The notes beneath the pieces are model-generated. The model was not told where the DNA came from and made no database searches. It saw nothing but the letters and a program-made list of their open reading frames with translations. From an uncultured Spirochaetota bacterium (GTDB lineage: Bacteria; Spirochaetota; Brevinematia; Brevinematales; JAOACQ01), in NCBI GenBank assembly GCA_963783575.1, contig CAWAOD010000014.1:160001-224000 (forward strand): DNA of 64,000 bases, given 5' to 3'. Below, in pieces: positions 1 to 64,000 of this stretch (position 1 is its first letter; the number at the start of each line of letters is the position of its first letter). The position numbers and the translations under genes were made by a program.

Positions 1-1
1 T

Positions 2-502
2 GAACTATCTATCAGTGGCTCAGGATCAATGATGTTGTCTTACCATGCCGATGATATCGAGGTAAATCTTTCAGGTTCGGGTAACGCTCTTTTAAACGGG
101 AATTCGGATTCCTCAGATTGGAGTGTGAATGGTTCAGGCAGGATAAAAAATGGAAAGATTATCTCATCCAATAAAACGGAAATTCATATCAACGGTTCCG
201 GAGATGTGAAGATGGATTTGACCACAAAATATCTGGAAAGCGGGCTATTCGGATCGGGTTCGCTCAGCCTTTCCGGTAGTGCTGAACAGCATAACATTAC
301 CATAAGCGGATCTGGAAACATACTTTCAACAGACCTGCAAACAAAAATAAGCAAAGTAAAAATAAGCGGATCCGGCAGTGCGGAAATAAGCGTCAGAGAT
401 CAACTTAAAGCAAATATCTCTGGAAGCGGCAGCGTTTATTATCACGGCAGGCCCGTAATTAATTCCCATTCTTCAGGAAGCGGTAGCGTGACACAGAGAT
501 GA
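2..502 (+). CDS. GIN domain / DUF2807 (putative adhesin head, beta-helix) protein, 5' end outside window
   Basis: Frame open from base 2; repeated I/L-S/N-G-S-G motifs and C-terminal ISGSGSVYYHGRP typical of DUF2807. Confidence 0.85.
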   Translation, partial: ELSISGSGSMMLSYHADDIEVNLSGSGNALLNGNSDSSDWSVNGSGRIKNGKIISSNKTEIHINGSGDVKMDLTTKYLESGLFGSGSLSLSGSAEQHNITISGSGNILSTDLQTKISKVKISGSGSAEISVRDQLKANISGSGSVYYHGRPVINSHSSGSGSVTQR

Positions 503-696
503 AATCGGTACCAGGCGGTATTAGTTTTAAACTCGATTTTATTGAGTATCGAGTTAATCAAGCCATTTATAATCTATATTGTTCATTATATTTTAATCTT
601 GAGAGGATATAGCCTTTATATGATAGATCATTAACACAGTAAGAAGAAATTCGGAAATAAGTGTGGGTCTTACATTATTATTAGTAGGAATTTAGT

Positions 697-930
697 ATGA
701 AAATGTGGTTTATATTTATTATGATTGTTATGTTCACAATTCCTGCTTTAACTTTTACGCAGTCTTTAAGAGACTGTTTTTTTAGTGCAGCCTGGTCAGG
801 GCAAACCGATGTGATCTGGGAATTGATCATGGATGGCGCCCAATGTCAATACTAAGAGGGATGATGGCGATCTGGTATAGAAAAGTTGATGTGATTAAGG
901 TATTGATAAACGCGAAGGCCGGTGCCAAGT
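697..930 (+). pseudogene. Decayed paralogue of the secreted ankyrin-repeat genes
   Basis: ATG697 gives MKMWFIFIMIVMFTIPALTFTQSLRDCFFSAAWSGQTDVIWELIMDGA, matching the start of 4743-5720 (..PALTFAESLTDRLFYAAWSGQTEVIQELIREGA); then frameshift/stop and ankyrin-like DNA remnants (aaagttgatgtgattaaggtattgata). Confidence 0.8.
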
Positions 931-1015
931 ACTGTCTGGGATATCTCAGCTATTCTATCATCGGATGGAATTATAAAATTCCTATCAATCATATTACTAA
1001 TAAGGAGTGTGGATT

Positions 1016-2330
1016 ATGAAGATTCAAAAACTATTGCAACAGATATTTGGACTTATACTGATTATTGCGTTTCTTGCCGGGTGTAGTGGAAAGGCCGTCA
1101 AAACTTTCATGGAAGGATTTTATCATCACAAATTTCAGCGCAATTCATTTGCCCGTTAACGGCGACGAGAATGAGCATCTGATCTTCGGGGCGATACCAA
1201 TTTCTCAACCGGCACAGAACCTCTCACCGGATTTAGCCGCCTTTCTTGGAAGATGGGAGGGCTATGATTACAGTCCGCCCGTTAAAAAGGATTACAAGGG
1301 CATACTGGTAATTCAGGAAATTACACCGAAGGGAGGCAATGCCTTCTTCTGGTCAGGCTCCAATCTTCAGTTCCCGTTCTGGGTTAAAGAGATTAAATTC
1401 AAAGTTGTGCCCGGTACCACGCCCTCGATACAATGGCAAGATGATCTGACCGGTGGGCCGAACGGAATGAGTGGAATGGGAACATTCATGTTTACCTATG
1501 ACCGCGAAAAGGGCGTTCTCAAAGGCGGCATAAATCTTCCGGGCGACAGCGCGCTCAAAGGGCCTCTCGAATTCAACCGGAATAAGTCCTTCTATGTTTA
1601 CCGGGACTACGCCAAATATCTGGCAAGCAAACGAATCTATCCCAAAGAATTTCTCACAAGTGATTTGCGGCGTTATGGCAGCGGGTATCTGCTCTACTTG
1701 CCGGAAGGCTACGAAGCCAATTCCAAAAAGACCTGGCCGCTGATCATTTTTTTGCATGGCACGGGTGACCGAGGTACAAATGTATTCCTGCTGGCAAAGG
1801 CAAGTCCGTATATGATGATCCGGGAAAAAGGGCCGCTCCCCTTTATTATTACCGCACCACTTTTAAATCTGTCGAAGAAGTTCCGTTGTTTTCCTGGACA
1901 TTATCTCGAAGGCGTGCTTGATGAAGTCATGGGAAATTACAGGGTTGATGATAAGAGGGTTTATCTGACAGGGATTAGCATGGGCGGTGAGGCAAGTTAT
2001 CGTTTTGCGATGGAACACCCTGAAAAATTTGCTGCAATTGCGTCTTTATCGGGATATATGGCGAAATATTTTCCCGCTTTCTATCGAGAAGAAGCGGAAA
2101 TAAAAGGCATTCCGTTAAGCCGGTTAAAGGGAGTTCCGGTCTGGGAGATACATGGATCGGATGATATTATTCTTTCGGTAAATAAAGCTCAGGATATGAT
2201 AAATGATTTTAATAATTCAGGAGTCAATATCAGGTTCACAATATTGAAAAATCATGACCACGATGTATGGACGGATACTTACTCAGATAGCAAGTTCTAT
2301 GACTGGCTGCTTCAACACCGGCGGTCTTAA
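1016..2330 (+). CDS. Alpha/beta hydrolase (peptidase S9 / phospholipase-carboxylesterase-like) lipoprotein, apparent frameshift near N-terminus
   Basis: FLHGTG, nucleophile GISMGG, HGSDD and HDVW in ORF 1065-2330. RBS AAGGAG plus ATG1016 in another frame encodes MKIQKLLQQIFGLILIIAFLAGC (lipobox). Confidence 0.75.
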
Positions 2331-2395
2331 AACATATGAAGCGTAAGGAATGGATTCATAAAGAATTCATAGGGTGAAAAAAAAGGAGGATAAAT

Positions 2396-3028
2396 ATGAA
2401 AAAGATAATTTTAATTTTGACAATATTTTGTTTTTCGATAACTTTGGGATTTTCTCAACAAAAACAATTAAAAGAGGATATAAAAACAGCTTTAATAATT
2501 ATTGATATTCAGAATGATTATTTCGACAAAGGTACAATGACTCTTGTCGGTTCTGATAAGGCAAGTGAAAATGCAAGACTGATTCTTGATAAATTTAGAG
2601 CGGATAGCTTAACTATAATACACATACAACATATTGCAACAAAACCGACCGCAACATTTTTCTTACCTAACACGATAGGAGTAGAAATTCATAAAAATGT
2701 AAAACCTTTAGAACAAGAAAAAGTTATAATAAAGAATTATCCAAATAGTTTCAGAGAAACAGAGTTGTTAGATTATTTAAGAACCAAGAAAATCAAAAAT
2801 TTGGTGATATGTGGAATGATGACACATATGTGTGTTGATGCAACAACAAGGGCAGCAAAGGATTTTGGATATAACTGTATTGTAATTGGAGATGCGTGTG
2901 CAACCAAAGACCTTGAAATAAATGGGCAAAAAGTTAAAGCAGAAGATGTACAGAAAAGTTTTTTAGCGGCATTAGATTCTTTTTATGCGACAGTTAAAAC
3001 AACAAAACAATATTTAGATGAAAAATAA
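2396..3028 (+). CDS. Cysteine hydrolase (isochorismatase family) with signal peptide
   Basis: ALIIIDIQNDYF (Asp), IIKNYPNSF (Lys), GMMTHMCVDATTRAA (Cys); RBS AGGAGG. Confidence 0.9.
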   Translation: MKKIILILTIFCFSITLGFSQQKQLKEDIKTALIIIDIQNDYFDKGTMTLVGSDKASENARLILDKFRADSLTIIHIQHIATKPTATFFLPNTIGVEIHKNVKPLEQEKVIIKNYPNSFRETELLDYLRTKKIKNLVICGMMTHMCVDATTRAAKDFGYNCIVIGDACATKDLEINGQKVKAEDVQKSFLAALDSFYATVKTTKQYLDEK

Positions 3029-3149
3029 TAAAGCATATGACTGGTGAAATCCAAATCGGGCTGATGTACCAATGTAAATGCTAAGAAGAATGATGGCAGA
3101 CTGCTAAAAACTCAGCAGTTGATATAAAAACGGTATCACTGGAGGAAAA

Positions 3150-4700
3150 ATGTATTTTCAATCTTTACCAATAAAAAGAATATTAGGTTCGAGTATTTTT
3201 ATTATTATTGCGGCAGCGCTTGTTAAGCTGGTAATCCATCTCGCGACAGGTTCCAATTATGGTTATTTTATTGATGAACTTTACACTCTTGCCTGTGGAG
3301 AACATCTCTCGTTCGGTTATGTCGATATACCTCCGTTTGCTCCCTTTTTATCAAGAATAAGCGGTTTGATATTTGGTTATTCTTTATTCAGCATACATAT
3401 ATTCCCTGCGGTATCAGGAGCGCTCTTAATAGTTTTTGCCGGTTTATTTACCATGGAATTGGGCGGGAAAAGGTTTGCCGTGCTGTTGACCTGCATCGCT
3501 GTTTTGACATTAGTAGTCTGGCTCATCTTTAATTCCATGTTTGCGTATGATAATTTCGATCAGCTTTTTACCCTGATTTTCCTTTTTATGCTGCTGAAAT
3601 TAATCAAAACTGACAATCCCAGGCTGTTTATCAATCTGGGAATAATCGGGGGTATTTGTCTTCTAACAAAACTGACCCTTGTTTTCATTGTCATTGCTAT
3701 AATCCCGGCATTACTGCTGACAAAAAGCAGAAAATATTTCGCTACTAAATGGCTGTGGATTGCGCCTGTTATTGCAGCCGTTATGTCTGCTCCATACTTG
3801 CTCTGGCAGTACTTTCATCAATGGCCGCTTCTTGAATACCTTCAAGAATACTCGAAATACGGAACTTATCATGCAGACCCGCTTGAATATATCAGGATGA
3901 TTGCCCTTATGATAAACCCGATTTCCCTTCCTTTATGGCTTTCGGGATTTTATTATTATTTTTTTGATAAAGAGGGAAAGGCATATAAGATTTTCGGGTT
4001 TATTCCTGTATTCTTATTCTTTGTATTGTTTATTGTTATAAAGGCTAAGGCTTATATGATTATTGTTACTTTCATTCCATTAATAGCCGCAGGGGCCGTT
4101 TTATTAGGGAATCTTCTTGAAAACAGGAAATGGTTATGGCTGCGAACTCTTTCAATTATTCTGCTGCTGGTCCAGGGATGTTTGCTTTTGCCGATCAGCG
4201 TTCCGCTCTTGAAACCTGATAATCTTGCTGAATATTATATTTTTTTCAATAAGTTTACTAATAAAGTAAAAACTGATAATTCGAAGACTTCAATTTTTCC
4301 GCAAACAACTGCCGATCGTTTCAGCTGGGACGAGCTCGTAAAGAATGTGGCGGATGTTTACAATTCGCTTCCGTTAGAGGGAAGAAAAAAATGTACTATT
4401 TTCGGCGGTAATTACGGAGCAGCCGGCGCCGTTGACCTTCTCGGCGGAAAATACGGATTGCCCATGGCTATAAGCGGCCACCTGACTTATTATATTTGGG
4501 GCCCCGGCACAAACACCGGAGAAATTCTTATATCCATCGGCGTTCCAATGAAGAGGCTTGAAGGCTTTTATGATGAAGTAACTGAAGTCCGGAAGTTGTA
4601 CAATAAATATACAATGCCGAGAAATAATGTACCTGTTTATCTTTGCAGAAAACCAAAAATGACAATACAGGAAGCCTGGAAATTCACGAAGAGTTATTAA
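3150..4700 (+). CDS. GT39/ArnT-like (PMT_2) integral membrane glycosyltransferase
   Basis: YGYFIDELY, GYVDIPP, many TM segments, C-terminal NYGAAGAVD and YYIWGPG. Confidence 0.85.
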   Translation: MYFQSLPIKRILGSSIFIIIAAALVKLVIHLATGSNYGYFIDELYTLACGEHLSFGYVDIPPFAPFLSRISGLIFGYSLFSIHIFPAVSGALLIVFAGLFTMELGGKRFAVLLTCIAVLTLVVWLIFNSMFAYDNFDQLFTLIFLFMLLKLIKTDNPRLFINLGIIGGICLLTKLTLVFIVIAIIPALLLTKSRKYFATKWLWIAPVIAAVMSAPYLLWQYFHQWPLLEYLQEYSKYGTYHADPLEYIRMIALMINPISLPLWLSGFYYYFFDKEGKAYKIFGFIPVFLFFVLFIVIKAKAYMIIVTFIPLIAAGAVLLGNLLENRKWLWLRTLSIILLLVQGCLLLPISVPLLKPDNLAEYYIFFNKFTNKVKTDNSKTSIFPQTTADRFSWDELVKNVADVYNSLPLEGRKKCTIFGGNYGAAGAVDLLGGKYGLPMAISGHLTYYIWGPGTNTGEILISIGVPMKRLEGFYDEVTEVRKLYNKYTMPRNNVPVYLCRKPKMTIQEAWKFTKSY

Positions 4701-4742
4701 TAAAACATCCGGCAAAATATTCATTAATTGGAGGAATTTACC

Positions 4743-5720
4743 ATGAAAATGCGGTTTAAATTTATTTTGGTTATTATGCTCGCAATCCCTGCTTTAACTT
4801 TTGCTGAGTCTTTAACAGACCGTTTGTTTTATGCGGCCTGGTCCGGGCAAACCGAAGTGATTCAAGAATTGATCAGGGAAGGAGCCGATGTCAATGCGCC
4901 GCATAAATATGAAAATTATACAGGCTATACGGCTTTGATGGCGGCGGCCTGGAATGGAAAAGTTGACACGATTAAGGCATTGATAGAAGCAAAGGCAAAT
5001 GTCAATTCTTCGAGTACAGTCGATATGGATAAAACAGGCTGGACAGCTTTGATGATGGCTGTGACCAGGGGAAATATCGACGCGGCTAAAGTATTGATAG
5101 GAGCAAAGGCAAATGTCAATGCCAGGATGAATAACGGCTGGACAGCTTTGATGGAGGCTGTGACCAGGGGGAATATCGACGTGGCTAAAGTATTGATAGA
5201 AGCAAAGGCAAATGTCAATTCTTCGAGTACAGTCGATATGGATAAAACAGGCTGGACAGCCTTAATGGAGGCGGCCTATCATGACAAAGTCGACGCGATG
5301 AAGGTATTGATAGAAGCTGAGGCCGATGTCAACGCTAAGAGGAATGACGGCTGGACGGCTTTGATGGCCGCGGCGCAGAGGGGGAACGTTGATGCGATTA
5401 AAGTATTGATCACGGCGGGGGCCGATGTCAATGCGACGCATAAATATGAATATTATACCGGTTATACGGCTTTGATGGCAGCGGCCAAGAATGGGAATGT
5501 TGACACAATTAAGTTATTGATAGAAGCAAAGGCCGATGTCAATGCCAGGAGGAATGATGGATGGACAGCCATGATGGAGGCGGCCGATTATGGAAAAATT
5601 GATGCGATTAACGCTTTGATCGAGGGTGGAGCCGATATCAATGCTAAGGATAATAACGGCAGAACGGCTCTGGGAGTAGCGGCCTGGTATGGGGGGAATG
5701 TGACGCGGTTAGCGCTTTGA
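4743..5720 (+). CDS. Secreted ankyrin-repeat protein (about 8-9 repeats), C-terminus frameshifted/truncated
   Basis: Signal peptide ..PALTFA/ES; repeats G(W/Y)TALMxAAxxGxxDxxKxLIEAKAxVNA; ankyrin-type DNA continues out of frame to about 5770. Confidence 0.9.
   Translation: MKMRFKFILVIMLAIPALTFAESLTDRLFYAAWSGQTEVIQELIREGADVNAPHKYENYTGYTALMAAAWNGKVDTIKALIEAKANVNSSSTVDMDKTGWTALMMAVTRGNIDAAKVLIGAKANVNARMNNGWTALMEAVTRGNIDVAKVLIEAKANVNSSSTVDMDKTGWTALMEAAYHDKVDAMKVLIEAEADVNAKRNDGWTALMAAAQRGNVDAIKVLITAGADVNATHKYEYYTGYTALMAAAKNGNVDTIKLLIEAKADVNARRNDGWTAMMEAADYGKIDAINALIEGGADINAKDNNGRTALGVAAWYGGNVTRLAL
4979..5260 (+). repeat. Intragenic 69-bp exact direct repeat (4979-5047 and 5192-5260)
   Basis: attgatagaagcaaaggcaaatgtcaattcttcgagtacagtcgatatggataaaacaggctggacagc occurs twice, 213 bp apart. 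Confidence 0.9.
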
Positions 5721-5768
5721 TCAAGGCAGGGGCAGATATCAATAAAGAGGAATGACGGCGGGACAGCT

Positions 5769-5831
5769 TTGAAATGTTCATAAGAAAAAAATAGCCGTTG
5801 ATAAATAGCCGCAATGAAGCTGCTCTAAAAA
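5769..5831 (+). repeat. Degenerate copy of 12441-12503 (3' end and trailer of the winged-helix regulator gene)
   Basis: Ungapped hand alignment gives 49/63 identical positions. Confidence 0.75.
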
Positions 5832-5863
5832 ATAGTTATATATTAATTTTATAAGGAGATATT

Positions 5864-7432
5864 ATGAAAAGTATTTTTAAGTTTAAGAAAGAAATATTGC
5901 TCGGGGAAACAGCGGTCATTTGCTTTTTTATTATTATTAAACTGGTTATCTGTCTCTATCCTTACCATTATGGGTTTTTCAGGGATGAATTTCTGTATAT
6001 TTCCCTCAGCGACCGCCTTGGCTGGGCCTATCTCGAAGTTCCGCCTATCGCGCCTTTGATTCTGGCGGGAGTCCGTTTTTTATTGGGAACTTCTTTCCTG
6101 TCTCTGCATCTGATACCGGCATTGCTCTGTTCCATTGTCATTATTGTTACGGCCTTGATGGTGAAAAAAATGGGCGGGGGCATTTACGCAACGATCCTCT
6201 GCCTGATTTGTGTAACTATGGCCCCCGGGTTTATCGGCAGTGGAATCACATATGATTACAATTCATTTGACATGCTTTTCTGGAATCTTTCCATCTATAT
6301 GATTTTACTTCTACTTGTCTCCGGGGATAAAAAATACTGGCTGTATTTCGGCCTCTTTGCCGGGCTTGGCCTGATGTCTAAAATTACCATGCTTTACCTT
6401 GGTTTTGCGTTATTCTTATCTTTTCTGGCACTAAAAGACCGGAAATACCTTTTTGACAAACGCTTTCTGTTCGGCGGCCTAATCTCGTTATTCATTTTTC
6501 TTCCCTTCATAATCTGGCAGGCTTATTATCATTTCCCGATCATAGATTATTTTAAAGGCTATGTAGGCAAGCTTTCTCATCCATCTCCGGTTCAATATAT
6601 TTTTACCCAGATCGACAATATGAACAGGTATGCTTTTCCAGTCTGGATACTGGGATTAATCTATTTTCTCTTCGATAAGGAAGGCAAAAAATACAGGGTC
6701 TTTGGGCTTGCTTATATTTTCCTCTGCGCTCTTTTTATTTCACAGAACGCAAAGTCTTACCTTATTTACCCATTTTATATGGTGCTTTTTGCCGGGGGAT
6801 CGGTTTTCATAACCCGGTTTATTAAAGAATATAAAATAAAATGGCTCAAAACGGCAGCAGCGGTCATCACTGCGGTCATAACTTTACTTATTTTACATAA
6901 TGGAGTGCTCACCTTACCTTACTGCCGGCCTGTCCTTTCGCCGGAAGCATTTATTAAAATGACAGGCGGCAAAAAATTTTCCGGTGATGAGAAGAGAAGC
7001 TCAGGATTGCTGCTTCCTACGGGTTTTGCCGACTGCTTCGGGTGGGAAGAATTGACTGGAGATGTCGCCGGTGTATATCAAAAATTGAGCGATCAGGATA
7101 AAAAGAAGGCATGCATTCTGGCTAATAATTACGGAGAAGCCGGCGCCCTTCATTTTTACGGTCCGAAATACGGCCTGTCCGATCCGGTCTGCGTCCATAA
7201 TATCTGGTATATCTGGGGGCCGGGAAACAATACCGGTGAAGTGATGATTTTTGTAGGCTATTACAAGGATTTTTATAAGATTCTAACTGCTAATTTCGAT
7301 AGTGTGGAAATTGCCGGGAAAACTGTAACAAAATACGCAATGCCGGATGAAAACGAACACGCGATTTTTCTATGCAGGGGATTGCATTGGCCGTTAAAGA
7401 AATGCTGGAAATATTTAAAGAATTTCAATTAA
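5864..7432 (+). CDS. Second GT39/ArnT-like membrane glycosyltransferase (paralogue of 3150-4700)
   Basis: YGFFRDEFLY, AYLEVPP, NNYGEAGAL, YIWGPGNNTGE; shares FDKEGKxY with the first copy. Confidence 0.85.
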   Translation: MKSIFKFKKEILLGETAVICFFIIIKLVICLYPYHYGFFRDEFLYISLSDRLGWAYLEVPPIAPLILAGVRFLLGTSFLSLHLIPALLCSIVIIVTALMVKKMGGGIYATILCLICVTMAPGFIGSGITYDYNSFDMLFWNLSIYMILLLLVSGDKKYWLYFGLFAGLGLMSKITMLYLGFALFLSFLALKDRKYLFDKRFLFGGLISLFIFLPFIIWQAYYHFPIIDYFKGYVGKLSHPSPVQYIFTQIDNMNRYAFPVWILGLIYFLFDKEGKKYRVFGLAYIFLCALFISQNAKSYLIYPFYMVLFAGGSVFITRFIKEYKIKWLKTAAAVITAVITLLILHNGVLTLPYCRPVLSPEAFIKMTGGKKFSGDEKRSSGLLLPTGFADCFGWEELTGDVAGVYQKLSDQDKKKACILANNYGEAGALHFYGPKYGLSDPVCVHNIWYIWGPGNNTGEVMIFVGYYKDFYKILTANFDSVEIAGKTVTKYAMPDENEHAIFLCRGLHWPLKKCWKYLKNFN

Positions 7433-7457
7433 AAATTGATTATAAGGAGAAATATTT

Positions 7458-8986
7458 ATGAAAAAAAAGTTTAAATTTATTATATTTGTCATACTAATAA
7501 TACCTGCACTAACTTTTACAGATTCTTTAACAGACCGCTACTTTCCCGGCGATGAATGGCGGATATCCACTCCTGAAGCTCAGGGAATGGATTCCGGGTA
7601 TCTTGTAAAGATGCTGGACTATGTTAAATCGAATAACCTGGAGATACACAGCTTAATAATTATAAGGCACGGATATGTAGTAATGGAGGCTTACGGGGAA
7701 CCTTTCAGAAAGGACATCATACATACACTTAATTCGGGCACAAAAAGTTTCACTTCGGCTTTAGTTAGTATTGCGATAAGGGAAGGCTGTATTAAAAACG
7801 TTGATCAAAAAATTGCCGATATATTTTCTGACAGGGATATTAAGAATCTTGATGATAAAAAAAAGTCCATATCCGTCAGACACCTGCTGACAATGAGTTC
7901 GGGGATTGAATGGGGAATGTGGGATTCGAATACTGGAGATTACTGGAGATCTGATAATTGGACTCAATATTTTCTTGATCTTCCTGTAAAAACGCATCCC
8001 GGCAAAGTTTATAATTATAATACAGGAGGCGCTAACCTTCTACTGGCGGCCGTTCAGAAAACAGCCGGTATAAAATTACAGGAATTTATAGAAAAGTTTC
8101 TCTTCAATCCGCTTGGAATCACCAAATACTATTGGCTGACCGATCCCCAGGGAATCAATATGGGCGGCGGAGGACTCGCTATAACACCGATGGAAATGGC
8201 CCGGTTCGGGTATCTTTACCTGAAAAACGGTAACTGGGATGGAACCCAGGTCGTGCCTGCCGAATGGGTTAAAAAATCCATGACAGAATATATTAAAGTA
8301 TATATGGGGGATCAGGGCTACGGATTCCTGTGGTGGAAAATCCCGTCCGGCGGTTTTGCGGCCGATGGTTACGGCGGTCAGCAAATAATGGTTATACCAC
8401 GGCAAGATATGGTTGTAGTAATTACCGCTAATCTTGATAATGCCTCTCATTGGCCGGTTGAAAACAATCTATGGAAAAATTCATAAACAGGTCGGTTGTT
8501 TCCGGTAAAAATATTCCGGAAGATCAGGGAAAAAATGATGCGTTTGCAGCCGCCATAAGTAATTTCAGTAATCCGGCGAAAGAAACCGCAATTTATATCC
8601 CTGAAAAGGCGAACGAATTATCAGGCAGAAAATATATTCTGGATTCCAATCCGTGGGGTTTGAAATCTATTATACTGAGTTTTAATGGAACAAATGAATG
8701 CATATATGAAGAAAATTATCCGGATTTAAACTTTAAAATGACAATCGGAATTGATGGAAAATACCGGGAGAACCGGTTTGCCGGAGATTCACGAAAACGG
8801 GAACTTTCTAATGGAAGATGGATTGACGATAATACTTTTGTTTATGAATATTACAAACCCTGGGCTGATATAAGTAAAATTCACTGTATCTGCCGGTTTG
8901 AAGCTGACATGATTTCTTTAAAAATTCAGGGAAAATCGACTGACGCAGTATGGTCACAAGTATTTACAGGTGTTATGGAAAAATAA
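7458..8986 (+). CDS. Secreted serine hydrolase, beta-lactamase class C / NylB-like family; split into ORFs 7458-8486 and 8471-8986 by an apparent frameshift
   Basis: SxxK (SGTK), HLLTMSSG, YNYN, ARFGYLYL, ADGYGGQ; the second ORF aligns with the C-terminal domain of 10170-11507 (both end GxMEK). Confidence 0.85.
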
Positions 8987-9064
8987 TAAAAGATAGGGAG
9001 GTCTTTAAAAAAAGACATAATTATGGTTCATCCATCAAAATATACATTAATAGGAGAATTTAGT

Positions 9065-11507
9065 ATGAAAATTTGGTTTATAATTATTGTGGTTGTTATG
9101 ATTAGAATTCCGGCTTTAACATTTGCTGAGTCTTTAAAAGACCGCTTATTCGGTGCGGCTTCGTCCGGGAACGCCTATATGATTCAGGTATTGATCAAGG
9201 AAGGTGCTGATGTTAATGCCAAGAAGGATAACGGCTGGACGGCCTTGATGGAGGCGGCGTACAAGGGGAATGTCGACGTGATGAAGGTATTGATGGAAGC
9301 AAAGGCCGATGTCAACGCTAAGAGGAATGACGGCTGGACGGCCTTGATGGAGGCGGCGTACAAGGGGAATGTCGAAGCGATGAAGGTATTGATAGAAGCA
9401 AGGGCCGATGTCAATGCTAAAAGGATTAATGACGGCTGGACAGCCTTGATGGCGGCAGCGGACAAGGGGAATGTCGAAGCGATGAAGGTATTGATAGAAG
9501 CAAAGGCCGATATCAATGCTAAAAGGATTAATGACGGAATGACGGCCTTGATGGCTGTGACTGAAAGCGGGAATGTTGATGGAATTAAGGCATTGATAGA
9601 AGCAAAGGCCGATGTCAATGCTAAAAGGATTAATGACGGCTATACGGCCTTGATAGCGGCGGCCTCGCGAGGGAATGTCGATGCGTTGAAGGTATTGATA
9701 GAATCAGGGGCTGATGTAAATTCCGGAAATAATAACGGCGTGACAGCTTTAATGTGGGCAGCAGGAATGGGCAAAAACGACATAGTCGCGTCATTGATCA
9801 CTAAAGCCGATGTCAACATAACGGATAAAGACAACAGTACCGCCTTAATGTGGGCGGAAGAAAATTATCAAACTACGGCTGTTGAACTGCTGAAAAAGGC
9901 GGGCGCAAAATATTATTCTTTACCGAAATATATTTCTAAAGCAAAACCGGGGCTGAATTCAAAAAAGGATACTAACGACTACTTTCCAGGAGATGCCTGG
10001 CGGACATCCACTCCCGAAGCGCAGGGAATGGATTCTGAATATCTTATAAATATGCTTAATTATATTATTTCAAATAATGTAAATATTCATAGCATAGTAA
10101 TTATCCGGCACGGATACGTTGTAATGGAAGCTTATAGAGAACTCTTCGGAAAGGACGATATCCATATACTTGAATCATGTAGCTAAAAGTGTGACTTCCG
10201 CCCTGGTAGGCATCGCCATAAAAGAGGGCTATATTAAAAGCGTGAATCAGAAGGTTGTTCCGATCTTTACCGGCCAGGAAATAAAAAATCTTGATGAAAA
10301 TAAGCAGTCGGTAACGATTAAACACTTGCTGACTATGAGTTCGGGGATCAGCCAGCAAGGTAGTGTTTTTATGCCGCAGGAATATTTAAATTCAGGTAAC
10401 TGGAACATGTATTACCTCAATCAGCCGATGGTCGCGGAACCGGATAAATTATACGCTTATGATAACGCGGATGTTAACCTCCTTATGTTGATTCTGCATA
10501 AAACCAGCGGAATGAAAAATTCTGATTTTGCCGAAAATTTTCTTTTCAAGCCAATCGGCATAACCAATTACTACTGGCAGACAGATCCCCAGGGAGATTA
10601 TGACGGCGGAGGAGGACTGGCTATAACCCCAATGGAAATGGCCAGGTTCGGGTATCTTTATTTGAAAAAAGGCAATTGGCAGGGCAAACAAGTAATACCC
10701 GCCGATTGGGTCGAAGCATCATTGTCCGATCAAATCAAACCACCGGCCTGGCTTTCAAAGGACAAGGGGTATGGTTACCTCTGGTGGGAGCTGCAATTCG
10801 GCGGTTTTACAGCAAGCGGGCACGGCGGCCAGCATATATTGGTCATGCCCGAAAAAGACATGATAGTCGTTATAACTGCCGGACTTATCGATGAATATAA
10901 TAATTGGAGAGTCGAGGAATATTTGACTAAAGAATGCATAAATAAATCCATTATCTCCGGCGGCAGTATCCAGGAAAATCCTGTTAAACAGGAGGAGTTG
11001 AATTCTTCAATCCGGGATTTAGGAAACCCACCGGCAATAACAAAAGTTATTATACCAGAAACGGCGTACAAAATCTCAGGCAAGAAATATATCATAGATC
11101 AAAATCTTTTAAAAACCGTTTACTCTATAAATTTAAAATCCGTCATCTTAAGCTTTAACAGGACCGGTGAAAGCATTTTCGAAAGCGATTGGCTGGATAA
11201 TAATTTAAATATTTTCGACAGTTATTCGCCGAATAATAAGACGTCTCATAATATAAAAATGTCTGTAGGATTAGACGGTAAATATCGGGAAAGCGGATTT
11301 AATCCTCACAATGATTTGCATAAAAAACAATTTGTTCGCGGTAAATGGATAAATGAAAACACTTTTGTCGTAGAATTTTATTGGCCATGGAAGGTGGAAA
11401 GTAAAATTCAATTTACATTTCAATATAATGATGACAAAGTTAAAATAACAACGGAAGCGATGTCCGGAGATTTGCTGCAGGAATTTATAGGAATAATGGA
11501 AAAATAG
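9065..11507 (+). CDS. Secreted ankyrin-repeat / serine hydrolase fusion protein; apparent +1 frameshift at about 10180
   Basis: Signal peptide, about 7-8 ankyrin repeats, then YFPGDAWRTSTPEAQGMDS (as in the 7458 gene). Removing one base in tcatgtagctaaaagt restores S-C-(T/A)-K-S-V-T-S and joins ORF 10170-11507 (HLLTMSSG, YDN, ASGHGGQ). Confidence 0.85.
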
Positions 11508-11578
11508 TAAAAAGGCAGGCCGGTGCTTAATAAAATATATTTATGAGATTTTATACTTAATTTTATAGGAGAATTGTT

Positions 11579-12163
11579 ATGGAAATAGATAAAGCATATG
11601 AGGATTTAGCTTTTATAAAACAGATGATTAATGCAAGCAGGAAGAAATTCGAAAATAACGGTGTGCATTACATTATTATCGGCACCTTGTTTGTCGCAGC
11701 GACAGCGTTGACATATTTATTTATTGACCTTAGGATGTACAATCTAATTACACCTATATGGATAATATTTATTCTCTCATTAGTTGCTTTACATATCTGG
11801 AGAAGGTTGAAGTCAGTTAAATCGCCTACTTCGCCAACGTTCGGAGAAATAATTTATAATAACTTATTAATGTCCATTACTGCAGTAATAATTATTCTAT
11901 ATGTAATTACCATCGTACACAGGCTTGGTTCGTCAATATTCCTGGGCATAATGTCTATTGTTCTAGGACTAGGGTACTATGTATCGGGAGTAATAATGCA
12001 GTCAGGGTGGATGAAGGCACTTTCTTTCGGTTGGGCCGTGGGGGGAATTGTGATTTTCTTTTTACCCGATTATATAACCCTGCTTTTTATGGCCATTATT
12101 ACTATTCTTTTTGAACTCATCCCGGGTATTATCATGTACGCGACATCAAAAAAGGGACAATAA
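11579..12163 (+). CDS. Multi-pass membrane protein (about 6 TM) paired with the downstream regulator
   Basis: N-terminal EDLAFIKQMI followed by hydrophobic helices; RBS AGGAG. Confidence 0.7.
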   Translation: MEIDKAYEDLAFIKQMINASRKKFENNGVHYIIIGTLFVAATALTYLFIDLRMYNLITPIWIIFILSLVALHIWRRLKSVKSPTSPTFGEIIYNNLLMSITAVIIILYVITIVHRLGSSIFLGIMSIVLGLGYYVSGVIMQSGWMKALSFGWAVGGIVIFFLPDYITLLFMAIITILFELIPGIIMYATSKKGQ

Positions 12164-12166
12164 TAT

Positions 12167-12466
12167 ATGCCTGATTATGATTATAAAAAGCTTGATAATG
12201 TACTTCATTCTCGAATCAGGCTTGCTATAGTTTCTGTTATGATAGGAGCCGGTGAGATTGAATTCACAGCTTTGAGGGACGCTGTTGGGGCTACTGACGG
12301 AAACATGAACACTCATTTGAAAAGACTGGAAGAAGAGGACTACATATCCGTCGAGAAAAAGTTTATAAACAGGAAACCAACAACAATTTACCGTCTTACT
12401 AAAAAAGGAATAGGTAACTTTGAGGAATACATAAAAGAACTTGAAAAGTTCATAAAGAAAAATTAG
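12167..12466 (+). CDS. Winged-helix transcriptional regulator (ArsR/MarR-like, HTH_34 type)
   Basis: LDNVLHSRIRLAIVS, TDGNMNTHLKRLEE, KPTTIYRLTKKG. Confidence 0.9.
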   Translation: MPDYDYKKLDNVLHSRIRLAIVSVMIGAGEIEFTALRDAVGATDGNMNTHLKRLEEEDYISVEKKFINRKPTTIYRLTKKGIGNFEEYIKELEKFIKKN

Positions 12467-12709
12467 TCATTGATAAATACTTGCGATGAAGTCACTCAAA
12501 AAACTGCCGTAAAACACATGGGCCATATACTAAATCACTATATGCCTCATAATATGGTTATTGCTGATCCAGAGAATACAATTTCTAGCCAATCCAACCA
12601 ATTTAACCAAAGAATTTCAGTATAAAATACGAAAAATATAGAATTACATGAACAAGAATTTTCAGCAATAATCATGTATCTAATTGTTATATATAGAATT
12701 ATATAGTTT

Positions 12710-12795
12710 CGGAGAGAGGGGGATTCGAACCCCCGGTACATTGCTGTACACGCGCCTTCCAAGCGCGCTCCTTTAAACCACTCGGACATCTCTCC
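12710..12795 (-). tRNA. tRNA-Ser(GGA)
   Basis: Reverse complement GGAGAGATGTCCGAGTGG..CGCGC-TTGGAAG-GCGCG, long variable arm, GGTTCGAATCC, CTCTCCG; no encoded CCA. Confidence 0.97.
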
Positions 12796-13138
12796 TTAAT
12801 TATGTTGGATGACTCCATTATGGATTCATCCAACATAATACGGCTGCAGTTTTTTATTAGAAAAGTACTGGGGCGTAAAAAACCGCAAGTTTAAATTTTA
12901 ATATAGGAAGTTTTATGCCTAAATAGACATGTATTTTAATGGAAATATGTCAAAATTGCAATTTTCATGGGAAAATAAAGGTTATAAAAAATCAATGATA
13001 AGTTTATATCATTTTATATTCTAAAATAAAAGAATGATTTTGTGTGAGAATTTCTATTACTAAATTATATACTCTGATAAACTTTACAGATTCCTTAATT
13101 ATGTTTAAAATTTTATATGTTATCAAAGGGGAGATTTT

Positions 13139-14068
13139 ATGACAAGTGAAAATTTCATTTTTATTGATCCGGAAGGATATGAAATTTTTACTTATAAATG
13201 GCTTCCTGATAATGTTTTAAATATTAAAGGAGTGGTGCAAATTGCTCATGGAATGGCTGAGCATGCCGGCCGCTATGAAAGATTTGCAAAAATTTTAACA
13301 GAAGCCGGATATTCGGTATATGCTAACGATCATAGGGGAAATGGAAAAACTGCTAAAACACTTGAAAATGTGGGCATCGCAGGTGATAAAGAAGGCTTTC
13401 GGTGGATGATAAAGAATATGTATCAATTAACGGAAATTATTAAGAAAGAAAATAAAGGTCTTCCTGTTTTCATTTTAGGGCACAGTATGGGTTCATTATT
13501 ACTACAGGGTTATCTTTCACTGTATGGAAATGAGATAAACGGGGCTATACTGTCAAGTACAGCAGGAAAAGCGGGACCGGTTATTAATTTGGGAATTTTG
13601 CTGGCAAAAAACGAGATAAAGAAAGCAGGTAGAAATAATAAAAGTCCCAAACTTAGTCGGTTATCTTTCGGGTCTTACAATAAAGCTTTCAAACCTAACA
13701 GGACAAAATTTGACTGGCTCTCACGCGATGAAAAAGAAGTGGATAAGTATATACAGGATCAGTTTTGCGGCGGGACCTTTACATCGGGTTTTTTTTATGA
13801 TTTGACTAGGGGAATTAAGTGGCTTCATCAAAAGACCACAATGGATGGAATTCCAAAAAATCTGCCTATTTACCTGTTTTCCGGCGATAAAGATCCTCTA
13901 GGCCATCAAACTAAAAGTGTTTATCAATTGATCGGGATGTATCGAAAATTGGGGATTAATAATTTATCATTTAAATTTTATAAGAATGGTAGGCACGAAA
14001 GTCTTAATGAAATTAACAGGGATGAAGTAATGGCCGATGTTGTAAACTGGCTGGATCGGCAAAAATAA
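13139..14068 (+). CDS. Alpha/beta hydrolase, lysophospholipase / monoacylglycerol lipase family
   Basis: QIAHGMAEHAGRY, DHRG, GHSMG, GDKDP, GRHESLNE. Confidence 0.92.
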   Translation: MTSENFIFIDPEGYEIFTYKWLPDNVLNIKGVVQIAHGMAEHAGRYERFAKILTEAGYSVYANDHRGNGKTAKTLENVGIAGDKEGFRWMIKNMYQLTEIIKKENKGLPVFILGHSMGSLLLQGYLSLYGNEINGAILSSTAGKAGPVINLGILLAKNEIKKAGRNNKSPKLSRLSFGSYNKAFKPNRTKFDWLSRDEKEVDKYIQDQFCGGTFTSGFFYDLTRGIKWLHQKTTMDGIPKNLPIYLFSGDKDPLGHQTKSVYQLIGMYRKLGINNLSFKFYKNGRHESLNEINRDEVMADVVNWLDRQK

Positions 14069-14081
14069 AATCAGTTATTTA

Positions 14082-14990
14082 ATGAGGATTAATGTGCGTT
14101 ATGTAATTATTTCAGGCTTTATATTATTTTTTGTTTCCTGCAGTAAATTTAATATTGAAGAGAAAATTAATACGAATATGAGCAGTAATGGTACTTTTCG
14201 TGAAATCACAATTAATGAAATTAAAACAAAGAAGATATTAATTGATATTATGTATTCCGGAGAACAAGCCGGATTTAAAGACTTTCCGCAGCTTCTCAAT
14301 AATTTTGTACAAAGGTTTTCAATTTATAACGAAATAAAGAGTTCAAATACAGGTATTTTAAAAATTGAATTCAATGGTAATATTTACCGGCTTTTTTATC
14401 AATTAGGACTTTTTTTTCTTTCTGATATGAAAAATGATTTGATTAAATATGGTATAATTCAAATGGAGTGGAATGATTTATTACTAAAAAATAATAATCA
14501 ATTTTTGGGACCAGAAAAATATAATTTGATACGGATCAGCGATTTTTCTGATTTAATGAATAAATATGGGCTTAACAATAATGATTTGCTTGAAGTCTAT
14601 CCTTATACAGTCAAATACTTGCTTAACCAGATTTTGTTTATTTCACCTCAGGAGATTTTGTCACGTCCCGCACGTTATTTGACCGAGAATGAATTGGAAA
14701 ATATATTTTGTCAGGTTGTCATTTTACCGGAAGTAACTGAGTTTACTGCTTATATTAAAAATAAATTCGGTATTAACAGATTATTAATGCTCTCAGAAAG
14801 CGAATTCACAATAAAAAACTGGAAATCAATTTCAGGTGAAGAAATGAGTGATACCGAAGGCGGATTTGCAAAAAATATTGAGAATAAGAATTTTCAAGGA
14901 ATATTTCTTGATAAAGGTTTTACAGGCAGTCTGGACAGGAATCTGGAACTTTATAATAAAATAACCAAACCAACATTATTCAAAAAATGA
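14082..14990 (+). CDS. Hypothetical lipoprotein
   Basis: Long ORF; signal with FVSC lipobox; no recognised domain. Confidence 0.6.
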   Translation: MRINVRYVIISGFILFFVSCSKFNIEEKINTNMSSNGTFREITINEIKTKKILIDIMYSGEQAGFKDFPQLLNNFVQRFSIYNEIKSSNTGILKIEFNGNIYRLFYQLGLFFLSDMKNDLIKYGIIQMEWNDLLLKNNNQFLGPEKYNLIRISDFSDLMNKYGLNNNDLLEVYPYTVKYLLNQILFISPQEILSRPARYLTENELENIFCQVVILPEVTEFTAYIKNKFGINRLLMLSESEFTIKNWKSISGEEMSDTEGGFAKNIENKNFQGIFLDKGFTGSLDRNLELYNKITKPTLFKK

Positions 14991-15013
14991 AGCAGTATTT
15001 GAGGAGGATATGA

Positions 15014-16024
15014 ATGATTGAAACAAAATCTTTAGGCAGGATAATGATTATTATTTTAATTGTTTGTGCTATTTTAAGCTGTTATATGATTGTTGTAATG
15101 TCGATCAATGCAAAGAATAAAGATAAATCATCACTCGCCGATTTAAAAAACTTTTGGGTTAATAAAGCTGCGGCATATCCGAAAGATACCATTGCCGTTT
15201 TGAATATATTTACTCCGATTATTTATAATGATGACACTGACTATTTTGGTATAAGAAGGAGTGGAGCTATTTACTGGGTAAATATGCTTAAATCAGTAGA
15301 ATCCAATCCCAATATTCATGCTGTAATACTAAGGATTAATTCACCGGGCGGAACTGTTGCTGCAACACAGGAAGTTTATAATGAAATCAAAAGATTAAGG
15401 GAAAAGGGAAAGCTTGTTACGGTATCTATGGGTGATTTGGCAGCTTCAGGGGCTTATTATATATCAAGCAGTGCCGATTATATAGTCGCAAATCCCGGTA
15501 CTCTTACCGGCAGCATAGGTGTGATTATTGAAGGACTTGATCTCAGTGATTTGTTTAAAAAAATTGGGATTACTTATAATGTTATTAAAAGCGGTAAAAA
15601 TAAAGATATTCTGTCAAGCTACAGGAAAATGACACCGGAAGAGTATAATTTATTAAAAGACGTAATAATGGATACTTACGATCAATTTTTTAATGCCGTA
15701 TCGGAAGGCAGAAAGATCAAACCCGACGAATTAAAGACTATAGCCGACGGAAGAATATTCTCGGGTAGACAGGCTTTGAAAGTAAAATTAATCGATGAAT
15801 TGGGAGATTTTGAAGATACGGTAAAAATAACGGCAAAAATGGCCGGTATCATCGGGGAGCCAAATGTAATAGAGCTGAAACCGGATGTTGAAAATATATT
15901 CAAATACTTAACATCAAATTTCGAAGGATTCCTTTCTGCAAAGAATAATCTGAAACTTATCAACAGTCCGTTTGATTCGCTGAAAGATAATAATTCGCCG
16001 GTTCTTTATTTCTATAATTATTAA
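15014..16024 (+). CDS. sppA: Signal peptide peptidase SppA (S49, 36K type)
   Basis: [42 protein letters not shown]. Confidence 0.95.
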
Positions 16025-16035
16025 AGGGGGAAACA

Positions 16036-16745
16036 ATGGATTTTTCTGAATTTATCCTGGTTTCTTCCGGGATTTTCATCAAACCATTTCAGACATTACA
16101 GAAAATATATGAACAGTTTCTAACCGAAACCAGGCTGAAAATTGTTTTAAACTGCTTTTTAGTGTCAATGATCGGCAATATGAGCCTTATAATATCGAAC
16201 ATGATTTCAAGCAAAAGCGGGATTTATTCAAGTGTTCCATTTTTAACTTTTCATATCTTTTTTTCGCTATTGATTTATTATATTTTAAATTTTATATTGA
16301 TATCCTTATACTTTTTGATGACATCAATAATAATTAACAAAAAAAATACAGGGTACAATACAATTGAAAATACTGGAAATGGGTCTGATCTACAAACGAC
16401 AGTTTTGCAGCCGCTCGAAACATGGAGTATTTTTCAACTGATAAATTTTCCTGGGACAAATTAACCGGATTATATCTGTTCTCGGATTATTTATTTTTGA
16501 TTCTATTCCCGATTTCCATACTATCGGGAGTATTTTTACCGGATCTTGATTTCTTGTATTATCTTATAACCCTGGTTGTTATGATAATTGTGATATTGCT
16601 TAAAATAAGGGCTATATCAATAATAGCTTCAATTAGTAAATCAAAAGCCTTCTTTTTATTTGTAATGCCATTTATCTCGATTTTAATTTTTATTATATTT
16701 TTTATTGTTTATTCGGTATTTTTAATTTTCCGTTTTTTGGCATAG
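16036..16745 (+). CDS. Yip1-like multi-pass membrane protein, split by an apparent frameshift near 16430
   Basis: Overlapping hydrophobic ORFs 16036-16464 and 16422-16745; N-terminal IFIKPFQT pattern; T-run at the junction. Confidence 0.5.
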
Positions 16746-16763
16746 AGTGTTATAGGGGCTTTT

Positions 16764-18111
16764 GTGTTTAGATCTGCTTTAAGATGGATTAAGTTCTCTT
16801 TTATATCAGAAATTGATATATATATTTATAAAGAAATTATACCAAATTATTTTTTCGGTTTGATATTTTTCACATTCATATTATTACTTAACCAGCTGTT
16901 TTATATAGTTAAATTATACATTGAATATAATGTTCCCATCAACCAGGTATTCATTCTTTTGTTCAACCTGATTCCTTTACTTCTTTCAATGACCATACCA
17001 ATAGGTATTCTTCCTGCATATTTATTATCAATGGGGAGGTTTTCACAGGATAGTGAAATTATTGCTATGAAATCCTGCGGTATTTCAACATTCAGAATTT
17101 TCAGCCCGGGAATAATTTTTGGTTTTCTGATAAGTATTGCCGCATTTTTTTTTACAGATAAAGTTGTTGTGACTGCAAATTTGAATTATCTAAAACTGAA
17201 TGCTAAAATTATGGCTCAGAAACCGGCAGTCGAGTTAAAGGAAAAAGCTTTCATTGAAATCGGCGGATATAAAATAAGTTTCGATAATTTTAAACTGGAA
17301 AATAATAAGGATGTTTTATATAATATCCATATGGTTGATCTTAATGAAAGGAGAGTAATTAATGCTGAAAAAGGGAGATTGTATTCGGATCCAGAAAATT
17401 CTGGACATTATATTTTGAAGTTCATGAACGGTAACATTTCTGAGGTAATGAAATATAAATCGGCAAATAACTCAATTGTCGATAAGTTTTTTATTTCTTC
17501 CTTCCGTTATATATCTATCCACACTTTTGTCAGTGTTCCTCCGGAATATTACAATAAGAACCCGGATACCATGACAATACGGGAGTTAAAGAGCGATTTA
17601 CTTCTGTAAATCGAAAACCTCGGTTGAGAGGATTGATGTTTTTTTAAAAGATAAAGACAGGATGAAAAAAGATATTAATTTATTAAGGGAAGAGATGAAA
17701 AAACAATCTGTTAATATTTCTAAGGAAGAAATTTTCAGAAAAATTACCGAACTTGAAAAAAAGGTCAACTCGATAAAAGCGGAAATCAATAATGTTGATA
17801 AAAGTATTTCCAATTATAGAAAGAACTTGCCGAATTATTATATTATGAAATATTATGAAAAATTTGCCCTGCCGTTTTCCTCCCTGGTTTTTGCCATAAT
17901 GAGTCTTTCTCTGGGAATTTATATGGTAAGGAGCGGAAGGAATGAAGGTCTTGGTATAAGCATTATCATAATGCTTCTTTTTTTCGGTTTGAAATACGGA
18001 ACAGAAAACCTGATAATGAAAGGAACTTTACCACCTTTTTTTGAATGGGTTTATGATCTGATTTTCCTGGCTTCAGGGTTAACCATGCTAATTATTAAAA
18101 TAAGAGATTAA
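16764..18111 (+). CDS. LptF/LptG (YjgP/YjgQ) permease, LptF-like copy 1, apparent frameshift near 17605
   Basis: GRFSQDSEIIAMKSCGIS and KFALPFSSLVF; colinear with 18119-19459 over both ORF halves. Confidence 0.85.
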
Positions 18112-18118
18112 TGTGATA

Positions 18119-19459
18119 ATGAAATTTTTAAAAATGATAAAAATCGATTTTTTCTCAACAATCGATATTTATTTTTATAAAGAATTGATTCCAAACTATT
18201 TGTTCGGGCTGCTATTTTTTACATTTATTAATATGCTTAATGAGTTGTATTATCTTATTAAATTTTATATTGATTATAATGTTCCCATTGATCAGGTTTT
18301 TTTACTTGCGGCTAACCTGGTACCTTTTTTATTGTCCTATACAATACCGATCGGCATTCTGCCTGCTTATCTACTATCAATGGGAAGGCTTTCACTGGAT
18401 AGTGAAATCACCGCAATGAAATCATGCGGTATTTCAACATTGAGGATATTCCGCCCCGGAATTTGTTTCGGTATTATTATTAGCATTTTAGCTATTTTGT
18501 TTACAGATAATGTTGTAGTTCCTTCAAATATCACTTACTTAAAACTCAGGGCAAGGATTATGGCACAAAAACCTGCTGTTGAACTTAAAGAACAGGCGTT
18601 TGTCGAGATGGGCGGTTATAAGATCAGCTTTGAAAAGATAAAGATGGAAAACAATCTGGAAGTGCTATATAATATTCATGTGGTGGATTTAAACGGAAGA
18701 AGGACAATTGAGGCTGAAAAGGGTCGATTATATACAGATCCTGAAAATTCCGGGCATTATATTTTAAAATTTATGAACGGTAGCATATCTGAGGTTATGA
18801 AGAGTAATGCTAAAGAAGGCAAAACGGAAGAAAAATTTTTCATATCATCCTTCAGGTATTTATCCATACATTCCTTCGTTAGTTTACCGAGCGAATATTA
18901 TACAAAAGGCCCGGATACAATGACATTAAAAGAATTAACCGAAGATGTAAGAATAAAATCACTAACTTCGGTAGAAAAAATTGATAGTTATATGAAGGAT
19001 AAAGAGAGATTATTAAGAGATATTAACAGTGTCCGGAATGATCTGAAAATTAATGCAGTTAAACTCAATAAAGAAGAATTATTAAGGATTTCAAGGGATT
19101 TTGAGAATAAAATAAAATCCTATAAGACAGAAATAAACTCCCTGGACAAAAATATTTCAAATTACAGACATAATTTTCCCAATTATGACATTATGAAATA
19201 TTATGAAAAATATGCTCTTCCAATATCATCTTTAATTTTTGCACTGATCAGTTTATCAATAGGAATGTATACGGCAAGAAGCGGAAGGAATGAAGGGTTG
19301 GGAATCAGTATTGTAATCTGGTTATTATATATGGGAATCAAACTTGGTACGGAAAATTTAATATTAAAGGGTGTTGTTCTGCCTGTATTTGAATGGTTTT
19401 CGGATTTCTTTTTTCTTACGATAGCTATTGTATTAATGATTCAAAAAATCAGGGAATAA
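18119..19459 (+). CDS. lptF: LptF/LptG permease, LptF-like copy 2
   Basis: GRLSLDSEITAMKSCGIS, KYALPISSLIF; 3 TM + periplasmic domain + 3 TM. Confidence 0.85.
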   Translation: MKFLKMIKIDFFSTIDIYFYKELIPNYLFGLLFFTFINMLNELYYLIKFYIDYNVPIDQVFLLAANLVPFLLSYTIPIGILPAYLLSMGRLSLDSEITAMKSCGISTLRIFRPGICFGIIISILAILFTDNVVVPSNITYLKLRARIMAQKPAVELKEQAFVEMGGYKISFEKIKMENNLEVLYNIHVVDLNGRRTIEAEKGRLYTDPENSGHYILKFMNGSISEVMKSNAKEGKTEEKFFISSFRYLSIHSFVSLPSEYYTKGPDTMTLKELTEDVRIKSLTSVEKIDSYMKDKERLLRDINSVRNDLKINAVKLNKEELLRISRDFENKIKSYKTEINSLDKNISNYRHNFPNYDIMKYYEKYALPISSLIFALISLSIGMYTARSGRNEGLGISIVIWLLYMGIKLGTENLILKGVVLPVFEWFSDFFFLTIAIVLMIQKIRE

Positions 19460-19473
19460 AAGGTATTGTTTTT

Positions 19474-20763
19474 ATGAATAATGATGTATTAAACAAAAAA
19501 AGTGTGAAATCAGTATTGTCAGAATTTGCATCTTTTTTAAGAATATTCCGGTGGACATCTCTTGATTCCCATATTTTATATGGGTTTATATCCTCACTCT
19601 TTGGTTCCATGATTTTATTTATTTCAATCTATCAATTGACTCAATTGTTCCAGGACCTGAGATGGCTGCCGCAGGGGACTGATGCAGTCATGCTGATCAA
19701 GTATTATAGTTATAGTTCAATTTACTGGGCGACTATACTCGAACCGTTTTCATTTCTTTTTGCCACAGTTTTTGTTTTAAGCCGTATGGCCCAGCAGAGA
19801 GAATTGGTTGCCATTATCAGCACAGGTACAAGCATTTACAGGGTTAGTTTTTATATTGTTTTATTTACAGTATTAAATTACTTTTTCATGGTTTTTTATT
19901 TTCAAAATACTGTTGTTTATCCGTCTTATCAAAAAAAATTTATTCTTGGTGAAGTGATTTTTCATAGTAAAGATATGAAATCCATTGATAAATTGAAGGA
20001 TAATACTGATTTTTCCATTTTTGGGGCAAATAACCTGATTTATATTGTCGGACATTATGATGCTATAGTTAAAGAAATTCAAAATGTAACCATTATACAA
20101 TTAAATGATAGAGCTAAAATCAGTAATAATAATCAATCAACTTTAACCAATATAAATCAATGGCTTTTAACCAATATGAATGAATTGACTAGGCAGAGAA
20201 GCCTCCTTTATGAAAATACGATAAATCTATTGCTGAGAATTGATGCTGATAAAGCGGTGTGGAATAATAAAGAAGGAAAATGGCTGTTTAATATCGGAAC
20301 GATAAGATATGTTAAGAATTATGGGGAAAGTTTTGTAATCAAATCTTTCACAAATCAATCCTTTGATTTTATTACCGATCCGCCTTATTATTTCGAGAAA
20401 ATCTGGTATGTTATGAGTGCAATGACATATGAAGAGGGAAGGCGTTATATAGAAACGCTTAAGAGATCACATCAGGATTATAAAGGAGATGAAGCTAACT
20501 ACCTTTCCAAGTTCAGCTATCCTCTTGGGTTAATCTTTGTCGTTTTGGCGGGTATCGGCATTGTTGATATGTCAAGAAGAAAGATCTCGTTTATTGTTAA
20601 TTTAATGGTTTGTCTTGCTTTGTTTATTGTTTATTATCTGTTTTATGCCATTGGAATATCATTAGCGGAAAAAGGAAATATTTCCACACAGGCAGGCGCT
20701 TATTCGGGTGGCATTTTTTTTGGGATAATTTCAATTATATTATTCTTAAGGACAAAAACATAA
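19474..20763 (+). CDS. lptG: LptF/LptG permease, LptG-like
   Basis: SRMAQQRELVAIISTGTS, KFSYPL; follows the lptF-like genes. Confidence 0.8.
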   Translation: MNNDVLNKKSVKSVLSEFASFLRIFRWTSLDSHILYGFISSLFGSMILFISIYQLTQLFQDLRWLPQGTDAVMLIKYYSYSSIYWATILEPFSFLFATVFVLSRMAQQRELVAIISTGTSIYRVSFYIVLFTVLNYFFMVFYFQNTVVYPSYQKKFILGEVIFHSKDMKSIDKLKDNTDFSIFGANNLIYIVGHYDAIVKEIQNVTIIQLNDRAKISNNNQSTLTNINQWLLTNMNELTRQRSLLYENTINLLLRIDADKAVWNNKEGKWLFNIGTIRYVKNYGESFVIKSFTNQSFDFITDPPYYFEKIWYVMSAMTYEEGRRYIETLKRSHQDYKGDEANYLSKFSYPLGLIFVVLAGIGIVDMSRRKISFIVNLMVCLALFIVYYLFYAIGISLAEKGNISTQAGAYSGGIFFGIISIILFLRTKT

Positions 20764-20789
20764 AATAATTGTTTTTTCAATATTAGATT

Positions 20790-21866
20790 TTACAAAACAT
20801 CGCCGAAACAAGTATCGATCAATTTCGCTTCCTTAATAAGAGGGTCATCGGCTGGTACAATTTTAATCTTTCCGGCGATTTCTTGAAGCGGGACAGTTGT
20901 GATTTCACTGCCTCTTAAAGCTACCATTCTTGAGAATTTCTTTCTTGCAATCATCTCTGCAGCATACGTACCGAAACGAGTCGCAAGAATTCTGTCGCCC
21001 GGCGACGGAGTACCGCCCCTTTGAAGGTAGCCTAGAATGGTTTCCCTGGTTTCAAGCCCTGTCATTTCTTCAATCTTCTTGGCGATATAATGGCATGGAG
21101 AAATATTTGTTCGGCAGTCATTACTTTTGTTTTTTTCGCCGGCATCCTCGGGAACTTTTATTCCTTCTGCAACAACAACGATCGAGTATGGTTTTCCCTC
21201 TGCGGCTCTTTTTTCAAGATATTTTGCTATTACCTTCTCATTGTATTCTATTTCCGGCATCAGAATAACATCTCCTCCACCGGAGATACCGGAATATAAA
21301 GCCAGCCAACCAGCATGGTGTCCCATAACTTCCATTACCATAATCCTTTTATGTGAATTAGCCGTTGTATGCAGGCGATCGAGAGCTTCGGTAGCAATAT
21401 TTACAGCCGAATCAAATCCGAATGAAACATCTGTGCCCCAGACATCATTGTCGATAGTTTTTGGAATTCCGATGATATTCAATCCGAATTTTGCAAGTTT
21501 ATGGGCAGTTTTTTGCGTACCGTTTCCTCCGATACATACAAGACAATCAAGATTAAGATCCTGGTAATTTTTTTTAATCAATTCCGGTTTGCTTGACGCG
21601 TATTTAGAATCGGTCATATTTTTGAAGGGTTTAACCCTTGAAGTTCCAAGAATTGTTCCCCCGACAGTCAGAATTCCTGACAGCTTACGTTCGTCAAGTT
21701 CTATATATTCTTTATTAATCAATCCCTGGAAACCGGATGAAATGCCGAATACTTTCATTCCGTATTTTAATATCGCCGTTTTTCCGACTCCACGGATTGC
21801 CGCATTCAAACCCGGGCAATCGCCGCCGGATGTCAATATTCCGATTCTCATTACTTTTTTTGTCAT
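20790..21866 (-). CDS. pfkA: 6-phosphofructokinase (probably ATP-dependent)
   Basis: ILTSGGDCPGLNA, GGTILGTSR, IGGNGT, PKTIDND, EVMGHHAG, LGYLQRGG. Confidence 0.95.
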   Translation of the reverse strand: MTKKVMRIGILTSGGDCPGLNAAIRGVGKTAILKYGMKVFGISSGFQGLINKEYIELDERKLSGILTVGGTILGTSRVKPFKNMTDSKYASSKPELIKKNYQDLNLDCLVCIGGNGTQKTAHKLAKFGLNIIGIPKTIDNDVWGTDVSFGFDSAVNIATEALDRLHTTANSHKRIMVMEVMGHHAGWLALYSGISGGGDVILMPEIEYNEKVIAKYLEKRAAEGKPYSIVVVAEGIKVPEDAGEKNKSNDCRTNISPCHYIAKKIEEMTGLETRETILGYLQRGGTPSPGDRILATRFGTYAAEMIARKKFSRMVALRGSEITTVPLQEIAGKIKIVPADDPLIKEAKLIDTCFGDVL

Positions 21867-21888
21867 ATTTTACTCCGGAAAACATAAT

Positions 21889-23856
21889 CTATTTATCCGA
21901 ATAAACACCTTTAACGGAATAATTACCGAATATATCAGTAACTTTTACCTGTACTACAGAACCTGGTAATAAATTGAGACGAATATCAAAAGATTCCGAT
22001 AATGAATCAAAAATACTATCAATTGGAAGGATTTTTATCCATTTGGAACCGTTTATACTGTAGCACGCTTCATATAACTGGGAAAGGCCGTCTGTTGCTG
22101 AAAATCCCAATGAATAATTTGTTCCTTCTTTTTTTAAAATAATATCTCCAATTACCGGGGGGGTATTGTCTATAATGAAATAATCGCTTAATTTTACACT
22201 CTTTTTGGATTCCTGATCTGTGTTTGACCTTTCATCCGATGCAGTAATTTTAATTCTGTATCTTCCATCGGGAAAATTTTCTTTATTAAGATCGAAACTA
22301 CTATCTTCGAGTGGTTTGTCATTAATCTTTACCCAGGAATTTTCATTCTGAGAAAGATATATGTCATAAATAAGAGTATCCTTATTCGCATCGCTTGCAT
22401 CCCAGCTGACTTTAATGACGTTGTTGTTATACCCGATATTTATTTTATCGATTTCCGGTGCAATGTTTTTTTGAACATAAGGAATATAAATGCTCCGGAA
22501 TAGAGGATTTTTCTTCCCGTCAGATTTAAGGTTAACCCTGTATTGAATAAAACGGTCAGGGGATGATACGATTTTATCTTTTACCGGAGACCAATCTTCC
22601 CATATATCCATGTTAAAGATAGCTCCGCTTCGGGTGTATAAGTCAATTCCAGTTTCAGCCGGAACTATACTGCTGATGTTCGGAGATCCCCACTGTGAAA
22701 CATTACCGGTATCGAAAGCCGATGATATAAAATAACCCTCTTTAGAGATTGAAGTATTCATTTTTATTATTCTTGCCGGGTCAAGTAAAATACCATAACT
22801 TTCATTATCAATAGAAATAAACCTTGCAAACTTACCATTTCCAAGGCTTGTAAACTTATTGACCTCATCATTCTGAGAAATTTCAAAATATCCGGCGTTT
22901 TTATCACTGCCTATTATAAGCTTATCTTCAATTTGAGTAAGTGAAACGAATTTGATGCCGCTTTTTTGAAACAATTCAACAAGGTTGCCTTGAAGATCGT
23001 ATGAGTAAAGAGCACTTTTTTCGGAAATTTTTGATCCGCGTTTATCTGATTGACTGCCCCTAGATGAATTATCATCATCGGAAGAGGCTGTTCCTGATTG
23101 TGTCTGTGCGGGCTTCTGTATATCCTTGATTGATGTGATTATATATATCTTTCCTTTTGATAAAATTAAATCGGAAATATTATTATCAAAAGATGCGGCG
23201 GCAATTATTTTTCTATGATTTTTTACCGGTGTTTTATATAGTATATAACCGTCGCCGAAAAAATATAAGTAATCTCCGATAACAATACCTTTTAATATAC
23301 TCTTTTCCTCTGGAACCGGCAATGACCAGATCATATTGTTATTACTTCCGTAAAAATAAATTTCCGCAGGATTTCCGGCGAAAACATATAATCCGGTTTT
23401 ATCCGGCATTATCTGCCAGATGTATTCATTTGAAATATGGATTTCACTTTTCAATGTAAATCCACTATCCAGAATATAAATTGAAGCCCTGGGAATAGCG
23501 GAAAAATATATATTGCTCCCGATTATTTGTATATCGCTTATAAGAATCTTATTTGAAACAGTGAATATATTATAATTTGTCTGGCTGTTGATAAAAAAAA
23601 GCGCTGCCGATTCCCCGCTTCCGGCTAAAAAACCGTTTTTCCATTTTTCAACTGACCATATCATTTCCCGAGATGTAAATATTTCGCTGTAATCCCTTGA
23701 AAGCTCTATTCCGCCATTCTCAATAAAGCTGATATTGCTGTATTCAAAATTTTCGATATTATCAAATTTAAAATCATTGACATATTTAGTAGATACCGTA
23801 AAACCGTATGACTGACATATCATTATTATCAATAATAAATATCGGGACAATCTCAT
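21889..23856 (-). CDS. Exported protein, probable beta-propeller plus fibronectin/Ig-like C-terminus
   Basis: RBS GGAG and signal peptide at ATG23856; WDASDANKDTLIYDIY, DGRYRIKITASD, IDNTPP. Confidence 0.6.
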   Translation of the reverse strand: MRLSRYLLLIIMICQSYGFTVSTKYVNDFKFDNIENFEYSNISFIENGGIELSRDYSEIFTSREMIWSVEKWKNGFLAGSGESAALFFINSQTNYNIFTVSNKILISDIQIIGSNIYFSAIPRASIYILDSGFTLKSEIHISNEYIWQIMPDKTGLYVFAGNPAEIYFYGSNNNMIWSLPVPEEKSILKGIVIGDYLYFFGDGYILYKTPVKNHRKIIAAASFDNNISDLILSKGKIYIITSIKDIQKPAQTQSGTASSDDDNSSRGSQSDKRGSKISEKSALYSYDLQGNLVELFQKSGIKFVSLTQIEDKLIIGSDKNAGYFEISQNDEVNKFTSLGNGKFARFISIDNESYGILLDPARIIKMNTSISKEGYFISSAFDTGNVSQWGSPNISSIVPAETGIDLYTRSGAIFNMDIWEDWSPVKDKIVSSPDRFIQYRVNLKSDGKKNPLFRSIYIPYVQKNIAPEIDKINIGYNNNVIKVSWDASDANKDTLIYDIYLSQNENSWVKINDKPLEDSSFDLNKENFPDGRYRIKITASDERSNTDQESKKSVKLSDYFIIDNTPPVIGDIILKKEGTNYSLGFSATDGLSQLYEACYSINGSKWIKILPIDSIFDSLSESFDIRLNLLPGSVVQVKVTDIFGNYSVKGVYSDK

Positions 23857-23969
23857 AATAATCTCCGGTTTGAAAAAATCACTTTTAAGCAAGTTAAAAC
23901 GGTTTATTTTAAAGGAAATATCATTTATTCTCAAATTGCTAAAAGGAGTATTTTATGTTAAAATCAATC

Positions 23970-24046
23970 AGTCGAAAGTCTGTCAGTCTATTAGTCAATC
24001 AGCCGGTAATTAAAAGACTAGCAGACTAACTGACCGGTTGACGACT
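23970..24046. repeat. Intergenic inverted array of 8-bp-period AGTC / GACT units
   Basis: AGTC at 23970, 23977, 23985, 23993 and AGCC at 24001; GACT at 24016, 24024, GACC at 24032, GACG at 24040, GACT at 24043. Confidence 0.7.
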
Positions 24047-24068
24047 AAGCTATTCGGATGGTATAATT

Positions 24069-24791
24069 ATGAAGGGTTTGATAATTGTTCCCACATATAA
24101 TGAATCTGAAAATATTGCTAAGCTCATTCCTGAAATATTAAAGCAGAATGAAATATTAGAGGTCCTGATTGTTGACGATAATTCTCCTGATGGAACGGCT
24201 TCCATTGTAAAGAACCTGATGAAAAGCAATTCCCGCATCAATTTACTGGAAAGAGAAAAAAAAGCGGGTCTTGGGAAAGCGTATGTCGCTGGCTTCAAAT
24301 GGGCTCTTCAAAGCCCGAAAAACTTCGATTTTGTCTGTGAGATGGACGCGGATTTTTCACATGATCCCAACGAGCTGTATTTATTTTATGAGGCTCTTGA
24401 TGAAAAATACGATGCCGTTTGCGGTTCAAGATATATCAGGGGTGTTAGGGTTTTGAACTGGGATATTAAACGATTTTTTTTGAGTCTCGGAGGAAATTAT
24501 TATGCAAGGATTGTTACAGGCATCAATTTGACCGATTTAACCGGCGGATATAACTGTTATACCAGAAAAGTTCTGGAAAGTCTGAACATTGATAATATCA
24601 GTTCAAGCGGATACTCTTTCCAGATCGAGATGAAAGCAAAAACAATATACAGGGGATTTAAAATCAAAGAAGTACCGATTATTTTCAGAGACCGCTTTGA
24701 GGGTACTACTAAAATGCATGGCGGAATAATCAAGGAGGCTTTTCTTAAGTGCTGGAAAATCAGATTTGACAAATGGTTTGGGAATATCTGA
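24069..24791 (+). CDS. Polyprenol monophosphomannose synthase (GT2, Dpm1/Ppm1-like)
   Basis: IVPTYNESENI, VDDNSPDGT, GLGKAYVAGF, MDADFSHDP, GYSFQIEM. Confidence 0.92.
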   Translation: MKGLIIVPTYNESENIAKLIPEILKQNEILEVLIVDDNSPDGTASIVKNLMKSNSRINLLEREKKAGLGKAYVAGFKWALQSPKNFDFVCEMDADFSHDPNELYLFYEALDEKYDAVCGSRYIRGVRVLNWDIKRFFLSLGGNYYARIVTGINLTDLTGGYNCYTRKVLESLNIDNISSSGYSFQIEMKAKTIYRGFKIKEVPIIFRDRFEGTTKMHGGIIKEAFLKCWKIRFDKWFGNI

Positions 24792-24799
24792 TACTTTCT

Positions 24800-26527
24800 T
24801 TATTTAATGCTTTCTAACATTGATTTTACACGGAAAAGCATATTATCGGATTTTTCCGGGTTGACATCGCTGTTGCCAGAATTTTCGCTGTAAGCGTTTT
24901 GATTGCAGTCGTTGTAAATTTCCTCAATATTCTTTATGGTTTCTTCCCTTAATTTTCTTTCTCTTAGGTTTAAAATTAACTCTTTTATTCCGATTCCACC
25001 GGGTATATTAAATTTATCGGTGATGTAATAGAATATCCCTTTTTGAAGGGATGTATAAAAATCTCTGTTATTTCCCTTCTCAAGATTGATTCTTGCTTCT
25101 GATAAATACCCGGCGAATCTTTTATTAGCAAGAAATTTTCTGGAATAATTTTTATCTATGCTCATTTTATCCTTATGCCGACCATATAAAAATGATAATC
25201 CGGGAAGAACAATAAAAAGTAAGGCAGTCAGCAAAAACAGGGGATTAAATATTATATACCGGTATGATTTTGGGTTATCTATAATTTTAAACTTAAGGGA
25301 GCTTTTCTTTTCCACTATATTACTGTCTATTACTTTTATATTAAATCCATCCATTACTACTTTTTTTAATGCTAAGTCTTTATCAATATAATTAATAATA
25401 ACCTGTGGTATTGAAAAATCAACTCCTTTTTGAGAAAGGAAAGAATATTTAATATTCTGCTTAAAATATGCCCTGCCGTTTCTGTATTCCATAAACTTTA
25501 ACTCTGTTACCGGGGATGATAAAAATATTCCCTCTTGCTTAAAATCGCTGTAAGGGTTGGAGAGAACTTTTAAGTTGCCGTCTCCGGTCATTTCAATCTG
25601 GATATCAAAGCTTTTGCCTTTTTCTATTATATTTGTCAGCAATGTTGTTTTAACGGAAAGATCACCGATGTAAGATATTCCGGAATCATTTTTTGTCTTA
25701 ACCGAATCTATGCCGATATTTTCCGATTTAAGCTGAATCTGCCCATATGGAGTTATGGCAACGATGGAAGGGGGAACGATTCCGATTTTACCGGCCTCAA
25801 CAGGATAAACAACATATCTCTTGACCAGCTTTTGATAATATTCGCCGTTTATTGTTATTCCGTTGTCGGGAAACTTCGGTAAATCGTAAAGTGCTGATTT
25901 ATCCGAACGGATAGGCGCTACTTCTGTATATTGATAGTTGAAGGCTTCTTTGTCGGAAGCCAGTATATATGCGTCCAGGATCACCTGCTGGTTTTGATAT
26001 GCAGATGCTGGTTTTGGTACCAGTTTAAGAAAGAGCGAAGGAATTTTTGGGCGTCTTCCAAAAAACTCATCCAGGTCTGCAAACGGATTTACTGTATTTT
26101 GTCTTTGTGTCTTACGGTTTTCTTTTACAACCTTTAATTTTTGAACTGGGGTATGGTAAGAAATTTTTTGTATTAAAATTTCAAATGAATCAATTTCAAT
26201 AATACCTTGAATCTTGGGTGTAATAATAAAACTGTATGTAAATGTTGTACTGGAAGACATCTGGCCGTTAACAATGCTTACCTGTGAACTTGTGGATTCT
26301 CCCGTATAGCTTAATTCGTAATTCTTGCTCCTGGGCGCATTAATGTTTTCAGGTTTTTGATTAATTTCAATTGTGATTTCAGCCTGATCTTTTATGCCGA
26401 TAGTTTCCGGATTCACCCTTATATTGATTTGAGGTTCGGCCGAAAACATAACTGTGGCGGATAGCATCAATAAAATTAATATACTGAATTTATTAATAAT
26501 TATTTTAAGAACAATCTTTTTTAACAT
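24800..26527 (-). CDS. batD: BatD family protein
   Basis: Signal peptide, SSQVSIVNGQMSSSTTFTY, Ig-like repeats, GDGNL, C-terminal TM. Confidence 0.8.
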   Translation of the reverse strand: MLKKIVLKIIINKFSILILLMLSATVMFSAEPQINIRVNPETIGIKDQAEITIEINQKPENINAPRSKNYELSYTGESTSSQVSIVNGQMSSSTTFTYSFIITPKIQGIIEIDSFEILIQKISYHTPVQKLKVVKENRKTQRQNTVNPFADLDEFFGRRPKIPSLFLKLVPKPASAYQNQQVILDAYILASDKEAFNYQYTEVAPIRSDKSALYDLPKFPDNGITINGEYYQKLVKRYVVYPVEAGKIGIVPPSIVAITPYGQIQLKSENIGIDSVKTKNDSGISYIGDLSVKTTLLTNIIEKGKSFDIQIEMTGDGNLKVLSNPYSDFKQEGIFLSSPVTELKFMEYRNGRAYFKQNIKYSFLSQKGVDFSIPQVIINYIDKDLALKKVVMDGFNIKVIDSNIVEKKSSLKFKIIDNPKSYRYIIFNPLFLLTALLFIVLPGLSFLYGRHKDKMSIDKNYSRKFLANKRFAGYLSEARINLEKGNNRDFYTSLQKGIFYYITDKFNIPGGIGIKELILNLRERKLREETIKNIEEIYNDCNQNAYSENSGNSDVNPEKSDNMLFRVKSMLESIK

Positions 26528-26552
26528 TATTTTGCCTCAAGAATTTTTCAGC

Positions 26553-27434
26553 TTATTTCCAGTATTTTCCGTAAAATAAATCCAGATCACGTCGAATTTC
26601 ATAAGGAATGAGTTCTTTTTTTGTCATTATGGCATATTTAACAGCAGATCCGCAGGAACATCCGTCATCCGTTGTAATATTTTCGATGACAAGAGGAATT
26701 AGTTGATTTACTGTATTATTATTCTCCTTCATGTTTTCCAGAATAATCGAAACATCAACCGCTTCTTCTCCTTCCCTCCAGCAGTCGTAATCGGTCGGTA
26801 ATGCTATCGCAGCATAGCAAATTTCGGCTTCCCTCGCGAGTTTGGTTTCCGGAAGCGCTGTCATACCGATAACTCCGGCTTCCCAGCTTCGGTAGAGATT
26901 GCTTTCAGCACGAGTTGAGAATTGAGGGCCTTCCATGCAAATATAAGTCTCTTCTGTAAATAACCTTTTTCCGGAATTATTATCTTTAATATAATTTTCA
27001 ATAACGGCTTTTATTCCGGCCCTCAATCTGCCGCAGAAGGGATCTGCGAAGGATATATGACCGACAACCCCTTGCCCGAAATATGAAAGAGGCCTGCCCT
27101 TTGTCCTGTCAATAAGCTGTGAAGGTAATACAATGTCGGTAGGCCGGATTTCCTCCTTTAAGCTTCCGACTGCGCTTATACCGATAATGGAAGTAACACC
27201 GAGTGTTTTCAGTGCATAAATATTGGCCTTTGAATTAACTTCCGACGGTATTAATCTGTGACCCTTACCATGGCGAGGCAAGAAAGCGGCCTTTTTATCT
27301 CCGATCTGTGCGATAGTTATATTATCAGAAGGTTTGCCGAATGGTGTATTAATTTCAATTTCTTCAATTACTTCTGCATTTGACAATTCATAAACTCCGC
27401 TTCCGCCGATAATTCCAATTTTTATTTTTTCCAT
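26553..27434 (-). CDS. mtnP: S-methyl-5'-thioadenosine phosphorylase
   Basis: GIIGGSG, TPFGKPSD, RHGKGH, EGPQFSTRAES, GMT, TDYDCW. Confidence 0.95.
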   Translation of the reverse strand: MEKIKIGIIGGSGVYELSNAEVIEEIEINTPFGKPSDNITIAQIGDKKAAFLPRHGKGHRLIPSEVNSKANIYALKTLGVTSIIGISAVGSLKEEIRPTDIVLPSQLIDRTKGRPLSYFGQGVVGHISFADPFCGRLRAGIKAVIENYIKDNNSGKRLFTEETYICMEGPQFSTRAESNLYRSWEAGVIGMTALPETKLAREAEICYAAIALPTDYDCWREGEEAVDVSIILENMKENNNTVNQLIPLVIENITTDDGCSCGSAVKYAIMTKKELIPYEIRRDLDLFYGKYWK

Positions 27435-27457
27435 AAATACCTCCGGGATATTATTTT

Positions 27458-27886
27458 CTAATCAATGATAAATAAACGGTCCATCTCATTTTCTTCAATT
27501 GTAATATGTATATTTGCTGTTTTGAAATTCAGGAGCGGTTTAGCTTTATCCGGCCATTCTATAAAACTATAATCGCCATGCGTAATAAAATCTTCAAGGC
27601 CCAGTTCTTCAAGCTCTGATACGGAATATAACCTGTAAAGATCAATATGGTATATAATAACCAATTCGTTTTTATATTCATTAATTATGGTGAATGTCGG
27701 ACTTGTAACCGATGCTCCCAAACCCCAATACGAAGCAAATCCTTTGACAAATGTGGTTTTTCCGCTTCCCACTTCTCCAACCAAAAGTACAACATTTCCC
27801 TTACAAATTCCGTCTATTTTACCGGAAGCCAGATCGCTGGCAATCTTCATTGTTTCCTCAGGGCTTTTAGTCTTGATTTTTATCAT
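27458..27886 (-). CDS. tsaE: tRNA t6A biosynthesis ATPase TsaE
   Basis: GEVGSGKT, VTSPTF, YHIDLYRL, IEWP. Confidence 0.95.
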   Translation of the reverse strand: MIKIKTKSPEETMKIASDLASGKIDGICKGNVVLLVGEVGSGKTTFVKGFASYWGLGASVTSPTFTIINEYKNELVIIYHIDLYRLYSVSELEELGLEDFITHGDYSFIEWPDKAKPLLNFKTANIHITIEENEMDRLFIID

Positions 27887-28079
27887 TTGATTGGCTGACC
27901 TCAAAATCGATAATGTCAATTATGATTAATTTCACAAACTAGTATCAATTATAAGAACACTTCAAAAAACTCATTAGTTAGAAGTGATTTGGCAGTTCCA
28001 GTTTATTAAAAAAATTTTGTTTAATGAGATTTTCCAACTGCCCATAGATTATAAATAATTTATTATTATTTATCAATAT

Positions 28080-28763
28080 TCAGAATACGGCTTTATTTAT
28101 TTTCCATAAAAAATCATAGAACGGCTTTAGAATTTGAAAATTGGTTTTCAATTCTTCAACAAGATTGCTACTGAATAAGGTGTCATCAATTTTTTTATTA
28201 TTTACAAGATAAAAATTTTTTCTCTGATACCAATCCAAAATGTCTATGGATTTTGTTTGATCAAGAACTTTTTTATATTTATCACCCTCAAGTTTAAAGA
28301 TATTTTTATTCATAAATCCCGATACAATCTTTAAAAATTCATCAGGGTGTCGATCGATAAAATTTCGTAGTTTGTCCATGGTTTCCTTTTCTGCCTGATA
28401 ATATCCCAGGCCATATCTATAATCTTCCGGATTTAATTCAAAATAAAAAACCGGAGAGTCTTTCCAGTCCTTAACCCTTCTTTTAAAAGAGATCCACATG
28501 TTACTCCGGTATGGCGACTTATCTTTAGAGAATCTGACATCTCTGTATATTCTCGATATTGTTTTATCAACCATAGGAGATGTTTCCAACTCATTGTCGA
28601 TTCTTTGCATAAATCCCGCAATATCGATAACAAGTTCCTGGAAAGGCTTTAATAAAAATTCTTTATAATCATTTCTATGGGATTCGAACCAGGCTTTATT
28701 ATTATTAAACCTCAGATTAACAAGGAATTCTAATGTTTTGACCGAAAATCCTCTGAAAGCCAT
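28080..28763 (-). CDS. DUF2461 family protein
   Basis: FLVNLRFNNNKAWF, RIYRDVRFSKDKSPY. Confidence 0.9.
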   Translation of the reverse strand: MAFRGFSVKTLEFLVNLRFNNNKAWFESHRNDYKEFLLKPFQELVIDIAGFMQRIDNELETSPMVDKTISRIYRDVRFSKDKSPYRSNMWISFKRRVKDWKDSPVFYFELNPEDYRYGLGYYQAEKETMDKLRNFIDRHPDEFLKIVSGFMNKNIFKLEGDKYKKVLDQTKSIDILDWYQRKNFYLVNNKKIDDTLFSSNLVEELKTNFQILKPFYDFLWKINKAVF

Positions 28764-29058
28764 ATTTTTCTCCCTTAATTCTGATTTCATCATTATAATA
28801 TTTACAGAAAGTATTATATAAAGACGAAGGAATAAAATCAAACAGTAAATTTATTATAAATTATAGTTTTATAATTACTAGAATTATTCTTGATTATTTA
28901 AGTACGTTGCTTTATATTATTAGCCGATTTATTTTATATATAACCATTAACAAATATTTATTTAACCGAATATTAATTTAATATTAATCAGGAGAATTGA
29001 AGAATTTATCTTCAAAGAATTATATAATAAATCAAAATAATAAAATGTGGGAGAAATT

Positions 29059-30594
29059 ATGAAGAAAATTATTGTTCTAATAACAGTGATTATTATGGGA
29101 TTAGTAGTATTCAACGGATGTTCAAAAGATGGTGTTGTATTATCGAAATATTTAGATGGAAAAAAGGAATATACCATAAAAGTCGGTGATGTAAAAAAAG
29201 AAGTTTTAAACTATGTAATCTATGACCCGATGATTGCCGGAAATAGCACATGGCATAAAGATTATTTGTTCGATAGATACATATTTCCGGATATAGCCTT
29301 TTTCGTGGAATCCGCAAAAGGTTTAACCAACCAGCCGGAATTTATTTCTAAAATGGATTTACAATATAAAAAACAATACCTGACTAGATTATTTCAGATC
29401 GGGCAGGAAAATATCAATAAAAAAGCAAAAAATTCTAAATTTGAAGTTGTTAGGGTTTCACATATTCTTCTTACAATAAATAAATTTACTAATATTAATG
29501 GAGAAACTAAAGAATTAAATACTAATGATTATCAAAAATTATTATCGGAAAAAGAAAATAAAGCAATGAATATTATTGATTCACTAAAATCATCCAAGAA
29601 TATTTTATCCGATTTTAGCAATGCCGCTGTTTCACAGTCTGATGACGGCAGCAGCTCTCATGTTGGCGGAGATGTCGGATATTTTGTTAGAGGATCTATG
29701 GTGAAAGAATTCGAAGAAGCATCCTTTGATGCAAAAGTCAAAGGGTTGATTGATAAACCTGTAAAAAGCAGCTACGGTTATCATATAATCTATGTAACTG
29801 TTCCGAGCCAGCAAAAGAATATGGATGAAATAGAAAAGATAATGGGTAAAGACGGCTATAAAAGGATTGAACCTTATATACAGAATAATTTTAATGAGGC
29901 TGACAGGAAAAATACCTATAAAGAATTTTATACAGTTGATCTAAGCAATAATAATGTTCAGATTGAAGGGAAGAATTATATTATTGATCAAATACCGCCT
30001 GATTCCAAATTATTTTCGATATATGGAAAGCCGTATACTTGGAAAGATTCGAAAGAGATAATCTCTTATTTTATACCCGGTTTTACAAATGGGATTAATT
30101 CAACCAATTTTAACGATCAGATGGGCAATTTAAAGAATTTCATCCACCCTGTTGAAGCGGCTAAAAATGATAATACCGAGAAATCACAATCTTTCATTAA
30201 AGAATTATCCTCTTTTAGGAATAAACTTTGCAAAGACCTTGCCTCTCAGGAGTTTGAAAAGGATTTTGTAGACAACGGTAAATCCAAGATTACTCCGGAG
30301 GCCGTTCAAAATTATTATAATTCTATGAAAAGCACCCTTGTAAAAGATGTTAAAGGAAAATCCATTCAGATGACTTTGAAAGAAGCCGATGGAAAAATAC
30401 GTGATGAGTTATTAAAGCAGAATTTGAGGCAGGCTTATCAGGAATGGAAAGAACAAATTAAGTCGAAATATAAAGTAGTTTATCTTGATAATGGGTTGCA
30501 GGCTCTTAAGGAACTTGAAACGGCTCAATTGAAATTACAGCAGAAAAATGCAGATAAAACAAAAAAGCAAAATGTCCCCCCCCAAAAAAAATAA
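29059..30594 (+). CDS. Parvulin-type peptidyl-prolyl isomerase lipoprotein (PrsA/SurA-like)
   Basis: Lipobox FNGC; VSHILL, SDD, GGDVGYF, MVKEFEEASF, KSSYGYHII. Confidence 0.88.
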   Translation: MKKIIVLITVIIMGLVVFNGCSKDGVVLSKYLDGKKEYTIKVGDVKKEVLNYVIYDPMIAGNSTWHKDYLFDRYIFPDIAFFVESAKGLTNQPEFISKMDLQYKKQYLTRLFQIGQENINKKAKNSKFEVVRVSHILLTINKFTNINGETKELNTNDYQKLLSEKENKAMNIIDSLKSSKNILSDFSNAAVSQSDDGSSSHVGGDVGYFVRGSMVKEFEEASFDAKVKGLIDKPVKSSYGYHIIYVTVPSQQKNMDEIEKIMGKDGYKRIEPYIQNNFNEADRKNTYKEFYTVDLSNNNVQIEGKNYIIDQIPPDSKLFSIYGKPYTWKDSKEIISYFIPGFTNGINSTNFNDQMGNLKNFIHPVEAAKNDNTEKSQSFIKELSSFRNKLCKDLASQEFEKDFVDNGKSKITPEAVQNYYNSMKSTLVKDVKGKSIQMTLKEADGKIRDELLKQNLRQAYQEWKEQIKSKYKVVYLDNGLQALKELETAQLKLQQKNADKTKKQNVPPQKK

Positions 30595-30607
30595 TAAATA
30601 ATAATAT

Positions 30608-30643
30608 AATTAGGCGGTATGTTATCATACCGCCTAATTTTTT
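30608..30643 (+). terminator. Rho-independent terminator
   Basis: 14-bp perfect stem aattaggcggtatg / cataccgcctaatt, 4-nt loop, followed by a T-run. Confidence 0.9.
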
Positions 30644-30769
30644 CGTGTAATGAAATATTATCAAATTTAATGCCGGATGATTTGACTTAGTAGAATTTGT
30701 TATTTATTTTTATTATTGGCTTATATTTGTAATTATTATATTAAATTAAAGTAAGATAAGGGAGTTTTT

Positions 30770-32525
30770 GTGAAAAAACAGGAATTATTACAACTGGTTA
30801 ATGAAAATAAAAAAATAGGAGTGACTGAGATATTTCAATATTTTCAATGTGATACAAAAAATAAGCAAAAGAGGGCCGAACACATCATAAAAGAACTTGT
30901 TTTTGATAATCTTGTTCACTATGATAATAATGAACGAACAGTTAGCATTCCTGAACTTTCAAGAAAACCGGTTAATAGAAGACCAAAAATAAATAAAAAT
31001 ATTGAACAACATAATAAAGAACCAAACAGAAATATTAAGAATGCAAAACTTGATTTAGATTCTATAATAGAAAAATATGAGATTCGTAAAGAATTTCCCA
31101 TTTCAGTCATGGCCTGAAACAGAAAAAATTGAATCTTCCATATTTCCGGAAGAATATGAGAAAAGGCTCGATTTAAGGAAAGAAATGATTGTAACCATTG
31201 ACGGTGCGGATGCAAAGGATCTTGATGATGCCGTAAGCATTTCATCAAATAAAAACGGATGGAGTCTCGGAGTTCATATTGCAGATGTTTCTTATTATGT
31301 ACCGAAGGATTCAAAACTTGATAAGGAAGCACTAAAACGAGCAAATAGCTTTTATTTTATCAATAGTGTAATTCCTATGTTTCCAAAAATACTGTCAAAT
31401 GGAATATGCAGCTTGAATCCTGAAGAAGACAGGCTTACATTGTCTGTATTTATGCAGATAGATAAGTCAGGTGTTGTAAATAAGTATGAGATTCATGAAA
31501 GTGTTATACATTCCAGGTACAGGCTGACCTATGACTGGGTTCAGGGATATCTTGACGGCAAGGAATCTACGAGCGATATTGGGCTGATAGAAACACTATC
31601 GGAAATGGACAAATTATTCAGGGTTCTTTACAGGAAAAGAATTGAGGAAGGCGGGATCGATTTTGATTTCAAAGAGCAAAAATGCATTTTAAACGACCTT
31701 GATGAACCGGACAAGATCTGGCTTAAAGACAGGCAGGATTCTGAAAGGATAATTGAAGAATTTATGCTGATCGCCAATCAAACAGTTGCAAAATTTTTAT
31801 CGGAGAAGGGTATATCGCTTTATAGAATTCATGGTGAGCCGTCGGCTGAAAAACTCCAGGATTTTGTCCGGATAGCATTGAAATTCGGGCATAAAGTTTA
31901 TGGAGTTCCTATTCCTGATACAAAAGATCTTCAGAGGATATTACTGGAAGCAAAGGATAAACCTCATAAGGAACTGGTTAATCAAATACTTCTGCGTTCC
32001 ATGCAGCAAGCAAAATATGATACCGATAATATAGGTCATTATGGCCTGGGTTTTGGTTTTTATACTCATTTTACCTCCCCGATAAGACGATACGCAGATT
32101 TGATAGTACACCGGCTTATAAAAGATACTTTCTTAAAAAAAACAAGCGGAACGCATTATACTGAAGAACAGCTCGGTAAAATAGCCGACCATATTTCTTC
32201 TATGGAAAGAGTTGCAATGGAAGCGGAAAGGGATTTTTACAAAATCAAAGCTATTCGCTTTATGGAAGGAAGGGAAGGAAAAAGTTATGACGGATTAATA
32301 ACCGGAGTATCACCATTCGGGATATTCATCCAGATTAAAAAGTATGGTGTTGAGGGTCTTGTAAGATTTGCGGATATGGATGACGATTATTACATTTTTG
32401 ATGAAAATAATTTCAGCGCTTATGGTAAGAGAAACAGGAAAAAATATACTATAGGTGATTCCGTCATGATCAAGGTAGTCAGGGTTAATATTGCAAGAGG
32501 TTTTCTTGACCTGGCTTTTGTCTAA
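30770..32525 (+). CDS. rnr: Ribonuclease R / RNB family exoribonuclease, apparent +1 frameshift near 31112
   Basis: TIDGADAKDLDDA, HIADVS, IEEFM, HFTSPIRRYADL, C-terminal S1 domain; atggcctgaaaca is in frame after deleting one C. Confidence 0.9.
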
Positions 32526-32536
32526 CAAACATGCTG

Positions 32537-33496
32537 CTATCTGTAAGGATCATAATTAATGTTTTCAAGATCTTCGGGTTTTGTAATTTCCCATCGTGGT
32601 GACAGTAGTGTAAACCATTGATCCGGATACTGCCGGATGTAGAATTCATATCTTTGATTGATCCATGTCATAATTGTTTCACAATCTTTATCAAAGTTGC
32701 CCGTTGATTTAAATTCAGCCGGTTCTTCATATTTAAAAACATATCTGCCATTGCTCGCCCTGTAACTGACCGCAAACAGGATAGGGGCATGGAATTTCAG
32801 ATGAAGCTTTGCCGGTCCATCGGCTGTGGCGCATGGAATGCCGAAAAAAGGAACAAAAATGGGTTTGAAATAGTAAGTCTGGTCTGCTACATTGGCAATA
32901 ATCGTATTTTGTTTTAAACTTTTTATTATTTTGGTCAGATCGGTTATTTCGTTATAAAAGCAATGGATATTTCCCTTTTTTTCCCTTATATTTTTAAGCC
33001 ATTTATCGGTTAATGGGTTAGATTGGCGATTAATTATAGCATAGGCGGGCAATCCAAGTTTAGCAGGAATAGTTGCTAAATAATCCCAATTTCCAAGGTG
33101 GGCTGTAACAACAATCAGGCCCTTACCCATTGCCAAAGCTTTGTTTAGATTTTCAAAGCCTTCCAGGCTTCCAAAATTTCGATAATTATTAGCAGTTATT
33201 GACCCGATTTTAAGATATTCAATTATATAGGATGCAGTATGTATGTATAAATTTCTTATTATTTGATTTTTATTCTGTGCCGATAGAATATTTTCTTTAA
33301 AGATAATATCCAGATTTTTATTAGCCTGTTTTTTCCCTTTTGTATCAACAATGAAATATATTTTTCCAATCAATTCAGCCAGCCAGTATGCGATTCTCCA
33401 GGGAATTATCTCAATCAATAAGCCAAGAGGCACCACAACTATATATTCAAGAATTTGGGAAAGCTTAACACTTTGTTTATAATTGCTGGTACCCAG
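32537..33496 (-). CDS. Lipid A / lysophospholipid acyltransferase (LpxL/HtrB family)
   Basis: AHLGNWD (HxxxxD), ADQ, VPFFG, PDQW; frame is open upstream of 33436 to a CTG at 33496 behind an RBS. Confidence 0.88.
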   Translation of the reverse strand: MGTSNYKQSVKLSQILEYIVVVPLGLLIEIIPWRIAYWLAELIGKIYFIVDTKGKKQANKNLDIIFKENILSAQNKNQIIRNLYIHTASYIIEYLKIGSITANNYRNFGSLEGFENLNKALAMGKGLIVVTAHLGNWDYLATIPAKLGLPAYAIINRQSNPLTDKWLKNIREKKGNIHCFYNEITDLTKIIKSLKQNTIIANVADQTYYFKPIFVPFFGIPCATADGPAKLHLKFHAPILFAVSYRASNGRYVFKYEEPAEFKSTGNFDKDCETIMTWINQRYEFYIRQYPDQWFTLLSPRWEITKPEDLENINYDPYR

Positions 33497-33505
33497 AAAC
33501 GTCTC

Positions 33506-33925
33506 CTATTTTTTCATTTTATTATTTATTTTTTCTCTCATTTGGGCGGCCAATAATTGGGGAGCTGTAACCTGAGTCTTTATTCTGATGACCTGTTCAA
33601 AGAGATCAACTGCGCCAATATAATCACCTTGCTGATATTTTATATAACCCAATTCATAAGTTGCCCAGGCTCTGGATTCATTGTTGGCATCGTTATCTTC
33701 GGGGAAAAGCACAATTATATTCGAATAATAGTAAGCAGCATCATTGTATAGATCATTCCCGTATTTTTCTGCGGCAAGTTCCAATATCTTTTTAGGCGTT
33801 AATGTTTTCAGCGTGTTTTCAGGTAAAACATTACCCGACCCAGAACAAGCTGTAAATTGTAATGATAATATTATCATAAGCAACATAATAACAATATTTT
33901 TTATCTTCAGAACATTCATTTCCAT
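33506..33925 (-). CDS. TPR-containing lipoprotein
   Basis: Lipobox FTAC; AWATYELGYIKYQQGDY TPR-like helix pair. Confidence 0.7.
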   Translation of the reverse strand: MEMNVLKIKNIVIMLLMIILSLQFTACSGSGNVLPENTLKTLTPKKILELAAEKYGNDLYNDAAYYYSNIIVLFPEDNDANNESRAWATYELGYIKYQQGDYIGAVDLFEQVIRIKTQVTAPQLLAAQMREKINNKMKK

Positions 33926-34226
33926 TAATGACTCCTTATAGTCAATATAAAATAATTTGAATATATTTTAAAACCAAAAATTAAATAAATCAAACTATCA
34001 TCTGCTGTTGTTCGGATTGTGCTTTACCCAAACTGAGCGATTTTTTAATAAATACCAAAAACAGGTTTATAAAAGCCAAAATTTATAAAAATTTGGATAT
34101 ATTTTTTTGTCACCGGTTAATTTGCCGAATTTATGCGTTTGAAAGCACTAAAATCATCAATCTCTGAGATATTTTCAATTTTTGGCGCAATACCCCCTTA
34201 TTAATCCATGAAAACAGAGCGCATCT

Positions 34227-34325
34227 TTAAATCGGGGTAACCGTTCCGCATTTCTCCCACAAATCTAACAATTTAAACCTGTCAACTACTTCTTCCCTGA
34301 ATTTTAAAATAGCCCGCCCGCCTGT
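34227..34325 (-). pseudogene. C-terminal 32 codons of the IS1380 transposase, separated by the intron
   Basis: TGGRAILKFREEVVDRFKLLDLWEKCGTVTPI* continues ..IAGKIVK exactly in frame once 34326-36341 is removed. Confidence 0.9.
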
Positions 34326-36341
<2,016 letters not shown>

Positions 36342-37625
36342 TTTAACAATCTTTCCCGCAATATCAATAAATATTCGCCTGACCGTATCCGGATAACTTT
36401 CCACTGGTATTTCCGGTATATCCATATCCGCCTGATAAGCCGACAGCAGATTATACGCTATTATCGATAAAAAATAATATACACCGTTTGATACAAAACT
36501 CTTAAACGGCAGTGTTTCATCCACGAATTCTTTTATTCCACGGTTCACCAGTTCATCTTTTGCCCTCAGATGATAGAGCCTCACTATTTCCTCTGCCGTC
36601 ATATATTTCACAAGCCCCTTTTCTTTCAATACTTCCGCTTCTTCAAGATTTGTATAAATAATATTTTCAGGCCTGTCGAACGCTAATCTGAAAACCCCGT
36701 CTTCACATTCATATTTGGTATAAATGGCACGGTATCCCTTTTCCCAGCTATCCCGTCTGTCCCGAAAGTCCAGGTATTCAATTACATCTCCTTTTTTCTC
36801 AAACCTTCTCCATTCTTCCGGCAATCGCTTCATCAAATCGAGTTTGATTGAATCCAGTATTCTCCCGCCGCATATAAAGAACAGTTTCAGGTCTTCCAGC
36901 TTCTTAAAATACTTTTGGTCAAAAAACCCGCTATCAGACACAACGATAATCGGCACCTCTTTGTCATAGCATTTCCGGATTTCCTTCACTGTTTCTTCCA
37001 GCATTGTAAACAGATCGTCACCGTGATTCGGGGATTCGCTTCCTTCGTGGAACGCCAGGTTCACGATAAAACCATTCCAATACATATGCAGCGGATGATA
37101 CCCGTTAACCTTTTTGTAGGTATAAGTCACGCCGTTTCGCTTTTTAGCGTCATCATTATTCAGTACCATCGTATCAAGTCCGAGAATAATAACTTTCGGG
37201 TTCTTTATCTTGAGACGCCAGACAAAAAGCTTAATTAGAATCTTTTGAAGCTCTTTAAACATTGTCTTTTTTACCACTGAAAAAAATCTCTTTATCACAT
37301 GGGATGAGCACATATTGTCTTTGCTGCATTCAATGGCCTTTCTGTGCCCGATATCATTTGCCAATTCATCAAACCGGGTCATGGTAAATTTGCTTCCATC
37401 TATGAAAAACAGCATCAATTGAGAAATAATTTTTTCTATATCTTTACCTTTGCGGCTCTTGCGAATTCCCTGAAATACTTCGCTGATCAGGGGAATAACT
37501 TTAATATTCTTGAGATATCTCAGGACAAACGTAAGCCCGCCGCGGCTGGTAAGACAATCTTTCGTTATGCCGATTTTTTGAATCTCATTTCCCTGAATTT
37601 TGCGATTTTTATTTTTTTCAGTCAT
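36342..37625 (-). pseudogene. IS1380-family DDE transposase, N-terminal 428 codons, interrupted by the intron
   Basis: LTSRGGL, LGLDTMV, GYHPL, SDSGF, YHLRAKDELV, IAYNL, IAGKIVK. Confidence 0.9.
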
Positions 37626-37757
37626 AATTTACCTGCTTTTGCACCCAATGGGTGTTATTCCGGGGTAAGGATGGCTGTAACCATTTCCTTACCCCATTTT
37701 ATTTTAGCATGGTTTTATTTTTATGGATAGTTAAGAATCGCTCAGTTTAGGCTTTAC

Positions 37758-38306
37758 TCATAAGAAATTTTGATTATCAATAAATATACCATAATCCCTT
37801 TCAGAATAAAATACAAGATAAACTTTTTCTATTAAAGTATTTTTATTATTTTGGAAATATTTTTTTAATGTATTGGAAACAATCTGAGCGGACCGATCAC
37901 CTGGAAATCCGTATATTCCAGTCGAAATGGCAGGAAAAGAAACGGATTTGCAAAATAAATTCTCTGTTTCTTTAAGTGAATTCAAATAAGCATCTTCCAA
38001 TACTTTATCTTCGTTAGAATTTCCATTATGCCAGACCGGTCCAACAGTATGGATAACATATTTTGCCGGGAGATTGCCTCCGCTTGTTGTTACAGCCTGG
38101 CCGGGCGGCAATCCTTGAGGGTATTTATTTTTACGGATTTCTTTGCACTCCTCAAGAATTTTTGGCCCACCAATAAAATGAATTGCTCCATCAACCCCTC
38201 CGCCGCCTAAAAGACTTGAATTGGCGGCATTGACAATAGCATCAGTTTTTTGTTTTGTAATATCCCCAACTATCACAATAACCTTATCATTTAAGTAACT
38301 CTGCAC
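37758..38306 (-). CDS. Macrodomain O-acetyl-ADP-ribose deacetylase (YmdB/MacroD-like)
   Basis: GDIT, VNAAN, GGGGVDGAIH, IHTVGP, FPAISTGIYGFP. Confidence 0.95.
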   Translation of the reverse strand: MQSYLNDKVIVIVGDITKQKTDAIVNAANSSLLGGGGVDGAIHFIGGPKILEECKEIRKNKYPQGLPPGQAVTTSGGNLPAKYVIHTVGPVWHNGNSNEDKVLEDAYLNSLKETENLFCKSVSFPAISTGIYGFPGDRSAQIVSNTLKKYFQNNKNTLIEKVYLVFYSERDYGIFIDNQNFL

Positions 38307-38695
38307 TCCTTACCTCCTGATTTGTTTTTTAAAAAGCGTGATCCTTCGTTATACTCAGGGCATGCTTCTTGACCCGATTTAGATTCCTTATGCAACAAAG
38401 TTGCGTATAGCTTTGTTTCAATCCTTTCCTTTAGAGTTTTTATGTAATACCGCACAGCTAGCTGTGTGGTTGTTTATTAAAATTTAACATATTAAATAAA
38501 TATACGCAATAATTTTGTTTTGTTACCAAATTTTTCAAAATATTAAAACTTTATAATTTTATGAAATAATATTTAAATCTTGATGTTAAATTCCTTGACT
38601 TGAAATATTTTTGTAATACAATATTGGAAGCTTAAATTAAATTTTTTATCTTGAAAATATTTATAGATATACTGTTTCTTGTATAAGGGGTTTTC

Positions 38696-41359
38696 ATGCC
38701 TAACGAAAGAATTCTAATAGTCGAGGATGAAATCATTGTTGCAAAAGATATACAAGGTATACTTATAAATCAAGGTTATGATGCGCCGGTAATCTGTATA
38801 TCCGGTAAAGATGCAATATATAAGGCAGAAATATTTAAACCTGATCTTGTTTTGATGGATGTTTTACTGAAAGATAAGGAAGATGGCATAGATGTGGCTC
38901 ACACTATACATTCAAGATTTGGAATACCGGTTATATTTCTAACCGCTTATAAGGACGAAAAAACTCTTTCACGGGCTATGAAGACAGAACCATACGGCTA
39001 TTTGTTAAAACCCTTTGCGGACAAAGAGTTGTATACAACGATTGAAATTGCTTTGTATAAATATAAAATGGAGCTTAAATTAAAAGAAAGTGAAGACCGG
39101 TATAGAAGCCTTGTTGAATTATCTCCCGATTCAATTTTTATTTGCATTAATAAGAGAATAGTATTTGTCAACGGTTCCTGTCTGAAATTATTGGGTGCCG
39201 AAAAAACGGATGACCTACTTGGCTTATCAATTAAGGATTTTATTAATCCGGATTATTGGGATATAAATAAAAGAAATCTGGAAAATCCCGATGAAATAGT
39301 AAACAATTTATGGATAGAAGAGATTTTTATCCGGCTTGATGGAAAATCCATTTATGTGGAAGCGGCTTCAAGTTTTTTTTCTTATCAGGGTAAAAAAGCT
39401 TTGCAAATTGTGGCAAAGGATATTACCGAAAGGAAACAAAATGAACAGGCTTTGAAAGAAAGTGAAGAAAAATTCCGCACATTGGCTGAAACAGTTCAAT
39501 CATCGATATTTATCCTTAAAAACAATCAATTTAGTTATGTAAATTCATCGGCGGAATCATTAACCGATTATGATAGAAGTGAATTGATCGGTATGATATT
39601 CTGGAAAATAATTCATCCCGATGATCAGGAAAGAATTCGAAAAAAAATTGCAATCCGGACAGGGTCAGATTATAAACCTTCAAAATTCGAGTTAAAGATA
39701 ATTACTAAAAGTCGTAAAGTTAAGTGGATATATGCTGCGGATGAATTGATCGTACTTGGCGGAAAAACAACCATACTAATCGCAGCATTTGAAATAACAA
39801 AAATAAAGGAAACAGAAGAAGCCCTTTTGGAAGAGAGAGAAAGGCTTTCCGTCACATTAAAATCAATAAGCGACGGTGTTATAGCCGTGAATATGGAAGG
39901 CAGGATAATTTTATTCAACCAGGCTTCTGAGAATATTACAGGATGGAATGAAAAAGAAGCATTAGGTTTATCATTATACAGGGTTTTTCATATTATTAAT
40001 GAAAAAACTCATGAAAAATCTAAGGATATTGTGGGTAATGTACTGACTAATGATGATATTGTTAATTTTGAAATGAATATTGTATTAATAACAAAACAGA
40101 ATAAAGAAATACTGATTCAGGAAACCGCTTCTCCGCTCAAAGACGGCTATGGTAATAAAATAGGGGCAGTTATTGTTTTCAGGGATATCAGTGAAAAACA
40201 GAAAAGAGAAGAAGAGATTAATAAGATACAGAAACTTGAGTCGCTAGGTTTATTAGCCGGTGGGATTGCTCATGATTTTAATAATTTATTGACAGCAATT
40301 CTTGGTAATCTTTCTCTTTCTCAATTAAAGACCAAAGATGATGAAGAAATATCTCTTTTATTAAAAGAAGCTGAAAATGCCTGCTGGAGAGCGAGAGAAC
40401 TCACACAGCAGCTTCTAACATTTGCTAAAGGAGGTATTTCTGTAAAAAAGATACAGGATATCAAGGAATTGATAAAAACCACCACATTATTTTCACTTCG
40501 CGGTTCAAATGTAATAGCAGATTTTCAATTTTCCAATACTCCGGTTTATCTTGAAATGGATGTCGGACAAATTAATCAGGTTATTCAGAATTTAATCATA
40601 AATGCGAGAGAAGCTATGCCTCTTGGTGGTTCAATAATAATTAATGTCGATTCAATAACTTTAAAGAAAGGGGAAGCTATTAAGGTTCTTAATGAAGGTG
40701 CGGATATGAAACCAGGTAATTACATCAGAATTAAAATAAAAGATGAAGGAATCGGAATAGAACCAAAATTTATACAAAAAATCTTTGACCCTTATTTTAC
40801 AACGAAGCAAAAGGGCAGCGGTCTTGGATTATCCATTGTTTATTCGGTAATAAAAAAGCATGGCGGTTACATAATTGTTGATTCAACAGTTGGGGTTGGA
40901 ACTGAGTTTATTATTTATCTTCCCACAGGTGCTGATCTGCCGAATACTACTGATAAAATTGATATAAAAATTCTTAAAGGTAAGGGCAGAATACTTGTAA
41001 TGGATGATGAAGAATCAATTTTGATGCTTATGGATAAGATTTTAAATGTACTTGGATATGAAAGGGATTTTGCAAAAGACGGTAAAGAAGTTATAGAAAA
41101 GTATAAATATTCAATAGAAAACGGGAGACCATTTGATTTAATAATCATGGATTTGACTGTACCTGGAAAAATGGGAGGGAAAGACGCTGCCGAAGAATTG
41201 TTTAAAATAAATCCGGAAATTAAGATCATTATTTCAAGCGGTTATTCAAATGAAGCTATAATCTCTGAATATCGTTCTTATGGATTTTCAGGTGTAATAA
41301 CAAAACCTTTTAATATAAAAGAATTGTCAGGCGAAATCGCAAGTGTAATGTCAAAATAA
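38696..41359 (+). CDS. Cytoplasmic hybrid sensor histidine kinase (REC-PAS-PAS-PAS-HisKA-HATPase-REC)
   Basis: ILIVEDE..LMD, three PAS blocks, AHDFNN, NLIINA, DEGIGI, GSGLGL, VMDDE..IMDL. Confidence 0.95.
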   Translation: MPNERILIVEDEIIVAKDIQGILINQGYDAPVICISGKDAIYKAEIFKPDLVLMDVLLKDKEDGIDVAHTIHSRFGIPVIFLTAYKDEKTLSRAMKTEPYGYLLKPFADKELYTTIEIALYKYKMELKLKESEDRYRSLVELSPDSIFICINKRIVFVNGSCLKLLGAEKTDDLLGLSIKDFINPDYWDINKRNLENPDEIVNNLWIEEIFIRLDGKSIYVEAASSFFSYQGKKALQIVAKDITERKQNEQALKESEEKFRTLAETVQSSIFILKNNQFSYVNSSAESLTDYDRSELIGMIFWKIIHPDDQERIRKKIAIRTGSDYKPSKFELKIITKSRKVKWIYAADELIVLGGKTTILIAAFEITKIKETEEALLEERERLSVTLKSISDGVIAVNMEGRIILFNQASENITGWNEKEALGLSLYRVFHIINEKTHEKSKDIVGNVLTNDDIVNFEMNIVLITKQNKEILIQETASPLKDGYGNKIGAVIVFRDISEKQKREEEINKIQKLESLGLLAGGIAHDFNNLLTAILGNLSLSQLKTKDDEEISLLLKEAENACWRARELTQQLLTFAKGGISVKKIQDIKELIKTTTLFSLRGSNVIADFQFSNTPVYLEMDVGQINQVIQNLIINAREAMPLGGSIIINVDSITLKKGEAIKVLNEGADMKPGNYIRIKIKDEGIGIEPKFIQKIFDPYFTTKQKGSGLGLSIVYSVIKKHGGYIIVDSTVGVGTEFIIYLPTGADLPNTTDKIDIKILKGKGRILVMDDEESILMLMDKILNVLGYERDFAKDGKEVIEKYKYSIENGRPFDLIIMDLTVPGKMGGKDAAEELFKINPEIKIIISSGYSNEAIISEYRSYGFSGVITKPFNIKELSGEIASVMSK

Positions 41360-41386
41360 AATTTTTATTCTAAATTCTTAAATATT

Positions 41387-41460
41387 TGGGCGGTACTGGC
41401 CTCGAACCAGTGACCCCCTGCATGTCGAGCAGGTACTCTAACCAGCTGAGCTAACCGCCC
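41387..41460 (-). tRNA. tRNA-Val(GAC)
   Basis: Reverse complement GGGCGGTTAGCTCAGCTGG..CCTGC-TCGACAT-GCAGG..GGTTCGAGGCC..ACCGCCCA. Confidence 0.93.
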
Positions 41461-41474
41461 CGGTTTCAAAATAT

Positions 41475-41548
41475 TGGTCGGTACTGGACTCGAACCAGTG
41501 ACCTCTTGCATGTGAGGCAAGCGCTCTAACCAACTGAGCTAATCGACC
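41475..41548 (-). tRNA. tRNA-Val(CAC)
   Basis: Reverse complement GGTCGATTAGCTCAGTTGG..CTTGC-CTCACAT-GCAAG..GGTTCGAGTCC..ACCGACCA. Confidence 0.95.
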
Positions 41549-41783
41549 CAATATTGAAACTGACTGAAATATTTTAATATAAATCTGTTCTTTTATCAAA
41601 AATTCTATAAAAAAAATAAATATGGAATCTTATGTCTCAATTCTGATTATATAGATTAAGCCAATTAACGGATTTCAATTCTTTGGTATAAGTAGCTGAA
41701 TCATTATAATAAATAGAGTTAACAATATGGCAGGGCAGACAATAGCTTTTTACATATAAAAATCTAGAATATAGAAATAAAAA

Positions 41784-41856
<73 letters not shown>

Positions 41857-41999
41857 AAATCAAATCAAATTATATAATTTCATTTTTTTAAGGTTAAAAA
41901 TTTTAAAGTCAGCCGGGAAATTTGTCAAATTTTATAAATTGAGATATGATAAACCGAATTTTAAATTGGTTGTTAATTAATATTGTGAGCAATACATTT

Positions 42000-42599
42000 A
42001 TGAAATTTGTTTATTTTATAATGATTTTTCCGCTTCTATCATTATTATCATGTACCGTAAAAGATTTGAATATAAAAAATGAATCTTCGCATAATAATCA
42101 ATTCAGTGATATTAAAAAAGAGAAAATTCATAAACAACCAGTGTATAAATTCTCTTATTCTCCGTATGATTCTATAGAAGTTCAAAATAAAGAAGCTTAT
42201 AATTATGCATTTAATATTATACTGAATAAGCTCATTTATTTCATTGAAAAAACAATTCCGAACAATTCTATAAATGTCATTGCGGTTTTTGAACTTAAAC
42301 CGGCAACTAAAAACCCAACTTTTCAGGAAAGGATGAATGGTAAAGCGGTAAGGGGCTGGAATATTTATGATGAAAATATTATTCCGATCGCAGAGCGGGA
42401 TATTGAAGAAATGAGCGGGGGTTTTGTCAGGGAAGATATGAAAAATATTCCCAAAGCATTTTATTATATTGAAATAAATGGAAATATGGGTAACGTCTAT
42501 ATCCGATACTGGATTCTCCAGTTCAGAAATTTTGATTTTATCTATAATCTTGAAAAAAATGGAAAATGGAGAATTGTTAATTCCCAGCAATTAAATTAA
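42000..42599 (+). CDS. Hypothetical lipoprotein
   Basis: MKFVYFIMIFPLLSLLSC signal and lipobox; no recognised domain. Confidence 0.6.
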   Translation: MKFVYFIMIFPLLSLLSCTVKDLNIKNESSHNNQFSDIKKEKIHKQPVYKFSYSPYDSIEVQNKEAYNYAFNIILNKLIYFIEKTIPNNSINVIAVFELKPATKNPTFQERMNGKAVRGWNIYDENIIPIAERDIEEMSGGFVREDMKNIPKAFYYIEINGNMGNVYIRYWILQFRNFDFIYNLEKNGKWRIVNSQQLN

Positions 42600-43044
42600 A
42601 AATTGTTAGTGTTTTATATGGATTTATTCCTTTTGTTTCAGGGCTTGAAAGATTCGATCTATGCAGAAAATTGTTAATAAAACAGATAAAGCCATAAGTA
42701 AAAAAGGAATTCTAAAACTCAGGTAATGTCCTAAAAGGATAATAAAAAATCCGGCGACAAGTGTTATTCCGAGGGTCCTTAAACGAATATACTGGCATAG
42801 CTCGGTATTCCGGGACGGTGAATTTTTTTTTCAACAATAAATCCATTGAAGTTATATCCTAGGAAGCCAGGGATGTCTCCGGCGCTGAAAAACATTGATA
42901 TTGACGGAACCCCAAAAAGTATTCCTTCCGCGGCAATCCCTTCCGATAAAATCAAACAAAAGGCGGGAAATTATTTCGGTGGCTTCGATATTTATTTCAA
43001 CTTCAATAAGGCTTAAAGGGTCACTGGCTATTGTACGGATATGA

Positions 43045-43446
43045 GACCAGCTAAAACTGCTGCGAAAGGCCTCGAATGTATATTTCAACCCGGTTTCCTC
43101 TCCGGGAAACTTATTCTATTTTATCTGGAATCTTATAATGGTTGTTTTTATAGCAAAGTATCTCTTTACAGGAACTCTGCAGTTCTCTGCGGATGACATT
43201 CCTGAAGATATCATTCGTCATTTTGGTATAACACCCAGGGAAAAAGAAATCGTTGTCATGATCGCCATGGGTTTTACCAACAAAATGATGGCTTCCGCTC
43301 TGGGTATAGCCAAATTAACGGTCAGAAATCATGTTTATAATATCTATCAGAAAACAAAGGCTAAGAGTAAAATTGATTTAATCAATCTGTTAAATCATAA
43401 AAGACAAACGATTGAGCCTAAAATTACCGCGATATTTCCCAGATAA
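43045..43446 (+). pseudogene. LuxR-type HTH regulator, probably the C-terminal remnant of a membrane-anchored protein
   Basis: ITPREKEIVVMIAMGFTNKMMASALGIAKLTVRNHVYNIYQK; frame open only back to a stop at 43042-43044, leaving one hydrophobic segment and no clear RBS. Confidence 0.6.
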
Positions 43447-43456
43447 ATTGACATTT

Positions 43457-44653
43457 TCATCCAGTAAAGCCCTGATCTGTAATTTCTTTTATCGCTTTCG
43501 CCAGCCTCTTGATTCCCTCTTCGATCGTAGCCTCATTTTCGCATGAATAATTCAGCCTGAGTGTATTGACATTTTCCTCATCAACATAAAAGGGATCGCC
43601 TGGAACAAATGCGACGTTTTCACGAATCGCGATATCGAATAATTTCAATGAAGATATTCCCGCGGGCAAAGTAACCCAGATAAACATACCGCCTTCCGGC
43701 CTGGTAAACCCGACGCCCTTCGGAAAATATTTTTCAATGGATTCCACCATTTTATCCCGCTGTGCCTTATACATCAGCCTTACTTTTTCGATATGCTTAT
43801 CCAGAGGGTTATCCATAAGATGCTGATAAACCACCCTCTGGGAGAAGTAATTTGTATGAAGATCAGCGGCCTGCTTTGCAGTGATAAGCCTGTCCATTAT
43901 CTCACTGTCAGCGCAGATCCATCCCAACCGGAACGAAGGAGCAACAATCTTTGAAAAAGTGCCAAGAAGTATATTATTCTCTTCCTTATAAGTCTTTAAT
44001 GAAGCTTTATCTTTTCCCAGAAAGCGCAGTTCTCCGTATGGATCATCCTCAATAAAAATCACGGGATAATCTTTCAGAATACCGGCGACTTCCCTTCTTT
44101 TTTCTTCCGAATAACTTATGCCTGAGGGATTCTGGAAATTCGGCACCGAATAATATAGTTTTACAGGGTATTGGGAAAGTACCTTTTTAAGAGAAGCAGT
44201 GTCAATACCGTCATCATTCAATTCCACCGGATGAAATTCAGGTTCAAAGATGGACAGTGCCTGGATGGCCCCCAGATAACCCGGTTTCTCTATGATAATA
44301 TGATCTCCCTTGTTTATGAAAATTTTACCGATAAGGTCGAGTGCCTGCTGGGAACCGTTAGTGATGAGTATGTTATCCGCAGGGATCCTGATGTTTTTCC
44401 TTTTTAAATATCTTTCGGAGATATATTCCCGGAGTGGAAGATATCCCTCTGTTGTGCTGTACTGAAGCGTGTTCCTGCCGTCTTTTTCCAGAACTTCACT
44501 GGATGCCTTCCTGATCTCTTCTACAGGGAAGGATTCAGGATTTGGAAGCCCGCCCGCAAAGGAAATGATCCCTGGATTTTCAGTAACCTTCAATATTTCC
44601 CTGATAAATGATTTTTTAACCTGGTTCATTCTGTCTGCAAATAAATTGATCAT
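43457..44653 (-). CDS. PLP-dependent class I aminotransferase (LysN/Aro8-like)
   Basis: ISFAGGLP, NGSQQALD, PNFQNPSG, EDDPY, GTFSK, RLGW, GGMFIW. Confidence 0.93.
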   Translation of the reverse strand: MINLFADRMNQVKKSFIREILKVTENPGIISFAGGLPNPESFPVEEIRKASSEVLEKDGRNTLQYSTTEGYLPLREYISERYLKRKNIRIPADNILITNGSQQALDLIGKIFINKGDHIIIEKPGYLGAIQALSIFEPEFHPVELNDDGIDTASLKKVLSQYPVKLYYSVPNFQNPSGISYSEEKRREVAGILKDYPVIFIEDDPYGELRFLGKDKASLKTYKEENNILLGTFSKIVAPSFRLGWICADSEIMDRLITAKQAADLHTNYFSQRVVYQHLMDNPLDKHIEKVRLMYKAQRDKMVESIEKYFPKGVGFTRPEGGMFIWVTLPAGISSLKLFDIAIRENVAFVPGDPFYVDEENVNTLRLNYSCENEATIEEGIKRLAKAIKEITDQGFTG

Positions 44654-44664
44654 AATTCCTCCTG

Positions 44665-45297
44665 TTAAGATTTGTATTTCTTCGGATAGATATCCTGCAG
44701 GCCTTTCTCTTTGACCGACCGGATCAGCAGTTCAATAATCTTTTCACATTCTGCGGCAACATATTTTATAAAATGTTCTTCCTCTTTGAAAATACCCCTG
44801 CCGGAAATAAAGATCGTTACCTCGCCGTGAAGGAAGCAATGGACCGTATGGATGATATAATGCGCCTCATTCCTGTCTATCTGGTTTTTATATAAATCCC
44901 AGATGACATCCGTCAGGATATTCACTACACGGATCATTGCCGATAATGTTTTTTCCGGCCTTTTTCCATTCACCTGGTCAAACCAGATCAGGCGGAACCA
45001 GCCTTTATTATTAAGATAAAACTCAGTAAACCTTGTAAAAAGCCTTGATATTCTTTCCTGTTTACCGGAAATTTTATCAAGGTCAATCGTGACATAATCC
45101 AGCATTCTGGAAAGAGCCTCATCCATAGAAGCCCATAATACCGAGTTAAAACCCTCAAAATAATTGTAGATATTGGTATGGTGGCATTTCAAGATTCTGG
45201 CAATCTCCCTTAAATTAACATCCCTGGAACCGCCTTTTTTATTGATCAAATCAAGAGTTGTTTCAATAATCTGCCCGGACGTGATTTTATTATCCAT
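44665..45297 (-). CDS. TetR/AcrR family transcriptional regulator
   Basis: N-terminal HTH VNLREIARILKCHHTNIYNYF; RBS GGAG before ATG45297. Confidence 0.88.
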   Translation of the reverse strand: MDNKITSGQIIETTLDLINKKGGSRDVNLREIARILKCHHTNIYNYFEGFNSVLWASMDEALSRMLDYVTIDLDKISGKQERISRLFTRFTEFYLNNKGWFRLIWFDQVNGKRPEKTLSAMIRVVNILTDVIWDLYKNQIDRNEAHYIIHTVHCFLHGEVTIFISGRGIFKEEEHFIKYVAAECEKIIELLIRSVKEKGLQDIYPKKYKS

Positions 45298-45308
45298 ATA
45301 TCTCCACT

Positions 45309-45366
45309 TTATAACCATCGGTTATAACCAGTGGTTATTATAAAATATTCATTATGTTTTTGTCAA
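45309..45366 (-). promoter_or_regulatory. Consensus sigma70 promoter with tandem palindromic operators
   Basis: Minus strand TTGACA (45366-45361), 18 bp, TATAAT (45342-45337); palindromes ATAACC-AGT-GGTTAT (45324-45338) and TTATAACC-ATC-GGTTATAA (45309-45327). Confidence 0.85.
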
Positions 45367-45487
45367 TATATTCTTCAAGTTATTTAATTTTAGGTTTGAA
45401 CTTTCAAAGCATATTAACACACTATTTTGATTTATCCGAATATTTTAATTATAATAAATGCTTAAACATTTTGTGAGGTGTATCGAT

Positions 45488-48259
45488 ATGGAATACAGCC
45501 AGACTGTAAATCTTCCGAAAACTAATTTCTCGATGAAAGCCGGGCTTGTGCAAAAAGAGCCGGAATATCTTAAAAAATGGGAAGATATGGGGATTTACAA
45601 GAAACAGCTTGAGAAAAGAAAAAATTCACTGTCATTCATACTGCATGACGGTCCGCCGTATGCAAACGGCGAAATACATCTGGGTACAGCTTTAAATAAG
45701 ATCTTAAAGGACATAATCAACAAATATAAATTCTTCAGGGGATTCAAAACGCCATATGTTCCCGGATGGGATTGTCATGGGCTCCCTATCGAATTAAAAG
45801 TTGTGGAGAAACTAGGCGAAAAGGCAAATACAATCCCGCCGGTTGTTCTAAGGAACGAATGCAGGAAATACGCGGCGAAATTTGTTAAAATCCAGATGGA
45901 TAGTTTTAAAAGGATCGGGGTTTTCGGCGACTGGGATAATCCTTACCTTACTATGTCCGAAGAATACGAGGCCGCGATAATAGAGACTTTCGGGAAACTT
46001 GTTGACAGAGGTTATATTTACAGGGGTATGAGGCCTGTTCACTGGTGTATAAACTGTAAAACATCACTGGCTGAAGCCGAGATAGAATACCATGACCATA
46101 CTTCACCTTCAATTTTTGTTAAATTCCCGGTGGTCAAACACAATGTTGATAAATTACAGGGGAAGAAAGTTTTTGTCCTGATCTGGACGACAACACCCTG
46201 GACGCTTCCGGCAAATACAGGATTGTCTTTTCATCCTGAGGAAGCATATACTTCAGTTAAAATTGGGGATGAATACCTCATAATGGCTGAAAAACTTAAA
46301 AATAATGTTCTCGGTATAAAAGGTTTAAAATCAGGAGATGAAATCCCCTTAAGTAAAAAAGATTTAGAAACATTTACTGTAAACCATTGCTGGATCAACC
46401 GTGAATCTAAAATCGTATTCGGTATGCATGTAACAATGGATACAGGTACTGGCATTGTTCATACTGCTCCAGGGCATGGTATGGAAGATTACCAGGTAGG
46501 GATCGAGTATAAATTGCCTCAAATTTCACCGGTTGATGACGAAGGCAGGTTTACAAAAGAGGTTCCTGAATTCGAAGGTGTAAACGTCTTTGAAGCCAAT
46601 GAGAAAATTATAAAATTTCTTGAAGAAAAGGGCAGGCTGTATTTCAGGCAGAATATAACCCATAGCTATCCGCATTGCTGGCGATGCAAAAACCCGATAA
46701 TTTTCAGGTCAAAACCGCAGTGGTTCTTCAGGGTTTCGGACAGCAAACTGTCGAAAATCGCGCTGGATGAGCTTTCAAAGATTCGCTGGATACCGGAATG
46801 GGGCGAAATCCGTATAAAAAATATGCTGGAAGGCAGGCCCGACTGGTGCCTTTCCCGGCAGAGGTCCTGGGGTGTCCCCATACCGGCATTTTACTGTGAA
46901 AAGTGCGGAGAAGCTATATATAATAAAGAAATTATAAATCATATCTTCGAATTGGTGAAAAAAGAAGGAATAGACATATGGTACAAAAAAGAAGCAAAAG
47001 AACTGGTACCTAATGGTACAAAATGCCCTAATTGCGGTGGAACTGAGTTTAAAAAGGAAACTGATATCCTGGATGTATGGTTTGATTCCGGAGTAAGCAA
47101 TATAGCTGTACTGGATAAAAGGGAGGACCTACATAGCCCGGCTGACGTATATCTTGAGGGGAACGATCAGTACAGGGGATGGTTCCAGCACTCGTTATGG
47201 CCGTCTATTGCCATTAAAGAAGCCGCTCCTTATAAAACAGTAATAACACATGGATGGATGCTGGATGAACAGGGAAGGCAGATGCATAAAAGCCTTGGGA
47301 ACACCATATCTCCTAAAGAAATATACGACAAATTCGGGGCCGATGTGCTTCGCTTATGGGTTGTTACAGAGGATTACAGGGGGGATTTAAGAATCGGCGA
47401 GAATCTGATAAATAAAAGCGCCGAAAGCTATCGTAAAATAAGGAATACTTTCAAGTATCTTTTGGGCAATCTTGATGGATTTAAATCTGAAAGCATGGTA
47501 GATTATAACGATTTGTTCAGTATTGATAAATATGCCCTGTCCATTCTTTACCGCTTATGCGGCAATGTCGAAAAATTTAATGATGATTATGAATTCTACA
47601 AGGGATTCAGGGAAATCTATAATTTCTGCGCAGTTGATATGAGCTCATTTTATATGGATATTTTGAAAGACAGGCTTTATATTTATCCAAAAGATTCTAT
47701 AGAAAGGCAGTCAGCCCGGACGGCAATGTTTTATATTCTAAAATATCTGATGATAATGCTGGCACCTATATTGCCGTTTACAATGGAAGAGGTTTACCTG
47801 AATTTCTTTACTAACAGCACCGGAGAAAGTGTTCACCTTCAGGATTGGCTTGAACCGGAAGAAGAATGGCGGAATGATTCTATCTATAAGGAATTCACGG
47901 ATCTGATAAAAATCAGGGATGTTGTTTTGAAAGCAGTTGAGGTATTAAGGAACAATAAATCGGAAGAAGAACCCATCGGAAGTTCTCTCCAGGCAAGGGT
48001 TGTTGTTCAGCCTTTAAATAATTATCATAAAGATATTTTAATAAAATATCAAAAGGAACTGAGATATTTATTTATAGTTTCGGATGTTGAAATCTCAGAG
48101 AAATTAGAGTCCATAACAGCCCAGGATGATAATACTGCCGTCTATTCAGAAAAAGCCAGGGGGAATAAATGCGCCCGGTGCTGGAATTATTCGGAAAAAG
48201 TCGGCAGTTTTCCCGTACATTCGGATTTATGTGAGAGATGTATTAAGATTGTCAGTTAA
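45488..48259 (+). CDS. ileS: Isoleucine--tRNA ligase (type 1, C-terminal zinc finger)
   Basis: LHDGPPYANG-x-IHLG, GWDCHGLPIE, WTTTPWT, GTGIVHTAPGHG, WCLSRQR, QMHKSLGN, KCARCW..LCERC. Confidence 0.98.
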   Translation: MEYSQTVNLPKTNFSMKAGLVQKEPEYLKKWEDMGIYKKQLEKRKNSLSFILHDGPPYANGEIHLGTALNKILKDIINKYKFFRGFKTPYVPGWDCHGLPIELKVVEKLGEKANTIPPVVLRNECRKYAAKFVKIQMDSFKRIGVFGDWDNPYLTMSEEYEAAIIETFGKLVDRGYIYRGMRPVHWCINCKTSLAEAEIEYHDHTSPSIFVKFPVVKHNVDKLQGKKVFVLIWTTTPWTLPANTGLSFHPEEAYTSVKIGDEYLIMAEKLKNNVLGIKGLKSGDEIPLSKKDLETFTVNHCWINRESKIVFGMHVTMDTGTGIVHTAPGHGMEDYQVGIEYKLPQISPVDDEGRFTKEVPEFEGVNVFEANEKIIKFLEEKGRLYFRQNITHSYPHCWRCKNPIIFRSKPQWFFRVSDSKLSKIALDELSKIRWIPEWGEIRIKNMLEGRPDWCLSRQRSWGVPIPAFYCEKCGEAIYNKEIINHIFELVKKEGIDIWYKKEAKELVPNGTKCPNCGGTEFKKETDILDVWFDSGVSNIAVLDKREDLHSPADVYLEGNDQYRGWFQHSLWPSIAIKEAAPYKTVITHGWMLDEQGRQMHKSLGNTISPKEIYDKFGADVLRLWVVTEDYRGDLRIGENLINKSAESYRKIRNTFKYLLGNLDGFKSESMVDYNDLFSIDKYALSILYRLCGNVEKFNDDYEFYKGFREIYNFCAVDMSSFYMDILKDRLYIYPKDSIERQSARTAMFYILKYLMIMLAPILPFTMEEVYLNFFTNSTGESVHLQDWLEPEEEWRNDSIYKEFTDLIKIRDVVLKAVEVLRNNKSEEEPIGSSLQARVVVQPLNNYHKDILIKYQKELRYLFIVSDVEISEKLESITAQDDNTAVYSEKARGNKCARCWNYSEKVGSFPVHSDLCERCIKIVS

Positions 48260-48318
48260 CAGGCTTGATTATAATAATCAACTTTTGAATTACCATAAAT
48301 TGAAATCATTTAAGGCAA

Positions 48319-48783
48319 TCATGTTATTAACTGTGCCTTTGTTAAATAAAATGGAACATCTTCTTTAGAGAATTCTTTAAAATTATCATCCAGCCAGTTT
48401 AATTTGATATTTAGTTTTTTAGATGTTTCAATATCTCTTATTATAAAGTAAATACGGCCGTTTTGATCCTGTGTTACAAGAAGATAATTATCCGGATGAA
48501 GACGATGCAACTGCAAACTCATCACATCAAAAAACCTGGTATTGACAAATTTAAAATAACCTGTATCTCTGTTATCATAAGGAATTTTAAGGTTATTATC
48601 GTGGATAATCGAATTAATAAAATCCCTTAACTGAATTTCTATTGTCCTTTTATTGCTTTTTGACGGATAGAAAAATCTTGTCCTTATTCTGCCATATTTT
48701 TTCTGCTCGTTTTTAACTTTTCTTATTACGGATCTCATTAAAAATTTTCCGGTTTCCGATAATTCCAGATCATCTATTTTCAT
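48319..48783 (-). CDS. Hypothetical protein
   Basis: 154-aa ORF with GGGAG RBS; no recognised motif. Confidence 0.6.
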   Translation of the reverse strand: MKIDDLELSETGKFLMRSVIRKVKNEQKKYGRIRTRFFYPSKSNKRTIEIQLRDFINSIIHDNNLKIPYDNRDTGYFKFVNTRFFDVMSLQLHRLHPDNYLLVTQDQNGRIYFIIRDIETSKKLNIKLNWLDDNFKEFSKEDVPFYLTKAQLIT

Positions 48784-49041
48784 AAAACAACTCCCGATTT
48801 TTAGAATAAAAATTTTTATAACATAATGAAATGATAAAAATAAAATATTTGATCATCATAAAAATAAAACTTATACTAAATTGTATTGCATATTTTACAA
48901 GGAAAGTATAGTATTATATATAAAGAAATATTGTTCCAATAATTGTAATTTTGCATTATTAAATATATTTGGATTAACTGAAATTTGATAGTATATTATA
49001 ACAGTTAATTAATTAAATTTTCAATAATTATGGAGACTAAT

Positions 49042-50151
49042 ATGAAATATAAAATTCTATTTTATGGGTTTACCATATTTTTATGTTTAATTTTAGCTTC
49101 CTGTGGAGTTAATGTATTTTCTGCATTCAATCCTACAGATGTAAATTCTGAAAATAATGTTAATTCACTTGTAGGTATGGGAGATGATTATCTAAGAAAT
49201 CTCGATTATGATAATGCGTATAAGGCATATTCTAAGGCTTTGAAGCTTGACCCCAGAAATTCAAGAGCGATTGAGGGAGTCTGTACTTCATATTTATACT
49301 TAAAAATTCCTGTTGCAGATATGATCGGTTCGATTATATCATCATCTTATTCAAATATTAACAAAAACGATTTATATGATGCCAGTACTTTTTTAGCTGA
49401 CAATCTTTATAAAATTGTCAATAATGAAGCGGATGGTATAATTCCTTACAATGATGTAAATGTTAATTTTGACTTTTTTATCTTCAATACTTTATACGGT
49501 ATATGTTATCTGGTGGATTCGGATAATAATAATAATATACAGAATGACAACGGTGATATTATGAACATTGGAAATAATTTCATTCCGGTTATAAATCCCA
49601 TAGTTACTAATACGCTGGATAAAGCAACTAATACAAGCACACCGAATCCCCTTCTTTTTCCGAAATTTATGAGATTAATTTCTCCCATTAAGCCAAGATA
49701 CAATTATTTTACCAATAATATGCAAAAATCCTATTATAGTCTCAGCATCATACAGAATGTATTAAAGTCAGACCAGGCAAAACAACAACTGGAATCAATA
49801 AAAGAATCCTTAAATACAAGTATTACTCAATTGGGTGATTTAATTCAAAAGATGAATAATCCAGATACCAATACAAATAGTACATTAACAAATCTTCTAT
49901 CTTTTACCAATATTTTTGATGTAACAAATATGATATCAAATTATCAGGATCAATCATCTAATTATATTACCAATGATGCTGTAGTCACTAATATTCTTGT
50001 ACAGGCCGGATATCCACAAACACCGGCCGGTTATACTCAATTTACTAATGATATGAGTGCTTCCGGAGTCACAAATTTACAGGATTTGACAAATTTATCA
50101 CCGGGATTTTCAAACATTGATACCTTGGCATCTAATGTATATAATTTATAA
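49042..50151 (+). CDS. TPR-containing, Asn/Thr-rich lipoprotein
   Basis: Lipobox LASC; GDDYLRNLDYDNAYKAYSKALKLDPRN TPR. Confidence 0.75.
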   Translation: MKYKILFYGFTIFLCLILASCGVNVFSAFNPTDVNSENNVNSLVGMGDDYLRNLDYDNAYKAYSKALKLDPRNSRAIEGVCTSYLYLKIPVADMIGSIISSSYSNINKNDLYDASTFLADNLYKIVNNEADGIIPYNDVNVNFDFFIFNTLYGICYLVDSDNNNNIQNDNGDIMNIGNNFIPVINPIVTNTLDKATNTSTPNPLLFPKFMRLISPIKPRYNYFTNNMQKSYYSLSIIQNVLKSDQAKQQLESIKESLNTSITQLGDLIQKMNNPDTNTNSTLTNLLSFTNIFDVTNMISNYQDQSSNYITNDAVVTNILVQAGYPQTPAGYTQFTNDMSASGVTNLQDLTNLSPGFSNIDTLASNVYNL

Positions 50152-50177
50152 AATGTTTTTCATCAACGGAGTTTAAA

Positions 50178-51341
50178 ATGTTCTTGAAAGTAGAATTAAT
50201 AGTATTTATATGCTTTTTGATTCCATTTATAAGCTTTGCTTCATCTGAAGAAAGGAAAATAACGTATCCGGTCGATATCATGGCTACCGGTGGTGCTGGG
50301 ATAACAAGTTATGATAAATTCGGAATGATTTATATGAATCCGGCGGCTTTCGCACTTCCGGAGAATGCAAAAATATCGATTTTAAATTTAGGCGCTTCAT
50401 TGAATTATGATCTTTATAATTACTATTTATTATATAACAATCTTCAAGCTAATAATTTTGACCTTTCAAAGCTTCCATCACCGCTTTTAAAAGCGCTCTT
50501 GAATTTAAGCGCCAATGTCGGTGTCAGCGGGCCTCTTGCGGTGGGCTATATCTGGCAGGGGCTTGGTTTTTATATTTATGATAATTTTTTAACATCAGCA
50601 ATTGTACAACAGGGTCCGGGACTTCCTTATGTCAATTTCGGAAGTTATTTTGATTTAGGATTATTGATGGGATTTGGCTTTAAAATCCCGACCCCGGAAT
50701 TTTTAGATAGATTTACAACATTATACGCGGGTATTACAATTAAATATATTAACCGTTTAAAATATGAAAATCCAAGGATGAGTTTATTGGAAGCTTTTGA
50801 TACTTTTCAGGGAATATTGAATTTTAAAAATGGTTTTGAGTGGGGACAGGCGATCGGTTCAGACCTTGGCTTTTTAATGAAAGGAGACAATTGGGGTGCG
50901 GGTTTTGTCATCCGCGATTGGTTCACAACACAGTTTTCCTGGACAGAATATGATTATCATTTTAATCCTGTTCCTGCAGTAAATGGAGAAAGTATCCCTC
51001 CGACATATTATTATCCATCTTTTGATATAGGTTGCAGTTATACTTTGCAAAATCTCTTAAATTTCTATACTTTCAAAGGACCGACATTCTATTTTGATTT
51101 AGTTAATATTTTTGATTTTACAGAAAATTATTTTTTAAAAACACGGATTGGAGCCGAAGTCTCAGTGTTTACTATCCTTAAATTAAGAGCCGGTTTATAT
51201 AAAGGTTATCCGACCGCCGGTTTTGGAATAGTAATGCCTTTTATTACTATTAATGCAGCATATTTTACAGAGGAATTAGGCGCTTTTCCAGGGAGCGAAC
51301 CTCAACAGAACTATGTCATTGAATTTCATTTTATAATATAA
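50178..51341 (+). CDS. Putative outer-membrane beta-barrel (TraF-like / FadL-like)
   Basis: Signal peptide; MATGGAG..IYMNPAA N-terminus; alternating aromatic strands; LRAGLYKGYPTAGFG; C-terminal VIEFHFII. Confidence 0.6.
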   Translation: MFLKVELIVFICFLIPFISFASSEERKITYPVDIMATGGAGITSYDKFGMIYMNPAAFALPENAKISILNLGASLNYDLYNYYLLYNNLQANNFDLSKLPSPLLKALLNLSANVGVSGPLAVGYIWQGLGFYIYDNFLTSAIVQQGPGLPYVNFGSYFDLGLLMGFGFKIPTPEFLDRFTTLYAGITIKYINRLKYENPRMSLLEAFDTFQGILNFKNGFEWGQAIGSDLGFLMKGDNWGAGFVIRDWFTTQFSWTEYDYHFNPVPAVNGESIPPTYYYPSFDIGCSYTLQNLLNFYTFKGPTFYFDLVNIFDFTENYFLKTRIGAEVSVFTILKLRAGLYKGYPTAGFGIVMPFITINAAYFTEELGAFPGSEPQQNYVIEFHFII

Positions 51342-51346
51342 TAAAT

Positions 51347-52726
51347 TTACTTAAGCGGAATTTTTTCAATCCTGTCTATTTTTGTAATAAGCCAGTATCC
51401 ATGTTTTTTTATCAGAAATAACTTATCATTTTCATTAAACCCATGATAATCTAACTCTATTTTTTTATTTTCACCAAAAACCGGTTCCCATTTTTGATAA
51501 TAGACGGAATATATTGCGTTGGAAGAATTTTCTATTTCATTTGAAATAATTAGGTCGGTAATTCCATAAATATAAAGTGGGGGCATTAGTTTATTTTTAC
51601 CATCGGCAGCCCATTTCTCAGCGGAAAAATAGTTTTTTTCACCGTAAGCAGCGCTTTGTTTTGTTATGACATATAATGTCGAGACTTCATCGATTTCTTT
51701 TTTCCCGGCATTGTTTATAACACAATCCTGCATTGCCGGACTGTCAAGATTATTCATGCTTTCATAAAATAATTCAACCACCTTGCTTGATATAAATCCT
51801 TTTGTGATTCTTATGTTAAAAATTATTTTTTTAAAAGAAAATACCAATAAGATTACAACCGCTAATACTATTGATATAATTATGATATTTAATCTGTTTT
51901 TTTCTAAAAAAACGCTTCTGCCATAAATATGGTCCAATCTTTTCCTATATTTCCCCTGCAGTTTCATCAGATCTTTTTCTTCAACATTATCAATCTTCCT
52001 GATTACACCTTCTTTTATATAATTGCCGATAATTTCAAACCATTCAGATATGGAAACCGATGTCCATTTTTTTTCCATAAAAAAAAATAACAGATTGTCC
52101 GAAATTTCATTGTTAAGATAAAAATTGTTTAAAACCGGTTGTAAAACATTACCGATTCTGATTTTTTTATTCAACTCTTCTTCCGTTTTTCCGGAAAAAG
52201 GAAATTCTCCCGAAAGTATGCGGTATAATATTACTCCTATACTGTATGAGTTTTGAATCCGGTCTTCGGTGATATACGGATGATTTACGATAAAATAATT
52301 TCCGATTTTATATTCTTCATCTAAAGATTCTCTCAATAATTCCATAACTTTGTAAGGCAAAAACAGTATGGAGCCGTCTTTAAGGAAGTATATTGCATCA
52401 AGCTGAATCGGTATTGCGACGCCTCTCTTATTTTCAAGTTCATTAAGAGCCGAGACAAGCCTGTAAATATAATTAAGCCCTTCTTCAGAATTAAGGCTGA
52501 TAACTTCTGATAAAGAGGTACCTTCAAAATGAGGACCATAAAGATAGAGATTTTCTTTATGCAGAATTCCTGTGAAACGCCATTCTTCGATAGAATCGTC
52601 TTTCAGGATATAACCCGGATATTTTTTTAATTCGAGTAAATTCCTGAATGATGCATCGTCAGCATTAAAATTGAGATTAAATCCGCAATAAAGATTTTTG
52701 TCTTCTTTAATTTCAACAGGTTGCAT
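51347..52726 (-). CDS. Membrane protein with degenerate protein-kinase-like N-terminal domain
   Basis: YSIGVILYRILSGEFPF resembles kinase subdomain IX; single TM near residue 280; no HxD or DFG. Confidence 0.55.
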   Translation of the reverse strand: MQPVEIKEDKNLYCGFNLNFNADDASFRNLLELKKYPGYILKDDSIEEWRFTGILHKENLYLYGPHFEGTSLSEVISLNSEEGLNYIYRLVSALNELENKRGVAIPIQLDAIYFLKDGSILFLPYKVMELLRESLDEEYKIGNYFIVNHPYITEDRIQNSYSIGVILYRILSGEFPFSGKTEEELNKKIRIGNVLQPVLNNFYLNNEISDNLLFFFMEKKWTSVSISEWFEIIGNYIKEGVIRKIDNVEEKDLMKLQGKYRKRLDHIYGRSVFLEKNRLNIIIISIVLAVVILLVFSFKKIIFNIRITKGFISSKVVELFYESMNNLDSPAMQDCVINNAGKKEIDEVSTLYVITKQSAAYGEKNYFSAEKWAADGKNKLMPPLYIYGITDLIISNEIENSSNAIYSVYYQKWEPVFGENKKIELDYHGFNENDKLFLIKKHGYWLITKIDRIEKIPLK

Positions 52727-52877
52727 AAATACCTTCTTAACTTATCATTATAAATTATGTTAATATTATTTTAGTAAGATTGAATCGTTTAAGTCAAGGA
52801 AATATTGAATAAAAACTCATTTATCCTTAAAATTATATTAATTTATTCTATTAGCAAATAATATATCAGGAGAAAAT

Positions 52878-54605
52878 TTGATGCTATATTCAAAAATGCT
52901 TATTCCGACACTTCGGGAAACTCCAAAAGATGCGGAGATCAATTCGCACATCCTTATGCTGCGAGCTGGATTTTTAAGGAAAATGGGGGCCGGCCTATAT
53001 ACATTTCTGCCTCTTGGTTTGAAAGTTATATTAAAAATAATCAGTATTGTCCGTGAGGAACTGAACCTTGCCGGCGCACAGGAATTGATGCAGCCTGTAC
53101 TTATTCCTAGTGAACTGTGGAAGGAAAGCGGGCGTTATGATGTATATGGAAAAGAAATGGCAAGGGTTATTGACAGGCATGATAATGAACTTGTAATAAG
53201 TCCAACAGCGGAAGAGGCATTTACAGCAATAGTCAGGGAGAATGTTCATTCTTACAGAGATTTGCCTCTTAATCTTTATCAGATCAATACAAAATTTCGT
53301 GATGAAATCAGACCGAGGTTCGGTATTATGCGATGCCGGGAATTTATTATGATGGATGCTTACTCATTCGATATTAATAATGCCGGTCTGGATAAAAATT
53401 ATGAGGCTATGAGGAGCGCTTACAGAAGGATATTTAAACGTTGCGGTCTGGATGTTGTACCGGTCCTCGCGGACGCAGGAGCTATGGGCGGATCGGTATC
53501 CGAGGAATTTATGGTTCCTTCAAAAATTGGCGAGGGAGAGATTGTAAAATGTCCTTCATGCGGTTATGTTGCAAATGTTGAAAGAGCGACTGCTTTTTAT
53601 GATTATAAAAAAGTTGGTGTTGAATTTAAGAGTATCAAAGAAATTGCAACACCAAACATAAAAACAATAGAGGAATTAACTTCATATTTTAATACTACAC
53701 CGGATAAATTTCTGAAATCAATAATTTACAAAGCCGATGGTAAACCAGTTATGGCTGTTATTAGAGGAGATTTAACAATAAATGAGACAAAATTGAAGAA
53801 TGCTTTAAAATGCAATGAGCTTGAATTGGCCGATGAAAATACAATTTATAAAGTTACCGGTGCTCCGGTTGGTTTTGCTTCACCTGTCGGACTTAAGGAT
53901 ATTTTTGTTATAGCTGATGTAAGCGTATCGTTTATTGAAAATGGGATTACAGGGGCCAATAAAAAGGATTTCCATATTGAAAATGTGAATATTAACCGCG
54001 ATTTTAAAGCAGATATAATAACAGACATCCGTAATGTAATTAGTGGAGATTTTTGCCCGGATTGTAAGAAAAGCCTTCTTGAAGTTTTCAGGGGAATCGA
54101 AGTAGGGCATGTTTTCAAACTCGAATATAAATACACCAAATCGATGGATGTAAAAATACTGGATCAGGATGGAAAGGAATTTTATCCGATTATGGGAACT
54201 TATGGTATCGGTGTTGGAAGGACAATGGCAAGTGTTATCGAGCAAAATCACGATTCGAACGGGATAATCTGGCCTCTCAGTATTGCGCCTTTCCAGATTC
54301 TCGTAGTTCCGGTAAACATTCAGGATGTTGAAATTATGGAAACAGCCCAAGATTTATATAATGAATTGAAAAAAGTTTATGAGGTATTAATTGATGACCG
54401 GGATGAAAGACCGGGAGTAAAATTCAAAGATGCTGATTTGATAGGAATACCTATACGTATTACAGTTGGAAAAAGTTTAAAAGAAGAGGGAAAGATCGAA
54501 ATTAAAGAAAGAAATAAAACAGATAAGGAATTAGTGGATTTGAAAAATATTTATCAAAGGATCAGGGAGATTTATGAAAATAAAATGGCGGATTTTATTA
54601 TTTAG
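52878..54605 (+). CDS. proS: Proline--tRNA ligase (bacterial type with editing domain)
   Basis: WKESGRY, KFRDEIRPRFG, REFIMMDAYSF, GIEVGHVFKL, MGTYGIGVGR, PGVKFKDADLIG. Confidence 0.98.
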   Translation: MMLYSKMLIPTLRETPKDAEINSHILMLRAGFLRKMGAGLYTFLPLGLKVILKIISIVREELNLAGAQELMQPVLIPSELWKESGRYDVYGKEMARVIDRHDNELVISPTAEEAFTAIVRENVHSYRDLPLNLYQINTKFRDEIRPRFGIMRCREFIMMDAYSFDINNAGLDKNYEAMRSAYRRIFKRCGLDVVPVLADAGAMGGSVSEEFMVPSKIGEGEIVKCPSCGYVANVERATAFYDYKKVGVEFKSIKEIATPNIKTIEELTSYFNTTPDKFLKSIIYKADGKPVMAVIRGDLTINETKLKNALKCNELELADENTIYKVTGAPVGFASPVGLKDIFVIADVSVSFIENGITGANKKDFHIENVNINRDFKADIITDIRNVISGDFCPDCKKSLLEVFRGIEVGHVFKLEYKYTKSMDVKILDQDGKEFYPIMGTYGIGVGRTMASVIEQNHDSNGIIWPLSIAPFQILVVPVNIQDVEIMETAQDLYNELKKVYEVLIDDRDERPGVKFKDADLIGIPIRITVGKSLKEEGKIEIKERNKTDKELVDLKNIYQRIREIYENKMADFII

Positions 54606-55401
54606 TCTTGGAATTCTCATCATTCTTACATCCTGCGGTGTTGTGAAGAAAGCAATAATTCCAAGGTACAGATTTGAGATCGGTAAAACTTTGTATTATA
54701 AGCTGAAAAGTAATGCCGACTTTTCTGTTGATGCGGGATTTGTTAAGTATAACGGAAAAATTATTATAACAGCAGATGTTGAGTTGACTGCTTTAGGAAC
54801 GAATGAAAACGGATATAAAATTCGTATGGATATAAAAAACCCGGAAATAAAAGGGGCTAACAATCAGATTTCCGCCGCTTTTTATATAGGTTTAAATGCT
54901 ATCCGAAATTGGTATGCTGAATTTTATTTAACGGATAAAGGTAGAACAATCGTTATGATGCAGAGCACGCCTGTCCTTGCTTTAAGCTCATATTCAAGTC
55001 TTGTTTTTCCTGATTTTACAGATTTCGACGCAATCCTGAAGGGACAAACCGATAAAACAAATTTCTATGCAAAACTACAGGATCAGGAACTTACGGTTGT
55101 TTTCGACAGATTCTGCGGAGTAAATAAATCTGATAAAGAAAATCTTTGGATAGATAATCAGATAAAATTTACTTCCTATGCTAAAGATGAATTCTTGAAG
55201 ACTGTTGAACCTTTACCGATAGGATATATAAATTTTAATATGAGTGACGTTTTCAATTATATAAGAGGAAAACTAAATCAAAAAACCGGAAACTTTAATG
55301 TAAGTTATAATCTGCCAATTAAACAGGGTTTTTTGACTTATTCAATTAATGTTATAGGAAATGGTGACATTGAATTGAAGTTAACCGATTTGACTAATTA
55401 A
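54574..55401 (+). CDS. Hypothetical lipoprotein
   Basis: Lipobox LTSC; overlaps the proS 3' end. Confidence 0.65.
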   Translation: MKIKWRILLFSLGILIILTSCGVVKKAIIPRYRFEIGKTLYYKLKSNADFSVDAGFVKYNGKIIITADVELTALGTNENGYKIRMDIKNPEIKGANNQISAAFYIGLNAIRNWYAEFYLTDKGRTIVMMQSTPVLALSSYSSLVFPDFTDFDAILKGQTDKTNFYAKLQDQELTVVFDRFCGVNKSDKENLWIDNQIKFTSYAKDEFLKTVEPLPIGYINFNMSDVFNYIRGKLNQKTGNFNVSYNLPIKQGFLTYSINVIGNGDIELKLTDLTN

Positions 55402-55410
55402 GGAGTTTAT

Positions 55411-56127
55411 GTGGCTGTTTCTGCTGGAAAAGAGAAAATCGGCAGTAAGGTTATTTTAGAGGAACTGTCAAAAATAAACGCTTCGGATATAATGGTTCCC
55501 CGTTCGGGTGTAGTATTTATAAATAAAAACAGCTCATTTACGGATATAATCGATATTGTAATTAATGACGGGCATTCCAGGTTTCCGGTTTATTCGAATA
55601 AAATCGATAATATTATCGGTATATTGTATATCAAAGACCTGCTGAAGTTTTTTAAAACCATAGAGGTTGATTTTGATATAACAAGGATATTGCGAAAACC
55701 ACTTTTTATATCGGAAAATAAAAAAACAAGTGAATTGTTATCTGAATTCATTGACGAAAGAGTTCATATTGCAATTGTTGTTAATGAATACGGAACGGTT
55801 CTTGGAATAATTAGCCTGGAAGATATTCTGGAAGAGATTGTCGGCGATATAAGCGATGAATTTGATAAAGAGAAAAATGTTCAAAATTTCATTCAACTGA
55901 ATAAGGATGAATATAAAATATTTCCTAAAATGCCGCTTGTAGATTTTAATAATATGTTTAAAACCAGGATTAATTCTGATGATTACGAGACTATAGGCGG
56001 ATTCATTATAGACCGATTCGGCTATGTTCCCAAAGAAAATGAAACTTTAAAATACGGGAACCTCTATTTTCAGATCACTGTTGTTGAAGGCAGCAGGATT
56101 AAAGAAATATTTTTGAAAAAAACATAA
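55411..56127 (+). CDS. CBS-pair plus CorC/HlyC domain protein (CorC/YbeX-like, no TM domain)
   Basis: DIMVPR, GHSRFPV, VNEYG, LEDILEEIVGDISDEFD, ETIGGF. Confidence 0.9.
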   Translation: MAVSAGKEKIGSKVILEELSKINASDIMVPRSGVVFINKNSSFTDIIDIVINDGHSRFPVYSNKIDNIIGILYIKDLLKFFKTIEVDFDITRILRKPLFISENKKTSELLSEFIDERVHIAIVVNEYGTVLGIISLEDILEEIVGDISDEFDKEKNVQNFIQLNKDEYKIFPKMPLVDFNNMFKTRINSDDYETIGGFIIDRFGYVPKENETLKYGNLYFQITVVEGSRIKEIFLKKT

Positions 56128-56141
56128 GGCGGTATAAAGCT

Positions 56142-56696
56142 TTGCGAACATTTATAGCTATTGAAATACCGGAAAATATAAGAATTAAAATTTTTCGGTT
56201 TTCAGAACAGTGTAGAAATATACAAAGTAAAAATATTAAATATGTTGAAAGAGATAATCTTCACATTACTTTAAAATTTTTAGGTGAAACCGGGGTTGAC
56301 ATTATTGATAAACTTTCATTGGATTTGAAGAAAATAAAGATTGAAAAATTTGATTTAAATATGAAAAATACCGGCGCATTTCCGAATATCATATTTCCTA
56401 AAGTAATATGGGCAGGTATAGGTAACTCTGATACGCTTAATAGATTGTTTACTGAAATAGAAAATACAGCGGTTAAGCAAAATTTTAAAAAAGAAGACAG
56501 AAATTTTAATCCGCATCTCACATTAGCCAGAGTAAAAGGCAATGCATCAAAAGAATTGATAGAATTTATTAAATCGAATGGTGATATTGAATTCGGAAAT
56601 TTTACTGTTCATGAATTTTGTCTTTTTGAAAGCAAATTAATGAGAGAAGGCCCGGTTTATTCAAAATACAGTACATTTCAGCTAATTGGAGCCTGA
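56142..56696 (+). CDS. thpR: RNA 2',3'-cyclic phosphodiesterase (2H family)
   Basis: MRTFIAI, NLHITLKFLG and PHLTLAR (two HxT motifs). Confidence 0.93.
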   Translation: MRTFIAIEIPENIRIKIFRFSEQCRNIQSKNIKYVERDNLHITLKFLGETGVDIIDKLSLDLKKIKIEKFDLNMKNTGAFPNIIFPKVIWAGIGNSDTLNRLFTEIENTAVKQNFKKEDRNFNPHLTLARVKGNASKELIEFIKSNGDIEFGNFTVHEFCLFESKLMREGPVYSKYSTFQLIGA

Positions 56697-56697
56697 T

Positions 56698-57484
56698 TTG
56701 AACATATTATTGACCAACGATGACGGATATTCCGCTCCCGGTATTCAAATATTAAAGAAAAAACTTTCCAGATGCCATAAGGTTTTTTTATGCGCACCGT
56801 TGAAGCAGATGAGCGCTTCCAGTCATGCCGATCACATTGTTTAAGCCTATGGAATTGATAAAAATAAATGAAAATGAATTCGCACTTGATGGAACACCCG
56901 CAGATTGCGTAAAAGTTTCGCTAATTCATCTTTTTAAAGATATAAATTTCGATATGGTTATTTCCGGAATAAACAACGGGCCGAATATGGGCGGTGATAT
57001 ATTTTATTCGGGTACCGTAGCTGGAGCTCGTGAAGGTACGATGAACCATATATTCTCAATTGCCGCATCTCTTGACGGCTGGTCTGAGAAAAAAAATTAC
57101 CAATTTTCATCAAACTTTATATTTGAGTTGACTAACTTGATTGATGTCAGTATACTTAAAGAAAATATTGTGTTAAATATCAATTTCCCGAACACTCAAA
57201 AACCGGCGGGAGTTAAAATTACACATATCGGCGAAAGAGTTTATAAGGATTTCATTAAATATGATGAAAGCGGCGGTAAATTTTTTGTTACGATTGCCGG
57301 TGATGATCCTGGGTTTCATGACAACAAGGGATCGGATTTAAATTCCGTTGCTGAAAATTATGTTTCCATTACGCCGCTTGTTAATGAGGTTTTTGATGAG
57401 AAATTTCGGGAGAGATTGAAATATCTTGAGAAGATAAAATGGAATGGATTGACATCAGAATTACGTAACTTTATATGGAGATAG
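56698..57484 (+). CDS. surE: 5'/3'-nucleotidase SurE, apparent +1 frameshift near 56829
   Basis: TTG56698 encodes MNILLTNDDGYSAPGI..APLKQMSASSHA; ORF 56825-57484 continues ITL..GTPADCV..SGINNGPN..YSGTVAGAREG. Confidence 0.92.
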
Positions 57485-57488
57485 TTTT

Positions 57489-57887
57489 ATGGAAAAAGGA
57501 AATTGCCCTCCTTCCGGTAGTATTGAAAATCTTGATACAAGCTTTGTGGTGATGCCTAAGGACGCCAATCATTATGGAAATGTTCACGGCGGAGTGATAA
57601 TGCTTTCCGCGGATAATCTTGCATATGCCATAGCTTCGAAATACAGCAGAATGAATGTTGTAACAGCAAGAATCAGTGAAATGAATTTTTTAAAACCTGT
57701 AAAAGTTGGGGATATGGTCATTCTTGATGCAAATATTATCCGCGTCGGGAATTCATCGATGGATGTGAAGGTTTGTATTAAGGGTGAAAATCTAAGAGAA
57801 AATATAGTATTTGATGTTGCCGAAGCTCTTTTTACAATGGTCGCTGTTGATGATACAGGAAGGCCAAAAAAAATTATTCGTGAATAG
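57489..57887 (+). CDS. Acyl-CoA thioesterase (hotdog fold, YciA-like)
   Basis: ANHYGNVHGG, VVTA, F-x-KPVKVG, VGNSSM, FTMVAVD. Confidence 0.92.
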   Translation: MEKGNCPPSGSIENLDTSFVVMPKDANHYGNVHGGVIMLSADNLAYAIASKYSRMNVVTARISEMNFLKPVKVGDMVILDANIIRVGNSSMDVKVCIKGENLRENIVFDVAEALFTMVAVDDTGRPKKIIRE

Positions 57888-57888
57888 T

Positions 57889-60800
57889 TTATGAATTCCC
57901 ATCAATAATAGTTTCAAATAAGAATACCTGTTCTGCGATTATTTTTTCTCCGTCAATTTTACCCTTTATGAGATATATTATGTTGTTTTTCAATATCTGC
58001 AGAAATTTTAAGTAAACTTTTGGGAAAAATACGACTTCTGTCGAACCTGTTCTGTCACTGAATTGTGAAAAAGCCATAGTACTGCCGTTCCTGGTTTTGA
58101 CTGACCGTATTTTATACAAATATCCTATAAATGATCCATAGCTGAGCCTGTCAAGATTTTCAATCTTGTCGAATTGATGTTCTTTGAGGTAATCCAGATA
58201 ACGGTCCAACGGATGATGGCTGATAAACAGATCTGTCGCTTCAAATTCAAATCTGAATTTGTCTTCTTTTGAGTCATTAAAATTGTTTAAATTATTATCC
58301 CCGGTAGATTGAACTGCCAACCTGCGGTTTATTAAAGTTTTAATTTCGGGAATCGATGAATAATCGGTAAATAAAGAACCTTCCTCATTAGATTGTTTTT
58401 TTGAGAAAAAACTTGATATATCCGGGAGAATTGATAAAAGCAATTTACGTGAATATCCATATTTATCAAAAACGCCGGCTTTAATAAGAAATTCAATAGA
58501 TTTTAAATGTAAACCCCGATCTTTTAATCTAAAATAAAAATCAATAAAATCTTTGTATTCGCCATTCTTATTTCTTTCCCTGACAATTTCCCTGGACAAT
58601 TTTGTACCTACATATTTAACAAATGCCAGACCGCAACGGATATTTCCATTTTCTTTTGAACACAAAGTCTTACTGTAATTTATATCTATTGATAAAGTAT
58701 GAAATAAATAAATTTTATTATGAAATCTAAGATCCATAAGATAACGGTTTATTCTGTCTTCATTTCCATGATTATTATTAATTGATGAAATATAATATTC
58801 GAGAGGATGATGATTTTTTAAATAAGCGCATGTATATGCATAAAGCGCGTATACAGTTGAATGGGCTTTGTTTATGCTGAAACTTCCAAAATCTACCAGA
58901 ATAGCAAATAGCCGGTTTGCCTGTTCAAATTCAAGACCGTTTGAAACACAGCTCTGTATAATTTCATCTTTAAGTGTTATGATATGTGTGTTATTCTTAG
59001 TGAATAAAGATTTTTTTAGATTCTCAATTTTGTCCCAGTCCAGACCGGCTTTTTCATGCATCAGTCTTAATAATTGTTCCTGATAAATAAATAAACCATG
59101 AGTATCGGAAGCAATTGAATCAAGCTCATCAACTTTATTGAAATTTAATTTTTGATTTTTATGGTTTATATATTTTTCAGTCAACCCGGATTTGAAAGAA
59201 ACAGGCCGGCATAATGCGATTATATCCGAAATTTCATTTATTGACTGTGGTTTTAATTTTTTTAACAATTCTCTTGTTATATTACTTTCCAATTGAAAAA
59301 CGGCTGTTGTATTCCCTTCAGCCAATAAATCAAAAGTATTTTGATCATTATCGGGAATTATTTTAATCTCCGATCTGCGCATAGTTTCATTTATTACCGA
59401 TATGATATGCAATCCAAGGATATCAATTTTGAAAATACCTGTATCCTCAAGATCATCATTAGGTATTTGGGCAAAATTATTTCTTTTTAAAGTATATTCA
59501 AGAGATGAATATTTATTAATTCCTTCCGGAATAATAATTATGCTTCCAGAATGAATTGAGCTATGAGAAATTAACCCCTCGATTTTTATGATATAATCAA
59601 AAAAATCGTGTATATCCGGGTCATTGTCATAGAAATCCTTCATTCTTCTTTCTTCTTTAATAAGATGGTATAAAAATCTGTTATCAGACATCTTGTTTTC
59701 TAAAAAATAATTATAAACAGATGGAATTAAGGACTTAATTTTATTGATCTTATCATGGTTAAGCTTAAAATAATCGGAAAATTCATTAATCAGTGAACGT
59801 GCTGTCGAATGATGTATTGATGCAGAATATGAAACATTCTGCCTGCCGTATTTCGAACTCAGAAAAGAAAAAATCAGATTTCTTTTTTCCCAGGCGATTT
59901 CAATAATAATTTCTGGCAAATGTAATTTTCCCAAATTCAGGAATGATTCAAAGAGTAAGTTGTATTTAACAGGATCAACTTTTGTTATTCCCAGAAGGAA
60001 TAAAATTAATGAAGAACAGGCTGAACCATTTCCATAACCGTAAGGAATTTTCTTTTTCTTTAAAAAATGAACCGTATCAAAAATAATCAAGAAAATATCT
60101 GAAATTTTCATTTTATAAAGCATATCAAGTTCTGCATCCAATCGATTCCGATATTCTTCTCTATCACAAAAATTTTTTAGTCGGAGAGAACATATATGTT
60201 TTACTTTTTCGAATGAATTTTTGTATAATACCGGAATCTTGAAGCTTTTTACATTAAAATCAGTTTCAATTTTTTGAAATAATATTTCTGAATTATCAAT
60301 TAAATTAATATGGTTTTTAAATATTAGATAAAAATCTTCTTTATTTTTCAGTGAATAATCAAATTCCGTTGATAAATGTGAATTTATTTCCTTTATAAAT
60401 GGATTTTTATGGCTGCTGTTTATAAGAATATCAAAAGCCGGTTTGTCTTTTAAGAAATACCTGGCTTCGCAGGAAGCAATGGCATTTAGATTGTAACGGT
60501 CGATTACATTAAGTAAATCCTTTATTTCTTGAATTTTATGGCCACCGGTATAATTTACCTCTACATAAAAATTATTTTTAAAATGTTTTTGATAACATTC
60601 AATAGTTTCTTCTAAGATTTGAGATGAAATCATATTTTTTATTAATTCGGATTCGGCCAAAATAGCCAGGCCTTCTTTACAGTGTATAAGGTTTTCAAGA
60701 GATATTTCATAATGATTTTCATTGATATAATTTTGATGAATTAATGTATTTAGACGGAACAAATTCTCAAGGCCGGCATTGTTTAAAGCAATCAGATTGA

Positions 60801-61038
60801 TGTGATATTGATTCTTTCCGTTTATACCCTTAATAAATATTTCCAATCCATAAACCGGTCTAATTCCTTCAGAACGGCATAACCCGGTCAATTTAATAAA
60901 TCCGTATGTAGAAAATGTATCTGTTAATGCGCATCCTTTAAAGCTATGATAGACAGCAAAACTAACCAGATCTTCTACCTTCAAAAGCGAAGATAAAAAA
61001 GAATATTCGCTGTGATTATGAAAGTTGATGAATCCCAT
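57889..61038 (-). CDS. dnaE: DNA polymerase III alpha (DnaE) homologue with degenerate active sites
   Basis: HNHSEYS, LGITKVDP, KIDILGL, VFQLES, YQEQ, NKAHS, C-terminal OB fold; the catalytic PDxDxD motif reads PEIIIE. Confidence 0.9.
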   Translation of the reverse strand: MGFINFHNHSEYSFLSSLLKVEDLVSFAVYHSFKGCALTDTFSTYGFIKLTGLCRSEGIRPVYGLEIFIKGINGKNQYHINLIALNNAGLENLFRLNTLIHQNYINENHYEISLENLIHCKEGLAILAESELIKNMISSQILEETIECYQKHFKNNFYVEVNYTGGHKIQEIKDLLNVIDRYNLNAIASCEARYFLKDKPAFDILINSSHKNPFIKEINSHLSTEFDYSLKNKEDFYLIFKNHINLIDNSEILFQKIETDFNVKSFKIPVLYKNSFEKVKHICSLRLKNFCDREEYRNRLDAELDMLYKMKISDIFLIIFDTVHFLKKKKIPYGYGNGSACSSLILFLLGITKVDPVKYNLLFESFLNLGKLHLPEIIIEIAWEKRNLIFSFLSSKYGRQNVSYSASIHHSTARSLINEFSDYFKLNHDKINKIKSLIPSVYNYFLENKMSDNRFLYHLIKEERRMKDFYDNDPDIHDFFDYIIKIEGLISHSSIHSGSIIIIPEGINKYSSLEYTLKRNNFAQIPNDDLEDTGIFKIDILGLHIISVINETMRRSEIKIIPDNDQNTFDLLAEGNTTAVFQLESNITRELLKKLKPQSINEISDIIALCRPVSFKSGLTEKYINHKNQKLNFNKVDELDSIASDTHGLFIYQEQLLRLMHEKAGLDWDKIENLKKSLFTKNNTHIITLKDEIIQSCVSNGLEFEQANRLFAILVDFGSFSINKAHSTVYALYAYTCAYLKNHHPLEYYISSINNNHGNEDRINRYLMDLRFHNKIYLFHTLSIDINYSKTLCSKENGNIRCGLAFVKYVGTKLSREIVRERNKNGEYKDFIDFYFRLKDRGLHLKSIEFLIKAGVFDKYGYSRKLLLSILPDISSFFSKKQSNEEGSLFTDYSSIPEIKTLINRRLAVQSTGDNNLNNFNDSKEDKFRFEFEATDLFISHHPLDRYLDYLKEHQFDKIENLDRLSYGSFIGYLYKIRSVKTRNGSTMAFSQFSDRTGSTEVVFFPKVYLKFLQILKNNIIYLIKGKIDGEKIIAEQVFLFETIIDGNS

Positions 61039-61041
61039 TCA

Positions 61042-62502
61042 TCAATCAACCAATTTTTGAATCTGCTTACCCGCGGCTTTAATGAAGGAATCGAATACTC
61101 CGCTTGCAGATATAGATGTAGCGCTTATTTTGATATTCTTCGCCGAAAGAATTTCACCGCTTGAAGTATCCAGGAGCTGTGCTGAAACTGAATATACTCC
61201 GAGATATCTTTCCAATGTTTCATCATACTTTGGGGGTTCAAATGATGATACAAATAATACAAATGCCCTTTTAATGCCTATTACCGATAGTTTGTCCAAT
61301 GCGTTTTTTTTCGCTTGAGATATGTCGTCTAAAGAAACTGTATCAGAAAAATTTACAACTTTATACCCGCGGTCAATTAAAAAGGATTGGGCTTCGGAAG
61401 CGAGATTCGGAAGCTGTTTTAAGCCGTCATCCGATTTAAGTATCGCAATGACAACAATTGGTATGGTTCTATTCTGCTCGGATATAGTTTTAAACTCGCT
61501 ATAAACGGATATTTTACCGGCTTTTTCCTGAAGAGTGGATGAATATGTTTGATAATCTTTACCTAAATCGGAAATATCCTGAAAGTCAATATTTAATAGT
61601 GCATAGAGTCTATTCTCGTTATTGACTTCTTTTAATTTGTTTATCGTGCAGATAACAATACCGTTGTCATCTGATACGGCACTTCTTGAATAATCACCGT
61701 CGTTGTTCCTGAGTACAAATGATATTTTTAGACCCCCGGCAGGAATTTTTCCTTTTTCGGATGAGTAAAATACCCTGTATGAAAAAGAGCCTCCTTTTGC
61801 AGTATCAATTATGTTTGTATTGCTGTATGCTTCTATAAAAGTATTTTCCAGGACTTTACCCGCTTTGTTTATATAAATCGGAAATTCATCGGTCCTTTCT
61901 TTCACTCTTGTGGAGCTTATAGCTGCTGTAAGGTATGAATTGACAGCATCCGATATTTTTCCGGAATCCAATGCCTGATCTGCAACTTTGAGGCTGTTGT
62001 CAACCAATGCCAATTTTCTTTGAATCTCGGATAATATCCTGTTCCTCTCCCTTTCAAGATTTTTATTGGAAATCCTGGACAGAACCCATACTTTATAATA
62101 AACAAGTCCTGAGTCCTTGTTTTCTTCTTTATAAGTATCAATAAGTTCCACACCCGAAAGATTCACAGCGCTCTGGCTTTTAACATTTTCCTGATAACTT
62201 TTCCTTAATGTCTCATTATCGTTTAAACTGCCTGAAGTAGTAAATACCTTATCAACGGTAGTCTCTTCAAATATCGTATTGGCGATTTTCCCCTTGGCGT
62301 TTTGAAGAGCTTTATCCTTAATTTCCTCAAACGATCCAATATCCTCGGTATAGCCGACCACATATAAATATTCCTTATCATGATTCGGCTGTGTAATCCA
62401 GGTCGGTTCGCCGGAAATAACAGTATTTGTGGCTGTGTAAACAGTATTTATTATAAAATACAAACTTAAAAGAAAAATAATTAATTTCAATGAACTTTTC
62501 AT
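61042..62502 (-). CDS. Exported LPP20-like domain protein
   Basis: Signal peptide; PTWI..YLYVVG..KALQNAKGKIA pattern; C-terminal AQLLDTSSGEIL (CsgG/TolB-N-like). Confidence 0.6.
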   Translation of the reverse strand: MKSSLKLIIFLLSLYFIINTVYTATNTVISGEPTWITQPNHDKEYLYVVGYTEDIGSFEEIKDKALQNAKGKIANTIFEETTVDKVFTTSGSLNDNETLRKSYQENVKSQSAVNLSGVELIDTYKEENKDSGLVYYKVWVLSRISNKNLERERNRILSEIQRKLALVDNSLKVADQALDSGKISDAVNSYLTAAISSTRVKERTDEFPIYINKAGKVLENTFIEAYSNTNIIDTAKGGSFSYRVFYSSEKGKIPAGGLKISFVLRNNDGDYSRSAVSDDNGIVICTINKLKEVNNENRLYALLNIDFQDISDLGKDYQTYSSTLQEKAGKISVYSEFKTISEQNRTIPIVVIAILKSDDGLKQLPNLASEAQSFLIDRGYKVVNFSDTVSLDDISQAKKNALDKLSVIGIKRAFVLFVSSFEPPKYDETLERYLGVYSVSAQLLDTSSGEILSAKNIKISATSISASGVFDSFIKAAGKQIQKLVD

Positions 62503-62901
62503 TCAATCCTCCGCTTTTATTGATATTAAATTACTAAAAATATTTAGTTTTTTAGAACAGCCCTTAATATAATACTAACTCAAATCATTATAATCAACAA
62601 ATTATAATTTTTCAATCAAATATAATTATCAAATTTGATTTTATATTGATTATATCAAATACTGTGCCAATTAATTATTATAAAAAAATAATTATTTCTA
62701 TTGGCCAAGCATTCATCTTGAATACTTTATTAGATAAAAACTTAATTATAATGTAAGATTATTATGAAAAAGAGGAGATTTTGTATGAGAAATTCCCCCT
62801 TTAAAAGGGAGGCAGGAAAATATAATTTATCTGCGGTTTGAATCAATAACCGATTTTAATTAGAAATGATATATCTTAATCGATACAGTATAAAATAATA
62901 T

Positions 62902-63483
62902 TTATTTTATTTTATATGTTTCTCCATCGGTTTTAATACCGATAATCCCATTATCTTTAGCGAAGTAAATTGTGTAATTCTTTTCACCAAAATAGATATC
63001 AGCAACGACAATATTTTTATAAATCCTGTCATTGACCTTAATTGAGGGCATGCTTTTTAAATACTTTAAGCTAATATTATCACCAATTATAATAGGTATA
63101 TCATATTTAATTTTTTGAGGGAAAATAAGAGGCGGTGGTTCCAGATATCTTTGGAAAAGTCCGTCAGATATGTCGGTAAAATAAACATCTCCATTTGAGG
63201 TAACGCAAAATCTTAATGAATAATATAATTTTTGATTATCAACCGTTATTTTCAATATCCAGTTAAGATAAAAATTATCGGTATAATCTTCATCGTAAGG
63301 CATTTCTATTCTTGCATACATATCAATAGAATTATTTTTATCGGATATTAATGAAAATGAAAAACTCGGCATGAACGGGAAGAAGAACACTTCGGGAAAC
63401 TTCATTGAATAAGTAATATTAATAGCAAAAAAAAATAAAAGGAAATAAATTATAATTAAAAAGTCTTTTTGACTAGGACTCAT
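62902..63483 (-). CDS. Hypothetical exported protein
   Basis: Hydrophobic N-terminus from ATG63483; C-terminal YFAKDNGII; start codon uncertain. Confidence 0.55.
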   Translation of the reverse strand: MSPSQKDFLIIIYFLLFFFAINITYSMKFPEVFFFPFMPSFSFSLISDKNNSIDMYARIEMPYDEDYTDNFYLNWILKITVDNQKLYYSLRFCVTSNGDVYFTDISDGLFQRYLEPPPLIFPQKIKYDIPIIIGDNISLKYLKSMPSIKVNDRIYKNIVVADIYFGEKNYTIYFAKDNGIIGIKTDGETYKIK

Positions 63484-64000
63484 TATCGGTAAACTCTTCA
63501 ATATCATTCTGGAAACTTTCTATTGTTGATGAAGCCAATTTTGAAGTAAATTCTTTTTTATCATTGAAAACAGAGCTATATTTTTCATAAACTTCCATAG
63601 TTTTATCTTTTTGACCGGAATCATCATACAATTTTGCTAATATCAAAACAACACGCGAGTCATTCGGATATTTACTGAGATAATCATTGCACATTTCAAT
63701 TGATTTAGCCCAGTCTTTCCTTTCAATGTGAATCCTAATTAAGCCTATCATTCCATATTTATTCGAGCTGTTGGATAATACTTCAAGGTAAATTTTCTCT
63801 GCTTCATCAGGTTTACCGATTTTTATCAGACAGTCCCCCAATCTTGTTAATATCCTGTCATTATTTGGTTCCTTACTGAGTATTTTCTTCCAGTATTTTA
63901 TGGCATCACGGAATCTCTTTTTGCCCCGCAAGCAATCGGCAATGCCATACAAAGCATAAAAATTGTTCCTGTCTATCTCAAGGGCTTTCTGGTAGTAATC
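63473..64000 (-). CDS. TPR repeat protein, 5' end outside window
   Basis: Frame open to 64000 (DYYQKALEIDRNNFYALYGIADCLRG..); consecutive TPRs. Confidence 0.85.
   Translation of the reverse strand, partial: DYYQKALEIDRNNFYALYGIADCLRGKKRFRDAIKYWKKILSKEPNNDRILTRLGDCLIKIGKPDEAEKIYLEVLSNSSNKYGMIGLIRIHIERKDWAKSIEMCNDYLSKYPNDSRVVLILAKLYDDSGQKDKTMEVYEKYSSVFNDKKEFTSKLASSTIESFQNDIEEFTDNES

Follow-up and report, generated by a model that had tools for sequence, protein, structure and literature searches.

We show here, by alignment and phylogeny, that the gene at positions 57889-61038 of the 64,000-nucleotide stretch analysed (the window) belongs to an old second-DnaE lineage in this spirochaete order that is DnaE1-like in sequence. 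Within this lineage predicted catalysis was lost at least four times independently, and codon comparisons showed that the putatively dead copies remain under purifying selection. We put the probability at about one half that the protein acts as a scaffold that binds the clamp and DNA, in a non-catalytic role older than the loss of catalysis.

The open reading frame lies on the minus strand and runs through 1049 amino acids free of internal stops, bearing out the uninterrupted frame described in an earlier, sequence-only reading of this DNA. Pfam models matched PHP, palm, finger, helix-hairpin-helix (HhH) and OB domains, and the AF2 model (pLDDT 83.9) aligned in Foldseek with DnaE structures at TM-scores of up to 0.83; both the PHP-Pol3-(HhH)2-OB architecture and the fold are those of a C-family polymerase of the DnaE type. 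All on the minus strand, the PHP domain occupies 60253-61038 (borders approximate), the fingers 58759-59403, the tandem HhH region, which is kept in dead members, 58399-58758, and the OB domain, the last of the protein, 57892-58188. The same reading had described a full-length protein with the complete Pol III alpha architecture. This is correct for the domains through OB but not for the length, as the chain stops after the OB domain and the C-terminal tau-binding region (CTD) of the 1179-aa canonical copy is missing. The best NCBIfam model was PRK05673, with 592 bits here and 724-757 bits in live orthologues compared to 1233 bits in the canonical copy and a cut-off of 1002; PRK05672 gave 306 bits here and 409-435 bits in live members (cut-off 939).

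A comparison with E. coli Pol III alpha (5fku) by alignment indicated that the polymerase site is inactivated. In the palm motif (59896-59952, minus strand), E376 (59911-59913), I378 (59905-59907) and E380 (59899-59901) take the places of D401, D403 and D405, and S365 and K371 those of R390 and R396, while GNGS replaces GRGS at 60022-60033 (minus strand), turning R362 into N337. The aspartates D401, D403 and D555, all present in an active polymerase, read E, I and D; the third is kept as D539 (59422-59424, minus strand), within KIDILGL (59410-59430). These motifs were found where the sequence-only reading had placed them, as were PEIIIEI (59896-59916) and, in the fingers, CRPVS instead of YRPGP (59197-59211) and LKKSLFTK (58996-59019). 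The change that it saw in the fingers relative to LRRAMGKK is present but only partly specific to this copy, because live orthologues already carry RKAL instead of RRAMG.

With D555 kept, D401 and D405 changed only to Glu and the fold intact, E376, E380 and D539 could be imagined as the metal binders of a weak or atypical polymerase. We consider this highly improbable, since D403 is Ile and both R362 and R390 have been lost, C-family polymerases have been described as conserving the three aspartates without exception (PMC3919608), and the residues lost differ between dead members, some of which lack D555 too. That the losses stem from a sequencing or assembly error is next to impossible. The assembly does contain at least one frame break, in polA, but this copy departs at 47 of 211 live-invariant positions, several of them through two base changes, and its frame is unbroken. 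The D403 codon is now ATT and the R362 codon AAT, losses that require multi-base changes, and R362N and R396K are common to the independent sequence P0035; these two observations make a sequencing error very unlikely, as had been argued from the window itself. Dead copies furthermore occur in eleven other genomes.

The gene is not the only C-family polymerase of its genome. A separate canonical dnaE1 with all motifs present, the second copy that the sequence-only reading had suggested looking for, lies on contig C9 of the same genome (89.85% complete), in which the only two C-family palm matches are both DnaE and no PolC was found. We rejected three ideas on what the second DnaE might do. Replacement of Pol I was discarded, as 44 of 46 genomes had a polA match. 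An inverse mutasome, pairing a dead DnaE with a live Y-family polymerase, was discarded as Y-family polymerases were not found in four of four f4 genomes with dead copies and in five of ten genomes with live copies. Delivery of epsilon was discarded as well: a stand-alone DnaQ was not found in this genome, whose sole DnaQ-type domain sits within RecJ, and family f6, which lacks the second DnaE, has a protein of the same length too. Neither the Y-family nor the DnaQ-domain distribution tracks the second-DnaE family, and with Y-family polymerases not co-distributed (0/4 in f4) and no stand-alone DnaQ here, the two obvious partners are unsupported.

The second-DnaE family was present in 22 of 35 genomes of the Brevinematales-like order, and a check for shared loss of the aspartates gave a divided answer: the active site is complete in 10 of the 22 and dead in 12. 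Neither the survival of a complete active site in about half of the orthologues nor its repeated loss had been anticipated in the sequence-only reading. None of the 12 f6 genomes yielded the family, which is therefore dispensable there; a second DnaE match in one of these (G029) is a DnaE1-type fragment on a 1.3-kb contig and was not counted as a paralogue. Trees were built with FastTree, supplemented by smaller IQ-TREE runs. The family is vertically inherited at one locus: its clade is supported at 100 and branches in broadly the same order as canonical DnaE1 (FastTree), and between G006 and G003 the dS of the paralogue is 1.56 compared to 1.55 for the canonical gene. When the polymerase-core columns were left out, four changes between live and dead states were obtained in 200 of 200 bootstrap trees. 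A single dead clade was rejected (AU p=0.0014), this copy nested among live members (supports 96/95 and 97/96), and the 14 dead sequences with full architecture carried 14 different D401/D403/D555 triplets. As to deeper descent, profiles favour DnaE1, while the tree, which has no PolC root, sets the family on a long branch that falls outside every DnaE1 and DnaE2-like sequence sampled and is separate from four DnaE2-like spirochaete sequences (G048x, G049x, G051x and G052x). More distant loci, five on genome contigs and 80 kept of 588 on metagenome contigs (22-32% identity), yielded canonical-type DnaE only and were left out of further comparison.

Dead pairs with measurable dS had dN/dS values of 0.11-0.19, a comparison that the sequence-only reading had proposed, and live pairs had values of 0.12-0.14 (bootstrap ranges 0.108-0.180 and 0.137-0.214 for two dead pairs and 0.107-0.172 for one live pair); these figures come from other family pairs, this copy having no close relative with unsaturated dS. 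Frames were unbroken in the dead copies of all 12 genomes despite saturated dS between many of them. Dead relatives are full-length and under purifying selection, rather than the fragmented, neutrally evolving copies named earlier as evidence against a retained role. When neutral decay to the divergence of this copy was simulated, none of 300 frames remained free of stops for either of two templates. Furthermore, palm, thumb and fingers are eroded in dead members and PHP, HhH, OB and the LF clamp motif are kept. The core loses conserved positions more than the rest of the protein in 13 of 13 dead members and in none of seven live controls; with the seven defining residues removed, p ranged from 0.02 to 1e-13 in the dead members, this copy showing the weakest contrast of the 13 (p=0.02). 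As far as sequence comparison can tell, catalytic residues were lost under continued purifying selection, as expected of a pseudo-polymerase. The intact frames and purifying selection support the retained non-catalytic role proposed earlier; among its suggested forms of scaffold, regulator and decoy, the choice is one that we infer.

These data also bear on the possibility that a dispensable accessory polymerase is slowly decaying, with misfolded product or polar effects as the sole target of selection while the gene is being lost. Such decay would fit the graded series from intact through thumb-less to palm-less forms and finally to genomes in which the gene was not found, as well as the dN of full-architecture dead pairs, which amounts to about 1.9-3.3 times the canonical DnaE1 value. 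In genus g3, where the second dnaE precedes rimP-nusA-infB-like genes (named from reading of the sequences), polarity could matter too. However, live pairs also show 1.1-2.9 times the canonical dN, dN/dS is about equal in dead and live pairs, erosion is specific to certain domains, and there are no broken frames in the 12 genomes with dead copies. In the window the next gene is convergent, so that polarity does not explain the intact frame here. Slow decay is already disfavoured, and we regard it as decidedly unlikely.

The sequence-only reading had counted altered PHP ligands among the signs of inactivation. The alterations are real, but they are also found in orthologues with an intact polymerase site and so are not part of the inactivation. 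The canonical metal site is remodelled family-wide (D to S, G or A; H to T or L; C lost; D to E191; H to R193), and the remodelled site is conserved in live and dead members alike. PHP is among the best-kept regions of the dead members (65-90% of live-invariant positions), D40, E131, E191 and R193 are almost invariant in the family, and several family-specific positions (E131, N162, Y163, E191 and R193) follow the barrel strands that bear the metal site and probably cluster in space. E. coli PHP, which is without the canonical ligands, has been reported to hydrolyse pyrophosphate through H12 and D19 (PMC4822814), and equivalents of its H12, D43, D69 and D201 are present here. A remodelled PHP enzyme, either a pyrophosphatase or a phosphoesterase, might be the selected function, the remaining chain serving for fold and targeting. 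We consider this unlikely: S, G or A stands in the place of D19, several members have Q, K or T at E66 and have lost H7 or H9, and 780-aa forms without D40, E191 and R193, which have lost most of the palm, are still under selection. Moreover, a purely structural PHP is reported for E. coli (PMC3666897). For a 787-aa form the AF2 model was poor (pLDDT 49.9), and profile comparison was used instead of a structure search.

On the scaffold reading that we prefer, the conserved PHP domain would likely be a partner-binding surface, the protein would dock to the beta-clamp, most likely via the LF motif, and DNA would be held by HhH and OB, so that it would occupy clamp-loaded primer ends or gaps as a placeholder or adaptor. 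The motif-like EGSLF noticed earlier is indeed present (58369-58383, minus strand) as a weak candidate of the clamp-binding type, lacking the important consensus Q; compared to QMGLF in the canonical copy, it keeps LF only. All 33 family members covering the site retain LF, 780-aa forms included, and Q is absent. Weak clamp motifs of this type have been interpreted as a sign of little pressure to bind the clamp strongly (PMC3919608). When the genome's DnaN was modelled with residues 775-945, a check likewise proposed earlier, the predicted complex scored 0.35 compared to 0.00 for the best control, which weakly supports docking, with at least 82% contact agreement between runs and a partner pLDDT of at least 68. 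In calibration, 116 of 157 solved complexes passed this mark compared to 2 of 215 mismatches, but at scores up to 0.60 the passes comprised only 18 of the 157 and both mismatches; as the structure of a similar complex already exists (5fkv), the pass may reflect memorisation by the predictor. Without the CTD, tau would not hold the protein in the replisome, and the fork would consequently not be poisoned. Poisoning by a dead polymerase, the D403E dominant-negative mutant, reportedly depends on tau.

The locus points to a further possible association. A gene for a 486-aa LPP20-like exported protein (61042-62502, minus strand) ends 3 bp before the dnaE start, and such a lipoprotein gene lies directly upstream of the second dnaE in 20 of 22 family-carrying genomes; its orthologue and the second DnaE are both absent from f6 (0/12 genomes). 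The best sigma-70-like match of the region (11/12; a consensus match only) lies 85 bp ahead of the lipoprotein gene at 62587-62615 (minus strand), the total of such sites being near chance (45 vs 36.4 ± 5.7). SOS control was rejected, as LexA over the cut-off was found in none of the 35 genomes of the order, and for this reason expression is probably constitutive, from the lipoprotein operon. There is no imuA/imuB, Y-family or RecA-like gene among the neighbours, in agreement with the earlier remark that neither imuA/imuB nor lexA adjoins the gene. In the sister order an eroded DnaE-like protein, possibly an orthologue, is encoded after rplW-rplB in 8 of 8 genomes, and the LF linker was not seen in it. 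Both this relic and the lipoprotein linkage would suit a scaffold co-opted for some clamp-independent partner or process, for example a regulator in step with envelope or growth genes, in which LF is structural. Yet the lipoprotein orthologue was not found in G003, which retains a dead DnaE, the lipoprotein is exported and as such unlikely to be a direct partner, and HhH and OB, both nucleic-acid-binding folds, are retained in all forms. We therefore hold a clamp-unrelated role to be quite unlikely.

More tentatively, and with the odds somewhat against it, DnaE may have a second, non-catalytic clamp and DNA function, carried by PHP, HhH, the LF motif and OB and separable after duplication. The family would then show the whole route at one locus across the class, from a live accessory polymerase through full-length dead copies of at least four origins and thumb-less or palm-less forms to an almost unrecognisable relic by rplB in the sister order, and would represent a class of C-family pseudo-polymerases with its own replication-control role. 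What is new is that live and dead C-family orthologues stand side by side at the same locus. They provide built-in controls, as the same assays, run on one live and one dead member, can separate polymerase activity from other functions of Pol III alpha, and the domains that outlast repeated inactivation indicate where a second such function lies.

Our literature searches turned up no published dead C-family polymerase. The survey of Timinskas et al. required an intact active-site region, which places dead copies outside its scope (PMC3919608), and no genome from this order is among those listed in a 2026 survey. Compared to DnaE1 (E. coli 5fku/2hnh, T. aquaticus 3e0d, M. tuberculosis 7pu7 and the C9 copy), the family has the same PHP-palm-thumb-fingers-HhH-OB order, with TM-scores of up to 0.83, and its live members share the DnaE1-type motifs YRPGP, FQLES and FNKSH. 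However, it lacks the CTD, has a remodelled PHP site and a clamp motif without Q, and scores below the 1002-bit cut-off; in this copy D401, D403, D405, R362, R390 and R396 are replaced as well. DnaE2 is likewise a non-essential extra copy beside DnaE1, without CTD and with an inactive PHP and a weak clamp motif. The family nevertheless scores far lower on PRK05672, branches apart and lacks the SRDF tail, this copy does not neighbour any Y-family or RecA-like gene, the order yielded no LexA, and DnaE2 itself is catalytically active. A disrupted PHP site, a clamp motif of LF only and a frequently missing CTD are shared with DnaE3 and the unclassified DnaEX, the latter being diverged extra copies (PMC3919608). 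DnaE3 differs in being essential and in occurring with PolC, which was not found here. In the Y family, dead polymerases serve as adaptors. ImuB and other inactive Y-family polymerases, in which a polymerase fold without catalytic residues is kept for clamp and partner binding, are probable functional analogues of the protein described here, although they belong to a different polymerase family and fold, and in the present family live orthologues coexist with dead ones.

The second DnaE of the window is encoded at 57889-61038 on the minus strand. The sequence-only reading had described an uninterrupted ORF of 1049 residues there, and no stop interrupts it; each motif quoted was located exactly where it had been placed. 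Alignment to E. coli Pol III alpha showed that D401, D403 and D405 correspond to E376, I378 and E380, and R390, R396 and R362 to S365, K371 and N337, with the equivalent of D555 retained as D539, bearing out the claim that only the third catalytic aspartate is kept. Residual polymerase activity in a protein so altered is very improbable, even with D539 in place. Pfam recognized PHP, palm, finger, HhH and OB domains; thus the full-length Pol III alpha architecture that had been claimed holds from PHP to OB but not for the tau-binding C-terminal domain (CTD), which is missing because the chain stops after the OB domain. An AlphaFold2 model (16 aligned sequences; pLDDT 83.9) matched experimentally determined DnaE structures, the best TM-score being 0.83. 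Judged by its sequence, the window protein is a DnaE-fold pseudo-polymerase.

Exactly two C-family palm matches were found in the whole assembly carrying the window (G000; 4.9 Mb in 18 contigs, 89.85% complete). The suggested search for a canonical dnaE thus located one at 233632-237171 of contig C9, encoding a DnaE1 of 1179 aa with intact PHP ligands, GRGS, PDIDVDF, YRPGP and QMGLF; it scored 1233 bits on PRK05673 vs 592 for the window protein.

We searched 61 and then 43 genomes for orthologues of the second DnaE. Of the 35 genomes belonging to the order, 22 have one: 11/12, 1/1, 2/2, 4/4, 4/4 and 0/12 genomes of families f1 to f6, respectively, the sole f1 genome without one being 57% complete. 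Loss of the aspartates is not common to all orthologues, as 10/22 retain the three aspartates and the arginines (hereafter live; two are split or partial in their assemblies) and 12/22 do not (dead). Protein searches added 14 sequences not already among the genome rows, 8 live and 6 dead. The family was monophyletic in a tree with canonical DnaE1 (support 100), and its branching approximates the order seen for the canonical DnaE1 of these genomes, with some forks differing. Profile scores grade from the family to ordinary DnaE at about 750-720 bits, and the 150 best profile matches contained no close sister group. Live members scored 724-757 bits on DnaE1 models vs 409-435 on DnaE2; by the defining features of each, the second DnaE lies outside DnaE1, DnaE2 and DnaE3. 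Absence of the CTD and a remodelled PHP site are common to every member, live and dead, and both are therefore older than the loss of catalysis. The PHP ligands are thus altered as had been reported, but equally so in live members.

A tree was built from columns outside the polymerase core, with 20 rows from the family and 3 from the outgroup, leaving out near-duplicates, the protein-search sequences P0032-P0035 and four f4 forms. Four changes between the live and dead states were required in 200/200 bootstrap trees, a single dead clade was rejected (AU p=0.0014), and the window protein nested among live copies (G005, G002 and P0002). We read these changes as losses because canonical DnaE is active. 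In the canonical DnaE tree G000 adjoins genus g3, so that an error at this fork of the paralogue tree would allow a single loss common to both; the substitutions in the G000 copy differ, however, from those in the g3 copies, and the 14 dead sequences of full architecture carry 14 different D401/D403/D555 triplets. The f4 forms (774-787 aa), in which most of the palm and thumb is gone, are orthologous by synteny and profile (361.6 to the family vs 114.2 to canonical DnaE) and may represent a further separate loss.

Selection was assessed by the Nei-Gojobori method, with many pairs saturated, including every pair with G000. The proposed dN/dS comparison among relatives, from pairs without G000, gave 0.11-0.19 for dead pairs with measurable dS (G006/G003, 0.142; G014/G024, 0.170), near the 0.12-0.14 of live pairs, with overlapping bootstrap ranges. 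Furthermore, random point mutation to the divergence of the window copy introduced a mean of 12-13 stops and left 0/300 open frames per template, and at 5% divergence frames stayed open in only 21-27/300. Erosion is regional: HhH-OB evolves fastest in live pairs, with palm and thumb about as slow as any region; the fastest regions are palm and thumb in g3 dead pairs, and fingers and palm in the f3 pair. Live-invariant positions were lost more in the core than elsewhere in 13/13 dead members vs 0/7 live controls (leave-clade-out), and this contrast persisted without the seven defining residues; the window protein showed it most weakly (31/120 core vs 10/84 outside, p=0.02). Slow decay of the gene, set against these dN/dS values, open frames and regional erosion, is distinctly unlikely. 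Outside the core, invariant positions survive in dead members at 65-90% in PHP, 65-91% in HhH, 83-100% in the linker with LF (six positions) and 67-100% in OB (six positions), and LF is present in all 33 family members covering that region. Selection for a remodelled PHP enzyme, including a pyrophosphatase version suggested by PMC4822814, is the main rival, and we consider this reading unlikely.

An LPP20-like lipoprotein gene (window 61042-62502, minus strand) is conserved directly before the second dnaE. It immediately precedes it in 20/22 genomes, the exceptions being a G003 locus without the gene and a G024 contig that ends there, and its distribution within the order is that of the second DnaE (f6 0/12). 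Several genomes also carry a more distant LPP20-like paralogue of ~520 aa. Elsewhere in the window, a 459-aa ORF (51347-52726, minus strand) with a predicted membrane segment and a weak protein-kinase match (E 9e-4, below cut-off) is possibly a degenerate kinase. The second DnaE is a real and conserved feature, and an artefact is practically out of the question.

In the sister order, 8/8 genomes (L243-L250) have an extremely eroded DnaE-like ORF of 814-824 aa directly after rplW-rplB (for example L243:1498-3963, minus strand), in one case split over two contigs. Pfam recognizes only HhH in it, and it shows no LF linker. Its profile lies somewhat nearer the family (145.6 over 464 columns) than canonical DnaE (121.4 over 225); it may be a family orthologue or a separate dead DnaE. 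Separately, a genome with its own complete dnaE also includes a 1.3-kb contig (L241; G029:C7) that bears a DnaE1-type fragment (QINLF and CTD) and is probably contamination.

Among the order genomes, the distributions of Y-family polymerases and of DnaQ domains do not follow that of the family, and neither is supported as a partner. Pol I was matched in 44/46 genomes, and LexA was found above cut-off in 0/35 genomes of the order vs 7/8 in the sister order. G000 itself encodes DinB-like (C14:473425-474507) and UmuC-like (C14:326454-327737) proteins, the latter after an SRAP-like gene; its polA (C18:86809-87947) has a frame break, possibly an assembly indel, vs intact genes in relatives. The sole DnaQ-type match in G000 is a DEDDh exonuclease domain inserted in a RecJ-like protein (C4:8884-11175, minus strand) adjoining a holB-like gene; ORFs of ~750-770 aa with a DnaQ-type domain occur in all families of the order (relatives in L188-L207). 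In small f6 genomes (L081-L085, L090) several metal ligands of PHP are gone from the only DnaE, and a stand-alone DnaQ was not found, raising the question of what proofreads.

In DnaE1, HhH and OB bind DNA and LF binds the clamp. Complex prediction for G000 DnaN with residues 775-945 scored 0.35 vs 0.00 for the best control, weakly supporting binding: the mark was reached by 116/157 solved complexes and 2/215 mismatches, and at 0.60 or under by only 18/157 and by both mismatches. Between runs, 82% or more of the contacts recurred, and partner pLDDT was 68 or higher; the solved E. coli complex may account for the pass. The simplest account would be that selection on a second function, acting also in live members, kept the gene as its chemistry was lost repeatedly. 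We give a placeholder or adaptor bound to clamp and DNA a probability of about one half, because support from the clamp complex is weak and perhaps an echo of the solved one. We regard co-option away from the clamp as quite unlikely.

PMC3919608 gives D401, D403 and D555 as absolutely conserved in the C family, in a set whose inclusion required an intact active-site region. The literature searched, which covered few subscription papers, contained no described dead DnaE and no dnaE of this order, and in PMC12926913 four Brevinematales names were absent from the supplement's genome list and from the 2,208 C-family rows listed. The clamp motif of the second DnaE has no Q, as in DnaE2 and DnaE3, and PMC3919608 infers weak clamp binding for such motifs. 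The parts examined of PMC12926913 describe inactive members of the Y family and mention no such group in the C family; by analogy, the pseudo-polymerase probably works like inactive Y-family adaptors.
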